NCBI GenBank assembly: GCA_965262115.1
Contig: OZ253496.1
Location: 128,001-192,000, forward strand
Source: Nitrospinales bacterium
GTDB taxonomy: Bacteria; Nitrospinota; Nitrospinia; Nitrospinales; VA-1
Length of the DNA stretch: 64,000 nt
Reading direction: 5' to 3'
In this document: positions 1 through 64,000 of the stretch, one piece after another
Position numbering within the stretch: the stretch's first letter is position 1
Layout: the number at the start of each line of letters is the position of its first letter
Notes under the pieces: model-generated
Told to the model about the DNA's origin: nothing
What the model saw: only the letters and a program-made list of their open reading frames with translations
Database searches by the model: none
Made by a program: the position numbers and the translations under genes

Positions 1-285
1 GTTTTGGCGGGGGTAACTACAAGTTAAACTTCTATGAAGGTCCATCTTTTATTGTTTGCGTCAATTTTAAACCTAAGGGAGAGCCCAAGTGGATTCCCTT
101 ACTTCCCGAAAAAGCTGGTTCTGATCCTGAACCGGCGTAACCGCCGGGGGCAGTGAGCAATGGCTTTATACCTCTCCGGGGCACGAAGGCTTAGGGATAA
201 TCACGTCTGGCTAGGAACAAGTTGTCTCGGCTTAACAAATCATTGCTACTTTACCCTTTTGGGGCAGGAATGTTGAGGAAGAATA

Positions 286-798
286 GCACCTTTTCGCGGA
301 TGATTTGGTGAACGGGGCCCCGAATTTTCTTTCAGGGGTGAATAAGGTTTTGGACTTCAGCCTTCTGGAAAAGGAGTTGTCAGGGATTTATAGCTGCAAT
401 ACGGGCCGCCCGTCTTATCCGCTGGTTCTTTTATTCAAAACCCTTTTGCCGCAAAATGGTACAACCTTTCTGATCCTGGCCTGGAAGAAGCGTTGTCGGG
501 CCGGATCAGCTTTCGCCGTTTTGTGGGCTTGAGCTTACCGGTTGCGGCGGACGCGATACATCGGTTCAAATCACCCTGGCTTGCAGGGCCATGAATATAA
601 AACGATGCCTTGTTTTAGCCCGGACCTGAAAGAGGTGTGGATGGGAGAGAAAAAGCCTTGAGAATGCGGAGAAGCGGAAAACAAACAGCAATAAAAACCG
701 CATGAAACAGAGAAAATTAGTCAAAAAATAACGATCTGTTCTGAAGGCCAACGCGATTCAACCCCGATTACTCAAATATACCCTGATGCAAAGGTCTC
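286..798 (+). mobile_element. Defective IS5-family (IS1106-like) element, copy A: left end missing, transposase frameshifted and internally deleted, right terminal repeat intact
   Basis: N-terminal transposase reads FADDLV...GRPSYP...LLFK, then in a shifted frame KWYNLSDPGLEEALSGRISFRRFVGL. It jumps at ~535 to a C-terminal remnant. It ends in ATGCAAAGGTCTC (786-798), the reverse complement of a GAGACCTTTGCA IS1106-type end. 261-527 matches the reverse complement of ~3778-4043. Confidence 0.8.
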
Positions 799-1260
799 TT
801 TCCCAAGGAGAGTTTTGCGTAAGCTGAAAAAGCGTAAAGTTGAGATTCTTCGCTGTGTTCAGAAAGCTGCGGGAACCGATAAAACCCTGCGGAATTCCGC
901 CTGTCACCGGCGTTTCAGTTCAATCCGGTCGCCATGAGGTCGCGATCGACCCCTGACCTCCCCCTGTGCCGTGCACCCTCAGATTCCCAAGCGGACAAGT
1001 CCATGCGGGGATTCTGTCAGAACCGGGGCGGTACGGGCATTTTCAGGGACGCCCCTCTGCCGGGGAACGACAAAGGTTTTCACCTTTGACGACCGGTTTG
1101 GCGGGTTTGCCTGGTCTCCTGCCAGATCAGGATGATTTTTGCTTGCATCTTTACCGAAACACGTTTATGGTACCGACACGCCATGGTGCTGTGAGCATTG
1201 GCAGTATTAGTTAGACGTTGCTCTTGCGAAGCGTGAAAACCAGCAACAAATTTTGGAGCT

Positions 1261-3113
1261 ATGCTGTTGAAAGTTCAGATTATTAAATGTGTGGTGTTTA
1301 CCGCAACCTGTATGCTTGCCTCGCTTGGTGCCGCCCAAACAATTACCATCAATGAAGGGGATATGCGCTCTGAGACGGTCACCTTGTCAGACCCTGACAC
1401 GATCATCATCAACAATGGCGAAATCACAACGGGGAGTGAGGTGAAAACCATAAACAGTGAGGGAACCACAAGCACAACAGTAATAGGAAGCCGCTCTCAC
1501 GGCATTTTCTCGTCAGGCTCTGGCGCGATGATCACCAATAATGCGGACGGCACAATCACAACGGCAGGAAGCGTCTCTCACGGCATTTCCTCGGATGGCT
1601 TTGACGCGGTCGTCACCAATAGCGGCGCAATCACAACGACAGGATTCCAATCTCACGGCATTTTAATTTTAGCGCAGGGGATTGACGGGACTGACGCGGT
1701 CGTCACCAATGACGGCGCAATCTCAACGACTGACGATAGCTCTCACGGCATTTTCTCGTCAGGCTCTGGCGCGACCATCACCAATAGCGGCGCAATCTCA
1801 ACGACTGGCGATAACTCTCACGGCATTTTCTCGGAGGGCGATGGCGCAATTACCATCAGCGGCAGTGTGTCTGTCAGTGGCGAGAATTCCTTTGTGGTGA
1901 AAGGGTCCGATGCGGGAGATCAAACGCTGACCCTGGGTCGTGGAGCGATGACGAACGGGGCGTTTAGTCTGGGAGAAAGGGATAACGACAATGATATCGC
2001 CAACATTTGGGTGGCTGACACCGCAAGGTCGTCGACTTACACTATCGGCGGGGCGACCTCATCAATCTGTTTAACAACGAAGAGCAAGACGCGCGGGTAC
2101 TTCAACTGCCGCAGGTAAGGAATGTTGCTGGCGATACTGTGGCTGTGCTCGACCCGACGGGTTCGTCCGCCGAACGCATGGCGCTGGGTTCTGCCGCAGG
2201 CCAGATATACGCCGTGGTGTTTCAGCGGTTGGCGGACGTGCGACGGCCTGAGAGGCTGGGCGGCGACGCTGGCAGGACAACCAGAGGGTCCGGCTGGGGT
2301 ACTTTTTTCGGTGGTGGGCACGAGCGTGATGACGACGGCCTGGCGCTGGCTTGGTCGAGCAACCGTTTTGGTGCGGTCGGGGGCTACGATATCCGCCTGG
2401 ACAGCAGGCATCGGGTCTGCCTGTTTGCCGGGGGCAGCCGCGGGCATATTGAAACCGATGCCAGATCAATTGAGACCGACACCAACAGCGGGTTTATCGG
2501 CGCTTACGGGCAACGGACTCTGGGCGGCGGCTGGGACCTGAGCGGGTCAGTGACCATCGGCTATGAAAGCCATAACAGCGATCGCGCCGTGTTCGACAAC
2601 CTCGCAGGGGATGAAACCGCTGACGGGGATTACGGCAGTTTCTATGTCAATCCGTCCTTGGCTCTCGCATGGTTTCATAAACTGGAAGACGGCTTTGAGT
2701 TCCGGCCCAGCGCGCAGATTGCCTATACCTACGGTCATTATAGCGGTTACACCGAAAGCGGCACGGAAAACTCCAATTTACGCTTCGATGGCCGGGATGT
2801 GCATATTTTCGACAGCCGCCTGCAACTGGCGCTGGCGCAATCCTTTACCGAGGACCGGGGAGAGCTTGAGGTGCGCGGCGGCGCTACGTTCACGCATTAT
2901 GGTGATGACAATGCCGGTGTCAGCCTGGGCGGAGGTGATTCAATCTCTTACCGGGTGCCGGGTGACGAGACCATCCCCGCCGGGTATGTGGGTGCCAGTC
3001 TGCGTTACGCCGTCAGGAAAACGATCAACCTGGTCAGCGATGTGGAATATCACAATGGCACGGGCGGCACGGAATCCATATCGGGTTATCTGGGGCTGAG
3101 GGTTCGGTTTTGA
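1261..3113 (+). pseudogene. Autotransporter (type Va) with repeat-rich passenger, split by one frameshift near 2050-2056
   Basis: Signal peptide, then ~24-aa repeats ITNSGAITTTGxxSHGI (ORF 1261-2118). ORF 2139-3113 is a beta-barrel ending in ...YLGLRVRF, and its frame is open upstream to ~2055. Confidence 0.85.
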
Positions 3114-4062
3114 CGCGGAGATTCTTAAGGCTTTTTCTCTCCAATCGACACCTCTTTCAGGTCCGGACTAAAACAAGGCATCTTTTTATATTCATGGCCA
3201 TGCAAACCAGGGTGATTTGAACCGCTGTCCACGTCAATCCGATATAGCGTCGTGCCCTGCGCACAACGGTAATGGTTCTTAAGGATACCGAAGACATGTT
3301 CTACGGGGGAGCGTAATTTAGTCATGCGTTTGTTGAATGCGGTCTGAGCAGGTTTCAGGGGATGATACTGATTGGGCCGATGCATGATGCCAGCAAAAAT
3401 ACCGCGCTCTTCAAGCGCCTTACGCCGGGCGCGTTTGTCATAAGCCTTGTCTGCATACACCGCTTTCTCATCACCCATCACCAGGTCATCGACCGGTGTC
3501 GTGTCATTGACATTGGCCGGGGTGATGATCACACGGCGAACCCATCCGGACTTCCGATCTACTGCCGTATGCATCTTGTAACCGCAAGCATTTTCTTTAT
3601 GTTGGCGACCGTACACACCGGCTTCGGGGTCTACCGCTTTTTTCGGACTGGAAGAGCGAACAAACGATGCGTCCAGCATCGTTCCCTGTTTGATCACAAA
3701 GCCCTGCGATTCAAACTGGGTATTTAACGAGGACAATAACTTGTTGTAACGGTCTCCCGGTTGAAAACGAAACCGGCCCACAAAACGGCGAAAGCTGATC
3801 CGGCCCGACAACGCTTCTTCCAGGCCAGGATCAGAAAGGTTGTACCATTTTGCGGCAAAAGGGTTTTGAATAAAAGAACCAGCGGATAAGACGGGCGGCC
3901 CGTATTGCAGCTATAAATCCCTGACAACTCCTTTTCCAGAAGGCTGAAGTCCAAAACCTTATTCACCCCTGAAAGAAAATTCGGGGCCCCGTTCACCAAA
4001 TCATCCGCGAAAAGGTGCTATTCTTCCTCAACATTCCTGCCCCGAAGCAACTGTGTTAAATG

Positions 4063-5013
4063 TCAAGTGCTGGCAATGAGATTTTCATTCCAGAGTGTTT
4101 TTGTTTTGATCATGGTATTGATGATCGTTAATAACTTTCTCATGCATGCGGTAATGGCAACTTTAAAGGGTTTGCCCTTTTCGATGAGGCGTGTGTAAAA
4201 GGTACGAATCACGGGATTATGCTGCATGGCAGTGACGGCGGCCATGTATAAAGCGGCACGCACATTGGCGCGGCCGCCCCAGATACACCGGCGGCCCCGG
4301 AACTTTCCGCTGTCCCGATTGAGGGGAGCGAGACCGATAAGGGCGGCGATTTGCTTCTGATTAAGAACTCCAAGTTCCGGAACCCCGGCCAAGAGGTTGA
4401 CAGCCAGAACGGGACCGGCACCGGGAACACTTTGTATAATCTGGTCGTGCTCACGCCAGGCAGAACTGTTTTTGATGGTTCTGGAAAGGTCGCCATCGAT
4501 TTTTCGCAAGCGTTTTTTAAGAGATTCGATATGCTCCTTAATGTCTTTACATATCCATTTTGGAGCTTGTTTTAGACGGGTTTTTTCTTTGGTCAGCATC
4601 TCGATCAACTGGCGACGGCGTGTCACTAGAGCTGAGAGTTCAAGAGATTCTTCGTCTTTGATTTTCCTGACCTCAGGACGTACGGCCCTGGCAAAATGGG
4701 CCAGCACAAGAGAATCAATGACATCGGTTTTTGCCAGTTTCCCGGTGGCTTTGGCAAAATCACGAACTTGCCGTGGGTTGACCACGGCTACTGGCAGTCG
4801 ACCCGCAACCAGGGCCGAAGCCAACGGGATCTCTAAGCCGCCTGTGGCTTCCAAAACGATCAATGGAGGATTTAAGGCGGATAAACTCTCGACCAAACCA
4901 GCAATCCCTTCCTCATTGTTAGCGGTTTGCCAGGTTTCTTGAGTCATGCTGTCAGCAACATCCAGATGGAGTTTAGAAATATCGATGCCAATAAAATGGG
5001 GTTTCTGATTCAT
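4063..5013 (-). CDS. IS110 recombinase (DEDD RuvC-like domain plus Tnp domain)
   Basis: GIDISK, VLEATG and KTDVID supply the DEDD residues; PLNRDSGK carries the catalytic Ser; ACMRKLL near the C-terminus. Intact 316 aa. Confidence 0.95.
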   Translation of the reverse strand: MNQKPHFIGIDISKLHLDVADSMTQETWQTANNEEGIAGLVESLSALNPPLIVLEATGGLEIPLASALVAGRLPVAVVNPRQVRDFAKATGKLAKTDVIDSLVLAHFARAVRPEVRKIKDEESLELSALVTRRRQLIEMLTKEKTRLKQAPKWICKDIKEHIESLKKRLRKIDGDLSRTIKNSSAWREHDQIIQSVPGAGPVLAVNLLAGVPELGVLNQKQIAALIGLAPLNRDSGKFRGRRCIWGGRANVRAALYMAAVTAMQHNPVIRTFYTRLIEKGKPFKVAITACMRKLLTIINTMIKTKTLWNENLIAST

Positions 5014-5015
5014 AA

Positions 5016-5225
5016 TTTGGTCTCCCAGCCTTGCCGATGCGGGCTCAGTGGCCCAGGCAACTGTTCGGGTTAATCAAAATAGGACACAACGATCTGCGCT
5101 TCGGGACGGGCTTAAAAGCCCAAGGGGTAAACGATCTATTGTGCCCTGAATCAAATCCTGGGAGCTTGTGGAAAACACAAAACCGGCTTCCCACAGGGCT
5201 CACAGGTACAACTACTACAAATTCC
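5016..5225 (-). ncRNA. Predicted IS110 bridge RNA (5' stem-loop, target-binding loop, donor-binding loop)
   Basis: 5' hairpin at 5157-5206. Target loop closed by GGGCACAAT/GTTGTGTCC with internal hairpin GGGCTT-TT-AAGCCC, flanked by TTTACCCCT (5131-5123) and CCCGAAG (5105-5099). Donor loop has ACAGTTGC (5064-5057), hairpin GGGC-CACTGA-GCCC and CAAG (5033-5030). RNA ends are approximate. Confidence 0.85.
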
Positions 5226-5405
5226 CCTTATGAACAACATACAAGGGGTACAACGGACCCAGTTGCTTTTGCATTCCCATTCCTCCAGCAATCGTTAAAA
5301 AAATACCTCAACGCATTATAAACCTGTCTCCAAATGCTATACTTATGCAAAGGTCTCTTGTTAGAGGGCCAGCCTGACCCATCCTGCAATCTCGAGTTTT
5401 GATTT

Positions 5406-8400
5406 ATGAACGAAAGGGCCCCTATTATTGAGAGTGAAGATTTTTCATTCTATGTCGATCAGGTTCAAAAATGGACGGAAGAATCGGGCCGCCCTATTGT
5501 TGTTGAGGGTTTGAGAGGTGCCTCCCGGGCTTTTTTTCTGTCGCGGTTGATCAAGCTCAAAAACCGGCCTGTGGTTATTTTTACCGCAGATCAAAACCGG
5601 GGTGAGGTTTTACTGGACGATCTTAAATACTTTTTCCGCCTCGATAAAATAAAGCGCTCCCCATGTTTTTTTCCTGCTTGGGAGCTCCTTCCCTACGAAC
5701 CGCTTTCCCCTTTAAACGAAATATCCGGAGAAAGGCTGGACATTCTCAACCGGCTTCGAACCGGAGAGCCTTTAATTCTGGTCGTACCATTGGAGGCAGG
5801 TCTGCAAAGAGTCATGCCTCGCTCGGTTCTGGAAAAACTGGTTTTTCCGGTTGACCGTAAAATGAGCCTGGAGCGGGAGTTTTTAGAAGCCTGCCTGTCC
5901 GACAATGGTTTTGCGCGTTCTCCGTTGGTGGAAACCAGGGGCGAGTTCAGCGTGCGGGGAGATATTGTTGATTTCTTCCAGCCCGGCAGTATGAACCCGA
6001 TTCGCATCGAATTTTTTGGCGACGAAGTGGAATCCATTCGAGAGTTTGATGTGTTATCCCAAGTCTCTATAAATGAACTGGAAAGCGTGAATATTCTTCC
6101 TGTGCGAGAGCTTTGCCTGAACGATGCAGAAAAAAAACAGGGCGTGGAAGCCATCAATAACTTCGCCGGGAAAAATGAGAGCGACCGCTTGGCACTGAAG
6201 GAGCTTCTGGAAAAAATTCAGCATCTCGGGGTGTTTTCCGGCATGGAATATCTGGCCCCTTTTTTCTATTCCACTGGCGAAACGCTTTTTGACTATTTGC
6301 ATCGGGATTCCCTGATTGTGTTTGAGGAGGAGGACCGGTTACAGGATAAATCTGAACAGTTTCACGATCTCATTGAGATGGAGTATCACGCGATTATGGA
6401 AAATGGGGATATCGCCGCTTCTCCAGAAGAATTGTATTTGACGATGGATGCGTTCAAAAATCATGTGACCGAATTTAATGGATGCATTGCCTTGAACAGC
6501 CTGAAAACTTCAGATGATGAAGCGGGTCGTACCCTTGGTCTGGAGATGAAACCTATTCCCTCTTTAGCCGGAAGGTTTGAAGCTTTCAGCGAACAAGTCC
6601 TTAAATGGCAGGAAGATGAAAATAAGGTGGTGGTTGTGGCGCCGACAAAGGGGCAGGTTCGCCGCATTCATGAGTTGCTTCATGATTGGGGACTGGAAAT
6701 CGATGTGGACCTTGGACGAATCAGTGAAGGCTTTCAATTAAAATCATTCAATCAGATTTTCATCGCCGAGCACGAAATATTTGGTAGAACCCACAAGCAC
6801 CGGCATCGCAGAAAGCCCCGTTCGCAAGCTTTTCAACGGGGACTAAAGGATTTAAGAGAAGGTGATTTTCTGGTGCATATTGATTATGGCATTGGCCTGT
6901 ATCAAGGGACACGGGAACTGCAAACCGGGGTGGGCGGCGGAGAGTTTTTGGAAATTATATATGCTGATGACGAAAAACTGTATCTCCCAATGGAAGCGCT
7001 TGGACTCGTTCAAAAATATGTAGGGTCAACGGAAACTCCGCCGCCATTGAGCAAAATGGGGGGAGCCGCCTGGAAGCGCCAGAAGAAAAAAGTCAGGGAA
7101 GCAATTCAGGAAATGGCGGGAGATTTACTTAAACTTTATGCTTCCCGGGAGATGGCTCACGGTCATGCTTATTCAAACAATACTCTTATGATGCGAGAGT
7201 TTGCCGACGCGTTCGAGTATGAGGAAACCGAGGATCAATCCAAAGCCATTGAGGATGTGGAAGCGGATCTGGAAAAGGACAAACCCACCGACAGGTTGAT
7301 CTGCGGGGATGTAGGCTATGGTAAAACGGAAGTCGCAATGCGGGCGGCTTTCAAGGTGGTTCTGGATAAAAAACAGGTTGCCGTATTGGTGCCAACCACG
7401 ATTCTCGCTCAGCAACATTTGCAGACCTTTCGTGAACGTTTTCGTGAATACCCGGTCAATATTGACATGGTCAACAGGTTCCGTACTCCGAGTGAGCAAA
7501 AGGAGACTTTAGCGCAGCTGAAAAAAAGTAATGTTGATATTATTATAGGAACGCATCGATTGTTGTCTAAGGATGTAGAGTTTGTCTCGCTCGGCTTGAT
7601 CATTATCGACGAGGAACAAAAGTTTGGCGTCAAACATAAAGAAAAATTGAAGAAGCTCAGAAACTCTGTGGATATTCTTACGCTCACAGCGACACCGATT
7701 CCTCGCACCCTGCATTTTTCCTTGATGGGGGTGCGTGATATGAGCGTCATCGAAACCCCTCCTGTTGACCGTCTTGCGGTAAAAACCTTTATTCGCAAGT
7801 TTGATGAAAAAGTGATCCGTGAAGCAATCATGAGGGAAGTAGACCGTGGCGGGCAGGTATTTTTTGTGCATAACAAAATTCGCAGTATCCATTCTATCGC
7901 CGAAATGATTCGAAGGGTGGCTCCTGGAGTAAAAATAGACATCGCCCACGGCCAACTGCCGGAACACCAGTTAGAAACGGTGATGAAAAAATTTATGGAT
8001 AAGGAAGTGGATCTTTTGCTGAGTACATCCATTGTTGAGTCTGGACTTGATATTCCCTCCGCCAATACCATCATTATCAATCGCGCCGACCAGTTTGGAC
8101 TGGCTCAGCTTTACCAATTGCGCGGCAGGGTGGGGCGATACAAGCATCAGGCCTATGCCTATCTGTTGATCCCGGGGACAGGAGGTTTGAGTGATGAGGC
8201 TCGCAAACGTCTTAGTGCGATTGAGGAAATGAGTGAGCTTGGGGCGGGTTTTCAGCTTTCGGCGCGTGATATGGAAATCCGCGGAGTGGGTAATATGCTT
8301 GGGCACAACCAATCCGGTCACATCACCTCTGTGGGTTTTGACCTTTATTGCAAACTGGTTGAGGACATGGTGAAAGATATCCGTGGGGAAAAAACCGAGT

Positions 8401-8861
8401 CCCGCATTGAGACGGAACTGGATTTGATGGTAAAAGGATTCATTCCAAAGGATTATGTCCCGGATCTGAATCAGCGCCTGGATTTTTACCGGAGGATACA
8501 GGTTGCCAGCGAGCAGGACGAAGGCCTGTCGATAGCGAGTGAATTGGCAGACAGGTATGGTCCACACCCTGACCCGGCAGCAAAACTTCTGGCTCTCTTA
8601 GAGATACGCATATTTTGTCAGCAGATCCATATTTCCAAAATCGAAATGAAGCAAAAGGAAGTCATTTTGCATTTATTGCCTTCAACGCCTATCAATCCAC
8701 AAGCATTAACTTCCATGTTCGATGAACGTTTGAGTATCCGGTCGGAATACAAAATTAGTATACGTTTGGATCGCAAGGGATGGAAAACGGATTTAAAACT
8801 TATCGGGAATTATTTGCAAAAGCTGGCGCATTCGTTGCGGCCCATCGAGGTGGAAAATTGA
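5406..8861 (+). CDS. mfd: Transcription-repair coupling factor
   Basis: UvrB-like N-terminus (RGDIVD), CarD-like VHIDYGIG, GDVGYGKT, DEEQKFG, QLRGRVGR, TRCF C-terminus; 1151 aa. Confidence 0.97.
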   Translation: MNERAPIIESEDFSFYVDQVQKWTEESGRPIVVEGLRGASRAFFLSRLIKLKNRPVVIFTADQNRGEVLLDDLKYFFRLDKIKRSPCFFPAWELLPYEPLSPLNEISGERLDILNRLRTGEPLILVVPLEAGLQRVMPRSVLEKLVFPVDRKMSLEREFLEACLSDNGFARSPLVETRGEFSVRGDIVDFFQPGSMNPIRIEFFGDEVESIREFDVLSQVSINELESVNILPVRELCLNDAEKKQGVEAINNFAGKNESDRLALKELLEKIQHLGVFSGMEYLAPFFYSTGETLFDYLHRDSLIVFEEEDRLQDKSEQFHDLIEMEYHAIMENGDIAASPEELYLTMDAFKNHVTEFNGCIALNSLKTSDDEAGRTLGLEMKPIPSLAGRFEAFSEQVLKWQEDENKVVVVAPTKGQVRRIHELLHDWGLEIDVDLGRISEGFQLKSFNQIFIAEHEIFGRTHKHRHRRKPRSQAFQRGLKDLREGDFLVHIDYGIGLYQGTRELQTGVGGGEFLEIIYADDEKLYLPMEALGLVQKYVGSTETPPPLSKMGGAAWKRQKKKVREAIQEMAGDLLKLYASREMAHGHAYSNNTLMMREFADAFEYEETEDQSKAIEDVEADLEKDKPTDRLICGDVGYGKTEVAMRAAFKVVLDKKQVAVLVPTTILAQQHLQTFRERFREYPVNIDMVNRFRTPSEQKETLAQLKKSNVDIIIGTHRLLSKDVEFVSLGLIIIDEEQKFGVKHKEKLKKLRNSVDILTLTATPIPRTLHFSLMGVRDMSVIETPPVDRLAVKTFIRKFDEKVIREAIMREVDRGGQVFFVHNKIRSIHSIAEMIRRVAPGVKIDIAHGQLPEHQLETVMKKFMDKEVDLLLSTSIVESGLDIPSANTIIINRADQFGLAQLYQLRGRVGRYKHQAYAYLLIPGTGGLSDEARKRLSAIEEMSELGAGFQLSARDMEIRGVGNMLGHNQSGHITSVGFDLYCKLVEDMVKDIRGEKTESRIETELDLMVKGFIPKDYVPDLNQRLDFYRRIQVASEQDEGLSIASELADRYGPHPDPAAKLLALLEIRIFCQQIHISKIEMKQKEVILHLLPSTPINPQALTSMFDERLSIRSEYKISIRLDRKGWKTDLKLIGNYLQKLAHSLRPIEVEN

Positions 8862-9823
8862 TGAAAGGTAAATGGCTGACAGGAATCGCTTTGGGAATGT
8901 GTTTGAGTATTGCTTCCTGTTCCAATGGTTCGTCCCCTGATGCATTGGATGGCAGTGTTACCATCGTAATTATCAATAATGAAGAAGTTCCTCTGGATCG
9001 GTTCAAGATAGAATTTAAAGCTCATAAGAAGAAATTCTGGATTCAGGGGGCAGGAGAAATTACAGCGGAAGAATTAATCTGGCTCAAAAACAGGACCTTG
9101 GAACAAGTAGTACAAAATACCCTTTTCAGACAGGAAGCTAGAAAAAATAATATCGAAATCAGCCGGGAAGAGCTGGATGAGGCGCTATTGAAATCCGAGG
9201 TAGGATATCCTGAAGACTCATTTAGAAAGCGACTGGAGTTTGAAGGATTGTCCCGTAAAGAATGGGAAAATGCGATAGAAAACAATCTGTTGATAAATAA
9301 ATTGATTAACAATTTTGTCAATAGTAAAGTATCAGTGAGTGATGATGAAATGCTTGGTTATTTTGAGGCCAATGAAGCCAGGTTTCATAAAAGCGAGCAG
9401 GTGAGGGCTCTTCATATTATGGTGGAGACCGAGGAAGAGATCCGTGAAATTCAAAAAGAATTGCAGTCGAAGCAAAAAGATTTCCCTGGTCTGGCCAAAG
9501 AATATTCGCTGGGTCCGGAAGGAGCCCGGGGAGGGGATTTGGGTTATTTCGAGTCCGGTCAAATGCCTGAAGAATTTGATAATGTTTTTAAACTAAAAAT
9601 TAATGGCATTAGTGACATCATTCGCACTCCTTATGGTTTTCATTTGTTCAAAGTTGTAGACAAAATTGAAGATCGAAAAATGAGCTTTGATGAATCAAAA
9701 AAACAGATTGAACAAGTTTTGCTCCAGGGCCTTCAGGATAAGGCTTTCCAGAAATGGATGATCCAGTTAAAAGAAAGCTCAGTGATTGAGATCAACTATG
9801 ATTTCCTTGAAAAAATTAACTGA
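8861..9823 (+). CDS. PpiC/PrsA-type peptidyl-prolyl isomerase, probable lipoprotein
   Basis: Lipobox IASC, SurA-N-like helices, parvulin motifs HIMV, GGDLGYF and TPYGFHL. Start moved to the ATG overlapping the mfd stop. Confidence 0.85.
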   Translation: MKGKWLTGIALGMCLSIASCSNGSSPDALDGSVTIVIINNEEVPLDRFKIEFKAHKKKFWIQGAGEITAEELIWLKNRTLEQVVQNTLFRQEARKNNIEISREELDEALLKSEVGYPEDSFRKRLEFEGLSRKEWENAIENNLLINKLINNFVNSKVSVSDDEMLGYFEANEARFHKSEQVRALHIMVETEEEIREIQKELQSKQKDFPGLAKEYSLGPEGARGGDLGYFESGQMPEEFDNVFKLKINGISDIIRTPYGFHLFKVVDKIEDRKMSFDESKKQIEQVLLQGLQDKAFQKWMIQLKESSVIEINYDFLEKIN

Positions 9824-11072
9824 AGCGGGTTTTGCCTTGGCTTTGGTGTTGGCGCTGGGTCTATTTCCAGCGCATGCCAAGGTGTTTGACAAGGTGGCCG
9901 CGAAAGTGAACACAGAGATCATTACCTTAAGCTCTATTGAAGAGCGGGCTGAAATTTTGCGGCAAAAGTATGCGCGGTCTTCTGTGACTGTTTCTGGGCA
10001 GGAACTGTTGAAAGAAGCGCTTAACATGATTATTAACGAAAGGCTTCAGCTTCAAGAGGGGGAAAAGCTTGGTTTTATCGTTGATGAAGATGCCATTGAT
10101 GCGGCAGTTAAGGATATTTCAGATAAAAATGGTCTTGTGGATGGGCAGTTGCAGGAAATGCTAGAGCGGGATGGGAGGACCCTGAGTTCCTATCGAGATC
10201 ATATTCGTGATCAGATATTGGTTTCAAAAATTACCCGGTTTGCAATTGGTAACCGGGTGAAAGTCAGTGATAAAAACGTTAGTCAGTATTATAAGGAACA
10301 CCAGAAGGATTTTTTGGAAGATGGGCAGGTGCGAGCCCGCCACATCCTTTTTATTGCTGAGCGCGGTTCTCACGAGACAAATAGAAAAGCGAAGTTACAG
10401 CAGGCAAAAAAAGTCCTCAGTGAAATTCGAAAAGGGGCTGACTTTGCCGAGCTTGCCACGAAATATTCGGAAGATGTTTCTGCCAGTGATGGAGGGGACG
10501 CGGGTTTTATTGTGAGAGGTAAAATGGTTCGCGAATTCGAAGAGGCGGTCTTCAGTTTAAAGCCGGGACAGATTAGTGGCGTTGTGGAAACGGAGTATGG
10601 CTACCATATCATCAAGGTCGAGGAGGTTTTGCCTGGTAAAACTTTAGCTTTAAAAGATGCTAAGGATCGTATTACTCAGATTCTTCGTATGCAAAAGCAA
10701 AAACAGGGTTATGACGATTGGATGGAAGAATTAAAAAAGTCAGCTTTTATTGAAGTGAATTTATTTGATGAGTCTGACCAAAATAAGAGCCTGGTTTCAA
10801 GAGGATCATATAAAAAGAAACCCGACAGTACAATGAAGGCAAAAAAGAAACTGAGTTCGGGGGCCGATTCCCGGCAGGAAATGTTGCAGAAAAAATGGGA
10901 GGAAATGTATAAGTCCGTTGAGAAGTTGAACGGCGGCTCCGGCAAATACGAAGATTCAGAGCTTGAATCCCTGGAGGAAAAACTCATACATATTAAAAAA
11001 TTGCGAGATCAAAACAAGATATCTGAAAAGGAATATCAAAAACGCAAAGAAAAAATTTTGAATCGTCTTTAA
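9786..11072 (+). CDS. surA: SurA-like chaperone/PPIase with a C-terminal SHOCT-like tail
   Basis: DKVAAKVNTEIIT, RARHIL, GGDAG, TEYGYHIIK; tail ISEKEYQKRKEKIL. True start possibly 9798. Confidence 0.75.
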   Translation: MRSTMISLKKLTEAGFALALVLALGLFPAHAKVFDKVAAKVNTEIITLSSIEERAEILRQKYARSSVTVSGQELLKEALNMIINERLQLQEGEKLGFIVDEDAIDAAVKDISDKNGLVDGQLQEMLERDGRTLSSYRDHIRDQILVSKITRFAIGNRVKVSDKNVSQYYKEHQKDFLEDGQVRARHILFIAERGSHETNRKAKLQQAKKVLSEIRKGADFAELATKYSEDVSASDGGDAGFIVRGKMVREFEEAVFSLKPGQISGVVETEYGYHIIKVEEVLPGKTLALKDAKDRITQILRMQKQKQGYDDWMEELKKSAFIEVNLFDESDQNKSLVSRGSYKKKPDSTMKAKKKLSSGADSRQEMLQKKWEEMYKSVEKLNGGSGKYEDSELESLEEKLIHIKKLRDQNKISEKEYQKRKEKILNRL

Positions 11073-11227
11073 CTTCCCGGAACCGTTGTTAATTTTGGCT
11101 TGATTTTATTTTTCCACCTCTGCTTTCCTTTTAAGCTCTTTTCCTTTTTTGATTCTGTATTATTAAACGGAAATATCGTTCTATATATTAAGAACCTATC
11201 ATTGAGTATCTTTAAAAGCGGGAGTGA

Positions 11228-12664
11228 ATGGGGAAGGTTTATCTGCTTCGAAAAAAATCCATGCCAGAATTTTTAAAAAAAGTAAAGTCAGCAATTGTTG
11301 AATTGATTGCGCGGGACGACAAGGTTTTAGTGGCTGTTTCCGGCGGGGCCGATTCGCTGGCGTTGCTTTACCTTTTGCACCAGTTCTCCAAAGAACTTGG
11401 CTATGATTTATTTGTCGCACATTTAAACCATTTGACTCGAGGCGAGGAATCTGATGAGGATGCAAGGTTTGTTGAGAAGGAGGCGGGTAAGATTTCCCTT
11501 CCTGTTTTTGTCGGTAAGATAGATGTGGTCGTGGAAAAATCTATTCTGAAATCTTCTTTCCAGGAATCTGCCCGTATTTTAAGGTACCGGTTTTTGGAAA
11601 AAACCCTAATGTCTATTAAAGGGAACAAGATTGCCTTGGGGCACACTGCGGATGACTGCGTTGAAACAGTTTTGATGAACCTGTTGAGGGGGACAGGATT
11701 AAGAGGGCTCGCAGGGATACCGGAAACGAGGGGGCATGTGATACGACCTCTTTTGCACTGTACCCGATCTGAATTAGAGCAGTTTTTAAATGATCGGAAC
11801 ATGGCTTATCGTACGGATTCCTCGAATAACGAAAAAAAATATCTGAGAAATAAAATCCGCCACGAAGTAATTCCTTTTTTAAGGACATTCAATAAGAATA
11901 TTTCTGGGAACCTGTTGAGTCTGGCAGAAATCGCTCGGGGAGAAGAGCAATGGATGTCAGAAAAAACCCGTGAACTCTATTCACAACTTGTGAAAACCGA
12001 GAACGGGGGCCTATGCTTTGAGGTGACCGAATTTGAGAAGCAACCTCAGGCAATGAAAAGGCGGTTGATTCGCGAAACTTTTTATCGACTTACGGGAAGT
12101 TTGCGTGAAATTACAGCTTTGCATGTCTGGCAGGTTCTCGAACTTTTTGCCCGTGCCAGAGTGGGGAGTGGATTAAGACTTCCCGGAAATGTGCGGGTGG
12201 TCTGTGGGTATGGAACGGTGAGCTTTTCTTTGTCCAAAGATTCGAAAGATGATGGCCTTCCTGAAATTGACAGAAAGACGATAAGGTTAGAAGTTCCGGG
12301 TGTGACGAGTTTAGCCCAGTTAGGAATTCAACTGAATGTGCGGCTTGTTGAACCATCTGCAGATTTGCCGCAACCGGTCGATAAAAAACAGGCCTATTTC
12401 GATTTCGATAAGACCGGCGAAGACATTCGGGTTCGGTTTTTCCAGCCGGGCGATCGTTTTATGCCCTTGGGCATGCGGGGACATAAAAAAGTGAAGTCCT
12501 ATTTTATTGACCAAAAGATTCCCCGTGAAAAAAGACTTTCCATCCCCATATTGACAAATGGCAAAGACGATATCATCTGGATGTATGGAGAACGGATCTC
12601 TGAACAATTCTGTGTTGCTGAAAATACGAAAAAGGTGCTTTTTATAGAAGGAAAAGGGCTTTAA
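11228..12664 (+). CDS. tilS: tRNA(Ile)-lysidine synthetase
   Basis: AVSGGADS PP-loop, ARILRY, GHTADD, YLRNKIRH; lies upstream of ftsH. Confidence 0.95.
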   Translation: MGKVYLLRKKSMPEFLKKVKSAIVELIARDDKVLVAVSGGADSLALLYLLHQFSKELGYDLFVAHLNHLTRGEESDEDARFVEKEAGKISLPVFVGKIDVVVEKSILKSSFQESARILRYRFLEKTLMSIKGNKIALGHTADDCVETVLMNLLRGTGLRGLAGIPETRGHVIRPLLHCTRSELEQFLNDRNMAYRTDSSNNEKKYLRNKIRHEVIPFLRTFNKNISGNLLSLAEIARGEEQWMSEKTRELYSQLVKTENGGLCFEVTEFEKQPQAMKRRLIRETFYRLTGSLREITALHVWQVLELFARARVGSGLRLPGNVRVVCGYGTVSFSLSKDSKDDGLPEIDRKTIRLEVPGVTSLAQLGIQLNVRLVEPSADLPQPVDKKQAYFDFDKTGEDIRVRFFQPGDRFMPLGMRGHKKVKSYFIDQKIPREKRLSIPILTNGKDDIIWMYGERISEQFCVAENTKKVLFIEGKGL

Positions 12665-12757
12665 AATGTTGATATTTAAGAAGGCGGCAAAGAGTATTTT
12701 TGTGGTAAGCTTATGGAGACCCACTGTTGGCGAGAATAACTCTGTGAGGAGATAATT

Positions 12758-14686
12758 TTGAATCAATTTTATAAAAACTTAGCACTCTGGTTAGTGATCG
12801 GCATTGTTCTGATTGCTTTATTCAATATATTCAATCAGCCTATAACCCCGCAGTCGGAAGTGGTTTTCAGTGATTTTATGGACCAGGTTGAGCAGGGGCA
12901 AGTCACTGAAGTAATGATTAGTGGTGATAGCATTAGCGGTAAGTATATGGATGGCAAGTCTTTCCAGACCACCGCTCCGCCAAAAGATCCAGATCTCGTC
13001 AAATCGCTCAGGGAGAAAAGTGTTCGTATTGTCGTGGTGCCTCCTGAACAAACAAGCTGGTATATGAGCATTCTTATTTCCTGGTTTCCCATGATTTTAT
13101 TATTGGGAATCTGGATATTTTTCATGCGCCAGATGCAGGCTGGCGGAGGTAAAGCTATGTCATTTGGAAAAAGCCGTGCCCGACTTTTAAATGACACGAA
13201 AAATAAAACCACCTTTAAGGATGTGGCGGGTGTTGATGAGGCAAAAGAAGAGCTTCATGAAATTATTGAGTTTTTAAAGGAGCCCCAGAAGTTCAGCAAG
13301 TTGGGAGGCAAAATTCCTAAAGGGGTATTGCTTGTTGGCCCTCCTGGTACCGGGAAAACTCTTTTGGCTCGGGCCATTTCCGGCGAAGCGAGCGTCCCAT
13401 TTTTCAGCATCAGTGGTTCTGACTTTGTTGAAATGTTTGTCGGGGTTGGCGCGTCACGGGTTCGTGACCTGTTCGAACAAGGCAAAAAGAACAGCCCGTG
13501 TTTGATTTTTATTGATGAAATTGATGCTGTGGGTCGGCATCGTGGTGCCGGTCTAGGCGGCGGCCATGATGAGCGGGAACAGACTCTCAACCAGCTTCTG
13601 GTCGAAATGGATGGTTTCGAAAACAATGAGGGAGTCATCCTCATCGCAGCGACCAACCGTCCTGATGTTCTGGACCCGGCTTTGTTGAGGCCGGGACGAT
13701 TTGATCGGCAGGTCGTGGTCAGTCGTCCTGATATCAAAGGCCGGGACGGAATTTTGAAAGTTCATACCTCTACGGTTCCGCTTGCTGATGAAGTGGACTT
13801 GAAAATCATTGCCAGGGGAACCCCCGGATTTACCGGTGCGGATCTGGCTAACCTCGTTAATGAGGCGGCCTTGTTAGCCGCTCGGAACGATAAGAAAGCC
13901 GTAGATATGGATGACTTTGAGCAAGCCAAAGACAAAGTCCTGATGGGAGTGGAGCGTCGGAGTATGGTTATTTCTGAGAAAGTGAAAAAAACCACAGCCT
14001 ATCATGAAGCGGGGCATGCCCTGGTAGCCTCCCTTTTGCCCGATGCGGATCCTCTCCATAAAGTTACGATCATTCCGAGAGGAAGAGCCTTGGGAGTGAC
14101 CATGCAGTTGCCGATAGATGAGCAGCATACATATCGAAAAAAATACCTCTATAATAGCCTTGCTATCCTGATGGGTGGAAGGTGTGCAGAAGAAATTTGC
14201 CTTGGTGAAATTACCACCGGTGCGGGTAACGATATTGAACGAGCCACAGAAATGGCCCGGAAAATGGTCTGCGAATGGGGGATGAGCGAAAAAATGGGCC
14301 CACTTACTTATGGCTCCAAGGAGGAGCAGGTATTTTTAGGCAAGGACTTTTCATCCCAGAAAAATTTCAGCGACCAAACGGCTAAGTTGATAGATCAGGA
14401 AGTCAAGACGCTGGTTATGGGAGGATATAATTGCGCTACTGAATTACTGAAACAGAACCGCGATATCCTCGAAAACCTGGCTCAGGCTCTGCTGGAAAGA
14501 GAAACCCTGAATGCGGTTGAGGTTAAAAATATTATTGCAGGAAAAAGTGATATTGACCCCGATCCTTCCGGCGTGGAACCACAAGAAATAGAGCCTGAGG
14601 TTCCTGCTGAAAATCCGAAAACTAAAACAGACTCTGAAGAAGAAGGACTCCTGGGCGGCGGCATGCCTGATCCTACGCCTGCCTGA
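12758..14686 (+). CDS. ftsH: ATP-dependent zinc metalloprotease FtsH
   Basis: Two TM helices, [26 protein letters not shown]. Confidence 0.98.
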
Positions 14687-14718
14687 TCATTGCTTTAAAT
14701 AATAATTTGTTTCCAACC

Positions 14719-14762
14719 AACTCCACATTTTATCCGGCTTGATGCCGGAATGTGGAGTTTTT
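14719..14762 (+). terminator. Stem-loop after ftsH (putative terminator)
   Basis: AACTCCACATT...AATGTGGAGTT followed by a T run. Confidence 0.55.
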
Positions 14763-14827
14763 GGTTTCTTCTCCTTTGCGCCCCGGAGAGGTATAAAGAG
14801 CCCCGCCTAGTGGGGAGGAACTTCGCT

Positions 14828-15658
14828 ATGATTCCATTCAAGTTTCCTAATCAGGGTGAAGCAGCGTCAGTGATGGGTATTATTAACCTGTCACCCGATT
14901 CATTCTACGGCGAGAGTCGGTGCGAAACCATTGAACAGGCGCTCCGCGTCGCAGAAAAAATAATTGCCGAAGGCGCAGACTTTTTGGATATTGGCGCAGA
15001 AAGCTCGCGACCGGGCTCTGTTCCTATTTCAGAGCAGGAAGAGTTAGACCGTTTGCTTCCTGTGTTGATGAAGCTTGTGGGGATCGTTAATGTTCCGATT
15101 TCGGTAGATACCTATAAACCGGTGGTTGCCCATGAAGTGCTGCAAGCTGGTGCCAGTATCATCAATGATATAACGGGCCTGCAACGGTCTGAGGAAATGG
15201 CTCAAACGATTTCCCGGTTTCATGCGGGAGTGATTTTGATGCATATGCAGGGGTTGCCGACAACCATGCAGGAGAATCCACAATATGCGGATGTGTTGAC
15301 GGAAGTTTCAGAGTATTTACAGCAGAGTATAGCCATTGCTGTTTCCGCCGGAATTGATCCGCAAAAAATCGCCATAGATCCTGGCATAGGATTTGGTAAA
15401 ACAGACTCTCATAATCTTCTAATATTGAAAAATCTAAAGCGGTTAAATGAATTGGGTAAGCCAGTACTTTTGGGGGTTTCAAGAAAGTCCCTGATAGGAA
15501 ATATTTTAAATTTGCCCGTTGAAGAAAGACTGGAAGGTTCACTCTCTGCAACCGTATTCGCGTTGACACAGGGAGCGTCCATAATTCGCACTCATGATGT
15601 TCAGGCCACCCGCCGGGCAGTAAAAGTCGCTGAAGCAATTATGAGGGAAGAAGGATGA
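14828..15658 (+). CDS. folP: Dihydropteroate synthase
   Basis: MGIINLSPDSF, GAESSRPG, IDPGIGFGK, SRKS, IRTHDV. Start moved to ATG 14828 because the upstream part is a hairpin and repeat. Confidence 0.95.
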   Translation: MIPFKFPNQGEAASVMGIINLSPDSFYGESRCETIEQALRVAEKIIAEGADFLDIGAESSRPGSVPISEQEELDRLLPVLMKLVGIVNVPISVDTYKPVVAHEVLQAGASIINDITGLQRSEEMAQTISRFHAGVILMHMQGLPTTMQENPQYADVLTEVSEYLQQSIAIAVSAGIDPQKIAIDPGIGFGKTDSHNLLILKNLKRLNELGKPVLLGVSRKSLIGNILNLPVEERLEGSLSATVFALTQGASIIRTHDVQATRRAVKVAEAIMREEG

Positions 15659-16389
15659 TCCGTTTATTTGTAAATGTGGACCATGTTGCCACCATCCGTG
15701 AAGCCAGAAGGACCATTGAGCCGAGTCCACTCAAAGCGGCCCTGTTGGCAGAAAAGGCCGGAGCTCAGGGAATCACTATCCATTTGCGGGAAGACCGCCG
15801 ACATATTCAGGATGACGATGTGCGAATCATTCGAAAAGGGATTAGCACCCCATTGAACCTGGAAATGGCTCCCACCCAGGAGATGGTTAAACTGGCTTTG
15901 GAGATTCAGCCCTATCAGGTTTCTCTTGTCCCGGAAAAACGTCAAGAAATCACAACGGAGGGAGGTCTTGATGTGTGCTCCCAGGAACAGGTGTTGTCAG
16001 AAATCAGGGAAAAGATGCATGATAGAGGGGTTTTGTTCAGTCTGTTCATTGACCCTGATGCAAAGCAGGTGGACGCTTCAAAAAGAATAAAGGCGGATAG
16101 TATAGAAATTAATACTGGTAAATACACGGAACTTGGATCGGCTGAAGAAATTGAAGCGGAACTGGAACGGATACGGAAAAGTGCTAAAAGGGCCGACGAA
16201 AAGGGGTTGAAAGTTTTTGCCGGGCATGGTTTGAATTACGAGAATGTAAAGGCCATTGCTGCGATCCCCGAAATTGAGGAACTTAATATTGGCCACTTCA
16301 TAGTCGGGCAGGCGGTTTATGGGGGCATGGAAAATGCCGTGACTGAAATGATTCGCTCCATTGAAACGGGTAGGGGGCAGCAAAGTTGA
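15655..16389 (+). CDS. pdxJ: Pyridoxine 5'-phosphate synthase
   Basis: VNVDHVATIR, HLREDRRHI, AGHGL, ELNIGH. Confidence 0.97.
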   Translation: MIRLFVNVDHVATIREARRTIEPSPLKAALLAEKAGAQGITIHLREDRRHIQDDDVRIIRKGISTPLNLEMAPTQEMVKLALEIQPYQVSLVPEKRQEITTEGGLDVCSQEQVLSEIREKMHDRGVLFSLFIDPDAKQVDASKRIKADSIEINTGKYTELGSAEEIEAELERIRKSAKRADEKGLKVFAGHGLNYENVKAIAAIPEIEELNIGHFIVGQAVYGGMENAVTEMIRSIETGRGQQS

Positions 16390-16492
16390 ATTGAATTTTA
16401 TATAGAACTCTTTCAACCTGGGGCAACTGCAAACTGAGGAAAATTCTATTAAGGCCCGATACGAAGAACTTTTAAGCGGATCTGCGGAAACC

Positions 16493-16939
16493 ATGCTTAT
16501 CGATGAGGGTAAAAATGATGATCTAGATTCTGCGGATTCCAGGGAATACCTGATACAGCGGCGGAGAAATTATCTGGAAAGTCTGGACCAAAGTTTTAAG
16601 CGTCTGGATGGAGAATTGTTTTCTATTGAAAAACTTCGCTCTGAACTGGCAAGAGCTCGCGGTGAAATTCTCGTTAAAAAAGATGCAGCCCAGAAGCAAA
16701 TGAAAACTCTGGAAGAGAATGGCGTCCGGCATTTGGAGGATGTTAAGCGAATAGAAATGGAACTCGAATCATCGGTGGATGAAGAGAGGCTTTTGATCAA
16801 TGAGTTTAAGCGTTTGGTGAATGGCGCTGAGAGAACTTTAGAAATCAGTGATGAAATAGACCATATTTTATTCACCTATCTCACCGCAGCCGAATCGAAG
16901 GAAAGATCCCCAAGAAATCCAGTCCCCACGGCAGATTAA
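16493..16939 (+). CDS. Hypothetical coiled-coil protein
   Basis: 148-aa charged helical ORF in operon orientation. Confidence 0.6.
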   Translation: MLIDEGKNDDLDSADSREYLIQRRRNYLESLDQSFKRLDGELFSIEKLRSELARARGEILVKKDAAQKQMKTLEENGVRHLEDVKRIEMELESSVDEERLLINEFKRLVNGAERTLEISDEIDHILFTYLTAAESKERSPRNPVPTAD

Positions 16940-17114
16940 CAACTCCCTGTTTCTGATTTTAAGATTGCCCACAGGTTTGTATTGACTTGAATTTGTAAAT
17001 TTTGCATACTCCCCCTAGTTTCAGAGTAATTGAGTTTTCCTGTTGTTTTGCTACCCTCGACTAGTTTAACTCACACATTTTCAATAAGATTTCTTGAAAG
17101 GCTGTTTAATAAAA

Positions 17115-18119
17115 ATGACAACGAAGGTCGGAATTAATGGGTTTGGGCGCATAGGCAGAGCCGTATTGAAATGCATATTGAATGATCCAGAGTGCTCGGG
17201 TTTTGAAATTGTAGCCATCAATGATTTGACGGATTCCGCTACGTTGGCGCACCTTTTTAAATATGATTCTGTCCAGGGGGTTAGCCCTCAGGAAGTGCAA
17301 TCTGATTCCGAAGGATTGATCATAAACGGGAAGCGTATAAAAATTATCGCTGAACGCGATCCCGGCAATCTTCCATGGAAACAATTAGGGGTGGATATTG
17401 TTATTGAGTCGACAGGATTATTCACCAAACGTGAGGCGGCCAACAAGCATATTGTTGCAGGCGCAAAAAAAGTTATAATCTCAGCACCGGCAAAAGATCC
17501 TGATGTGACCATCGTGTTGGGCGTGAATGAGGGGGCTTATGCTCCTGCTGGTCATCAGATTGTTTCCAATGCTTCCTGCACCACAAACTGCCTGGCTCCC
17601 GTTGCCAAAGTGCTGCATGAAAGTTTTGGTATTAAAAAAGGGTTGATGACAACCATCCATTCGTACACGAATGACCAGAAAATTCTGGATTTGCCTCACT
17701 CAGACCTGAGACGGGCGAGGGCGGCGAACCTCTCGATGATTCCGACTACCACTGGTGCCGCAAAAGCGGTTGAATTGGTATTGCCGGAAATTAAGGGCAA
17801 GCTGGATGGCATGGCGATTCGTGTTCCGACCCCTAATGTGTCTCTGATTGACCTGGTGGTTGAGGTCGAAAAAAATACCAGTACCGAGGAGGTTAATCAG
17901 GCCTTTAAGGAAGCGTCTCAGGGATTTTTGAGTAAAATTATGCGGTTTGAAGAAAAACCCCTGGTGTCTATCGATTTTAATGGCGATTCCTGCTCTGCAA
18001 TCATTGACGGAATTTCCACCAAAGTCATTGAAGGTAATATGGTGAAGGTTTTAGCGTGGTATGACAATGAGTGGGGCTACTCCAACAGGGTTAAAGATCT
18101 TTTGAAGTTTATAGGCTGA
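17115..18119 (+). CDS. gap: Glyceraldehyde-3-phosphate dehydrogenase (type I)
   Basis: [28 protein letters not shown]. Confidence 0.98.
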
Positions 18120-18168
18120 TACATCTCGATCTCCGGCTCATTTTTATATTTCCCGTCAGGATAAAAGT

Positions 18169-18930
18169 GTGACAATCCCCCTTATCATCGGCAATTGGAA
18201 AATGAATATGCTGGCCTCCGAGGCCTGTGACATGGCTCGATCTCTCGTGGACAGATTGTCAGTCGCCGAGGGAGTGGAGGTGGTCGTAGCCCCCTCCTTC
18301 ACATCGTTATATCCAGTTAGCCAGATTGCAAAAGACTCGAGACTGGGCCTGGCAGGACAAAATTTTTACTCTGAAAAGAAGGGTGCCTATACCGGAGAAG
18401 TCTCTATTGAAATGTTAAAGGATGTGGGATGTGCTTATGCGTTGATAGGGCATTCAGAAAGGCGCCAGTTGTTCGGCGAAACGGATGAAGAGGTTAACAA
18501 AAAGGTCCACCTTGCTATGCAGATGGGGGTCACCGCCGTGGTTTGCGTCGGAGAGACTCAGGATCAGAGAAAGGCGGGGGAAACTCTTAATGTTATCGAA
18601 ACTCAATTGTCAGGGGGCCTGGCTGGTTTGTCTGGTGAGAGCATAGCCCATCTGGCAATTGCTTATGAACCGGTTTGGGCTATTGGAACGGGGAGCAATG
18701 CCACTCCTGATCAGGCAGTTGATATCCATAAATTTATCAGAAATTTTTTGTTTGAGAACCAGGGTTTCTCTGAGGAGATTGGTGCGAGAATCCTTTACGG
18801 TGGGAGTGTGACTCCCGGAAATTGTAAAGAACTATTGGGCGAAGAAGAAATAGATGGGGCGCTGGTTGGCGGGGCGAGCCTGAATTTTAAGTCATTTTGT
18901 GCTATTATCAAATCCTCCCTTGAATCGTGA
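18169..18930 (+). CDS. tpiA: Triosephosphate isomerase
   Basis: GNWKMN, GHSERR, AYEPVWAIGTG, YGGSV, LVGGASL. Confidence 0.98.
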   Translation: MTIPLIIGNWKMNMLASEACDMARSLVDRLSVAEGVEVVVAPSFTSLYPVSQIAKDSRLGLAGQNFYSEKKGAYTGEVSIEMLKDVGCAYALIGHSERRQLFGETDEEVNKKVHLAMQMGVTAVVCVGETQDQRKAGETLNVIETQLSGGLAGLSGESIAHLAIAYEPVWAIGTGSNATPDQAVDIHKFIRNFLFENQGFSEEIGARILYGGSVTPGNCKELLGEEEIDGALVGGASLNFKSFCAIIKSSLES

Positions 18931-18999
18931 CAGATTTTTCGTCATAATCAAAAATTCTGAATTGATAATCTGTAACGAATTAGTAATTTTAAAATATCA

Positions 19000-19320
19000 A
19001 TGAATACAATAATAACAGTGTTGCATGTGCTTGCGGCTTTTTGTTTGATCCTCACCGTTCTTTTACAGGTGGGCAAGGGCGCCGCAATGGGCTCGGGGCT
19101 TGGTGGGGGTAGTAGCCAAACCATGTTTGGCAGTAGTGGGGCTGGAAATTTTCTTACCAAATTGACAACGGGAATCGCTATTTTGTTTATGGTCACCTCT
19201 CTGACCTTGGCGACCTTTTCTAACAAGAAAAAATCAAACTCTGTAATCCAGGGTATTGAAGCACCTCTTCCTGATAAAGCCACAGAGTCTAGGGACTCAT
19301 CTGATAATTCTTCGAACTAA
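19000..19320 (+). CDS. secG: Preprotein translocase subunit SecG
   Basis: VLLQ-GKG...[14 protein letters not shown]; classic tpiA-secG-tRNA-Leu order. Confidence 0.95.
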
Positions 19321-19331
19321 AACCTCAGGGT

Positions 19332-19416
19332 GCCGATGTGGTGGAACTGGTAGACACGTGCGCTTGAGGGGCGTATGGAGCAATCCGTGGGAGTTCGACT
19401 CTCCCCATCGGCACCA
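19332..19416 (+). tRNA. tRNA-Leu(GAG)
   Basis: GCCGATG/CATCGGC acceptor stem, anticodon loop TT-GAG-GG, long variable arm, GTTCGACTC, encoded CCA. Confidence 0.95.
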
Positions 19417-19462
19417 ATTTTAATTTACCAAGTGCCATGATTTTTTCAAATGATCATTCGTT

Positions 19463-19720
19463 GTGATTATTAAAAAAAGCCTAAAAAATCCATCGTTCCA
19501 AAACCGGATAAATACAAAAATGGCCAGCCAGTTAGCAGAAAAAATCTGCCGAGAGGTTGAAAGAGATTATTTTGTCGATGGTGATAAAAAGCTGCAAGCC
19601 ACGATCAGTATAGGGGGAGCCATTGTCGGCAAGGATGATACGGAATTGAGCTTGTTTGAAAGGGCCGCCATGTATAGAGCCAAAAATAATGGGCGAAACC
19701 AGGTTGTGATGGATTTGTAA
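19463..19720 (+). pseudogene. C-terminal fragment of a GGDEF (diguanylate cyclase) domain
   Basis: AEKICRE...TISIGGA...AMYRAKNNGRNQV, but no GGDEF motif or N-terminal half. Confidence 0.65.
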
Positions 19721-19769
19721 AGTTTTACCCTATTTGTTAGATCTGTTTTTTTGTTGTTCCTCATATTGA

Positions 19770-20126
19770 ATGCCTCCCACCACCTTAGAAGATTTATTCT
19801 CTTCACCCGGCTTCCTGGCCATATTTTTTGCGTTACTTTTAACCATCGCCAATATTACTGTTGGGGTCAGTATGCTTCCCAGCGACAAGCGGGAAAAGAG
19901 ATTCCGCATTCATCGCCTGCTTTTTGGGGCAGTGATTACAAGTTATGCTTTGTTTTTATTCCATCTTTACCAAATTGAGCGAGAGTCTGTTTTTGCCTAT
20001 ATTGTTTTTGGCTACCTCCTTCTAGTTGTTCCATTCACGCGAAGGCTCAACGTGACATTGCATGCTGTTATTGCCTCCATAGGCTTGGTCCTTATTTCCG
20101 TTGTTGCGGTGATTAACTTGATATAG
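19770..20126 (+). CDS. Small hypothetical membrane protein (~4 TM)
   Basis: 118-aa hydrophobic ORF. Confidence 0.7.
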   Translation: MPPTTLEDLFSSPGFLAIFFALLLTIANITVGVSMLPSDKREKRFRIHRLLFGAVITSYALFLFHLYQIERESVFAYIVFGYLLLVVPFTRRLNVTLHAVIASIGLVLISVVAVINLI

Positions 20127-20216
20127 TTAAACCCGGGTGGTGTAAACTTATTGTTATGGACTTTGCGAGTGAAAGATATTTAATAATTTTTCTTCATTTT
20201 TGGTGGGTCTGATTAT

Positions 20217-21551
20217 ATGGAAGAATTTGATGTGTTGGTGTTAGGTGGAGGCTTGGCCGGGGTTTCGACCGCTCTCAGAGCGGCAGAACTGGGTGGAAGA
20301 GTTTGCCTTATCGAAAGGAACCATATAGGCAAGGCGGGCTTTCAAAGAAGAAACACGCTTTTTATTGAAAGCCGTTGCTCCATTGCACCTTCAGTAAGTT
20401 GGGAAGAATATAGAAATATTTTACACTCCGAGACTGAGCAATATTCCCAGTCTATGAGAGAAAAACTAAACGTCGCAGGCGTGTCTGTCATAGAAGGGGA
20501 GGGAAGGCTCGCGAGTCCGACAGAGATTAACATTGAAAAAAGTGATGGTGAACATTTGCTCTTAACGGGCAGGTCAGTGATTCTAGCTTATGGTTCTGAT
20601 CCCCGATTCTCGACCACTTTACCCCATGAGGATGGCATTGTAATATCCATTGATGAGATTCCCCAACTTGCTGCACTTCCTGAAAAAGTTCTTGTCGTCG
20701 GGGGTGGTCCCTTTGCCAGTGAGACGGCACTCGGGCTTCATAAAAGAGGATGCAAAGTTTTTCTTTGTTATGAACAAAAAGAATTGTTTCCACAATTGGA
20801 TGAAGACTTTAATGCTGCGATAGAACCCCGGTTTAAAGAGAAAAAAATTAAAATCCTTCCGGGAAAGAAGTTGATTTCGATATACAAAAATAGCGATGAA
20901 CTTGAAATTACTTTGGAGACGGGCATCAAGTTCTCTGTCCACCAAATAATTATTACCGGAGACAGGGTGGGGGTGAAAGAAAATGACATTGCTGAAAAAC
21001 TGGGGATTCGTTTGGGTGAACATCAAAAAGTCTTTGTAGACGATTCCATGATGACCAGCCTGCCCGGAGTGTATGCGGTGGGAAGTATAAGCGGCGAGTT
21101 GACCAGCGACACGCTTTCCCAGGAAGAAGGTAAAATTGCCGCAGAAAATGCCATGGGGAAAAAAAGGATACTGAACCGGGAGTGGGTTTCACAGGTTGCT
21201 CGCCTGATTCCTGATGTGGCTTATGTGGGGTGTTCCATGAAAACGGCCCCTCATCAAGGATTTCATCCTGTCGAGGGCGTATTCGAGGAGGATTTCACAG
21301 GCGCTGAAAATATGTCCTTTCCCCAAACCGGGGGAAGATATAAAATAGTAGCAGATAAAAGATCACGTCTGATTGTCGGGGCACAGATCATTTCACATCA
21401 GGCCGCTGATTGGATTCCGATACTTTTATTGTTGATTAAAAAGGGGGTCACGGTGGGTAATCTGGCCAATTCCATCACTTCTGAGGGGACGAAAATTAGT
21501 GGCTTGTGCGAGGCGGCGCGGAATTGTGCAAGGGCCTTGAAGTCCCCATAA
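20217..21551 (+). CDS. Pyridine nucleotide-disulfide oxidoreductase-fold protein (dihydrolipoamide dehydrogenase-like, lacking the redox disulfide)
   Basis: GGGLAG FAD motif, VVGGG NAD motif, TSLPGVYAVG, C-terminal dimerisation-like domain. Confidence 0.8.
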   Translation: MEEFDVLVLGGGLAGVSTALRAAELGGRVCLIERNHIGKAGFQRRNTLFIESRCSIAPSVSWEEYRNILHSETEQYSQSMREKLNVAGVSVIEGEGRLASPTEINIEKSDGEHLLLTGRSVILAYGSDPRFSTTLPHEDGIVISIDEIPQLAALPEKVLVVGGGPFASETALGLHKRGCKVFLCYEQKELFPQLDEDFNAAIEPRFKEKKIKILPGKKLISIYKNSDELEITLETGIKFSVHQIIITGDRVGVKENDIAEKLGIRLGEHQKVFVDDSMMTSLPGVYAVGSISGELTSDTLSQEEGKIAAENAMGKKRILNREWVSQVARLIPDVAYVGCSMKTAPHQGFHPVEGVFEEDFTGAENMSFPQTGGRYKIVADKRSRLIVGAQIISHQAADWIPILLLLIKKGVTVGNLANSITSEGTKISGLCEAARNCARALKSP

Positions 21552-21688
21552 AAAAGGTGGTTTCAGGCCAATTACTTCTTGCCTTGACTCGATATTTTAA
21601 TTATGTTAAAAACCAACACTTTGACAGTCATTCCGGGTTGTCAACCGGGTCTTAAAAAGTCACTGAGTCCACATAAAAATAGGTATTA

Positions 21689-22249
21689 TTGAGCTTTATG
21701 GCTGAAGAGAAATCAAAAGAAAAATCGGCATCCAAGGAGGCAAATGGGAAGGATGAGGCGCTGGAAACAATTTGGTCGCGCCGGGAATTTTTCTCGCTGG
21801 CGGGTTGGGCCGGGTTTTTAGCTTCCCTGGGGCTATCAGCCTTATATTTTGCTCGATTACTATTTCCTCGCGTTCTCTTTGAACCTTCCCCGATATTCAA
21901 GGCAGGGATACCCAGCGACTATACGGTTGGTGAAGTCAGTACTAAGTGGGTTACGGATCAGCGTGTTTGGATTGTTCGTGATGAGGAAGGTATTTATGTC
22001 ATTTTTGCGTTATGCACGCATTTAGGATGCACTCCACGTTGGTTGAGATCAGAGAGTAAATACAAATGCCCCTGTCATGGTAGTGGTTTTACCAAGCAAG
22101 GGATAAACTTTGAAGGCCCGGCACCAAGGCCTCTGGAACGGTTAAAAATTGCTCTGGCTCCGGATGGGCAGATCGTCATTGATAAAAGTAAGAAATTTCT
22201 TTTTGAAAAGGATCAGTGGGACAAACCGGGCGCTAAACTTTTTGTCTAA
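21689..22249 (+). CDS. Rieske iron-sulfur subunit of a bc-type complex
   Basis: Tat motif SRREFF plus TM helix, CTHLGC, CPCHGS, GPAPRPL. Confidence 0.93.
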   Translation: MSFMAEEKSKEKSASKEANGKDEALETIWSRREFFSLAGWAGFLASLGLSALYFARLLFPRVLFEPSPIFKAGIPSDYTVGEVSTKWVTDQRVWIVRDEEGIYVIFALCTHLGCTPRWLRSESKYKCPCHGSGFTKQGINFEGPAPRPLERLKIALAPDGQIVIDKSKKFLFEKDQWDKPGAKLFV

Positions 22250-22336
22250 CTGCTCGGAGACTTTTTTTTAATATTTTCAACCGAAAAAGAATTGGTTACA
22301 AGACAGTGAAATTCCATTTTGATGGAGGTCTAAGTT

Positions 22337-23167
22337 TTGGCAAGTAATTCACCTAAGATTCCGAATATCGCAGAATTGATGGATAAAATTAAAAGTGGCA
22401 AGATCTTCAGTGAAATTGCCAAGGAAATTACAGAATCGCAGATATGGACATCGAGCTTCCGACATGGTTACGCCGATACACCTCGGAACCGTGTTCTGCA
22501 AATTGCAAGTAATGTCTGGTTGCATCTTCATCCAGTAAAGATTCAGCGTCACGCCCTGCGAATAAAATTCACCTGGTGCATGGGAGGAATCACTTTTCTC
22601 CTGTTTCTTTCCACCGTAGTGACCGGGGTGATCCTGATGTTCTATTATCGGCCTGTTGGTGAATATGCCTATTACGATATGAAGTACCTGCAATACGATG
22701 TTCCCTTCGGTATGCTCATGAGAAATATGCACCGTTGGGCGGCGCACGCAATGGTTATCACCGTGTGGTTGCATATGTTTCGGGTCTTTTTAACGGGCTC
22801 GTATAAACCGCCGAGAGAGTTTAACTGGGTCATTGGGGTGTTCCTGGTTACGTTCACCCTGCTCCTGAGTTTTACCGGTTACCTCCTGCCTTGGGATCAA
22901 CTGGCGATGTGGGCGGTCACCGTAGGCACCAATATGGCGCGTGCTACCCCGTTTCTGGGCAATGAAGGTCCCTTTGCGGAATTCGTCGGCGCGACTCCCA
23001 GATATGATGTCCGTGCCTTGTTGATTGGAGGGAGTGTAGTAGGGCCTCCCGCTCTATTAAGGTTTTACGTATTGCATTGTATTTTCATTCCTTTGGTTGC
23101 CGGAGCCCTGATGATTGTGCATTTCTGGCGAATCCGCAAGGATGGTGGAATTTCCGGCCCTCTTTAG
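22337..23167 (+). CDS. Cytochrome b6-like N-terminal subunit
   Basis: WCMGG (heme cn-type Cys), [22 protein letters not shown]; ends GISGPL. Confidence 0.93.
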
Positions 23168-23200
23168 AGGGCAGATTTTTTATTAAGAGGCAGGGAAAAT

Positions 23201-23962
23201 ATGGCTCAAGCGGCGGTACCAAAGAAAAAGGCAGAAGGGCTGGGTGGGGAGAAGCTCCATGTTTGGCCCTACTTGGTCCGGTTGGAGTTTCTTTGCGCTA
23301 TTCTCACCATTGTGGCTCTTACGGTATGGTCCATCGTTATTGATGCGCCGTTGGAAGAAGCGGCGAATCCGACCAAAACCCCTAATCCTTCCAAAGCGCC
23401 CTGGTATTTCCTGGGGCTTCAAGACGTCCTGGTTTATTTCGACCCCTGGTTTGCCGGTGTTGTGGCTCCCGTCCTCATCATCGTTGGACTGATGCTGATT
23501 CCGTATCTGGATGTGAATCCCAAAGGGAACGGATATTACACCTACCATGAGAGGAAAGCTGCAATATGGGTTTACTGCTTTGGCTTTCTGGTGCTCTGGA
23601 TCGCTTTGATCATTATGGGGGTGTTCCTAAGGGGGCCGGGTTGGAACCTTTTTATGCCTTGGCAGTATTGGGATCCGCATAAGGTTGTGGCTCTGGTCAA
23701 TGTTGATCTTCCCTATGCGTTCGGGGTGCGAACCTACAATGGGGCCATGCTGTTTGGTGGAGCGGTGATACTCGGATATTTTGCCGTGGGTACTGGGATC
23801 TATTTTTTCATGGAACGTAAGGCGCTCAAGAGTGTTGGTTTCTTGAGAATGTTTCTGAAAATTGAACTTTTCCTGATCATGATGGGCATTGTCATCAAAA
23901 TTGTTCTCAGGCTGGGTTTTAATATCAAGTATGTATGGGTGACACCCTGGTTTAATATTTAA
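23201..23962 (+). CDS. Cytochrome b C-terminal subunit (subunit IV-like)
   Basis: ANPTKTPNPSKAPWYFLG (PEWY-equivalent) followed by TM helices. Confidence 0.88.
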   Translation: MAQAAVPKKKAEGLGGEKLHVWPYLVRLEFLCAILTIVALTVWSIVIDAPLEEAANPTKTPNPSKAPWYFLGLQDVLVYFDPWFAGVVAPVLIIVGLMLIPYLDVNPKGNGYYTYHERKAAIWVYCFGFLVLWIALIIMGVFLRGPGWNLFMPWQYWDPHKVVALVNVDLPYAFGVRTYNGAMLFGGAVILGYFAVGTGIYFFMERKALKSVGFLRMFLKIELFLIMMGIVIKIVLRLGFNIKYVWVTPWFNI

Positions 23963-23985
23963 CGGCTTCAGGATCGGGAAATACA

Positions 23986-26622
23986 TTGGCTGAAGAAGAA
24001 CAAAAAAAGGAATATAAAGAAGGGGAATTTGACGAGCATACCTCGTACAGCTTCCTCTTTTTTCTGGTCTCAACAGTAACGCTTTTTGTCACGCTTTGGG
24101 CGTTCTGGGATGATGAATATGCCCGCCGGGGCTACAAGATTTATCAGGACCAGTTTCACAAGGAACAATATGCCGTAGCAGAAGCAAACTGGAAAAAGCT
24201 CAACGCGGAAATTGAGGAGACTGAGAAGCAAATTATACAAAGCCTGGCTCAAAGAGAAGGCGAACTGGATTCTTCGGATTCCTATCAGGAACTGGTTGAG
24301 GAAGTTCGGCTCAAACAAGTGGCGGTGGATGAGCAGAAAGAACTGCAAAAGTTTGCCGGTAGCATGGTTGATGAAGCTTATTACTGGTATAAAAAAGCCC
24401 TGCATGAGGGGGAAAACTTTGATGTGCAATTAGCCTCTCTTCATTCCCAGCAAGGCGAGGTGGAATCTTTTAACCCGATTATCGCGGAAAAACAGGCGAT
24501 ATTGCAGGAGGCGGAAAACAGGCTGTTAGAAGTCAAGGCTGATCAGCTCAGGCTGGATAAAGATCTGGCTCAGCTAACCATGGAACGAAGTAAGTTTGAA
24601 TTGACCATGGACTATTACAAGCCGTTCCCTTTTTTCTGGAAGCCTGCGGAAATCCTTCAAACCGTAATTCCGGGCTTTGGCAAAAATGCCTTTAAAGAAA
24701 TTATTTACCGGGTAGACCGGTGTATGACCTGCCATATTGCGTATCAGGACGAACATTACAAAGATTTTAAGCAACCTTTAAAGTCCCATCCCAATCTTGA
24801 TATTCTGATTAAAAAACATCCCCCTGAAGTGACAGGTTGTACCTGGTGTCATCTGGGGCAGGGAACGGTCACGGCTCCAGCTGAGCATGCTCATGGTTCG
24901 CATCATGAAACGGATCAAACGGTTGAAGTCAATGAGCCCATTCTACAAGGTGACTATCAGCAGGCAACCTGTAGGAATTGTCATGCTGAAGTGGTCAACT
25001 TGGCAGGGGCTCCGCTCTTGTCGAAGGGGAAAAGGCTCTTTATCAAACTGGGATGTCATGGTTGCCATTTAGCAGATGGTTATGCCAAAGAGGCTAAGGT
25101 AGGCCCCAGGCTATATAGAGTTGCGAACAAGGTTGATCCGAGCTGGTTATACCGCTGGGTAAAAAAACCCAGGGACTATCTGCCTAAAACCCGAATGCCG
25201 GAATTCCAGTTTAATGAAAAAGACGCAATGGCGGTTACGGCTTACCTTCTTGCGTCTTCGGATAAAGATTATAGTTTGCGTGTGAAGTTTGAATCGGGCG
25301 ATGCAGAAAAAGGCAAGAAATTATTTGAATCTGTAGGCTGCCAGGGTTGCCATGAACTCGATGGTAAGGGAGAAACCCATGGACCGGATCTAAGTCGTAT
25401 TGGTAACAAGGTCAATGCTGATTGGCTGGTGACTTGGATCAGTAGTCCCCACAGTTATAACCCCACAAGTAAAATGCCTGACCTTCGGTTGGGGGATGAG
25501 AAGGCCTCCGACATAGCTTCTTACTTAATCCAGTTCGGCAAAAAAGAAGTGATTCCCGGACTTGAAGCAAAACTTAAAAATCCCGAGTTGATCAAACACG
25601 GGAAGACAATAGTTCGCCGTAGGGGTTGTTTTGCCTGCCATGATATCAAGGGAATGGAAAGCGAGGGCCGAATCGCGCCTGAGCTATCCTCCTTTGGCAG
25701 AAAAATGATTGTGGAACTGGAGTTTGGTGACACGCATATTTCTCATACCTGGGATTCCTGGGTTAGAACCAAATTGAAAAAACCGGATTCTTTCAAAACC
25801 GAACGGGTTTTGGATAAGATGCCCAATTTTCACCTTGCACCGGATGAAATTGATGCCTTGGTTGTACTCCTGAAGGGTTTTAATGGAACTCAAGTGCCTG
25901 TGCAATACCGCAGGATACTTTCTGATAAAGAGGAAATAATTGAAACAGGTCGCCGTATAATCACCAAATACAATTGTAAGGCTTGCCACAATGTTGAAGG
26001 CGAAGGTGGACGGATTCAGAAATATCTCAAAGCGAAAGCGCAGTATCCTCCTCCATTAGATATGGGAGATTATCATGTAGGGGAACGCCTTAAAAGTTCC
26101 TGGTTGTATTCATTCTTGAGAGATCCGACACCCGTTAGAACCTGGCTTAAAGTAAAGATGCCCACTTTCTCTTTTTCCGATAAAGAAGTGAGGGATCTGA
26201 CGGCCTATTTTGAAGCGTTGTCTCCCGCTAGTGGTTATGAGGCCGGTGTTCATAAAAATAAAGATGATGCCGTGGCGCAAAAAGGCGCTGAAATGGTCAA
26301 CTACATGGATTGTGGCCGTTGCCATGATGAGGGGGAAAAAGGCATTGAGTTTTCACTGGCCAGCCAAAGGCTTCGCTCTAACTGGATTCCAAAATGGCTC
26401 AAAAATACCCGGGAAATGATCCCTTGGACTAAGATGCCTTCGCATTGGGTTAAGAAAGGGGATAAATACACGGTTCCAACCAAGTACAGCGAGATTGAAA
26501 CGGTCGGTGATGTGGATACCCAGGTAAATACAGTGGCAGACTTGATTGTTGCCTATAATACCGCCGAACTGGACTTTGACTTGAGTCTGGGTGAAGGCGA
26601 TGGAGAAGAGGACGAAGAATAA
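23986..26622 (+). CDS. Membrane-anchored multiheme cytochrome c (8 CxxCH)
   Basis: TM helix, coiled coil, then CMTCH, CTWCH, CRNCH, CHGCH, CQGCH, CFACH, CKACH, CGRCH. Confidence 0.9.
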   Translation: MAEEEQKKEYKEGEFDEHTSYSFLFFLVSTVTLFVTLWAFWDDEYARRGYKIYQDQFHKEQYAVAEANWKKLNAEIEETEKQIIQSLAQREGELDSSDSYQELVEEVRLKQVAVDEQKELQKFAGSMVDEAYYWYKKALHEGENFDVQLASLHSQQGEVESFNPIIAEKQAILQEAENRLLEVKADQLRLDKDLAQLTMERSKFELTMDYYKPFPFFWKPAEILQTVIPGFGKNAFKEIIYRVDRCMTCHIAYQDEHYKDFKQPLKSHPNLDILIKKHPPEVTGCTWCHLGQGTVTAPAEHAHGSHHETDQTVEVNEPILQGDYQQATCRNCHAEVVNLAGAPLLSKGKRLFIKLGCHGCHLADGYAKEAKVGPRLYRVANKVDPSWLYRWVKKPRDYLPKTRMPEFQFNEKDAMAVTAYLLASSDKDYSLRVKFESGDAEKGKKLFESVGCQGCHELDGKGETHGPDLSRIGNKVNADWLVTWISSPHSYNPTSKMPDLRLGDEKASDIASYLIQFGKKEVIPGLEAKLKNPELIKHGKTIVRRRGCFACHDIKGMESEGRIAPELSSFGRKMIVELEFGDTHISHTWDSWVRTKLKKPDSFKTERVLDKMPNFHLAPDEIDALVVLLKGFNGTQVPVQYRRILSDKEEIIETGRRIITKYNCKACHNVEGEGGRIQKYLKAKAQYPPPLDMGDYHVGERLKSSWLYSFLRDPTPVRTWLKVKMPTFSFSDKEVRDLTAYFEALSPASGYEAGVHKNKDDAVAQKGAEMVNYMDCGRCHDEGEKGIEFSLASQRLRSNWIPKWLKNTREMIPWTKMPSHWVKKGDKYTVPTKYSEIETVGDVDTQVNTVADLIVAYNTAELDFDLSLGEGDGEEDEE

Positions 26623-26684
26623 ACTTGCTCCACCTGCCAAAGATATCATATTATTAATCATTAACAATCAATTGAGCGTATAAA

Positions 26685-26867
26685 ATGGAAAACTCAGGAC
26701 TCGAAAACTTTCTTTTAATCGCGACCAAACCGGATAATATTCCCATCGGAACTATGTTGCTGTTTGTGGGTTGGGTATTCTGGGTTGCTATTAGTCAGAT
26801 GATCAAAAATGACCGTTGGATAAAAGAAGGTAAAAAAGAAAAAATTTGGGATGAAATGATAAAATAA
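26685..26867 (+). CDS. Small membrane protein following the bc cluster
   Basis: 60 aa, KPDNIPI motif plus one TM helix. Confidence 0.65.
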   Translation: MENSGLENFLLIATKPDNIPIGTMLLFVGWVFWVAISQMIKNDRWIKEGKKEKIWDEMIK

Positions 26868-27368
26868 GTGGCCATTTTCGGGATTATATTCTTAGCGTTT
26901 TTTATTGGTATCATCCTGATTTTTTTATTGAAGAAAACCTCGCCTCCCGCTCCACAAGAACAAATCCATTTCGACAGTCCTTCGGACGTCCCTGCCTACC
27001 TCACCGATAGAGACGCTTTCAAATCAAAGTGCGTTGAATTCATGGAAAAATTCAATCTTGAATATGTGCATTCTGTTTGGGCAGATGATCATGAGTTGGA
27101 AATTGCCATGAACGATGAAACGCCTGTTGTCGGTGGCAGTTATATCGCCCTTTGTATTATTGACCCCCCTGGCAAAACGGTCAATGCAATGAAGGTTAAA
27201 GGTTTTCTGGATACGGTGAAGGGGGAGGGCGCGTCACGGGGAATTTTGATCACCACAGGATACTTTTCCAATGAAGCGATTAATTTGATTGAGGAGGAGC
27301 CTGTTGAGCTGGTAAATGTGGTTTCATTTTTATCCTACCTGAAGAAATTTGATATTTACGAAAATTGA
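26868..27368 (+). CDS. Membrane-anchored Mrr-type restriction endonuclease-fold protein
   Basis: N-terminal TM helix; GASRGILITTGYFS...VELVN Mrr_cat-like C-terminus. Confidence 0.65.
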   Translation: MAIFGIIFLAFFIGIILIFLLKKTSPPAPQEQIHFDSPSDVPAYLTDRDAFKSKCVEFMEKFNLEYVHSVWADDHELEIAMNDETPVVGGSYIALCIIDPPGKTVNAMKVKGFLDTVKGEGASRGILITTGYFSNEAINLIEEEPVELVNVVSFLSYLKKFDIYEN

Positions 27369-27452
27369 CCCGACCCATCCTGACCGGCGTACCGTCTGGG
27401 GCAAATTGCAATTGCCTGCCTCGCTAGAGGCGCCTTGTGCTATTATCGGGCC

Positions 27453-28322
27453 ATGAAAATAAATGAAAAACTAAACTCATCATCCCCCGTTTTTTCTTTT
27501 GAATTTTTCCCTCCTAAAGATTCCGAGGGTTTTGCAACATTATATGAAACGATTGGCCAGTTAAAACCTGCTGCTCCGGGTTTTGTATCCGTGACATATG
27601 GGGCGGGAGGGAGTACACGTTCTAAAACCGTTGATCTGGTTGGAAAAATAAAAAATGACATTGGTATTGAGAGCATGGCCCACCTGACCTGTGTTGGGCA
27701 TGACCAGCAGGAAATCCGTTCGGTGCTTGAAAGTTTGCAGGCTCAAAATATTGAGAATGTCCTTGCGCTAAGGGGCGACCCCCATCAGGGAGAGGAGACA
27801 TTTGTAAAAACAGACAGCGGTTTTGAATTTGGCAATGAGCTTGTGGCCTTTATAAAAAAAAAATTTTCATTTTGTATTGGTGCGGCCTGCTACCCTGAAG
27901 GGCATGTGGAATGTAAGGACCTTGATAAGGATATTGAAAATTTAAAGCGAAAAGTTGACAGTGGGGTGGATTTCCTTGTCACCCAGTTGTTTTTTGATAA
28001 CCGCTACTACTTTGAATTTTTGGATAGAGCGCAAAAGGAAAATATCAATGTTCCTGTGATTCCTGGAATCATGCCCATTTTAAACCTCAAGCAGATACAG
28101 CGATTTACCAAAATGTGCGGGGCGAGTCTTTCCCCGTCTTTAATGGCTAAATTTGAAGGGGTTCAGGATGATAAAGAAAAGGTTCGGCAGATAGGTATTG
28201 AGCATGCCATTGAACAGTGCAGGGAATTGTTGGAGAACAAGGCCCCCGGTATTCACTTTTATACTTTAAATCGATCTAAGGCAACACTGACCATATTGGG
28301 GGCACTTAGAGAATTCGCGTGA
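27453..28322 (+). CDS. metF: 5,10-methylenetetrahydrofolate reductase
   Basis: SFEFFPPK, SVTYGAGG, AHLTC, ALRGD, TQLFFD, HFYTLN. Confidence 0.97.
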   Translation: MKINEKLNSSSPVFSFEFFPPKDSEGFATLYETIGQLKPAAPGFVSVTYGAGGSTRSKTVDLVGKIKNDIGIESMAHLTCVGHDQQEIRSVLESLQAQNIENVLALRGDPHQGEETFVKTDSGFEFGNELVAFIKKKFSFCIGAACYPEGHVECKDLDKDIENLKRKVDSGVDFLVTQLFFDNRYYFEFLDRAQKENINVPVIPGIMPILNLKQIQRFTKMCGASLSPSLMAKFEGVQDDKEKVRQIGIEHAIEQCRELLENKAPGIHFYTLNRSKATLTILGALREFA

Positions 28323-29101
28323 GTTTCCCGAAGCTTACTTATATTGCTGGATTATTGAAGCGCTTGTGCGTGGGTGTCCTTTTTATTGTCTGCACTCAGC
28401 CTGCCTTTGGACAAGAACCCGTTATTACGGAAAATATGGTTCTGATTCCAGGGGGCACGTTCAAAAGGGGTTGTGACCGTTTTGGACCGCAACATGGGGC
28501 CCCGGAGCAGAAGGTTCACCTGGATGCGTTTTGGATCGATAAGTTTGAGATCACCAACAAAAATTTTGAAAAATTATTTCAGGAACATTATCTGCGCCGC
28601 AGTATTTTTTCCGATTGTGACAACTGCCCGGTTTCAAAAGTCAGTTGGTATGAAGCAGCGGACTACTGCCACTTGATTGGCAAGGCGCTCCCCAGTGAAG
28701 CTCAATGGGAAAGAGCGGCGGGCAATGGGGATGGCTGCCAATTCTCCTGGGGTGAAGGATTAGATCTAATGAATCCTCCTGCCAGAGGAGGGCTGAAGTT
28801 GAACGATAAAGCTTTCCCGGTCGGGTCTTTTCCTGCCAACTCGAACGGACTTCATGACATGGCCGGGAATGTCTGGGAATGGGTTGCGGACTGGTTTTCG
28901 GTCAAGTTTTATTATACCGATATCCTTCATAATCCCAGAGGGCCAACACGAGGAGTTATGAAGGTTAGAAGAGGCGGTTCGTGGTCAGACTCGGTGGTGG
29001 CGATGGCATCGGGCTATCGGGATTGGAGCTATCCCGTGTCGCGTGGCTTCAATGATATCGGTTTTCGCTGTGCCCTCAACTTAAAGCACGAGAGAAATTG
29101 A
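28319..29101 (+). CDS. Formylglycine-generating enzyme (FGE-sulfatase) domain protein, exported
   Basis: IDKFEITN, LPSEAQWERAA, DMAGNVWEW, RGGSW, GFRCA. Confidence 0.9.
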   Translation: MSFPKLTYIAGLLKRLCVGVLFIVCTQPAFGQEPVITENMVLIPGGTFKRGCDRFGPQHGAPEQKVHLDAFWIDKFEITNKNFEKLFQEHYLRRSIFSDCDNCPVSKVSWYEAADYCHLIGKALPSEAQWERAAGNGDGCQFSWGEGLDLMNPPARGGLKLNDKAFPVGSFPANSNGLHDMAGNVWEWVADWFSVKFYYTDILHNPRGPTRGVMKVRRGGSWSDSVVAMASGYRDWSYPVSRGFNDIGFRCALNLKHERN

Positions 29102-29832
29102 ATATGATCACCAAGGTCAAGCTGGATTATATTAATCGACTTATCGATGAGTGCCTCGACGGCGAGGCATTGGAATTGAATGGCAAATTTATGGGGGATG
29201 AGGGGGTTGAAGCTCTGGTCCAAACAAACCGTATCTTTGAAGTGGAGAACCTGGACCTTTCCAGGAATAAACTGACTTGGCGCGGCGCCCACCATTTATT
29301 TCACTGTCACCTGTTTAAAAAATTAAAGCGGCTGTATCTTGGGGAAAACAATATTTCAGATAAAGGGGTTAAGGAGTTGCCATCGGCTGATTTTGCGGGA
29401 AACCTCTCGCTCCTCGATTTGCGTTACAACAATATTGGACCTGAGGGCGGGTTGGCCGTTGTGCAATCAGAAAAGTTTAGAAAACTGCAGGTCTTGATTT
29501 TTCAGGAAAATCCTGTCGGCGATGAAACCTTGATAACGCTGGCGAAAGCTCCTACTTTTGCAAATTTGAGAAAATTAAATTTTTATCGAACGGAAATTAC
29601 CCCGAAAGGTATTAAGACTCTAGCTAAATCGAAAGTGTTTCAAAGGGTTAAACATTTCAATCTGGCGCGAAATTATCTGTATTTGGAATCGGCCAAACTT
29701 CTGGCCAACACTAAAACCTTGACCAATATTGAAAGCCTGCTGTTGTTCGACACTGGAATAAGGGATGATGGGGCTAAATTGATCACGGAATCTGAAGCCT
29801 TTGCCAAGTTGAAAAATTTGCGGATTACGTGA
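29098..29832 (+). CDS. Leucine-rich repeat protein (RI/GALA-like 28-aa repeats)
   Basis: Repeated LxLxxNxIxDxG units. Confidence 0.85.
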   Translation: MNMITKVKLDYINRLIDECLDGEALELNGKFMGDEGVEALVQTNRIFEVENLDLSRNKLTWRGAHHLFHCHLFKKLKRLYLGENNISDKGVKELPSADFAGNLSLLDLRYNNIGPEGGLAVVQSEKFRKLQVLIFQENPVGDETLITLAKAPTFANLRKLNFYRTEITPKGIKTLAKSKVFQRVKHFNLARNYLYLESAKLLANTKTLTNIESLLLFDTGIRDDGAKLITESEAFAKLKNLRIT

Positions 29833-29868
29833 CCGATGCACAGCCCCGCAGGGGTAAATCTCGGGGTT

Positions 29869-29881
29869 ATGCAAAGGTCTC
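29869..29881. mobile_element. Orphan IS5/IS1106-type terminal repeat
   Basis: ATGCAAAGGTCTC, identical to the ends at 786-798 and 5345-5357. Confidence 0.6.
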
Positions 29882-29910
29882 TCTTTGAGAAAAAGGCGAA
29901 AGCAGGAATT

Positions 29911-30019
29911 TCCCCTCCCTTCATAGGGAGGGGTTAGGGGAGGGTTGGATTATGAATTCCGTAAAAATAATCCACACCCCTCCGCGGCTACGCCTTGCCT
30001 CCCCTCATGAGAGGGGAGG
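29911..30019. repeat. REP-like doublet (CCCTCCCTTCATAGGGAGGG arm plus inverted degenerate arm)
   Basis: Arm at 29911-29953 and inverted arm at 29967-30019; same family as 55474-55515 and 56733-56773. Confidence 0.7.
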
Positions 30020-30027
30020 ATCAATCT

Positions 30028-33000
30028 TTAAAACCGGATGTCGCCTTTCAGCATGATGGCGTGATCAGCGGTGCTGCTGTTACTCTCTCTGCGCTCACCG
30101 GTCAGGTTCAGGTCAAACAACGCATCAATTTCCCATCTCATCCCCAGGCGGTAACTCCGGGAAGAGCCGCCCAAGGTCATCTCACTCCAGGGAGTCAGCA
30201 GTCCTCGTCTGCCGGGAGCGGTCAGCCCGTAACCAAGACGCACGTCCATCCGCGCGCCGTAATCCCGGCTGGTCTCGTCGCGCAGTCTCTGCTGCCATAG
30301 TTTTTGCGTGCCACTGTCTGCACTGCCGTAGCCGGGACTCAGGCTGAACGACAGTCCCCGCCCGTTTCTGCTCTGCTCCAGGAGAATCAGGCCGGAAACG
30401 CCCCATTCCTCATAATTGTCCCGTCCCACCAGAGTCCGCGCCCTGCCTTCCAGAGTCAGGCCGACGATCGGATCGGTGTAGCGGAAACCGGCACCCAGCT
30501 CGGCCCCGAAACCGGTCTCGCCGTCGCCGCCGTCATACCGTACTCCGACCTCCAGGCTCGGCTCCACATAAGCCCCGTCAGACAACATGTGCTTATGGGC
30601 CCCTTCCCAGGCCATCCGAAACAGGCTGGCCTCCACATCCAGTGCTTCTATACCATCGTTGCCCTCCACTTCCAGCTCGGTCAGCAGGGCTGAACCCTTG
30701 AGCCGGAACGTGGTCGATCCCACCCGCGGCAGCTGATAATCACCGCCCGCGCTCACAGTCCGCGTCTCGACATCGCTCGCTACCCGGCCCTGACCGTCAT
30801 CGGTGATCTCAAGATCACCCCAGCCGTAGCCGACAGTGGCCCACAGGTCCAGTTGTCCGGCCAGAGCCTCCCAGTTCACATAAGGGTGGACGCTGGTGAG
30901 GTCCAGCTTGTGACCGCCGCTCAGGTCGAGGCCTCCTCTGTAGTCAAGATCACTCTGGCTCCAGGACACTGCCAGACCGACCAGCAGGTCGTCACGCGGC
31001 TGGGCGTCCAGTCCCATATGGGCACTGAACAGGTCGCCGTCGAAGTCCACGCTCCCGCCGGAACCGTTGAAGTTTCTATAGCCGCCCCCGCCCCATAAAG
31101 TCAGGGAGGACAGGACTCCGCCGCCCATGCCGTCCACATTATTCAGCGGCAACACGAAATCAGAGTTGCCCAGCACATCCTTAAGACTCAGCGTACCATC
31201 GGCGATGGCCTGCCCGTGGGCAGATGCCGCCCCGGCCAATGTGGACTGCCCGGCGATAGTGACCGACCGGGTGCTACCGCCGCTCCTGGGGAGAACCCGA
31301 CAACGTCACCGTGAAGGTGGCGTCAGCGCCTTCGGCCACGCTGCTGTCCGGCCCTGAGATCGACACCGTCGCCGCGTTATTGACATTGGTCACGGTGAGA
31401 TCAAAGGCCGGCAAGGCCACCGGCGCGGCGATGTTGTCCGTGACGCTGATCACAATCCACGTGGTGGTGATGCCGGCATCATCGTTGCCCGGTGTGCCGG
31501 TCAGGGCACCCGTGGTATCGTCAAACCTGGCCCAGGAGGGCATTCTGTTGATCGAATAGGTCAGGGTGTCGCCGTCAATATCCTCGCCCGTGGGCATGAA
31601 GCTGTAGGCCTCACCCTGAGCCACCGTGACTGCCGGCGTGCCCGTGATCGTCGGCGCGTCATTCTGGGCGGTGATGGTGAGGGTTGCCTGGGCGTATCCT
31701 CTGCTGTGGTGATCGCCGCACCGTCTGTGGTCGGCGCCTGGTTGGGGGCCAAAACCGTGATGGTGAAACTCAGGGTATCCGTGCGGCCACCTCTATCCGT
31801 GACGGTGTAGATCATATCAGACACGTCGACCACGGTCGGCGTACCAGACAAGGTACGGGTGCCTGGCTCAAAACTCAGCCCGTCCGGCACCGGGGCCAGC
31901 GCGTAAGTTTGGCCCCGGCCGAGTGCGGCGGGCAACACCAGATCGTCTATCGTCATGCCTACGGTATAGGTCTGGTTAGCCACTATCTCCTGGAATAACG
32001 GTCTGATGCGTATGCTGACGGTGTCTGGGGCGGAACTCAGCATCTGTTCGTCAGTGACGGTCAGGCTGAAGGTCAACTCGGACAAGGACGTATCTGCCGG
32101 CACGGTGAAGGTCGGTCTGACACCAGTCAGGCTGATGGCCTCCTCGCCCGCTGGAATCCTGCCGGTCTGCATCCACAGATAGGTGAGATTCTCGGCCTCG
32201 CCATCGGGATCAGAACTGCCGTTGCCGTCCAAGGTAACTTCAGCCCCCCTGGCTACACTCTGATTTGGTCCGGCATTGGCAATGGGGGGCTCCGCCGAAC
32301 TGACGCTGATGGTGAAACTCCGGGTATCCGTGTTGCCACCCAGATCAGTCACCGTCAGTGTCAGGGTGATCTCACCCGAGGTCAAGGGCGCAGTCCAGAT
32401 GGTGCTGGCCGCGCTCGCATCGGCAAACTGACCCACATCGGGCATTGCACTCCAGGCATAGAGCTCAACACATCGCGTGGGTCAGGATCGCTGCTACCAG
32501 AGCCATCCAGCGTAACGCTGCCACCGGCGTTGCGCGACTTGATCCGGTAGGTGTAGGCCAGCCCCGGCGCGGCGGTGTCATCGGTGTAGCTCAACAGTGT
32601 CAGGTTGTCGGAGTGGAGGGGTTGAAAATCCTCCGCCTCACCCAGACTACGAGACACCCGGTAACCGGTAAAGGTAAAACCTGTGGTTTCCGGGCTTGCC
32701 CAGGTCAGGACAACGACACCATTCTGCTCGACGGCAGTCAGATTTTGTACCGCACTCGGTGGCGTAACGGGAAACCCGCCCACAATAGCAGTAACCGCGT
32801 CGGACCACGCTCCTCTCAGCTCACCGTTGAGCGCCCGTACCCGGTAGGTGTACATCCCACTTCCCACAGCATCAGAGAGGATCTCGCCAAAACGGGCAGA
32901 GATGGCGCTGTGAATCCCGCTACCAAAAGTACCGCCGTCAGAAGCACTGCCGGCGCGGCGCTGGATCTCGTAGCCGGTGATAGTCCCTGTCGGTCTCTCC

Positions 33001-34035
33001 CAGCGTAGTTCGACAACACGATCCGTTTGTCTGCTGGCCTGCACACCGGTCACCTGGGGCGGGGGTATCAGGATCAGGGTCGACGGTGATGCTGACCTCT
33101 GCGGTATCCGTGCCGCTAGTATTGTGCGCGGTAATGGTGTAGACGACCGCTATAGCCGCAGCAGTGGGCGTACCGGAGATGGCACCAGTGTCAGTGTCGA
33201 ATATCAGGCCATTGCCAATGGCCGGACTGATGCTGTAACGCGCTACCGTACCGCACGCACTTGAATCTATGGTTACCGCCGTGATTCTGTCGCCTGCTAC
33301 TGCGGTAAACATGCTGGTGCTGGCCATGATGACCGGAGTAGCTAAAAGGGTGACACCCGGATCCAATTTGGGGTTTGTGGAGGCGGGTAGATCGGAAAAT
33401 ATTTCAGCAGGCAGGATAGTGAACGGGTTCCTACGCAAATCCAGGGTTGTCAACGCAGACAGGCCGGAAAACACCTCCTCTGGCAGGGTGGTAAATTGGT
33501 TGCTACGCAAATCCAGATCTGTCAACGTGGATAGGCCGGAAAACACCTCCTCTGGCAGGGTCTCTAGTCGGCTGTCGTCAAAGCGCAGGGTTGTCAACGC
33601 AGACAGGCCATCAAAGTCGCCTGCTTTCAGGCTGGTAATCGACTGGCCATTTAAGTTTAAGCTCATAATGGCCGCCAGATGTGCGGCAGTGATGTCGGCG
33701 CAGTCGCCTATGTCGTCTGTGGCGGCGACAATGGCATCGTGAACCTGTGCAGTGCGCGTGCATATTCCAGTCGTTACATCGTTATGGTCAGCATCAGCCG
33801 ACTGCACAATAAACAGCAGGGCGAGGAGCGTTGCGGCAAAAACCCGGATCAGGGACAGACATGAAGCCAGGAAACAACGAGGGACTTTCTTCGGCGGCAC
33901 GGGGTTTCTCACCATACCGTTGCGGCCAACCCCCCCCCCCCCCCCCCCAACGGGGCAAAGCGGGACGTGGGTCGCGCTGAGACCCTCACAGCATGGCTTC
34001 TTGTCTAATGCGATATGATAATCTGGTGTTAGCAT
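30028..34035 (-). pseudogene. Large multi-domain autotransporter/adhesin (LRR, He_PIG/Ig-like, FN3, PKD/cadherin-like, beta-barrel), broken by at least four frameshifts
   Basis: Consecutive minus-strand ORFs 32938-34035 (LPEEVFSGL LRRs, TGAISGTP), 32382-33053 (FN3), 31561-32445 (ANAGPNQ...GSSDPDG), 31274-31624 and 30028-31239 (barrel ending KGDIRF). Visibly GC-richer than the flanks. Confidence 0.85.
33930..33948 (-). repeat. Homopolymer tract, G19 on the coding strand
   Basis: 19 consecutive C on the + strand at the 5' end of the adhesin gene. Confidence 0.9.
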
Positions 34036-34100
34036 AATAATTATCCTTAAAAAAAATAAAGTAGCGCACTGGGGGGTTTATCAGCCGCTTACAACTCAAG

Positions 34101-35663
34101 TCATATTTCGCACAACTCCATCAATGTGGCGGTCCCCGGCAGGTAGGAAGCCATGTCTCCTTTGGCTTTTCCTTTTAAAAACCCTTGAAGGAACTCCAGA
34201 GAAGCCCCTCCGCCAGTGGAGACAAAGAAATTGCTGGAAAAATAATTCCACAGTTGATAAGAATCATTTTCAAGGAAGTCGATGGATATCTGGTTTCGAT
34301 TGATGGTCGAGGGAAAATGTTTTTCAATCTGGACCTTGATCATTTTTTTCAATTCGGTGATTCCTATTTTGTTCAAGATCGCGGCGGAATCTCCCCCGCC
34401 AATAACTACGGACAATTTGGGGTTGCTCAGGGACATCTGAAAAAGCAATTTGGCTAATTCCAGAGAACCTTCCGCGTAATAGCTGCATGCAGGATGATCG
34501 TAGGCTCCCAGAGGCCCGTTCCAGAAAACATTTTTAATATCTTTAAAAAGGTTTTCAAACTGGCTGATGGTTTTTTCGCCTAAATCGAGCTGGAGCTCTT
34601 TGGAAAAGTCGGGGGTTGTTTTATTTTCAAAAATAGTGCTCTGATAATCCGTGACGACTTTGTAATCTTCAGGGAGGAGCAGATTGACCTTGTTGATTTC
34701 AGCAAGTTCAATGATTTCTTCGGCCAGGCTGATTTCTTTCAGGAGCTCTTCGTTTTCGGTTTCCTTTTGGCTTAGCAGTTTTGAGGGCAATGTGTCTTTC
34801 TGAAAAGGTTGCAGCAATTCCTTTTGCTGTTGCACCAGGAGGAAAGCATTGGCCATTTTCCCCCCGATTAAAATACTTTTGATTCCGGTAGCGACAAATT
34901 GTTTTAAAATCTCAATTTTGTCAGATATTTTTGCCCCGCCTGCTACAATCAGCGTTTTTTTAGGCTGGGACAGTATTCTGTCGGCGAATTTTCCAATACG
35001 ATTGATCTCTTCATAGAGAAGAACGCCGGCAACTACCAGTTTCCCCTTTTGTCGCATCAGCTGAGGCAAAAGTTTAATGCTTTTTGTAACGCGATGACTG
35101 CAGCCGAACGCGCAATTCACATAGACATCAGCAATATCTGCCAATTTGGTGATGGTTTCGGTGCGGTATAAATCTGTATTTGTTGGATCCAAAAGATAAC
35201 GCAAATTGGGAAGAAACTTGATTCCTCCCGGTGGAAGACGCTTATGTGCAACGATTTCCAGAGAATGTTGCATGTGGGCATCAATTGTTTCAGGGGGAAA
35301 GATGGTGTAGGTGTCCCCATAAATTCTTCGGATCAAAGTATCGAAGTGAGAGGAAACAAACTGGATATTGAAGATGCCATCCCAGCCGGAATGATCTTTC
35401 GTTTTATGAGGCCGACCAAGGTGTGAACCGATGATGATTCGACAGTCTCCTTCTGTCAACTCGTGGATTTTTCTGAATGTGAGGTCCAGAAAACGCCGGA
35501 TTCGGGTATCGTCCGCAACCCGATATAGTCCTTTTGCGGTGGACCGCAGGGGAACGTTAAAATCGCACCGGATAAAAATGGTCTTGCCTCTTAAATCAGC
35601 AGGTTTCAACTTGCCTAGCTGGGTCATTCCTATCGAATTATTGGAGCCTGAGCCGACCATCAT
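34101..35663 (-). CDS. pgk: Phosphoglycerate kinase (long, divergent)
   Basis: RCDFNVPL, SHLGRP, GGAKISDKI, FWNGPLG, GGGDS, VSTGGGASLE; 520 aa. Confidence 0.92.
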   Translation of the reverse strand: MMVGSGSNNSIGMTQLGKLKPADLRGKTIFIRCDFNVPLRSTAKGLYRVADDTRIRRFLDLTFRKIHELTEGDCRIIIGSHLGRPHKTKDHSGWDGIFNIQFVSSHFDTLIRRIYGDTYTIFPPETIDAHMQHSLEIVAHKRLPPGGIKFLPNLRYLLDPTNTDLYRTETITKLADIADVYVNCAFGCSHRVTKSIKLLPQLMRQKGKLVVAGVLLYEEINRIGKFADRILSQPKKTLIVAGGAKISDKIEILKQFVATGIKSILIGGKMANAFLLVQQQKELLQPFQKDTLPSKLLSQKETENEELLKEISLAEEIIELAEINKVNLLLPEDYKVVTDYQSTIFENKTTPDFSKELQLDLGEKTISQFENLFKDIKNVFWNGPLGAYDHPACSYYAEGSLELAKLLFQMSLSNPKLSVVIGGGDSAAILNKIGITELKKMIKVQIEKHFPSTINRNQISIDFLENDSYQLWNYFSSNFFVSTGGGASLEFLQGFLKGKAKGDMASYLPGTATLMELCEI

Positions 35664-35981
35664 GGTGTTCTATTAGTGAAGCATGGAAGGTTGAAAATCG
35701 GTTGTTTTTGGCAGCAAATGCATCAATTCTGCCATATAATTTTTGGGTCACGACCCCTTCCTTTCAATTTAATAAGAATATTTTCATTCTCTCGGGTAAA
35801 AATGATATAGTGTAGGCCTAGAGGCTTGATTTTAAAATAATAATTTTTGCCGGAATCAACCGGCTTTAGCCATGAGCGAGTTTCTATTGTTCCCCTTTTT
35901 AGAGAAATTTATACCAACAAAAGATTTATGGTTTTTATCGAAATTTAAAAAGAGCCTGGATAACATTTTTATAGACTTTCT

Positions 35982-36138
35982 GACAGGAACAACCAACCCT
36001 AAAACACAGATTTCTTCGTTACTCTACCGAGACCGACAGCCTGTGATCCCGACCGAAAAATTGTAAAGGTTAATTTTCCGTATAGCAACCTTTTAAATGC
36101 TTGCCCGGTCTTAAAACCTGCCGTTGGTTGTACCTGCC
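35982..36138 (+). promoter_or_regulatory. Structured 5' leader of rne (candidate cis-regulatory RNA)
   Basis: Nested complementary segments 35982-97/36123-38, 36029-35/36106-12 and 36064-71/36087-95. Confidence 0.55.
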
Positions 36139-36162
36139 AAACAAAGTCAGAAAGAATTTATA

Positions 36163-38094
36163 ATGAGAAAAACTAAAACTGCAAAAAAAGTAATGCTGAT
36201 CAATGCCCAGCATCCTGAAGAATGCCGGGCTGTTGTTTTGGACAATAATATCATTGATGACTACATCGTCGAGCATTCCTCCCGGGAGCAAATTAAAGGG
36301 AATATTTATTCAGGAGTGATCAACCGGGTCGAGCCTTCCATTGAAGCGGCTTTTGTCGATTTTGGTGGCAAGAAATACGGTTTTCTGCCCTTCAAGGATG
36401 TCTTGAAAGAATCCTATGTGCATACTGGCGAAAAAAAGGCAAAAATTAGGATTCAGGATGTTATAATCCGTGGTCAGCGCATTGTGGTTCAGGTTGCGAA
36501 AGAGAGCAGGGATGCCAAAGGTCCCTCACTGACCAATGCGATAAGTTTGGCTGGCAGGTTTTTGGTTTTGATGCAGGGACAGGGGAGTGCGGTATCTCGC
36601 AAAATTGAGGATGAAAGCGAAAGGAAAAAACTCAAGGATATCGTTGCCGGTTTGGAATTGCCGGAGTACCTGGGAGTGATCATTCGTACTGCCGGTGTAG
36701 GACAGACCAAGGTCGAATTGCAGAAAGATTTGCAGATGTTGCTGAAAATCTGGAACAAAGTTGAAGACGCGCCGAAAAATGAATCTGCATCGGGTCCGTT
36801 TTTAATTTATCAGGAGCCGGGTTTGGTGGTCAGGACGGTTCGAGACCATTTCAGCAGTGATACCTCCCAGATCATTGTGGATAACACGGATTCTTATAAA
36901 GCTTTAAAGGATTTTATAAAGCTGGTCATGCCCCGCAACCGAAACCTGGTTAAGCTCTACAAGGAAACGAAGCCTCTTTTCTCTGAGTACAATGTTGAGG
37001 AACAGATTGAATCGATTTACCAGCGCAAGGTTTTATTGCCTTCTGGTGGTTCCATTGTGATCGATATTGGAGAGGCGATGGTTTCTATCGACGTCAACTC
37101 CGGTAAAACCAAAGGCGGCCTGGATCTGGAAGAAACAGCGGTGACGACGAATCTTGAAGCGGCCAAGGAAGTTGCCCGACAACTCAGGTTGAGGGATCTG
37201 GGAGGGCTGATTGTCATTGATTTTATCGATATGTACCAGAAAAAAAACAAGGCCGCTGTTGAAAAACTGATGAAGCAAGAGTGCAAAACGGATAAGGCAA
37301 GAATCAACCTTGCCAGAATTTCCAAGTTTGGTTTACTCGAAATGTCCCGGCAACGGATTTCACCTCCTGTCAAGGAAGGGGTTTTTGCGCAATGCGACCA
37401 TTGTGCGGGGTCGGGGTTGGTGCGTTCAGTGGACTCTATAATCCTGAATGTTCTACGGAAAATTCATGAGATCATTGCAACAGGAAAAGTGAAAGTCCTC
37501 ACTCTGGAAGTATCCCCGGAAATTTCTAATTATATCTTGAATCATAAAGTCGACGTTCTGGCAGATTTGAAAACCAAACATTTGGTTACTTTCCGATTTC
37601 AGATCAAAGATGGTTTGGGTTATAAAGATTTCAAATATACAGTGTCCGAAGTCTGGGAGGCTGAGAGCGTTCAGGATAAAAAATCTACCGAAAAACCTGT
37701 TGAGTCTCCCGAATCCAGCGAAAGGGCTGGACCCGCTGCTCAAGTTGAAGGCGGGCCGGAGGAGTCAGAAAAGAAGGGGGCCGCAGATGCCAAGCCCAAC
37801 ACGAGAAGAAAATATGCTAATCGAAGACCTTCCACTCGGCGGGGGAGGCCTCAGAGGGGAAGACGTCGGCGTCCCTACGCAGGGAAAAAGACCGAGGGAG
37901 CATCGGTTGATAATGCCAGCTCGGAACCGAAGAATGAGGCCGGCTCGGGAAACAATGATTTTTTAAAAAGTGATATTCCCGGCGACATCAAATCGCCAAT
38001 GCCTCCATTGCCGAGACCTTTTGTGAGAGAAAGTCAGGAGGAGCCCCAGGTATCTAATGAACCGGCTTCTCCAACAGATGTGGCAGGGGACTGA
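36163..38094 (+). CDS. rne: Ribonuclease E/G family (RNase E-like, with disordered Arg-rich C-terminus)
   Basis: KGNIY, AAFVDFG, SIDVNSG, LRDLGGLIVIDFIDM, CDHC zinc link. Start moved to ATG 36163. Confidence 0.93.
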   Translation: MRKTKTAKKVMLINAQHPEECRAVVLDNNIIDDYIVEHSSREQIKGNIYSGVINRVEPSIEAAFVDFGGKKYGFLPFKDVLKESYVHTGEKKAKIRIQDVIIRGQRIVVQVAKESRDAKGPSLTNAISLAGRFLVLMQGQGSAVSRKIEDESERKKLKDIVAGLELPEYLGVIIRTAGVGQTKVELQKDLQMLLKIWNKVEDAPKNESASGPFLIYQEPGLVVRTVRDHFSSDTSQIIVDNTDSYKALKDFIKLVMPRNRNLVKLYKETKPLFSEYNVEEQIESIYQRKVLLPSGGSIVIDIGEAMVSIDVNSGKTKGGLDLEETAVTTNLEAAKEVARQLRLRDLGGLIVIDFIDMYQKKNKAAVEKLMKQECKTDKARINLARISKFGLLEMSRQRISPPVKEGVFAQCDHCAGSGLVRSVDSIILNVLRKIHEIIATGKVKVLTLEVSPEISNYILNHKVDVLADLKTKHLVTFRFQIKDGLGYKDFKYTVSEVWEAESVQDKKSTEKPVESPESSERAGPAAQVEGGPEESEKKGAADAKPNTRRKYANRRPSTRRGRPQRGRRRRPYAGKKTEGASVDNASSEPKNEAGSGNNDFLKSDIPGDIKSPMPPLPRPFVRESQEEPQVSNEPASPTDVAGD

Positions 38095-38101
38095 ACCCTT
38101 C

Positions 38102-38833
38102 TCAGGCAGTTTTTGCGCAACGAAAACCGGTGTCCCAGAACCTCATTTCAGGGGGTGAAATATTCCGGTAGGGAAGCATTGTGAACTCTTTCATAAAGCC
38201 GTGCTTGCGTTTATGAATCGAGCCTCCGCGCGTGACCTTGAACTTTTTACCGTAATTTTTATCATGGTGATTGGAGTTGGGGTAGGGTTGGTACCAGCTT
38301 GAAGTCCATTCCGAGACATTGCCGTTCATTCCCCAGATACGATAACTACTGACATCTCCCTTGAGAGAATTTACGGGCAGGACTTGTTTGCCGAAATTAG
38401 CGGTGCCCTTTTCGAAATCGTTGCCCCATACGAAAAGTCGATTGTCGCTACCGCGACCCGCCTTTTCCCATTCGTATTCTGTCGGCAGGCGTTTGTCGAT
38501 CCAATGACAATAGGCTTCGGCCTCATATCCGCTGACACCGCGGACGGGTAAATTCGTTTGCCGGGTTGGATATTTGGCCTGAGGCTTGAACTTCATAAAC
38601 TCTTCATAGGTCACTTCAAATTGATCTATATAAAAGGCTTTTAAAAAATACTGTTGCTCGGGCTGGGCGTTGAGGGAGGCCGTTTTGTCTGACATGAACT
38701 GCAGGAGATTGCTTTGAGGATTAAGCCCCAGAGTGAATTTGCCTTCGGGAATAAGAATCATTGTGGCATGTTTCTCACTCTCGCAAGAAACAAGAAATAT
38801 TAAAGCAAGTAAAATGGAGAATAATTTATTCAA
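38102..38833 (-). CDS. FGE-sulfatase domain lipoprotein
   Basis: Lipobox LVSC, RLPTEYEWEKA, MNGNVSEW, RGGS, GFRCA. Confidence 0.88.
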   Translation of the reverse strand: MNKLFSILLALIFLVSCESEKHATMILIPEGKFTLGLNPQSNLLQFMSDKTASLNAQPEQQYFLKAFYIDQFEVTYEEFMKFKPQAKYPTRQTNLPVRGVSGYEAEAYCHWIDKRLPTEYEWEKAGRGSDNRLFVWGNDFEKGTANFGKQVLPVNSLKGDVSSYRIWGMNGNVSEWTSSWYQPYPNSNHHDKNYGKKFKVTRGGSIHKRKHGFMKEFTMLPYRNISPPEMRFWDTGFRCAKTA

Positions 38834-39542
38834 TTATTTTTTCTGGAGATCGGGCATTCTTTGCAAGACGGGTGTCGGGAAATATTTTAGAACCGGGTTC
38901 AGCTAAAATATATTCAATCGTGAGGCAGGCCGCTTGTTCCCGGGTGCACATCATGGAACGGCATTCCTGATCCTTCTGGCCGCAGTAGTAGTTCAGAATC
39001 CTCATTTTCATAAAGATGCCATTGTTTAATTTTAGTGCGTAAACGTTTCTCTTGGATTCGATGTTGTGGGTTCTTGTGCGGTAATTGTACCAGCCTGCCA
39101 ATTCCTTGTTGATTAAATTGCCTAGTGACCGGTGGTCTTGCACATAGCCAGTTTTAGGAGCGGTTTTAACATCGTCAAAGTTGATGGGGCCGAGGTTGAT
39201 GACTCCGGTTTTCCCCGACGGGTTGGTTTTCCCACCATTGGAGATGATTTTTGTCCGGCTGAACCCTAAGTCCCAACCCACCCGATTCAATTTATTTGTT
39301 TCCGCTTCGGCTTCAGAAATTTTCAGGGTTTTTCCAGAGCTGAACTCCACTAACACCCAAGTGTTTCTTTCTTTGGCATTAACCTTGATAATGGGATTGT
39401 TAGTGCTGATCTTTTTGATCTTTTTCGGAGGAAGTGGAACAGTTTCAAAATCTGCTATATTGTCCTCCATATAATTCAGGGTGGTGTGAAACAAGAGGGT
39501 CGCTCCGAGGAGCATTAAGAATATACGTGGTGTGGGGTTCAT
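38826..39542 (-). CDS. HmuY-family protein
   Basis: WDLGFSRTKIISNGG, GWYNY, KMRILNYY; N-terminal hydrophobic anchor. Confidence 0.7.
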   Translation of the reverse strand: MNPTPRIFLMLLGATLLFHTTLNYMEDNIADFETVPLPPKKIKKISTNNPIIKVNAKERNTWVLVEFSSGKTLKISEAEAETNKLNRVGWDLGFSRTKIISNGGKTNPSGKTGVINLGPINFDDVKTAPKTGYVQDHRSLGNLINKELAGWYNYRTRTHNIESKRNVYALKLNNGIFMKMRILNYYCGQKDQECRSMMCTREQAACLTIEYILAEPGSKIFPDTRLAKNARSPEKIIE

Positions 39543-39674
39543 AGGCCTATTTTAACATAGCCTCTTGCTGGCATTTTCGGTTAAACCTGGAAAACCAAGG
39601 CATATTATCGATTATTAATTGTCTGTCAGAATAATACAGCTATTTATAATAAATACAATAGCTTGTGAAAACCT

Positions 39675-40370
39675 TTGCTTTTACTGTTTTTTCCTTTAAT
39701 GTATAATTGGATTATGGGCATAAAAAGGCAAAAAATGGGTGACGAGAGACATTTTGAATTTAAAAAAGTACAAATCGATAATTTTTTAAAGGTAGAATTA
39801 AAAAAAAAATTCAAAAGTAGCGCTAAAATTTCCCTCCGAAAAAGACAGAAATTTATAGGGGAGGTGACCCGCAAAATTGCCAAGCGGTTTGGCAAAGATG
39901 TGTTGGTGCTGATTGACTTCTCGAAAAATGGTTTTTGTGCTGTAGTTTCCCCAGCCCAAACAGAATCGACCGAAAAGGGAAAGCTGATTAGATCCTTTTC
40001 TCATCCCCATGTATTTTATACCTCGCATTGCGTCGATCGTTTCAGCGAAAGAACGCAATCCCATGAGAATTGTGTTATCACGCTGGATGCATTTTTCAAT
40101 AAGGCGCTATCCACTTATGGGGAAAATGATGGGTTTCTGACTTGTCCTGATGGGGTTTTTGCATATGATTTAATTGAAGAACGCCTGATTGTAAAAACCT
40201 ATATTAATTTAGACCTTTTATCTGACGACCAGATAAAGCAGTTTTATGGTTCTGGCATGATTTCAATGCTTCCCAAGGAATACGCTACAGAGGATGTCTT
40301 TGGCGCGGATTTTATTCTTGGGGATGAACACGATGAGTTTTTAGACAAACCTGGTAATGAGAGCCTTTAG
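39675..40370 (+). CDS. Hypothetical protein
   Basis: Long ORF upstream of ftsE; real start probably 39714 or 39734 region. Confidence 0.65.
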   Translation: MLLLFFPLMYNWIMGIKRQKMGDERHFEFKKVQIDNFLKVELKKKFKSSAKISLRKRQKFIGEVTRKIAKRFGKDVLVLIDFSKNGFCAVVSPAQTESTEKGKLIRSFSHPHVFYTSHCVDRFSERTQSHENCVITLDAFFNKALSTYGENDGFLTCPDGVFAYDLIEERLIVKTYINLDLLSDDQIKQFYGSGMISMLPKEYATEDVFGADFILGDEHDEFLDKPGNESL

Positions 40371-40440
40371 ACCGACACCGCATTTTTTATTTCTTCATAT
40401 TTTTACCACCTGAAATATCCATCTCAATTTTATTCAGAGA

Positions 40441-41097
40441 ATGATCCAGTTATTCAATGTTATTAAAAAATATGGCAGTGGTAGTCCAGCACTGGATGAT
40501 ATCTCTCTCAGAATTGAAAAGGGAGAGTTCGTATTTTTAACGGGTCCGAGTGGAGCTGGAAAAACGACCATTCTGAAAATTCTTTTCGGATGGGAACATT
40601 TTGAGGAGGGTCAGGTTTTGGTGCAGGGAATCAACGTTGGGAAGCTGAATGCGGGAAATATGCATATTCTAAGGCGATCCGTCGGGGTGATTTTTCAAGA
40701 TTATAAGCTTCTGGCCAATAAAACAGCCTTTGAAAATGTTGCGTTTGCCCAAGAAGTCACGAACCGCAATCGAAAAACAATTAAATTTAAAACATGGGAG
40801 GTTCTAAAGAATGTAGGGCTGACTTCCAAAAAGGATTCCTTTCCTCCCCAGCTTTCCGGAGGAGAGCAACAACGCGTGGCCATTGCCCGGGCGATGGTGA
40901 ATGCCCCCAAAATCATTTTAGCCGATGAACCCACCGGTAATCTGGATGAGGAAATTTCTCTTGAGATTTTAAAGCTTTTTGAAGAGCTGAACCGCAATGG
41001 AGCGACCATTGTATTTGCAACGCACAGTCAGGATATTTTGAAATTGGGAAATCATCGAGTTGTTGTTTTCAATCGCGGAAAGGTTATCTCATCGTGA
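40441..41097 (+). CDS. ftsE: Cell division ATP-binding protein FtsE
   Basis: [29 protein letters not shown]; precedes ftsX. Confidence 0.93.
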
Positions 41098-42011
41098 ACT
41101 CAATAATCCAAGCGTTGTTAATTGGTTTTCTGGCAACGATTGCGAATGTTCGTGCGAATGTGCAAACCTTCCTGATTTCCGTTATGACCATTGCTATTTC
41201 GATAGGAATTTTTGGGCTTTTCCTTATTATATTTTTTAACTTGAATGGATTTTTGGCGAGCTGGAATCAGCAGGTTCAATTAATCGTTTACTTGCAGGAC
41301 GATATATCACGCGCCCAAAAAGGGAATCTGGAAGACCTGTTTAAAACCAATTCAAGGGTTCAATCGACGGAAGAAGTTACCAAAGATCAGGCCTGGCAGG
41401 AATTCAGGCTCAGCCAAGCGGAGAAATCAGGTTTGGAGCTTGACCTGGGTTTTAATCCGCTACCCGGTTCTTACAGAGTTCGTTTTAAGATGTCTGATAA
41501 CCGCCTGTTGCATATCAGCAAATTTGCGGAAAAAATCCAGAGTGAGCCAGGTGTTGAATCCGTGGAATATGGCAAAATCTGGATCAGTCGTTTTGAAAAG
41601 TTTATAGTTTTCTGCCGCGTTTTTCTGATGGCGACAGGGGCTTTGCTAAGTTTTGGGTTGATACTGATTATTTCTAACACCATTCGACTTTCCATTTACT
41701 CCCGGCAGGATGAGATTGAATTGATGCTGTTAATCGGAGCGACTCCCCAGTTTGTCAAGATCCCTTTTTTGCTGGAAGGAATGTTGCAGGGCTTGTCAGG
41801 TTCCTTGCTTTCCCTGGGGTTGATGGGGATTATTTATTATTACTTAAGGAACGAATTCCAAACTTCCATAGAGTCCATTGCGAGGGGAATGGACTTTCAG
41901 TTTATCCCAGAGCCATTTCTGTTAATTCTTGTTGGATCGAGTGTGTTGATTGGATTGGTTGCCAGCTATATCTCGACCTATCAATATATGCAGGTTTTAA
42001 ATAGAAGATGA
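41094..42011 (+). CDS. ftsX: Cell division permease FtsX
   Basis: NPLP, SNTIRLSIYSRQDEI, GAT...PFLLEG. Confidence 0.93.
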   Translation: MNSIIQALLIGFLATIANVRANVQTFLISVMTIAISIGIFGLFLIIFFNLNGFLASWNQQVQLIVYLQDDISRAQKGNLEDLFKTNSRVQSTEEVTKDQAWQEFRLSQAEKSGLELDLGFNPLPGSYRVRFKMSDNRLLHISKFAEKIQSEPGVESVEYGKIWISRFEKFIVFCRVFLMATGALLSFGLILIISNTIRLSIYSRQDEIELMLLIGATPQFVKIPFLLEGMLQGLSGSLLSLGLMGIIYYYLRNEFQTSIESIARGMDFQFIPEPFLLILVGSSVLIGLVASYISTYQYMQVLNRR

Positions 42012-43192
42012 AGTATAGAGCCATATTTTTAGCGGGTTTTGTTTTAGCGGGTTTGCTTTTTGCATCAACCGGGGGGGCCGCGAAAAAAAGTGCCAAGGAG
42101 ATTAATGCGCTATTGCGGGATGAGCAGAAAGAATTAAGCCTTCTAAAGAAAAAAATAGCCAGTCAGGACAAACTCATTTCTTCAGCGGGGAAAAAAGAAG
42201 GGCAATTGCTAAGCAAACTAAGAAAGGTTGACAATCAAATAAAGTTGAAGGAGAGGGAGCTCAAGGTTTACCAGTGGAATTTTATGATTAACAAAAAGAA
42301 ACTTATTAAGCTTGAAGCAAGTCTTCAGACCAATAAGCAGAAGTTAAGGGCCCAAAAGCTGTTATTGGGAAAACGTTTTCGGCAGATTTATAAAGAAGGC
42401 CCTGTTTTTCCTCTTAAGGTGGCCTTCTCATCGGAAAATGCGAGCGACTTTTTGCAACGCCTCAAATATATGGAATTGATCGCCCGACATGATGCAAACC
42501 TGATGGCCGATTATATGAATCAGTTTGAGGGCATGAAAACCGAAAAACAATCTCTTCTGTCTGTCAGGGCGAAGCTGGTGCGGCTGGAGAAAGATGCTTT
42601 GGGCAAGCGGGAAGAGTTTGAAAATGCCAGGAAGGATAAAAAGAGATTTTTAAAGAAGATTAAGAAAAAGAAACGGTTTGGAATCCAAACCCGAAAAGAG
42701 CTTCAAAAAGCCTCTAATAATTTAAATGACCTGATTACAAAATTATTGTCGAAGCTGGTATCCGGTGAAGGCCTTGATATTGTGGATAAAAGGGGCAGGT
42801 TGACTCTGCCGGTGAAGGGCAAAATTCTCAATAAATTTGGCAGGCAGAAAGATAGGCAGTATGGTTCGTTCATTGTGCATAATGGCATTAACATTAAAAC
42901 CCCGACCGGTACACCGGTGCGCTCGGTTTTCAACGGTAAAGTTCTTTATACCGGAGAGCTTGAGGGTTATGGAAATCTGGTGATTATTGGGCATGGAAAG
43001 GATTATCATTCTCTTTACGGTCATTTGGACCGCATTGATGTCAAACCGAATCAAGTGATTCAGACCGGAGATATTATCGGTCGCAGTGGGGATACGGGGT
43101 CTCTGGTTGGGGAAACCCTTTATTTGGAAATGCGTAAAAAGGGAAAACCTATTGAGCCCGTCCGTTGGTTCAAGACGGCTCGTAGGGAATAG
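42008..43192 (+). CDS. envC: Murein hydrolase activator EnvC family (coiled coil plus M23 domain)
   Basis: Signal peptide, long coiled coil, HNGINI, YGNLVII, YGHL; follows ftsEX. Confidence 0.88.
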   Translation: MKYRAIFLAGFVLAGLLFASTGGAAKKSAKEINALLRDEQKELSLLKKKIASQDKLISSAGKKEGQLLSKLRKVDNQIKLKERELKVYQWNFMINKKKLIKLEASLQTNKQKLRAQKLLLGKRFRQIYKEGPVFPLKVAFSSENASDFLQRLKYMELIARHDANLMADYMNQFEGMKTEKQSLLSVRAKLVRLEKDALGKREEFENARKDKKRFLKKIKKKKRFGIQTRKELQKASNNLNDLITKLLSKLVSGEGLDIVDKRGRLTLPVKGKILNKFGRQKDRQYGSFIVHNGINIKTPTGTPVRSVFNGKVLYTGELEGYGNLVIIGHGKDYHSLYGHLDRIDVKPNQVIQTGDIIGRSGDTGSLVGETLYLEMRKKGKPIEPVRWFKTARRE

Positions 43193-43285
43193 TGGATCAT
43201 AACGCTAAAATACGCTTAGGTTATGAGTGCGTAGCGCCTATAATTGATATATAATTCCAATTTTATATCCTAGGGAGATAACACT

Positions 43286-44713
43286 TTGAATTTGTCACCG
43301 GCGGGTAAAGGAATAAAGGCTGGGTTGGCCCGGTTTCTGGTCATCGTTATATTGGGGATGTTCCAGACTCTTTATGCGGAGGAGAATGTTGAAGAACCCA
43401 AACCGGATACTTATAACAAGCTCAAGGTGTTTTCTGAGATACTTTCCCTGATTGAATCCAATTATGTTGAACCAGTGGGAAGCAACACTATGATCGAGGG
43501 AGCTATCAAGGGAATGGTTAAGTCCCTTGATCCTCACACTAACTATTTGCCTCCCGCGTCCTATAAAGAAATGCAGGTGGAAACTACCGGAAAATTCGGT
43601 GGACTGGGCATTGAGATCAGTATTCGCGATGGTGTGCTAACCGTTGTTTCTCCGATTGAAGAAACCCCGGCTTTTAGAGTGGGGATTAAATCGGGCGATA
43701 AAATTATAAAAATTGAAGACGAATCAACCCTTGATATGACTCTTCAGGACGCGGTCTCCCGGCTCAGGGGTGAAACCGGATCTCCTGTGACCATCACGAT
43801 TTTCAGGGAATCCTTCAAGGCTCCAAAAGAATTCACCATTGTCCGGGATATTATTAAAGTCCGGAGTGTTGTTAAAAAACTTTATAAGAAGGACATTGGT
43901 TATATCAAAATCCGCAGTTTTTCAAAGAATACTAGTACGGATCTGGATAAAGCCCTCGCTGACCTCGGCAAAGAAGGGATCACCAAATTGATCCTTGATC
44001 TCAGGAACAATCCTGGTGGGCTGTTGAATCAGGCTGTTGAAGTGACGGATCGATTTTTGAACCGTGAAAACCTGATTGTCTATACCAAAGGACGCTCGGA
44101 CGAACAAAATATGCGTTTCACGAGCCATGATAAGGTAGCGGGTGTTACTTATCCCTTGATCATTATGGTTAATGGAGGAAGCGCAAGCGCCTCGGAAATC
44201 GTGGCGGGCGCTTTGCAGGATTTAAACCGGGCCGTTATTCTGGGCACGCAAACTTTTGGCAAAGGATCCGTTCAAACCATCATACCGCTAAGCGATGGGT
44301 CTGCCTTGCGATTAACGACGGCCCGTTACTACACTCCCAGTGGCCGGGTGATTCAGGAAAATGGCATTGAGCCTGATATCATTGTTGAAAGAACACCTGT
44401 CGAGGATTTGGATGAAGAGGATGGAAAGAAAACGGAGCCGAAAGAAAAAACCCGACTTCGAAGATTTTTGCGTGAAAAGGATTTAAAGAAACATTTGAAG
44501 GGTAAGAGCAGTATTGGTGATGTCGAAGAAGAAAGTGAAGTAGAAAGTGTCGACAAGGATGAAGAAACTGCCTCCATCCATGAAGACCTGCTAAAGGACA
44601 ACCAACTTGAACAGGCCGTTTCCCTGCTTTCGGGCTGGGAGGTTATGAAGAAGATGTTTAAAAATTTGCAGGTCCCCACTCCGGACTCTGATAGCCGAAT
44701 CAGCATGAATTAA
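43286..44713 (+). CDS. ctpA: Carboxyl-terminal processing protease (S41)
   Basis: LDPH, PDZ GLGI, DLRNNPGG, SASASE, FGKGSVQ. Confidence 0.93.
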   Translation: MNLSPAGKGIKAGLARFLVIVILGMFQTLYAEENVEEPKPDTYNKLKVFSEILSLIESNYVEPVGSNTMIEGAIKGMVKSLDPHTNYLPPASYKEMQVETTGKFGGLGIEISIRDGVLTVVSPIEETPAFRVGIKSGDKIIKIEDESTLDMTLQDAVSRLRGETGSPVTITIFRESFKAPKEFTIVRDIIKVRSVVKKLYKKDIGYIKIRSFSKNTSTDLDKALADLGKEGITKLILDLRNNPGGLLNQAVEVTDRFLNRENLIVYTKGRSDEQNMRFTSHDKVAGVTYPLIIMVNGGSASASEIVAGALQDLNRAVILGTQTFGKGSVQTIIPLSDGSALRLTTARYYTPSGRVIQENGIEPDIIVERTPVEDLDEEDGKKTEPKEKTRLRRFLREKDLKKHLKGKSSIGDVEEESEVESVDKDEETASIHEDLLKDNQLEQAVSLLSGWEVMKKMFKNLQVPTPDSDSRISMN

Positions 44714-44769
44714 GATTTGTTTCTTCCTCTGATTATTGGCAATTACATTTATAAATTCTCAGCCTGCCC

Positions 44770-45783
44770 ATGCTTGTTCTTGGTCTAGAAACTTCCTGCG
44801 ATGAAACTGCCGCCGCAGTCTTGAAAGACGGCGACACCCTATTGTCTAATATCATCAATGACCAGATTGGCGTTCACTCTCCATACGGAGGAATCGTCCC
44901 TGAGCTGGCGGGGCGGTCGCATAATGAACGGGTACACCGGGTTATTAAGGAAGCAGTGGCCGAGGCTCGAGTGCGGCTACGAGATATCGATCTCATCGCC
45001 GTCACGGTGGGGCCTGGGCTGATCGGCTCATTACTGGTTGGTTTGAACACTGCTAAAGGACTTTCATATGGCCTGAAAATTCCTATGATCGGGGTGAACC
45101 ATTTGGAAGGCCATCTTCTGGCCATCTTTCTGCAGAAAAAAATACAGTTTCCTTTCATTGCGCTGATTGTTTCCGGTGGACATACCGACCTGTACCGGGT
45201 TTCTGATTTTGGGCGATATAAACTGCTGGGGCGAACTCGTGATGATGCGGCGGGGGAGTCTTTTGATAAAGTAGGAAAAATGCTTGGGCTTCCGTATCCT
45301 GGGGGACCGGCCATTGAAAAGTTGGCGCGGAATGGAAATGGAAAGGCCCATAAATTTCCGCGAGCCTATCTTGAAAAAGGTTCTCTGGATTTTAGTTTCA
45401 GCGGCTTGAAAACATCGGTCCGAACTTTTTTGAACCAAAGAGAGAAGGACACCCGGTTAACCCTGACCGATGAAGATATTTCAGCGGGTTTTCAGGATGC
45501 GGTTCTTGATGTCCTGGTGGATAAACTTATCAGCGCTTGTAAGAAAGAGAATCTATCGCGTATCGTCGTGACCGGTGGGGTGGCCTCAAATGGTGCCTTA
45601 CGTGTGGCAGTAGGAAAAGCGGCTCAAGCTTATGGCTTTGAAGCTTCTTTTCCAGACCCAATATTTTGTACCGATAATGCTGCGATGATTGCTTGTGCCG
45701 GTCATTACAAGTTTGCCCGGAACCAAAGTCCGTCGACTGATTTTATGGGGTTGGATGCAAAAGCCAGTCTTTCGATAGAATAA
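44770..45783 (+). CDS. tsaD: tRNA N6-adenosine threonylcarbamoyltransferase
   Basis: ETSCDET, HLEGH, SGGHT, DDAAGE, TDNAAMI. Confidence 0.97.
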   Translation: MLVLGLETSCDETAAAVLKDGDTLLSNIINDQIGVHSPYGGIVPELAGRSHNERVHRVIKEAVAEARVRLRDIDLIAVTVGPGLIGSLLVGLNTAKGLSYGLKIPMIGVNHLEGHLLAIFLQKKIQFPFIALIVSGGHTDLYRVSDFGRYKLLGRTRDDAAGESFDKVGKMLGLPYPGGPAIEKLARNGNGKAHKFPRAYLEKGSLDFSFSGLKTSVRTFLNQREKDTRLTLTDEDISAGFQDAVLDVLVDKLISACKKENLSRIVVTGGVASNGALRVAVGKAAQAYGFEASFPDPIFCTDNAAMIACAGHYKFARNQSPSTDFMGLDAKASLSIE

Positions 45784-45806
45784 GCACGCGTCATAAAGGA
45801 AATAAC

Positions 45807-46802
45807 ATGTGGGCTCTGGTTACAGGCGGAGGCGGATTTCTTGGGAGCGGTATCGCCCAATCTCTCCACGAAAAAGAAAATGACGTTAAAGTTGTGGGTC
45901 GGTGTCATTATTCTCATCTTCCCAGAGCCATCAAATTATGCCAGGGCGATATTCGGGACCTTGATTTCCTCTGCAAGATGTTTTCGGGCGTGGAGGTTGT
46001 CTTCCACACTGCAGCTTTTCCCGGTATTTGGGGCCGGGCAGAGGACTTTTACAGCATCAATGTTGATGGAACCCGCAATGTGATCAAAGCCTGCCTGCTA
46101 AACGGGGTGCAAAAGCTGGTGTTCACCAGTTCTCCAAGTGTCATTTATGGAGACTCAAGTCTTGAAGGAGTGGATGAAACGGCTCCCTACCCAGAGAATT
46201 ATTTGTGTGAGTATTCCCGCACCAAGGCGATTGCCGAAAAACTCGTGACAGAAGCAAATGGTAAGGATTTGGCCACGGTATCCCTCCGGCCGCATCTTAT
46301 CTGGGGGCCGGGAGATCCACATTTGGTTCCTAGAATTTTAGCAAAAGCCGATAAGGGCCGATTAGTGCGAGTGGGGCCGGGAGAAAACAAAGTTGATATC
46401 ATTTATATCGACAATGCCGTATCTGCGCATCTTAAAGCTTGCGATGCGCTGGGGGTAGGAAAACCTCCCGCTGGTAAAGTTTATTTTATCAGCGATGGCG
46501 AACCGGTGAACTTGTGGAACTGGATCAATGAACTGCTAAAAAAAACAGGCAGGCTTCCTGCAACCCGGAGCATCTCCTACCAAACAGCATCAAAGCTGGG
46601 TTATTTGTTGGAGGGAATATACAATTTCTGGAGGATTAAAAAAGAACCTCCGATGACCCGGTTTCTGGCATCCCAGTTGGCGACCTCCCATTACTTTAAT
46701 ATTGCCCGTGCTAAAAATGATTTTGGATATGCGCCGGTGGTGAGTCCTGAGGAGGGAATGAGCCGACTCATTCAGTCTCTTTCGGCTCCCCAAGAATGTT
46801 GA
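45807..46802 (+). CDS. NAD-dependent epimerase/dehydratase (3-beta-HSD/OleD-like extended SDR)
   Basis: TGGGGFLG, FTSSPSV, YSRTK, LRPHLIWGPGD. Confidence 0.88.
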   Translation: MWALVTGGGGFLGSGIAQSLHEKENDVKVVGRCHYSHLPRAIKLCQGDIRDLDFLCKMFSGVEVVFHTAAFPGIWGRAEDFYSINVDGTRNVIKACLLNGVQKLVFTSSPSVIYGDSSLEGVDETAPYPENYLCEYSRTKAIAEKLVTEANGKDLATVSLRPHLIWGPGDPHLVPRILAKADKGRLVRVGPGENKVDIIYIDNAVSAHLKACDALGVGKPPAGKVYFISDGEPVNLWNWINELLKKTGRLPATRSISYQTASKLGYLLEGIYNFWRIKKEPPMTRFLASQLATSHYFNIARAKNDFGYAPVVSPEEGMSRLIQSLSAPQEC

Positions 46803-47538
46803 TGCGGTGGGCCATGCAGCCAGCTCCAAATCCGTTGTCGATATTAACGACGGCTATTCCCGTTGCGCAACTGTTTAGCATGGTAAGAAGAGCAGAAACG
46901 CCACCAAAAGACGTTCCATAACCGATACTGGTGGGTACTGCTATGATAGGTTTGTCCACAAGGCCACCGACCACACTTGCCAGTGCCCCTTCCATCCCTG
47001 CCACGACAACGACCACCCGCGCTTTCCTGATCTGCTCAAGGTTATTGAAGAGACGATGAATTCCTGCTACTCCCACATCAAAAAGGGTTTCTGTATCGCT
47101 TCCCAGTATTCGAGCTGTGACCGAAGCTTCTTCAGCGATGGGGATGTCTGAGGTCCCAGCGGTGATGATGGTTATCAAGCCGCTTTTTTTCTTGGACTTA
47201 ATTTTTTCAATAACCAGAGTCTGCGCTGTTTCATTGTATTCAGAAACTTTAGGCAGAAAAGATTTTAATTTGCGAAAGGTTTCTTTGGACAATTTGGTTG
47301 CCAGAATAGAATGACCCGCGCGATTCATGCTCTGAATAATCTTTTTTATTTGGGCCACGGTTTTGCCCTGACAGTAAATGACCTCGGGCATGCCGCTTCG
47401 GAGCTCGCGATGATGGTCGATCTTGGCGAATTCCAGGTCCTCAAAAGGCAGGATCTCAAGCTTTTTAATGGCCTGCTGGGGAGTTAATTTTTGCTTGTGC
47501 AAGTCATTCAATAATTTTTTTAAATCCTTTGGGTTCAT
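46768..47538 (-). CDS. larB: Nickel pincer cofactor biosynthesis protein LarB
   Basis: DHHR, AGTSD, DVGVAG, AGMEGAL, PTSIGYG, NIDNGFGA. Confidence 0.93.
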   Translation of the reverse strand: MNPKDLKKLLNDLHKQKLTPQQAIKKLEILPFEDLEFAKIDHHRELRSGMPEVIYCQGKTVAQIKKIIQSMNRAGHSILATKLSKETFRKLKSFLPKVSEYNETAQTLVIEKIKSKKKSGLITIITAGTSDIPIAEEASVTARILGSDTETLFDVGVAGIHRLFNNLEQIRKARVVVVVAGMEGALASVVGGLVDKPIIAVPTSIGYGTSFGGVSALLTMLNSCATGIAVVNIDNGFGAGCMAHRINILGEPKETE

Positions 47539-48554
47539 TCCAAACCCTTTATGCCGGCAAACTCGGTGGTTATTTCAACTTTCATCAAGTCCTCTAACGC
47601 CTGGCCAGGTGATTTGTTTTCGTGGAGGACGCGGTAGGTCTCTTCCATAATCGACGCTTGGACATTGAATTTCTTTATCAGGGAATGAGCCGATTTCACA
47701 GTCAAGACCCCCTCGGCGACCATTTTCATGTTTCCAGTAATTTCTTTCAGGGATTTTCCTTTCCCCAGTTGGATTCCCATCTGACGGTTGCGGCTCAAGT
47801 CTCCGGTGCAGGTGAGCACAAGATCTCCAAGACCCGTCAGTCCATAAAAGGTCTCCGGCTTGGCTCCGAGCTTCGTTCCAATCCGGCTGATTTCGACCAG
47901 TCCGCGGGTGATCAGAGCGGCCCGTGTGTTAAATCCCAAACCCAGTCCGTCACAAATTCCTGTAGCGATCGCGATGACATTTTTCAATGCACCGCCAATT
48001 TCGACCCCCACCAGATCGTCGTTGGCAAATACTTTCATTTTATCCGTAGTAAAAAGTTCCTGAACCTGTTTTGCCGTTTCCAGGTTTTCTGCCGAGGCCA
48101 ACAGGGCAGAAGGAACCCCTTCGGCGACCTCCTTGGCAAATGTGGGGCCGGAAATAGTGGCGGTAAAAATATTTTTACCCAAAATATCCTGAATAATCTG
48201 GTGGCTGGTAAAAAGGGTGTCATTTTCTAATCCCTTGCTGGCGCTGATGATTAGACAATCTTTTGCAATAAATGGTTTGATCTGGGACAGGGTCTGTCTG
48301 ATCACATGAGTAGGAACCACTAGCAGAATCAAGGACTGCCCTTCGGTGGCAGATTGTAAAGACAAAGTGGGATGAATATTTTCCGGCAACGAGTGTCCCG
48401 GTAAAAACCATGCATTTTCCCGGGTGCGGGTCATGGCATCACACAATTCTTTTTCATACACCCAAAGTGATATTTGGCGGAAATTGCTGGCCAAATGAAG
48501 GGCTAGTGCGGTTCCCCAACTCCCCGCACCAATGATGGAAATTTTTTCATGCAT
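47535..48554 (-). CDS. gpsA: NAD(P)H-dependent glycerol-3-phosphate dehydrogenase
   Basis: GAGSWGTA, SGPTFA, GGALKN, GDLVLTC, SRN. Start set to ATG 48554. Confidence 0.96.
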   Translation of the reverse strand: MHEKISIIGAGSWGTALALHLASNFRQISLWVYEKELCDAMTRTRENAWFLPGHSLPENIHPTLSLQSATEGQSLILLVVPTHVIRQTLSQIKPFIAKDCLIISASKGLENDTLFTSHQIIQDILGKNIFTATISGPTFAKEVAEGVPSALLASAENLETAKQVQELFTTDKMKVFANDDLVGVEIGGALKNVIAIATGICDGLGLGFNTRAALITRGLVEISRIGTKLGAKPETFYGLTGLGDLVLTCTGDLSRNRQMGIQLGKGKSLKEITGNMKMVAEGVLTVKSAHSLIKKFNVQASIMEETYRVLHENKSPGQALEDLMKVEITTEFAGIKGLE

Positions 48555-48719
48555 AATAGAGCCTTTTAGTAAGACGACCATTATAGCGAATTCAACTTTG
48601 TATTGCTTAGAGAAATGGCTTGTTTGGGGTTGGCCTTTGTGATTAAATAAAGTCATCAATAATAACCCAAGTTAACCGTTAATTTCTAAACATTTCCCTA
48701 TTACAGCAAGGTTCATCTC

Positions 48720-49388
48720 ATGGCCAAGCGTTTAAAAGTAAGCCGGAAACATTTGCTGAAGGATCCTGACCAATTTTTATCCGCTTCTGAGAAAGCCATG
48801 ATTTTCTTTATGGAGAATCGTGCTGCTGTTATTGGCGGGATCGTATCCATCATCGTGGCCGGTTCTTCTTTTTTAGGTTTTAAATATTATCAGGAAGCGC
48901 AGGCGATGAAGAATGAGGCGTTTTATTTTGAAATGGTGAAGCTTGTTGATAACGCCAGCACCCCCGCTTCTGAAGCGAAATTGATCTTGGAAAAAATAGG
49001 GGATGGCTTCCAAAAAGAACGGGCGTCGTTATTGTTGGGCGATATCCATTTTCAAAACCAGGAAAATGATAAAGCCGAGGAGCTTTATTCAACGGTGATG
49101 AGCAATTCTTCGAAGGGACAAATCAATCACCAATTGGCGCAGATAGGTTTGGCCCACAGCTATCAAGCCAAAAAAGATTATAAAAGGGCCATTAGTTTGT
49201 TTAAATCGGTTATCGAGGCCAATTCAAGTTTTCCTTTATTCCAGGTCTATTTGAGTCTCTCAAGATGCCATGAGTTGAATAACGATGTGTCCAATGCATT
49301 GCTGGTTTTAAGGGAAATGCGGATGAAATTTCCTGAGGGACCACAAGTGGATAAAATCGAGAGTCGCATCAAACAGCTTTCTGCCTGA
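48720..49388 (+). CDS. TPR membrane protein (YfgM-like)
   Basis: Basic N-terminus, one TM helix, TPR-like helices. Confidence 0.75.
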   Translation: MAKRLKVSRKHLLKDPDQFLSASEKAMIFFMENRAAVIGGIVSIIVAGSSFLGFKYYQEAQAMKNEAFYFEMVKLVDNASTPASEAKLILEKIGDGFQKERASLLLGDIHFQNQENDKAEELYSTVMSNSSKGQINHQLAQIGLAHSYQAKKDYKRAISLFKSVIEANSSFPLFQVYLSLSRCHELNNDVSNALLVLREMRMKFPEGPQVDKIESRIKQLSA

Positions 49389-49398
49389 TTGTCTAGCG

Positions 49399-49597
49399 GC
49401 CCACTAGCCGTGGGGACAATGAGCAAGAATTTGTTAGGCCCGGAAGAACAGCTCCGGATGGTAAAAAGCTATTGCCAGTCGCCAGCGGAGGTTCTCCGCC
49501 TCTTCGCCAGAGCGGCGGCATGCAATAGCTCGTTGAGCCGAGTAGCCCTTTATTGGCAAGGAAAAGACATTGCTCATTACCTGCGTAGGTTCTTCGC
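49399..49597. repeat. Mosaic palindromic intergenic repeat
   Basis: Arms CCCACTAGCC..GGGGACAATGAGCAA and AAAAGACATTGCTCATTAC..GCGTAGGTTCT, shared with 61655-61680, 62934-62970 and 146-249. Confidence 0.7.
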
Positions 49598-49604
49598 TAC
49601 TTTT

Positions 49605-50687
49605 ATGCCGAAAATATCTAAAAACTTAATATCTATCCTCCTGCCACTTCTGACTCTCCTTGTTTTATTTTATCCGGTTGATACTCATTCCGTACCCTTC
49701 ATTTCCCATGAAACAGAACTGGCTATGGGCAAGGGTGCCGATCAGCAAATCATCCAGCAATACGGGATCTATCAGGATAAAGAACTCCAGCTATACGTTA
49801 ATGGAATTGGTCAGAATCTCGTCTCCCAACTTTCTGATAAAGTTTTTTCACGTTTTTATTTTCGCATTGTAGACAGTTCGGATATCAATGCGTTCGCCTT
49901 GCCCGGTGGCTATGTCTATGTGACTCTTGGCCTCATGGCTATGGTGAATAGTGAGGCGGAACTTGCAGGAATTTTAGGTCATGAAATCGGGCATATTATA
50001 TTCCACCACGGTGCAAAGCAGATGGTGCGTAGTATAGGCGCGCAGATTTTGGCCCTGGGAGGAGCTATTGCAAGCCCGAAGAATGCAGGGCAATGGTTGA
50101 CTGTCAGTACCGCCATGTTCCAGCAGATCAACATGGGCTATGGCCGGGATGCAGAAATTGAGTCGGACGAGCAGGGGATATTGAACAGTAAGGAAGCGGG
50201 GTACAGTCCATTTGGGATGGCCGGATTTCTAAAAAGCCTGCGACGAAAGGAAATCATGTCGGGCCAATCCTATCACTCTTTTCAAGCGACCCATCCGGAC
50301 ACCCGGGAGCGGATTGTCAAAGCCGGTCTTCTAGCAGGGCGCATGACCGACGAGCCGGAAAGTGTGAACAGTTACCGGGAGCGGTATTTAAACCGAATTC
50401 GCGGTTTGAAATATGAAGGACAAAAACACGGTAAGGATAGAAAACGCCACAAGGACCAGTTTATTGATATCTATGAAGTGCAAAAAGGGGATACATTCCA
50501 GAGTATTGCGGAAAAAGAGTTGGGGGACAAGCGTAAGGATCTGGATATATCTGTCATGAACGGGCGAAAAGAATCCAGCCAACCCAAACCTGGCGAGTTG
50601 TTGAAGATAGTGCGCAACGGAAAATTTAAAAAAGATAAAATCCTCCTAATCAAGCCTGAATTCGAGCAGACTCCGAATCTAAAATAA
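49605..50687 (+). CDS. M48 metallopeptidase with C-terminal LysM domain
   Basis: INAFALPGG, HEIGH, ESD, THP, YEVQKGDT. Start set to ATG 49605 because the upstream extension is repeat DNA. Confidence 0.9.
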   Translation: MPKISKNLISILLPLLTLLVLFYPVDTHSVPFISHETELAMGKGADQQIIQQYGIYQDKELQLYVNGIGQNLVSQLSDKVFSRFYFRIVDSSDINAFALPGGYVYVTLGLMAMVNSEAELAGILGHEIGHIIFHHGAKQMVRSIGAQILALGGAIASPKNAGQWLTVSTAMFQQINMGYGRDAEIESDEQGILNSKEAGYSPFGMAGFLKSLRRKEIMSGQSYHSFQATHPDTRERIVKAGLLAGRMTDEPESVNSYRERYLNRIRGLKYEGQKHGKDRKRHKDQFIDIYEVQKGDTFQSIAEKELGDKRKDLDISVMNGRKESSQPKPGELLKIVRNGKFKKDKILLIKPEFEQTPNLK

Positions 50688-50688
50688 A

Positions 50689-50874
50689 TTGGAAGAGTTG
50701 TTACTGGATAAATCGCATACCGTACACCTGAAACCTGAAGGTGAAATATGCAACCGGCTCAAGCAGGGAACCAGTGTCAAGATTGTGAAAAGGAAAGATG
50801 ACTGGGTTCACATCACCTGGCGCAGTGGTAAAAAGAAGGGATGGATAAATTATCCGCCGACCATAAAAGTCTGA
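50689..50874 (+). CDS. Small SH3-like domain protein
   Basis: L.QGT.V.I...DDW......KKGWI pattern. Confidence 0.55.
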   Translation: MEELLLDKSHTVHLKPEGEICNRLKQGTSVKIVKRKDDWVHITWRSGKKKGWINYPPTIKV

Positions 50875-50906
50875 ATAAAATTATAGTTTTTCTAAAATTG
50901 TCCAAT

Positions 50907-50944
50907 AAAAAACCCCGGACGGCTTTAGGTTGCCCGGGGTTTTT
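50907..50944. terminator. Bidirectional intrinsic terminator
   Basis: AAAAAACCCCGG...CCGGGGTTTTT between convergent genes. Confidence 0.75.
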
Positions 50945-50962
50945 ATATTTATGCTTCTAATT

Positions 50963-53221
50963 TTACTTTTGAGATCCCACGTAGTTCAGCGCAGAACCTG
51001 CGTTGAACCAATTGATCTGATCATCATTCAGGGTATGGTTGACCTGTACGCTGTCGCTCGACCCGTCTTCATGCTTGACAGTCATGGTTACCGGTTGTCC
51101 CTGAGCGATGCTATCCAGTCCGGCAAAACTGATCTTGTCTTTAGCCTGAATCTTGTCGTAATCGGCCTTATTGGCAAATGTGAAGGGCATGACTGCCTGC
51201 TTCTTCAGGTTGGCTTCAAAGATTCGGGCGTAGGAATTAGCGACAAATACAAGGCATCCCATATGACGGGGTTCCATGGCCGCATGCTCACGGCTTGAAC
51301 CTTCGCCTACGTTTTCATCCGCAAATGCGACCCAACCCATTCCCGAATCTTTCAAGTTACGGGCGATTTTGTTGAGCTCCTGGTTTTCTTCTCCTGTTAC
51401 CGGGTTATTGCCTTGTCCGGTCTCGGGATGAAAAGAGTTTGTGGCCCCCAGGAACATATTGTTGCTGATATTATCCAGATGACCACGGAACTTCAGCCAC
51501 GGACCCGCTTGGGAGATATGGTCGGTGGTACATTTTCCTTGGGCCTTAAATAATACGGGAAGGTCCTGATAGTCTTTAACCGGGTCCTGTTTCGGGAAGG
51601 GATCGAGAAACGCCAACCTTTCGCTGGTCGGGTCAATGGCAACCTCTCCAGACATGCTCGGGGCTTCAAAACCTGCGTCCTGAGGGGTATAGCCATTAGG
51701 CGGAAGAACTTCTCCGGCTGGGGGTTGGAATTTGAAGTCGTTGCCGTCCTTGTCTTTCAGGGAGTCGGTCAGCGGATTGAATTTCATGGAACCGCTAAAC
51801 GCCATGGCTACTACCAGTTCGGGACTGCTGATGAAGCCCAGGGTTTCCGGGTTGCCATCGTTACGCTTGGCGAAGTTGCGGTTGTACGAGGTAAGGATGC
51901 TGTTTTTATCGCCTTTCTTCATATCATCCCGTTTCCATTGTCCGATGCAGGGGCCACAAGCATTGGCCAGAACAGTTCCTCCAACATCTTCAAACTCCTG
52001 TAGGATGCCGTCACGCTTGATGGTTTGGTAAATGGTTTCTGATCCTGGTGTCACCATCAGGTTGGTCTGAGCTTTCAGCCCAGCTGCTTTAGCCTGTCGA
52101 ACCAGGCTGACCGCACGGGTCATGTCTTCGTAACTGGAGTTGGTGCAGGAACCGATCAACGCGGCGGAAATTTTTTCCGGGTAGCTTTTTTCATCGACTT
52201 CAGCGCTCATTGCGGATACAGGTCTACCAAGATCCGGCGTATGCGGGCCAACGATATGAGGCTCCAGGCTGTTTAAATCTATTTCATGATATTCATCGTA
52301 GTGTTTTTCAGGATCAGCTTCCACGGAAGCATCAGACCGTAGATGCTCGGCGTATTGCTTGCACAGATCGGCAATGGGGCCGCGGTCGGTGGCACGCAGA
52401 TACGGATCCATCATTTCGTCGTAGCCGAAGGTGGAGGTGGTGGCGCCGATTTCCGCTCCCATATTGGTGATGGTGCCTTTGCTGGTGGCACTCATGCTTC
52501 TGGCCCCTTCACCAAAATATTCAAGGATTTTTCCAGTTCCGCCCTTAACGGTCAGCATCGTGGCCACTTTCAGGATGACATCTTTGGATGCTGTCCAGCC
52601 GCTCAGGTTTCCGGTTAATTTAATACCAACGAGGTGGGGCATTTTTGTCATGAAAGGTTGACCGGTCATGACATCCACCGCGTCCGCACCGCCAACTCCA
52701 ATAGCAATGGTACCCATGCCGCCGGCGTTAGGAGTGTGTGAATCTGTCCCAATCATCAAGGTTCCAGGGCAGGCATAGTTCTCATAAACCACTTGATGAA
52801 TGATTCCGGAACCTGGTTTCCAGAAACCCATGCCATATTTCATGGAAGCGGAGCGCAGAAAGTCGTACACTTCCTTGTTGGTTTCTTCGGCAGCTTTTAG
52901 GTCTGCCATAGCCCCCGAATAGGCCTGGATTAAATGATCACAGTGTACAGTCGTGGGAACATCTACCTTGGGCATTTTAGCCGACATAAACTGGAGAATG
53001 GCCATCTGCGCGGTTGCGTCCTGCATGGCTACCCTGTCGGGATGCAAATAAATGTCGGAAGACCCACGCTCGAGTTTTGAATAATCCGTTGCAGGGTCTA
53101 AATGTGTGTAAAGTATTTTCTCAACAATGGTAAGATCACGGCCCAGGTTCTTGCGGGCGGCATCACAAATTTTTGCATAGGACTTAAACAGCTTTTCAAT
53201 CGGGGCTAATTCCATTAACAT
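50963..53221 (-). CDS. acnA: Aconitate hydratase (mitochondrial-type)
   Basis: DRVAMQDATAQM, HCDH, DSHT, GSCTNSS, ACGPCIG, TTDHIS, GSSRE. Confidence 0.93.
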   Translation of the reverse strand: MLMELAPIEKLFKSYAKICDAARKNLGRDLTIVEKILYTHLDPATDYSKLERGSSDIYLHPDRVAMQDATAQMAILQFMSAKMPKVDVPTTVHCDHLIQAYSGAMADLKAAEETNKEVYDFLRSASMKYGMGFWKPGSGIIHQVVYENYACPGTLMIGTDSHTPNAGGMGTIAIGVGGADAVDVMTGQPFMTKMPHLVGIKLTGNLSGWTASKDVILKVATMLTVKGGTGKILEYFGEGARSMSATSKGTITNMGAEIGATTSTFGYDEMMDPYLRATDRGPIADLCKQYAEHLRSDASVEADPEKHYDEYHEIDLNSLEPHIVGPHTPDLGRPVSAMSAEVDEKSYPEKISAALIGSCTNSSYEDMTRAVSLVRQAKAAGLKAQTNLMVTPGSETIYQTIKRDGILQEFEDVGGTVLANACGPCIGQWKRDDMKKGDKNSILTSYNRNFAKRNDGNPETLGFISSPELVVAMAFSGSMKFNPLTDSLKDKDGNDFKFQPPAGEVLPPNGYTPQDAGFEAPSMSGEVAIDPTSERLAFLDPFPKQDPVKDYQDLPVLFKAQGKCTTDHISQAGPWLKFRGHLDNISNNMFLGATNSFHPETGQGNNPVTGEENQELNKIARNLKDSGMGWVAFADENVGEGSSREHAAMEPRHMGCLVFVANSYARIFEANLKKQAVMPFTFANKADYDKIQAKDKISFAGLDSIAQGQPVTMTVKHEDGSSDSVQVNHTLNDDQINWFNAGSALNYVGSQK

Positions 53222-53440
53222 TGACTTCACCTTATTTTTAGATAGGGTTACAAATGAAAGACCCGGCAAACCCGTTGCCCGGCCAAAATTTCTAAATTTA
53301 AAGAGCCACTTTTAGAGGCGCATATTTTGGCATGGATTCAAACGGATTTCAATTTTTTTTAAAACCACGCCCGGCAAGGGCGTATTTTAAATAATTTATC
53401 TATTTATAGACTTAACTAGCATCTCCTTAGGATAAGGTTT

Positions 53441-54202
53441 ATGTCTTCAGTTTTTGATTCACAGGCTTTTAACGCGAATCTGTTTTTCCCCCGGCAGGAC
53501 ACAGCTCCCACCCCCGAAGATTCCGATGAAATTCAGGTGCAGGTAGAACCGGAAACGATGGTTCATGTTCGGCGACACCCATCGTCCGAAGCCAGCTTCA
53601 GTTTGTTGTTCTTTCACGGTAATGGAGAAATTGTATCGGATTACGATAATCTGGCCGGGCACTTCGCCGTAATGGGGGCGGAGTTGATCGTCGCCGATTT
53701 TCGTGGTTATGGTAGGAGTACCGGGTTCCCGACTTTAAGAGCCTCACTGGAAGATGCCCATAAAATTTTTGAACAACTTAAATCAACCGGTAAGTTTAAG
53801 GAAAAAGTCTGTATCATGGGCCGGTCGCTGGGTAGTGCGCCGACGCTTGAGCTTTGTGCCAAACATTCGGATGTGGTCGGTTGCGTTCTCGAAAGCGGTT
53901 ATGCCGACCCGGTTCCTCTTGTGGAGCGGCGAGGATTTAAAATCGATCAAACCACGCCCGAAGAAGACGCGGTTTTTAATAACAGCGAGAAGATCCGGTC
54001 GGTGAAGTGTCCGCTTCTAATCATGCATGGGGCTGACGATTTTTTGATTGCTCCGCATGAGGCCAAATTGAATTACGACAATGCTGGATCTAAAGTGAAA
54101 CATCTGGAAATTCTGGAAGGGGTGGGGCACAACGATATGATGATGGCAGGTTCTTATTTCACCAGCTTAAAACGGTTTTTCGATTCCTGGAGTTCATTGT
54201 GA
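53441..54202 (+). CDS. Alpha/beta hydrolase
   Basis: FHGNGE, RGYG, GRSLG, HGADD, GHND. Confidence 0.9.
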   Translation: MSSVFDSQAFNANLFFPRQDTAPTPEDSDEIQVQVEPETMVHVRRHPSSEASFSLLFFHGNGEIVSDYDNLAGHFAVMGAELIVADFRGYGRSTGFPTLRASLEDAHKIFEQLKSTGKFKEKVCIMGRSLGSAPTLELCAKHSDVVGCVLESGYADPVPLVERRGFKIDQTTPEEDAVFNNSEKIRSVKCPLLIMHGADDFLIAPHEAKLNYDNAGSKVKHLEILEGVGHNDMMMAGSYFTSLKRFFDSWSSL

Positions 54203-55392
54203 AAAAATATTACAACATCGAGGGAATGATCCGCAACGGGTTCAAATTGAGCCGAGACTATGAAACCCTCGATTTCAGTTATGCCAGATTCGGTGATGAC
54301 GCGATGCAGGAGCTGGTTAAATCACGATCCATCAAACAAGTGCGAAGGTTGACCATCAGCGGGAAAAAACTGACCGCACTTTCGGCCCAGGCGTTGGCGA
54401 AGTCCGATAGGCTGCCTAATCTGGAATCCCTGAAGCTGTATAAAAATAAAATTGGCGATGAGGGCATGAAGTATTTCGCCGAATCTGACAAACTTTCTCA
54501 CCTCAAATCCTTTCGACTGGCGTGGAATGAGATTGGACCCGAAGGGGCTAAGCATTTAGCCGAATCTTCCCATTTTGAGGCGTTGACTTCTTTGGTGCTG
54601 TCGGAAAATCGTATTGGGGATGAGGGGTTGAAATATCTGGCTGAAGCCAAGTCTTTGAGCAGTCTGGAGATCATGGATCTGAGGAAAAACCAAATCACCG
54701 ACGAAGGGGCCAAGGCGTTAGCCAAAAGTAAATGTCTGCCAAAACTACAAACCATTGACCTTTCCGATAATGCCTTAACAGAAAATGGCCTGAACGCTCT
54801 GGCCGAATTTAAAATCTTCAACCTCATCCGTGCCCGACTTGGTGAAGAGGGTACTAAGCTGGACCTCAGCAACCTGAATATCGGCGATGTGGAGTGCAAA
54901 TGTATTGCTGAATGTGAGGAGTTGAAAGACCTGACCCACCTTTATCTGGAATTGAATAAGATCACTGCCAAGGGCATCGAGCTTCTTGCTGGCAGCGAAT
55001 ATTTGAAAAACCTGACCTCGTTGGCCCTCGACCGCAACAAAATCGGCGATGAAGGATTCATTCACATCATTAAATCTAAAACCCTACAGAGCCTTCAGGT
55101 GTTGATGGTGGAAAATAACGGCATCACCGATGAAGGCATCAAAGTCCTCTGTGAAGAAGAGTGCATGAAGAATTTGCTTCGTCTTTATATTGAGGAAAAC
55201 GAAACCACCGAAGAAGGTCTTGACCTGCTAGCCGAACCCGAACATCTGCAACAGATCGAATATCCCGAATTCGAGCGTGAAGAAGAAATCGAAGAAGAGG
55301 AAGAAGAGGAAGAAGAATTCGAGGATGTCGAAGACATCGAAGAAATTGAGGAAGAGGAAGACCTCGACGAAACCGAATACGAAAACCAGTAG
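54199..55392 (+). CDS. Leucine-rich repeat protein with a highly acidic C-terminal tail
   Basis: About 11 LxLxxNxIGDEG repeats; E/D-rich last ~40 aa. Confidence 0.88.
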   Translation: MKKYYNIEGMIRNGFKLSRDYETLDFSYARFGDDAMQELVKSRSIKQVRRLTISGKKLTALSAQALAKSDRLPNLESLKLYKNKIGDEGMKYFAESDKLSHLKSFRLAWNEIGPEGAKHLAESSHFEALTSLVLSENRIGDEGLKYLAEAKSLSSLEIMDLRKNQITDEGAKALAKSKCLPKLQTIDLSDNALTENGLNALAEFKIFNLIRARLGEEGTKLDLSNLNIGDVECKCIAECEELKDLTHLYLELNKITAKGIELLAGSEYLKNLTSLALDRNKIGDEGFIHIIKSKTLQSLQVLMVENNGITDEGIKVLCEEECMKNLLRLYIEENETTEEGLDLLAEPEHLQQIEYPEFEREEEIEEEEEEEEEFEDVEDIEEIEEEEDLDETEYENQ

Positions 55393-55473
55393 TGCTAGGC
55401 GCACGGCCGACTGCAATAGCTCTTACTGGTGAGCAAAAAGTTGTCTCGGCTTCAAAAGATTTTCCCATTTTCT

Positions 55474-55515
55474 TCCCTCCCTTCATAGGGAGGGACTGAG
55501 GGAGGGTTGGCTAAT
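55474..55515 (+). repeat. REP-like arm (left)
   Basis: CCCTCCCTTCATAGGGAGGGACTGAGGGAGGGTTGGCT; inverted partner at 56733-56773. Confidence 0.75.
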
Positions 55516-55569
55516 CCAAAGAGGAGCGGACCAACTAGGGAGTGATGTCCCTCCAGGGAATGAAGACAA

Positions 55570-56677
55570 ATGAGGGAGACACCACCGAAAGGAAGTTGCC
55601 TGATGACTGTATACGAAATGAAACCTGACCGAATTGAGAAATTAGATGAAACTTCTTTTGAAAGGGCAGGGATAAAGGAAAGAACGGACTTGCAACGTCT
55701 TCTAAGAAATCAGATTGATGTTATATCACCTGATACTCTGGTTATCAGTGAAGAATTTGGTGAATGGAAGATTCCAGGCGAAGGATTGATCTGCTTGGTT
55801 TGGATAAAGAGGCCAACCTGGTGATTATTGAACTTAAGCGCACAGAAGATGGCGGCCATATGGAATTACAAGCAATTCGATATGCCGCAATGGTTTCCAC
55901 TTTAACGTTTGAAAAAATAGTGGAAATCTATGGGGATTATCTTGAAAAAATGGGGAGTGAAGGTGTTGCAAGAGAGACCATTTAAAAATTTTTGGGTTGG
56001 GATGAAGATAAAATAGATGGAGAGGATGGGGTAAATTTGCTCAAGACGTTCGTATTGTACTGGCTTCGGCAGAATTTTCTAAAGAACTAACTACGGCTGT
56101 GATGTGGTTAAATGACAGGGATATAGACATTCGATGCATTCGTCTAAAACCTTATGCGGATAGAGATAGATTGCTTCTAGATGTTCAACAGATAATTCCG
56201 TTGCCAGAGGTCGAGCAATATCAGGTTCAAGTGCGGGAAAAGACCCGAAGGGAACGAATAGCAAGAGTACAGTCCAAAGATTTCACGAAATTCGACATCA
56301 CTATTGAGGGGAATACTGAGAGCCGATTGAACAAAAGAAATGCTATTTTTAGAGTGGTATCTCATCTCTGCAAATCAGGGGTGAGTCCAGAACAAATACG
56401 AGAGGTTATTCCAGAGAGAAAGAACAGGTTATTTGAGAGTGCGGAGGGGACACTAAAGTCAGAGGCATTTATTGAGACAGTTCATGAGCGAAGGGTCAGT
56501 GAAGGCAAACTTTTTGAACCTGATCGCTTTTTTTGTCAGGAAGAGAATTTGGTTCACTGGGATGGAAAAACTTATGTTTTTACCAATCAATGGGGGCAAA
56601 GCACCGAAGAGACCATCAAACTTGTAATTGAGAAATTTCCAGACAGGGGTATTCTGTACAAAATCAGTGATCAATAG
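55570..56677 (+). pseudogene. PD-(D/E)XK endonuclease (NucS/DUF91-like), fragmented
   Basis: ERTDLQ, EEF, RIDLLGLD, IELKR, QAIRYAA spread over three frames; frameshift ~55765, stop at 55983, frameshift ~56035. Confidence 0.75.
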
Positions 56678-56732
56678 TTAAGTAGGAAGAGGGGCAAGTC
56701 TTTTCTTGACTCATGTTGGAACGAAAGCTCGA

Positions 56733-56773
56733 AATCAGCCAACCCCCCTCAGCCCCCCTGTGAAGGGAGGGAG
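56733..56773 (-). repeat. REP-like arm (right, inverted)
   Basis: Reverse complement reads CCCTCCCTTCACAGGGGGGCTGAGGGGGGTTGGCTGATT. Confidence 0.75.
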
Positions 56774-56900
56774 GCAAATATTTCTTTCTTGACTATGTTG
56801 GGACGAAAAAACTAAAAGCACAACAAGCCAAACCGCTGGAGGTTAATCACCCCAACCCATCGAACAAAACCTATTGCTCATTGGTTGCGGCGACTCGCCG

Positions 56901-57446
56901 CTACCAGGAGGTGCGCCAGAGTTCCTGGGAAGATTTCATTTTGAAGATTTCTTTGACCTTTTCGGTGAAATTTTCATCGGTGAAAGTTTTGGTGTATTCA
57001 TCCCCGGCAGTTTTGTAAGGGTTCCACGACATGGCCAGTCTTTCGATGAACATTTCATCCAGCGGAACGCAGGTGATCTTTTTGATGATGCTGGTTTCAG
57101 AGTCAACGAGAATCGCTACCATATTATATTCTTCTTTGGCATAGAGCGCTTCGATGAACCCGGGTGCTTCCTTTTCCTGCTGAGCCGGATTACACGGGGT
57201 CTCCAGCAACCAGTCTTCACTACCGATAGCAAAAATGGGGATGGAGGGAAACTCCGACTCCGCCACCAGTTTGGCCCTCCATTTTCCGTCAAAGGCCTTG
57301 ATTTGCGCTTCAGAAGGGTGGGGCACTGAGGCGAGCAGGAGCATTTCGCCATTGGGAGAAAAGGAAAGTCCGCCACCGTGACCCGCAATGGATAAAGGGC
57401 AGGGTTGGCCTTCTCGAAAACTTACAGTCTCATCTATTTCGCTCAT
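56901..57446 (-). CDS. Hypothetical protein
   Basis: 181-aa ORF with protein-like composition. Confidence 0.7.
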   Translation of the reverse strand: MSEIDETVSFREGQPCPLSIAGHGGGLSFSPNGEMLLLASVPHPSEAQIKAFDGKWRAKLVAESEFPSIPIFAIGSEDWLLETPCNPAQQEKEAPGFIEALYAKEEYNMVAILVDSETSIIKKITCVPLDEMFIERLAMSWNPYKTAGDEYTKTFTDENFTEKVKEIFKMKSSQELWRTSW

Positions 57447-57721
57447 AGTAATATTAGAGTATTCAGGGTTAGGAAAATCCTATTTTGTTGAAGTTGAGGG
57501 CTGTTGTCAAGTCCACCACTACCCGTGGAGGGAACTTTCTCTAAACGGGCAAGAATTCTTTGGTTTAGTTCGATGTCTTTCCTTTTTTGGGCCACCGACT
57601 TATGATGCGCCGGAAATAAAAAGGGTTCAATCTACCTCCATTCATTCAAAGCGGTTGAGTTCTCGTGTCGGTTCGGTTAGGCTTATCGGTTTAAATCCTT
57701 TTATAAAGACAGCACAAAATC

Positions 57722-59116
57722 ATGATTGCGACCCTGATTTCCCACGCCTGCCTGCTGATCCAATCGCGCGACACCACGGTGCTGACCGACCCGGTGTTTT
57801 TTGACTACCTGTGGGAGGAATGCAATATCCAATGCCCCAGCATAGATCTTGATTTGGCAAAGCTCCCGAAAGTGGATATTTTAAATATCTCGCACCGGCA
57901 TCAGGATCATTTTGACATCCGCACCCTGGCTTATCTGGCGGGGGACTCGGGCATTCTGGCTCCAGATGCTGTGGTGCTGGCCCCGCGTGACGAGATTCTG
58001 CTTGAAGTTTTGAGAGAACTGGAGTTCAAAAATGTGACTGTGGTGGAGGATTTCAAAACCCTGGAGATCAAGGGACTGACGTTGACACCCACACCTTCAT
58101 TGAATAAACAGGATTATTTTCCGGAAAATGGTTTGTTGATTCATGATGGGGAAGTGACTCTGTGGAACCAGGTCGATACTATTGTGTCGCCGGATATCAT
58201 TAAGTACATGCATCGTTTGCACGGGCAGTTGGATTTTGCTCATGTTCGGTACCTGCCACTTTTGGAAGGGAACTTTTGTTTTCATAATGCCTTGGAACTG
58301 CCGATGGAGGAGTACGGTTCCTACCTCAAAGTCGCTGCTGCCTGCAGGCCGAAGTTTGCCGTTCCCGGTTCAGCCGGATTCAAATATCGTGATGAGTTCG
58401 GGTTTCTCAATCAATATTCGTTTCCCACCACGCAGGAACAGTTTTTAAGGGATCTGAAAGATTTTTGTCCGGAGATCAAGAGCAGTGTGTTTTATCCTGG
58501 GGACCAGGCCATCATCACCAAGGAGGGAGTGGAAATTCAACAAGCCGCTTCAGACTTTGTGAAAATTAAAGTGGATGATGGGCATAAACTGGAGTTCAAA
58601 CCTGTGGCCGAGGTTCCGCCCATTCGCACCCGGACTGAAGATAAAGCGGAGCACGAAAAACAGTGGCAGGAGGTGGTCGATTTTATCGAGAACCGGTTTG
58701 TCGAACTACTGGTTGCGGAAAAAGCTGTGCAGAGCTGGGTGGACTGGAAGGTGGCCTATCAACTTGAGGTGTTCGGCCATGACGGGTCGGAGATATGGTG
58801 TCTGGATTTTGCCGGTGAGGATGCAGGTATCATCAAAGGGCGCATCGGGAAAATCAACCTCTATGAAGGAATCGCCTGCTCCGAACTTTATAGTCTGATA
58901 AAAAATGAAACCAGTTGGGACTTTGTCGGCATCAACGGCCAGTATCGTACGTTTAAAGATATTTACCGGGTTCGAGTGGGAGAGTTTGAGCATTGGACCA
59001 AGACGGACAAAAAGTTTCCTCAGCCTTTGACCGAAGTGTTCCCTGCGGGGAAAGAGATGGACCGCGCAAAATTTTTGCGCGATGTGAAACGCTGGAAAGG
59101 CCAGGCCGGGGCCTGA
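57722..59116 (+). CDS. Metallo-beta-lactamase-fold protein
   Basis: SHACLLI, TDP, SHRHQDH; 464 aa. Confidence 0.85.
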   Translation: MIATLISHACLLIQSRDTTVLTDPVFFDYLWEECNIQCPSIDLDLAKLPKVDILNISHRHQDHFDIRTLAYLAGDSGILAPDAVVLAPRDEILLEVLRELEFKNVTVVEDFKTLEIKGLTLTPTPSLNKQDYFPENGLLIHDGEVTLWNQVDTIVSPDIIKYMHRLHGQLDFAHVRYLPLLEGNFCFHNALELPMEEYGSYLKVAAACRPKFAVPGSAGFKYRDEFGFLNQYSFPTTQEQFLRDLKDFCPEIKSSVFYPGDQAIITKEGVEIQQAASDFVKIKVDDGHKLEFKPVAEVPPIRTRTEDKAEHEKQWQEVVDFIENRFVELLVAEKAVQSWVDWKVAYQLEVFGHDGSEIWCLDFAGEDAGIIKGRIGKINLYEGIACSELYSLIKNETSWDFVGINGQYRTFKDIYRVRVGEFEHWTKTDKKFPQPLTEVFPAGKEMDRAKFLRDVKRWKGQAGA

Positions 59117-59285
59117 GCCAAAAGTGAGAGAGATCGACCGTCATTCGCGAGGAGCTTTGCAGCGAATGACCTTTACAGCGTGGGCGAAATTTTTAAGGGC
59201 AACGCTGTCTGAGATACCCATTGACAGGGTAGGGGCAAGGGGGTAAAATCCTAATCTTCTAAATAACAAGTAGTTATATATAAAT

Positions 59286-59362
59286 GGCGGTGTAGCTCAG
59301 GTGGTTAGAGCATACGGCTCATATCCGTAGTGTCGGGGGTTCAACTCCCTCCACCGCTACCA
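59286..59362 (+). tRNA. tRNA-Met(CAT), probably elongator
   Basis: GGCGGTG/CACCGCT stem, loop CT-CAT-AT, GTTCAACTC, CCA. Upstream TTGACA (59221) and TAAAAT form a likely promoter. Confidence 0.93.
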
Positions 59363-59374
59363 TTTTAATATAGG

Positions 59375-59414
59375 AAAAAAAGGAATTGTGGGATTGCTCG
59401 CAATTCCTTTTTTT
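59375..59414. terminator. Intrinsic terminator after tRNA-Met
   Basis: AAAAAAAGGAATTG...CAATTCCTTTTTTT. Confidence 0.75.
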
Positions 59415-59500
59415 GTGGGAATGGTTGATGGTCCGTGTTTGTCCGTTGAGAGACTGTCCGGTATGATGGCGGGAGGCCAACCCATAAATTCGGGGAATGT

Positions 59501-59854
59501 ATGAGTAGAAAAGACATCAATACACTTATCAAACTTTCCAGAAAATTAGGTGAGAGTATTTCTGATGAAGGAACTTTTGAAGAGCGACAATCAAAATACC
59601 TTGTTATGAAATGGAAATATAAAGGTATTGCATTTGCCCATAAATTCCCGGGTTCAGTAAAAACATCATCCATCAATCACCAGTACGCCCAAATGCGAAA
59701 GAACTTGCGAGCAAGTGGTTTAGAACCACCGAGTGAATTTGCTACAAGATTAATGGGTTCCGTTGAACAGCAGGAAATGTTAAAAGAACTTTGGGTTCAT
59801 CTTGGGACTGATGACGAAGGTGAAACACCCTATGGTGGAGATGTGGATAAATGA
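59501..59854 (+). CDS. Hypothetical protein
   Basis: 117-aa ORF with a GGGGA RBS-like sequence. Confidence 0.65.
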   Translation: MSRKDINTLIKLSRKLGESISDEGTFEERQSKYLVMKWKYKGIAFAHKFPGSVKTSSINHQYAQMRKNLRASGLEPPSEFATRLMGSVEQQEMLKELWVHLGTDDEGETPYGGDVDK

Positions 59855-59926
59855 TAAATAGCTTACCCATCAAGTTGGAAGTGACTTGGGGTCAAATAAT
59901 TTCAAATTTTAAGGAGGTTAATACTC

Positions 59927-60205
59927 ATGTCTGTCGAAGTAACTATTGATACCACTCCCAATGAGCATGCTTTAAAGTTCAACCTCAACAAAAAAATCCT
60001 TGATTCTGGTTATAAGACTTTTAACAGTCCGGAAGATGCAAAAGATTTTCCGGTGGCCTTGAAAATTTTTGAAAACGAAGGTGTGGCGAGCGTGTTTGTA
60101 ATGGCAGATGGGGAAACGACGTTCATCACCGTCTCAAAAAAACCGGAAGCGAATTGGGATGGCTTGAAAGATAAAATCGTGGAGGATATTAAAGCGGTGC
60201 TCTGA
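59927..60205 (+). CDS. NifU/Nfu N-terminal (scaffold) domain protein
   Basis: TPNEHALKF, GVASVF, FITVSK, W; strong AAGGAGG RBS. Confidence 0.85.
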   Translation: MSVEVTIDTTPNEHALKFNLNKKILDSGYKTFNSPEDAKDFPVALKIFENEGVASVFVMADGETTFITVSKKPEANWDGLKDKIVEDIKAVL

Positions 60206-60981
60206 CGTGAGACTCTTTTTTTGTGCCTTTAATTTTAAAATTTATAAACCAAGTCCGCGCCAAAATGAGTTGATGTTCAGAACCTAAGTTTTCAGCCAAC
60301 GGACTCCGGTCGACATCTGAAACTAATACTTTGTACCCAGCAACCCCTTTCAAACTCCAATGTCGGTCAATCTTGCGAGAAAGAATTGATTTCAATGCCA
60401 AATCCTTCAAACCCCCTTCGGCGTTAAAGACTGCAATGCCTGATTGGGTAGATTGGGTCGAAGTGATGCCAAAGTAGGTTTGCATGTAGTTGTCATCTGC
60501 GAAGGTCATGGTCCCTTAACGTTCCAATCCACATCTGTATGGCGCCCAAAGGAATAGCCGAGTCCAATAATAAATAAAAATCCATCATGATTGCCGGAAA
60601 TATCATTCTGGAACTGGAATGAAAGTGAGTAATCATCTAAATTCAGCTTGGCGAAAATTCGGCCATCAATATCGCCAAGTCCATTTAGTTTTACGGAGTC
60701 ATCTTCTTTCCGGCTCTCGTAATAGCCTAAAGATCCCCCAAACTCCAGATCTCTGTTTTTCATAAGATAGACGCCTAAACCTACTCTACATTCACAAAAA
60801 CCGATTTTCCTATGGAAATGTTGACCAGAGGCAAGAGGTCGAATTCATAATCATGGGCACCTTCAAAAGTTGGTCGGTTTATTGCAATGCCTCCCAACGA
60901 AGCCGAAAAGTCGACTGCTCTCACGATCTCCGGAGAAAAGAAGAAAATTGTTAATAGCAATGCTAATAAGGTTTGCTTCAT
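60189..60981 (-). pseudogene. MipA/OmpV-family outer membrane protein, fragmented
   Basis: Signal peptide, RPTFEGA, LNGLGDID, YMQTYFGI spread over three ORFs with a stop and frameshifts. Confidence 0.75.
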
Positions 60982-61260
60982 GCCGTCTTAATCCAGGTTA
61001 AATTCATTCTTCTCCCAAATAAAACAATCACTATATCTTATCGATTGTGGATCGAAAAACTGAAACAAATACTGACTGTGATTTATGGGTAATTTTCTGA
61101 TTTTGGAGGGACCAAGAATACCAATTAACTCATTGATTTATATGATATAAATGGTTTTATTCGAACTTGCCACCTTGCAAATACTATTGAAAGCCCTTCC
61201 TGAAACCGATTAAGTATAGTGTGGTATGTTTCTTTTTTTGATTGTTTTTAGCATTCATTA

Positions 61261-61308
61261 TGGACATCGCTGGGTGTTTAGGTTAATATAATGAGAATCG
61301 TTATCATT
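61261..61308 (+). promoter_or_regulatory. Sigma70-like promoter with an adjacent Fur-type box
   Basis: TGGACA-17-TAATAT followed by AATGAGAATCGTTATCATT (61290-61308), upstream of bfd. Confidence 0.7.
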
Positions 61309-61340
61309 CTAAGGGATGCATTCTCTAATTATTTGAATTT

Positions 61341-61646
61341 ATGAATCTTCCGCCTACAGTTGAAACCGATGAGATCATCTGCCAATGCTATCAGGTCACT
61401 GAGGGCACCATTCGTAATATCATTGCCAAAGGTGAATTAAACGATATTGATTCCGTCACTGCGGATTGCGAGGCCGGTGGGGGATGTCATTCCTGCCATA
61501 TTCTCATTCAGCTCTTCATCGATCAGCATCAGGAAAAAACTACGACCATGGAGGACTTGGTCCACGATCATGCGCAGAAGGTGAAAAAGAGGGGTATTCT
61601 GAGCCGCTTATTCAATAAATTTAAATCTACGAACACCTCTGCCTGA
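61341..61646 (+). CDS. bfd: BFD-like [2Fe-2S] protein
   Basis: ICQC...AGGGCHSC. Confidence 0.8.
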   Translation: MNLPPTVETDEIICQCYQVTEGTIRNIIAKGELNDIDSVTADCEAGGGCHSCHILIQLFIDQHQEKTTTMEDLVHDHAQKVKKRGILSRLFNKFKSTNTSA

Positions 61647-61728
61647 AGCTCCCCGCCCACTAGCCTCGGGGGCAGTAGCCGTGATATTCTTCCTCAACAT
61701 TCCTGCCCCGAAGCAACTGTGTTAAATG

Positions 61729-62679
61729 TCAAGTGCTGGCAATGAGATTTTCATTCCAGAGTGTTTTTGTTTTGATCATGGTATTGATGATCGTTAATAA
61801 CTTTCTCATGCATGCGGTAATGGCAACTTTAAAGGGTTTGCCCTTTTCGATGAGGCGTGTGTAAAAGGTACGAATCACGGGATTATGCTGCATGGCAGTG
61901 ACGGCGGCCATGTATAAAGCGGCACGCACATTGGCGCGGCCGCCCCAGATACACCGGCGGCCCCGGAACTTTCCGCTGTCCCGATTGAGGGGAGCGAGAC
62001 CGATAAGGGCGGCGATTTGCTTCTGATTAAGAACTCCAAGTTCCGGAACCCCGGCCAAGAGGTTGACAGCCAGAACGGGACCGGCACCGGGAACACTTTG
62101 TATAATCTGGTCGTGCTCACGCCAGGCAGAACTGTTTTTGATGGTTCTGGAAAGGTCGCCATCGATTTTTCGCAAGCGTTTTTTAAGAGATTCGATATGC
62201 TCCTTAATGTCTTTACATATCCATTTTGGAGCTTGTTTTAGACGGGTTTTTTCTTTGGTCAGCATCTCGATCAACTGGCGACGGCGTGTCACTAGAGCTG
62301 AGAGTTCAAGAGATTCTTCGTCTTTGATTTTCCTGACCTCAGGACGTATGGCCTTGGCAAAATGGGCCAGCACAAGAGAATCAATGACATCGGTTTTTGC
62401 CAGTTTCCCGGTGGCTTTGGCAAAATCACGAACTTGCCGTGGGTTGACCACGGCTACTGGCAGTCGACCCGCAACCAGGGCCGAAGCCAACGGGATCTCT
62501 AAGCCGCCTGTGGCTTCCAAAACGATCAATGGAGGATTTAAGGCGGATAAACTCTCGACCAAACCAGCAATCCCTTCTTCATTGTTAGCGGTTTGCCAGG
62601 TTTCTTGAGTCATGCTGTCAGCAACATCCAGATGGAGTTTAGAAATATCGATGCCAATAAAATGGGGTTTCTGATTCAT
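61729..62679 (-). CDS. IS110 recombinase
   Basis: 316 aa; differs from copy 1 only at ARAVRP/AKAIRP. Confidence 0.95.
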   Translation of the reverse strand: MNQKPHFIGIDISKLHLDVADSMTQETWQTANNEEGIAGLVESLSALNPPLIVLEATGGLEIPLASALVAGRLPVAVVNPRQVRDFAKATGKLAKTDVIDSLVLAHFAKAIRPEVRKIKDEESLELSALVTRRRQLIEMLTKEKTRLKQAPKWICKDIKEHIESLKKRLRKIDGDLSRTIKNSSAWREHDQIIQSVPGAGPVLAVNLLAGVPELGVLNQKQIAALIGLAPLNRDSGKFRGRRCIWGGRANVRAALYMAAVTAMQHNPVIRTFYTRLIEKGKPFKVAITACMRKLLTIINTMIKTKTLWNENLIAST

Positions 62680-62681
62680 AA

Positions 62682-62891
62682 TTTGGTCTCCCAGCCTTGC
62701 CGATGCGGGCTCAGTGGCCCAGGCAACTGTTCGGGTTAATCAAAATAGGACACAACGATCTGCGCTTCGGGACGGGCTTAAAAGCCCAAGGGGTAAACGA
62801 TCTATTGTGCCCTGAATCAAATCCTGGGAGCTTGTGGAAAACACAAAACCGGCTTCCCACAGGGCTCACAGGTACAACTACTACAAATTCC
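62682..62891 (-). ncRNA. Predicted IS110 bridge RNA (copy 2)
   Basis: Same sequence as 5016-5225. Confidence 0.85.
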
Positions 62892-63055
62892 CCTTATGAA
62901 CAACATACAAGGGGTAAAGATCTGTCTCGGCTGAAAAAGACATGGCTCATTACTAGCGTAGGTTCTCCGCTTGATTATTCTTTCCAAACCCTGATCCTTT
63001 TGATAATTTGAATTCCACGATCAATATTTTTAATAACTTTTAACCTCCAAATAAA

Positions 63056-63607
63056 ATGAAACCAGAAAATTTTGTTTTATACAGTGGCGGTGCCCAGGGT
63101 GCCGAGACCGAGTTCGGTAAACAGGCAGAGAAGGTGGGTGCGCAGGAAGTGACCCTGACTTTTGAAGGGCACAAAATTTTCCGGTCACGGGGGGTGAGGG
63201 TGTTGACCACCGACGAACTGCTGAAAGGGGATGTCAGTCTGGCTTATATTGCCAAGTTGATGAATCGTAAATTTAATACCGGCAAGCTTTTCAAAAAAGT
63301 TTTGCAGAGTATTTGGCATCAAATCAATTGTGCCGAAGAAGTATTTGTGGTGGGAAAAATTCTTGAAGACAATACCGTCAAGGGTGGTACTGGTTGGGGG
63401 GCGGAATTCAGCAAGCTGTGTAACAAGCGCCTACATGTTTTTGATCAGGGGCAGAGCTCATGGTTCAAGTGGAGTGCGAATTCCTGGAAAAAAGAAAAAC
63501 AACCTAAAATAAAATGTAAAAACTTTGCCGGAACCGGGACCCGGTTTCTGAATGCTGATGGTAAAAAAGCCATCAAAGATTTGTTTGAAGTCTCCTTCAA
63601 AAAATAA
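63056..63607 (+). CDS. Hypothetical protein (possible SLOG/Rossmann-like fold)
   Basis: YSGGAQGAE and KGGTGW glycine motifs; the fold assignment is tentative. Confidence 0.65.
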   Translation: MKPENFVLYSGGAQGAETEFGKQAEKVGAQEVTLTFEGHKIFRSRGVRVLTTDELLKGDVSLAYIAKLMNRKFNTGKLFKKVLQSIWHQINCAEEVFVVGKILEDNTVKGGTGWGAEFSKLCNKRLHVFDQGQSSWFKWSANSWKKEKQPKIKCKNFAGTGTRFLNADGKKAIKDLFEVSFKK

Positions 63608-63715
63608 GGGTATTTTAAAAAATTGTTTGGCCATGAGTGGCCCTTAGAAAGTAAGGGCCTGCGAATGGGCTAAGAGAAAATTACTGAATGAATAGAAATC
63701 CCCATTAAAAATACT

Positions 63716-64000
63716 GTGAAATCCCTCCGCGCTGCTTATTTTGATTGTTGTTCTGGTATCAGTGGTGACATGATTCTGGGGGCCTTGGTCGATCTGGGGG
63801 TGGATCCCGGCAAAATCCGCAAGGCCCTCGCGACCCTTGACCTAAAAGGATACCAGCTCCAAACCCGGAAAGTTCAGCGCGGTCGGATCTCAGGCACCAA
63901 GGCCCAGGTCAGCGTAAAAAAATCCTCCCACCCAAAGGCCCGGAAGTATTCTGATATCAAAAAACTGCTTGCCAACTCGGACCTGTCTTCAGCGTCCAAA
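63716..64000 (+). CDS. larC: Nickel pincer cofactor biosynthesis protein LarC (5' part, runs off the window)
   Basis: Manual translation: VKSLRAAYFDCCSGISGDMILGALVDLG. Confidence 0.9.
   Translation, partial: MKSLRAAYFDCCSGISGDMILGALVDLGVDPGKIRKALATLDLKGYQLQTRKVQRGRISGTKAQVSVKKSSHPKARKYSDIKKLLANSDLSSASK

Follow-up and report, generated by a model that had tools for sequence, protein, structure and literature searches.

Here we describe an insertion sequence of the IS110 family that very probably enters the hairpin head of a short dispersed repeat by IS621-type bridge recombination, the circle, the guide RNA and the catalytic step being modelled on IS621. The ends of the element, its core and target, guide-like matches to that target, covariation of guides with flanks in relatives, the abundance of the repeat and its empty alleles can be read directly from the genomes compared. 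The window analysed, a stretch of 64,000 nucleotides, corresponds to G000:C1:128001-192000, where G000 is a genome assembled as a single 2.68-Mb contig.

The element lies at 61712-62911 on the minus strand and measures 1,200 bp if the two CT cores (62910-62911 and 61712-61713) are counted in, boundaries set by flank divergence at 26 left and 26 right ends; a second copy (4046-5245, minus strand) differs from it at three positions. It consists of a 230-bp non-coding left end upstream of the gene, the gene itself and a right end of about 15 bp, with the short CT core at both junctions and no longer target duplication at either. The gene (61729-62679, minus strand) encodes a recombinase of 316 aa matched by both Pfam models, PF01548 for the N-terminal DEDD domain (D11, E55, D97, D100) and PF02371 for the C-terminal Tnp domain with its catalytic serine (S235). 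The protein aligns with the recombinases of IS621 (8wt6, E 5.8e-30) and ISCro4 (9t56, E 9e-33), and its D11, E55, D97, D100 and S235 fall on the catalytic residues of IS621 as named in the accessible part of PMC11208158. Its closest named relatives are from Nitrospinaceae, at 65-73% identity, and the element is an IS621-type IS110 (IS110 family, IS110 group).

G000 carries 23 copies of full length, of which 21 belong to the main type and two to an 88% variant, together with several pieces; the gene is intact in 15 copies and seven have a 10-bp deletion in common. All 26 right ends read ACAGTTG-CT and then run into a repeat head, which begins TCGGGGC in 23 cases, GCGGGGC in two (the 88% variant) and with one base fewer in the last, and identity among all right ends ceases 5-9 bases past the core. 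Among the 26 left-end matches, 22 adjoin TACCC, three adjoin variants of the ACCCC type and one comes from a left end that is duplicated internally. The rebuilt insertion target has 14 bases, TTTACCC-CT-TCGGG. In the window its left part, TTTACCC, stands at 62912-62918 (minus strand), where TACCC (62912-62916) makes up the first 5 bp of a split 39-bp repeat, the right 32 bp of which (61680-61711, minus strand) begin with the right target TCGGG (61707-61711). The second copy likewise splits a repeat, with the right part at 4014-4045 (minus strand) and the left part at 5246-5250.

Rearranged ends were also encountered. At G000:C1:2144616-2144781 the first 163 bp of the left end are tandemly duplicated at an internal CT that mismatches the target guide, an arrangement that might resemble the product of a half-match event as set out in the accessible part of bioRxiv 10.64898/2026.08.31.748434. 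At G000:C1:2519309-2519439 two left-end stubs, joined head to head, form a long inverted repeat, and at one locus of a related genome (L264, G060:C31) a 22-bp left-end stub is joined straight to the rest of a repeat that itself contains an inverted repeat copy.

The repeat is 39-41 bp long in 192 of 200 measured copies, and its consensus, TACCC-x-TNC-x'-GGGCAYGAA ... ATCACR, comprises a hairpin head and a 24-nt unpaired tail. G000 holds 262 intact heads, compared with one and two in two Markov-4 genomes, and the repeat was found in 29 of the 61 family genomes, with no control matches. The closing pair may be C:G, G:C or T:A, and among 243 six-base heads 211 have retained Watson-Crick closure along with a GNA loop on the opposite strand. 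That the loop is a GNA triloop is suggested by this covariation and by the accessible parts of PMC13037366 and PMC3201870; a ViennaRNA DNA fold of one head gave 4-nt loops and no triloop. On the GNA strand the hairpin ends in GGGTA followed by a variable base, and no fixed tetranucleotide tag was seen there. The hairpin foot of REP/BIME sequences bears a tetranucleotide of the GTAG type. The repeat nests within itself, within other repeats and within an IS3, and a search of G000 (93.9% complete; 6 of 14 controls positive) for a Y1 (RAYT/TnpA) transposase, PF01797, returned no matches. Viral contigs showed no junction between insertion sequence and repeat. No published description of the repeat or the element was found in searches of the literature on Nitrospina/Nitrospin- insertion sequences, IS110 and extragenic palindromes; the IS110 target tables in the supplement of PMC11208160 could include this clade.

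Other small repeats and mobile elements touch upon this one. Further small dispersed repeat families, represented in the window at 29913-29953 and 55475-55515 and at 207-238 and 55426-55457, form mosaics with the 40-bp repeat. In an IS3 at G000:C1:695240-696530, and in about 17 further IS3 copies or pieces, a 41-bp repeat copy lies directly past an A6G frameshift site; these copies lack target duplications and have flanks in common. An in-frame fusion of orfA and orfB by the 41-bp repeat was ruled out by frame analysis, which places orfB in the +1 instead of the -1 frame.

Perfect targets are found in only 28 of the 262 intact heads. Conversely, all 28 TACCCCTTCGGG sites in G000 are repeat heads, as are 29 of the 30 ACCCCTTCGGG sites, and 231 of 262 heads lie outside ORFs of at least 120 aa (31 inside); by crude calls, such ORFs make up 78% of the genome. 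Because the repeat supplies nearly all genomic guide matches and sits mostly between genes, it serves as a landing pad, in agreement with the safe-harbour role that an earlier note on this DNA had assigned to it. The 127 empty C:G-closed heads of G000 divide into 40 with TAC, 31 with TGC, 28 with TCC and 28 with TTC, whereas the intact right flanks of the main element are TTC throughout (16 distinct flanks, about nine lineages), a preference of 9/9 flank lineages against 28/127 empty heads (p 4e-6). G:C-closed heads, of which 69 stand empty, contribute none of the 26 junctions. Distinct flanks number 18 on the left and 18 on the right; since flanks in G000 have been shuffled, the 26 junctions amount to about 9-16 events. 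For a site that the element occupies in some IS3 copies, seven further IS3 copies are exact empty alleles, three of these with an altered right target. Empty sites rebuilt without an IS3 flank contain no spanning ORF above 115 aa, which fits a harmless landing site within the limits that shuffled flanks set on this test.

A related genome, G060, offers a second set of flanks: its 19 right ends have 19 different ones, 18 of them in repeat heads, and the repeat is therefore target and not cargo. The flanks begin TCGGG in 13 cases, TTGGG in three, CCGGG in two and TAGGG in one, and the first base past the core is T at 17/19 occupied sites against 7/26 empty heads (p 5e-5). The left pattern matches 18 times, in 16 cases at an element end that follows TACCC or CTACCC and twice at sequence that is no element end. 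The guide for this genome was taken from L111, a locus with the same end sequences, the element body being absent from the G060 assembly; the left guide of L111 carries A at the core T.

The evidence within the window is weaker than it first appeared, and the genome-wide evidence much stronger. The proposal of the earlier note that the element lands in a dispersed hairpin repeat is upheld with the qualification that selectivity goes with the 14-nt match to the guide and not with the repeat as a whole; its expectation of more copies is answered by the 262 intact heads, and its placing of the repeat outside the element by empty alleles with identical flanks and by the 19 distinct right flanks in G060. 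The two window copies indeed have exactly 27 bp in common past the CT core (61685-61711 and 4019-4045), an IS-free repeat copy is present, and the rebuilt target contains the CCCC-TTC-GGGG hairpin. That IS-free copy (252-290, plus strand) is not an equal module, however: it reads TACCC-TT-TTGGGG, TT standing where the CT core would be and the GNA loop being absent. Nor do the three copies lie in different contexts, for the 271 bp at 258-528 duplicate 3776-4046 in inverted orientation; the copy at 252 and the occupied one at 4015 being one sequence, the three are not independent evidence. The 27-bp stretch taken for a family module occurs three times in the genome at up to two mismatches, always in the window, and so reflects shared descent and not the consensus of the family. 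The 34-nt probe proposed for a genome search gave no matches at 0-1 mismatches and one at two. A second IS-free copy with a TCC loop (169-205, plus strand) had been overlooked in the first reading. In the same region, at 258-665, 1261-3113 and 3121-4046, a deleted inverted IS5/IS4-type DDE copy and a longer copy bracket an autotransporter gene, which is split into two ORFs.

The left non-coding end (62680-62909, minus strand, as are all features of this paragraph) is predicted to specify a bridge RNA with a 5' stem, a target-binding loop and a donor-binding loop. Its fold has a z-score of -3.1, and 7 of 25 consensus pairs show two-sided changes among 12 relatives. Both predicted target guides lie on opposite sides of one internal loop: the left guide TTTACCCCT (62789-62797) equals the left target plus core and covaries with flanks, and the right guide CCCGAAG (62765-62771) is the reverse complement of the core plus right target; both 7-mers occurred together in 8 of 20,000 shuffles. 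The next loop holds the predicted donor guides, of which the left, ACAGTTGCC (62722-62730), matches the left donor plus core at 8 of 9 positions and is conserved in relatives. The right donor guide CAAG (62696-62699) would be followed by a handshake GC (62694-62695) in an IS621-like layout (62694-62699), as the right target guide would be by a handshake CG (62763-62764). These CG and GC bases pair better with the swapped partner and seem to behave like handshake guides; the handshake and donor-guide layout used for comparison is that in the accessible part of PMC11208158.

Agreement between predicted guides and flanks extends across relatives. Both ends and a parsable target loop were available at 39 of 160 related loci, which yielded 28 distinct guide pairs; guide and flank agree at 232 of 252 positions, against 94.8 +/- 8.5 expected and a maximum of 128 in 5,000 permutations, the parsing pattern requiring CT and AG at the core and core positions being left unscored. 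Positions 1 and 2 of the left guide agree poorly with flanks (6/28 and 10/28). The 88% variant has the right guide CCCGCAG and sits in a TGC head, a single event seen twice with the same right flank. Five further relatives lie in the head of the TACCC repeat. Right guides of relatives read CCCGGAG (G029, G011), CCTGGAG (G019), CCCGTAG (L138) and CCCGAAG (L111), and at the position facing the free loop base all four letters occur among seven close relatives. Agreement with flanks is partial. At the first base past the core the G029 guide predicts C where flanks show T, T, C, T and G, that of L138 predicts A where the site has T, and that of the G005 element predicts A where the flank shows C; the G019 guide fits its flank only with two G-U/G-T wobbles. 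G029 has just eight repeat heads, and three of its five right flanks lie outside repeats yet match the guide. A sister element at 65%, with the guides TTTCCCCCT and GGGTTAG, is inserted in a different repeat (with 20 copies in G005, 15 in G028 and none in G000), and in G028 two right ends of the sister type lie in that repeat despite 150 heads of the TACCC repeat. From the guide-matching sites of repeat-poor G029 and the sister element in its other repeat, it follows that targeting follows the guide.

Several observations adjoin the subject of ends and guides. Many relatives at 50-60% lie in what appear to be other hairpin repeats and have guides of their own (L038-L046, L080, L082, L113-L117, L147, L168, L186, L109), and eight loci of one Dehalococcoidia genome have about 25 bp of flank in common. 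On the strand opposite the predicted bridge RNA, at 62670-62826 (plus strand), Rfam sX15 (RF02234) scores 36 bits against a cut-off of 55 (E 7e-4); the sX15 family may derive from an IS110 end, and a literature search found nothing. In the integrated state, at 62890-62917 (minus strand), the left target can pair with the start of the left end (CCCCTTGT with ATAAGGGG), which gives the split hairpin arm a new partner.

By analogy with IS621, the element would circularise at its CT core, and the joined ends would read TTGACA-17-TATGTT. This predicted promoter, complete only in the circle, would combine a -35 box that overlaps the recombinase stop codon (61727-61732, minus strand) with a -10 box (62902-62907, minus strand) 17 bp away across the inferred junction; a junction promoter is described for IS621 in the accessible part of PMC11208160. 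The donor loop of the RNA would hold the circle junction and the target loop the repeat head, where the predicted bridge RNA would base-pair with the 14 target bases, and the DEDD/serine recombinase would exchange strands at the one CT, so that insertion splits the repeat hairpin. The element reads sequence: it uses C:G-closed heads with a TTC loop and passes over the other variants. Contigs from eight of 22 sequencing runs contain no joint from right end to left end, a result that, coming from assembled contigs only, weighs neither way. Run X20, whose RNA nature is a guess, covered 61894-62111 only. One X7 contig connects 61710 and 62910 with one other letter, the shorter side having just 30 letters, a weak hint of an empty TGC-type head with the left flank of the window element; X8 has a joint that skips 1,250 bases, with unknown letters between. 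Runs X1 and X3 may be the source of the genome and do not count as independent.

A possible though doubtful refinement, compatible with guide-directed insertion, is that the guide gives the address while an extruded GNA-triloop hairpin raises insertion efficiency, as in ISPpu10. The preservation of closing pair and GNA loop in 211/243 six-base heads, across three closing types, would be in keeping with such a gate, as would the precedent of the REP stem-loop of ISPpu10 (bioRxiv 10.64898/2026.03.19.712850, accessible part). All eight CCCCTTCGGG sites outside repeats are empty, but these eight also fit the left guide less well. Moreover, TT or TA past the core breaks the GNA loop at 4/19 sites in G060, and 3/5 sites in G029 are outside repeats altogether. 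The guide pairs with the very bases of the stem arms, so that the hairpin would be in competition with guide pairing, two effects that genomic comparison is unable to tell apart.

Far less probable is that the association is mostly inherited, with few insertions spread by a repeat-carrying IS3 and by recombination between IS110 copies. IS3 sequence does flank 10 left and 8 right junctions, and several copies combine a left with a right flank that do not belong together; an IS3 flank also accompanies 7/7 copies of the frameshifted allele against 4/15 intact ones (p 0.004, overstated as the copies are related). IS3 hitchhiking and recombination inflate IS110 copy number, and inheritance explains part of that number, not specificity: G000 has 18 distinct flanks on each side, five more relatives lie in the same head, and the 19/19 distinct right flanks of G060 refute inheritance as the whole explanation. 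That the 27-bp flank belongs to the element, or that the IS110 recombinase spreads the repeat, is extremely improbable: the two window copies have those 27 bp in common and G000 yielded no Y1 (RAYT/TnpA) gene match, but right-end identity ceases 5-9 bases past the core, seven IS3 copies are empty alleles with the same flanks, the repeat ends have neither a CT core nor a donor-guide match, and in G033, with 5 contigs and 87 heads, the element is represented by no more than a 44-nt end remnant and a distant fragment. The element is an unlikely mover of the repeat.

Guide-directed insertion into the repeat head could be part of a longer association, in which an IS110 lineage, itself an RNA-guided parasite living on another parasite, follows a 40-base mobile element by way of both hairpin arms and the free loop base, guide and repeat coevolving. 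We consider this rather unlikely; it is suggested because four guide letters mirror four loop variants, and because insertion splits a conserved hairpin while variants with a swapped closing pair no longer contain the CT core and remain free of insertions (0/26 junctions against 69 G:C-closed heads). With four guide alleles, four loop variants and three closing pairs, the system forms a natural test set for bridge-RNA targeting, in which one can test single-base guide specificity and whether a hairpin overlapping the core is help or hindrance. It also adds another compact recombinase that uses a CT core and whose 7-nt right guide pairs in full.

REP/BIME sequences associated with RAYT are short, mostly intergenic hairpins that occur in hundreds of copies and form mosaics, and compensatory changes keep their structure. 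The window repeat resembles them as a short hairpin in more than 100 copies, mostly extragenic, with mosaics and structure-keeping changes, and differs in having no RAYT match in G000, a GNA triloop and a 24-nt unpaired tail ending in ATCACR. As far as the accessible parts of Tobes and Pareja 2006 (PMC1525189) and Siddiquee 2024 (PMC11187229) describe the REP-targeting ISs (ISPa11, ISPpu9, ISRm19 and others), the window element resembles them in choosing short palindromes, dispersed and extragenic, as specific insertion sites; unlike the REPs of those ISs, its repeat has no Y1 transposase match in its own genome, is 39-41 bp long with fixed ends, and nests in itself and in an IS3. ISPpu10 of Pseudomonas putida, according to the accessible part of bioRxiv 10.64898/2026.03.19.712850, is likewise an IS110 in an intergenic hairpin repeat, with a CT core, a permissive left guide, a stricter right guide and rearranged flanks. 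In ISPpu10, however, the left target forms the stem with an extension upstream of it, at a distance from the core, whereas the core of the window element lies inside the hairpin, and the GNA loop is dispensable at 4/19 G060 sites. With IS621 of E. coli and its bridge RNA, as presented in the accessible parts of Durrant 2024 (PMC11208160) and Hiraizumi 2024 (PMC11208158), the element has in common a DEDD and serine recombinase, a long left end with target and donor loops, the CT core, a predicted junction promoter, handshake-type bases and insertion into REP-type repeats. It differs in its distant protein (E 5.8e-30), its other target, a 7-nt right guide that is fully paired, a guide that spans both arms and the loop of a mini-hairpin, and a repeat that is not the E. 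coli REP. The new part is the target repeat, found undescribed in the literature searched; the mechanism is known from related elements, insertion of IS110 into REP-type repeats having been in print since at least 2006 and the bridge mechanism since 2024, according to the accessible parts of these sources.
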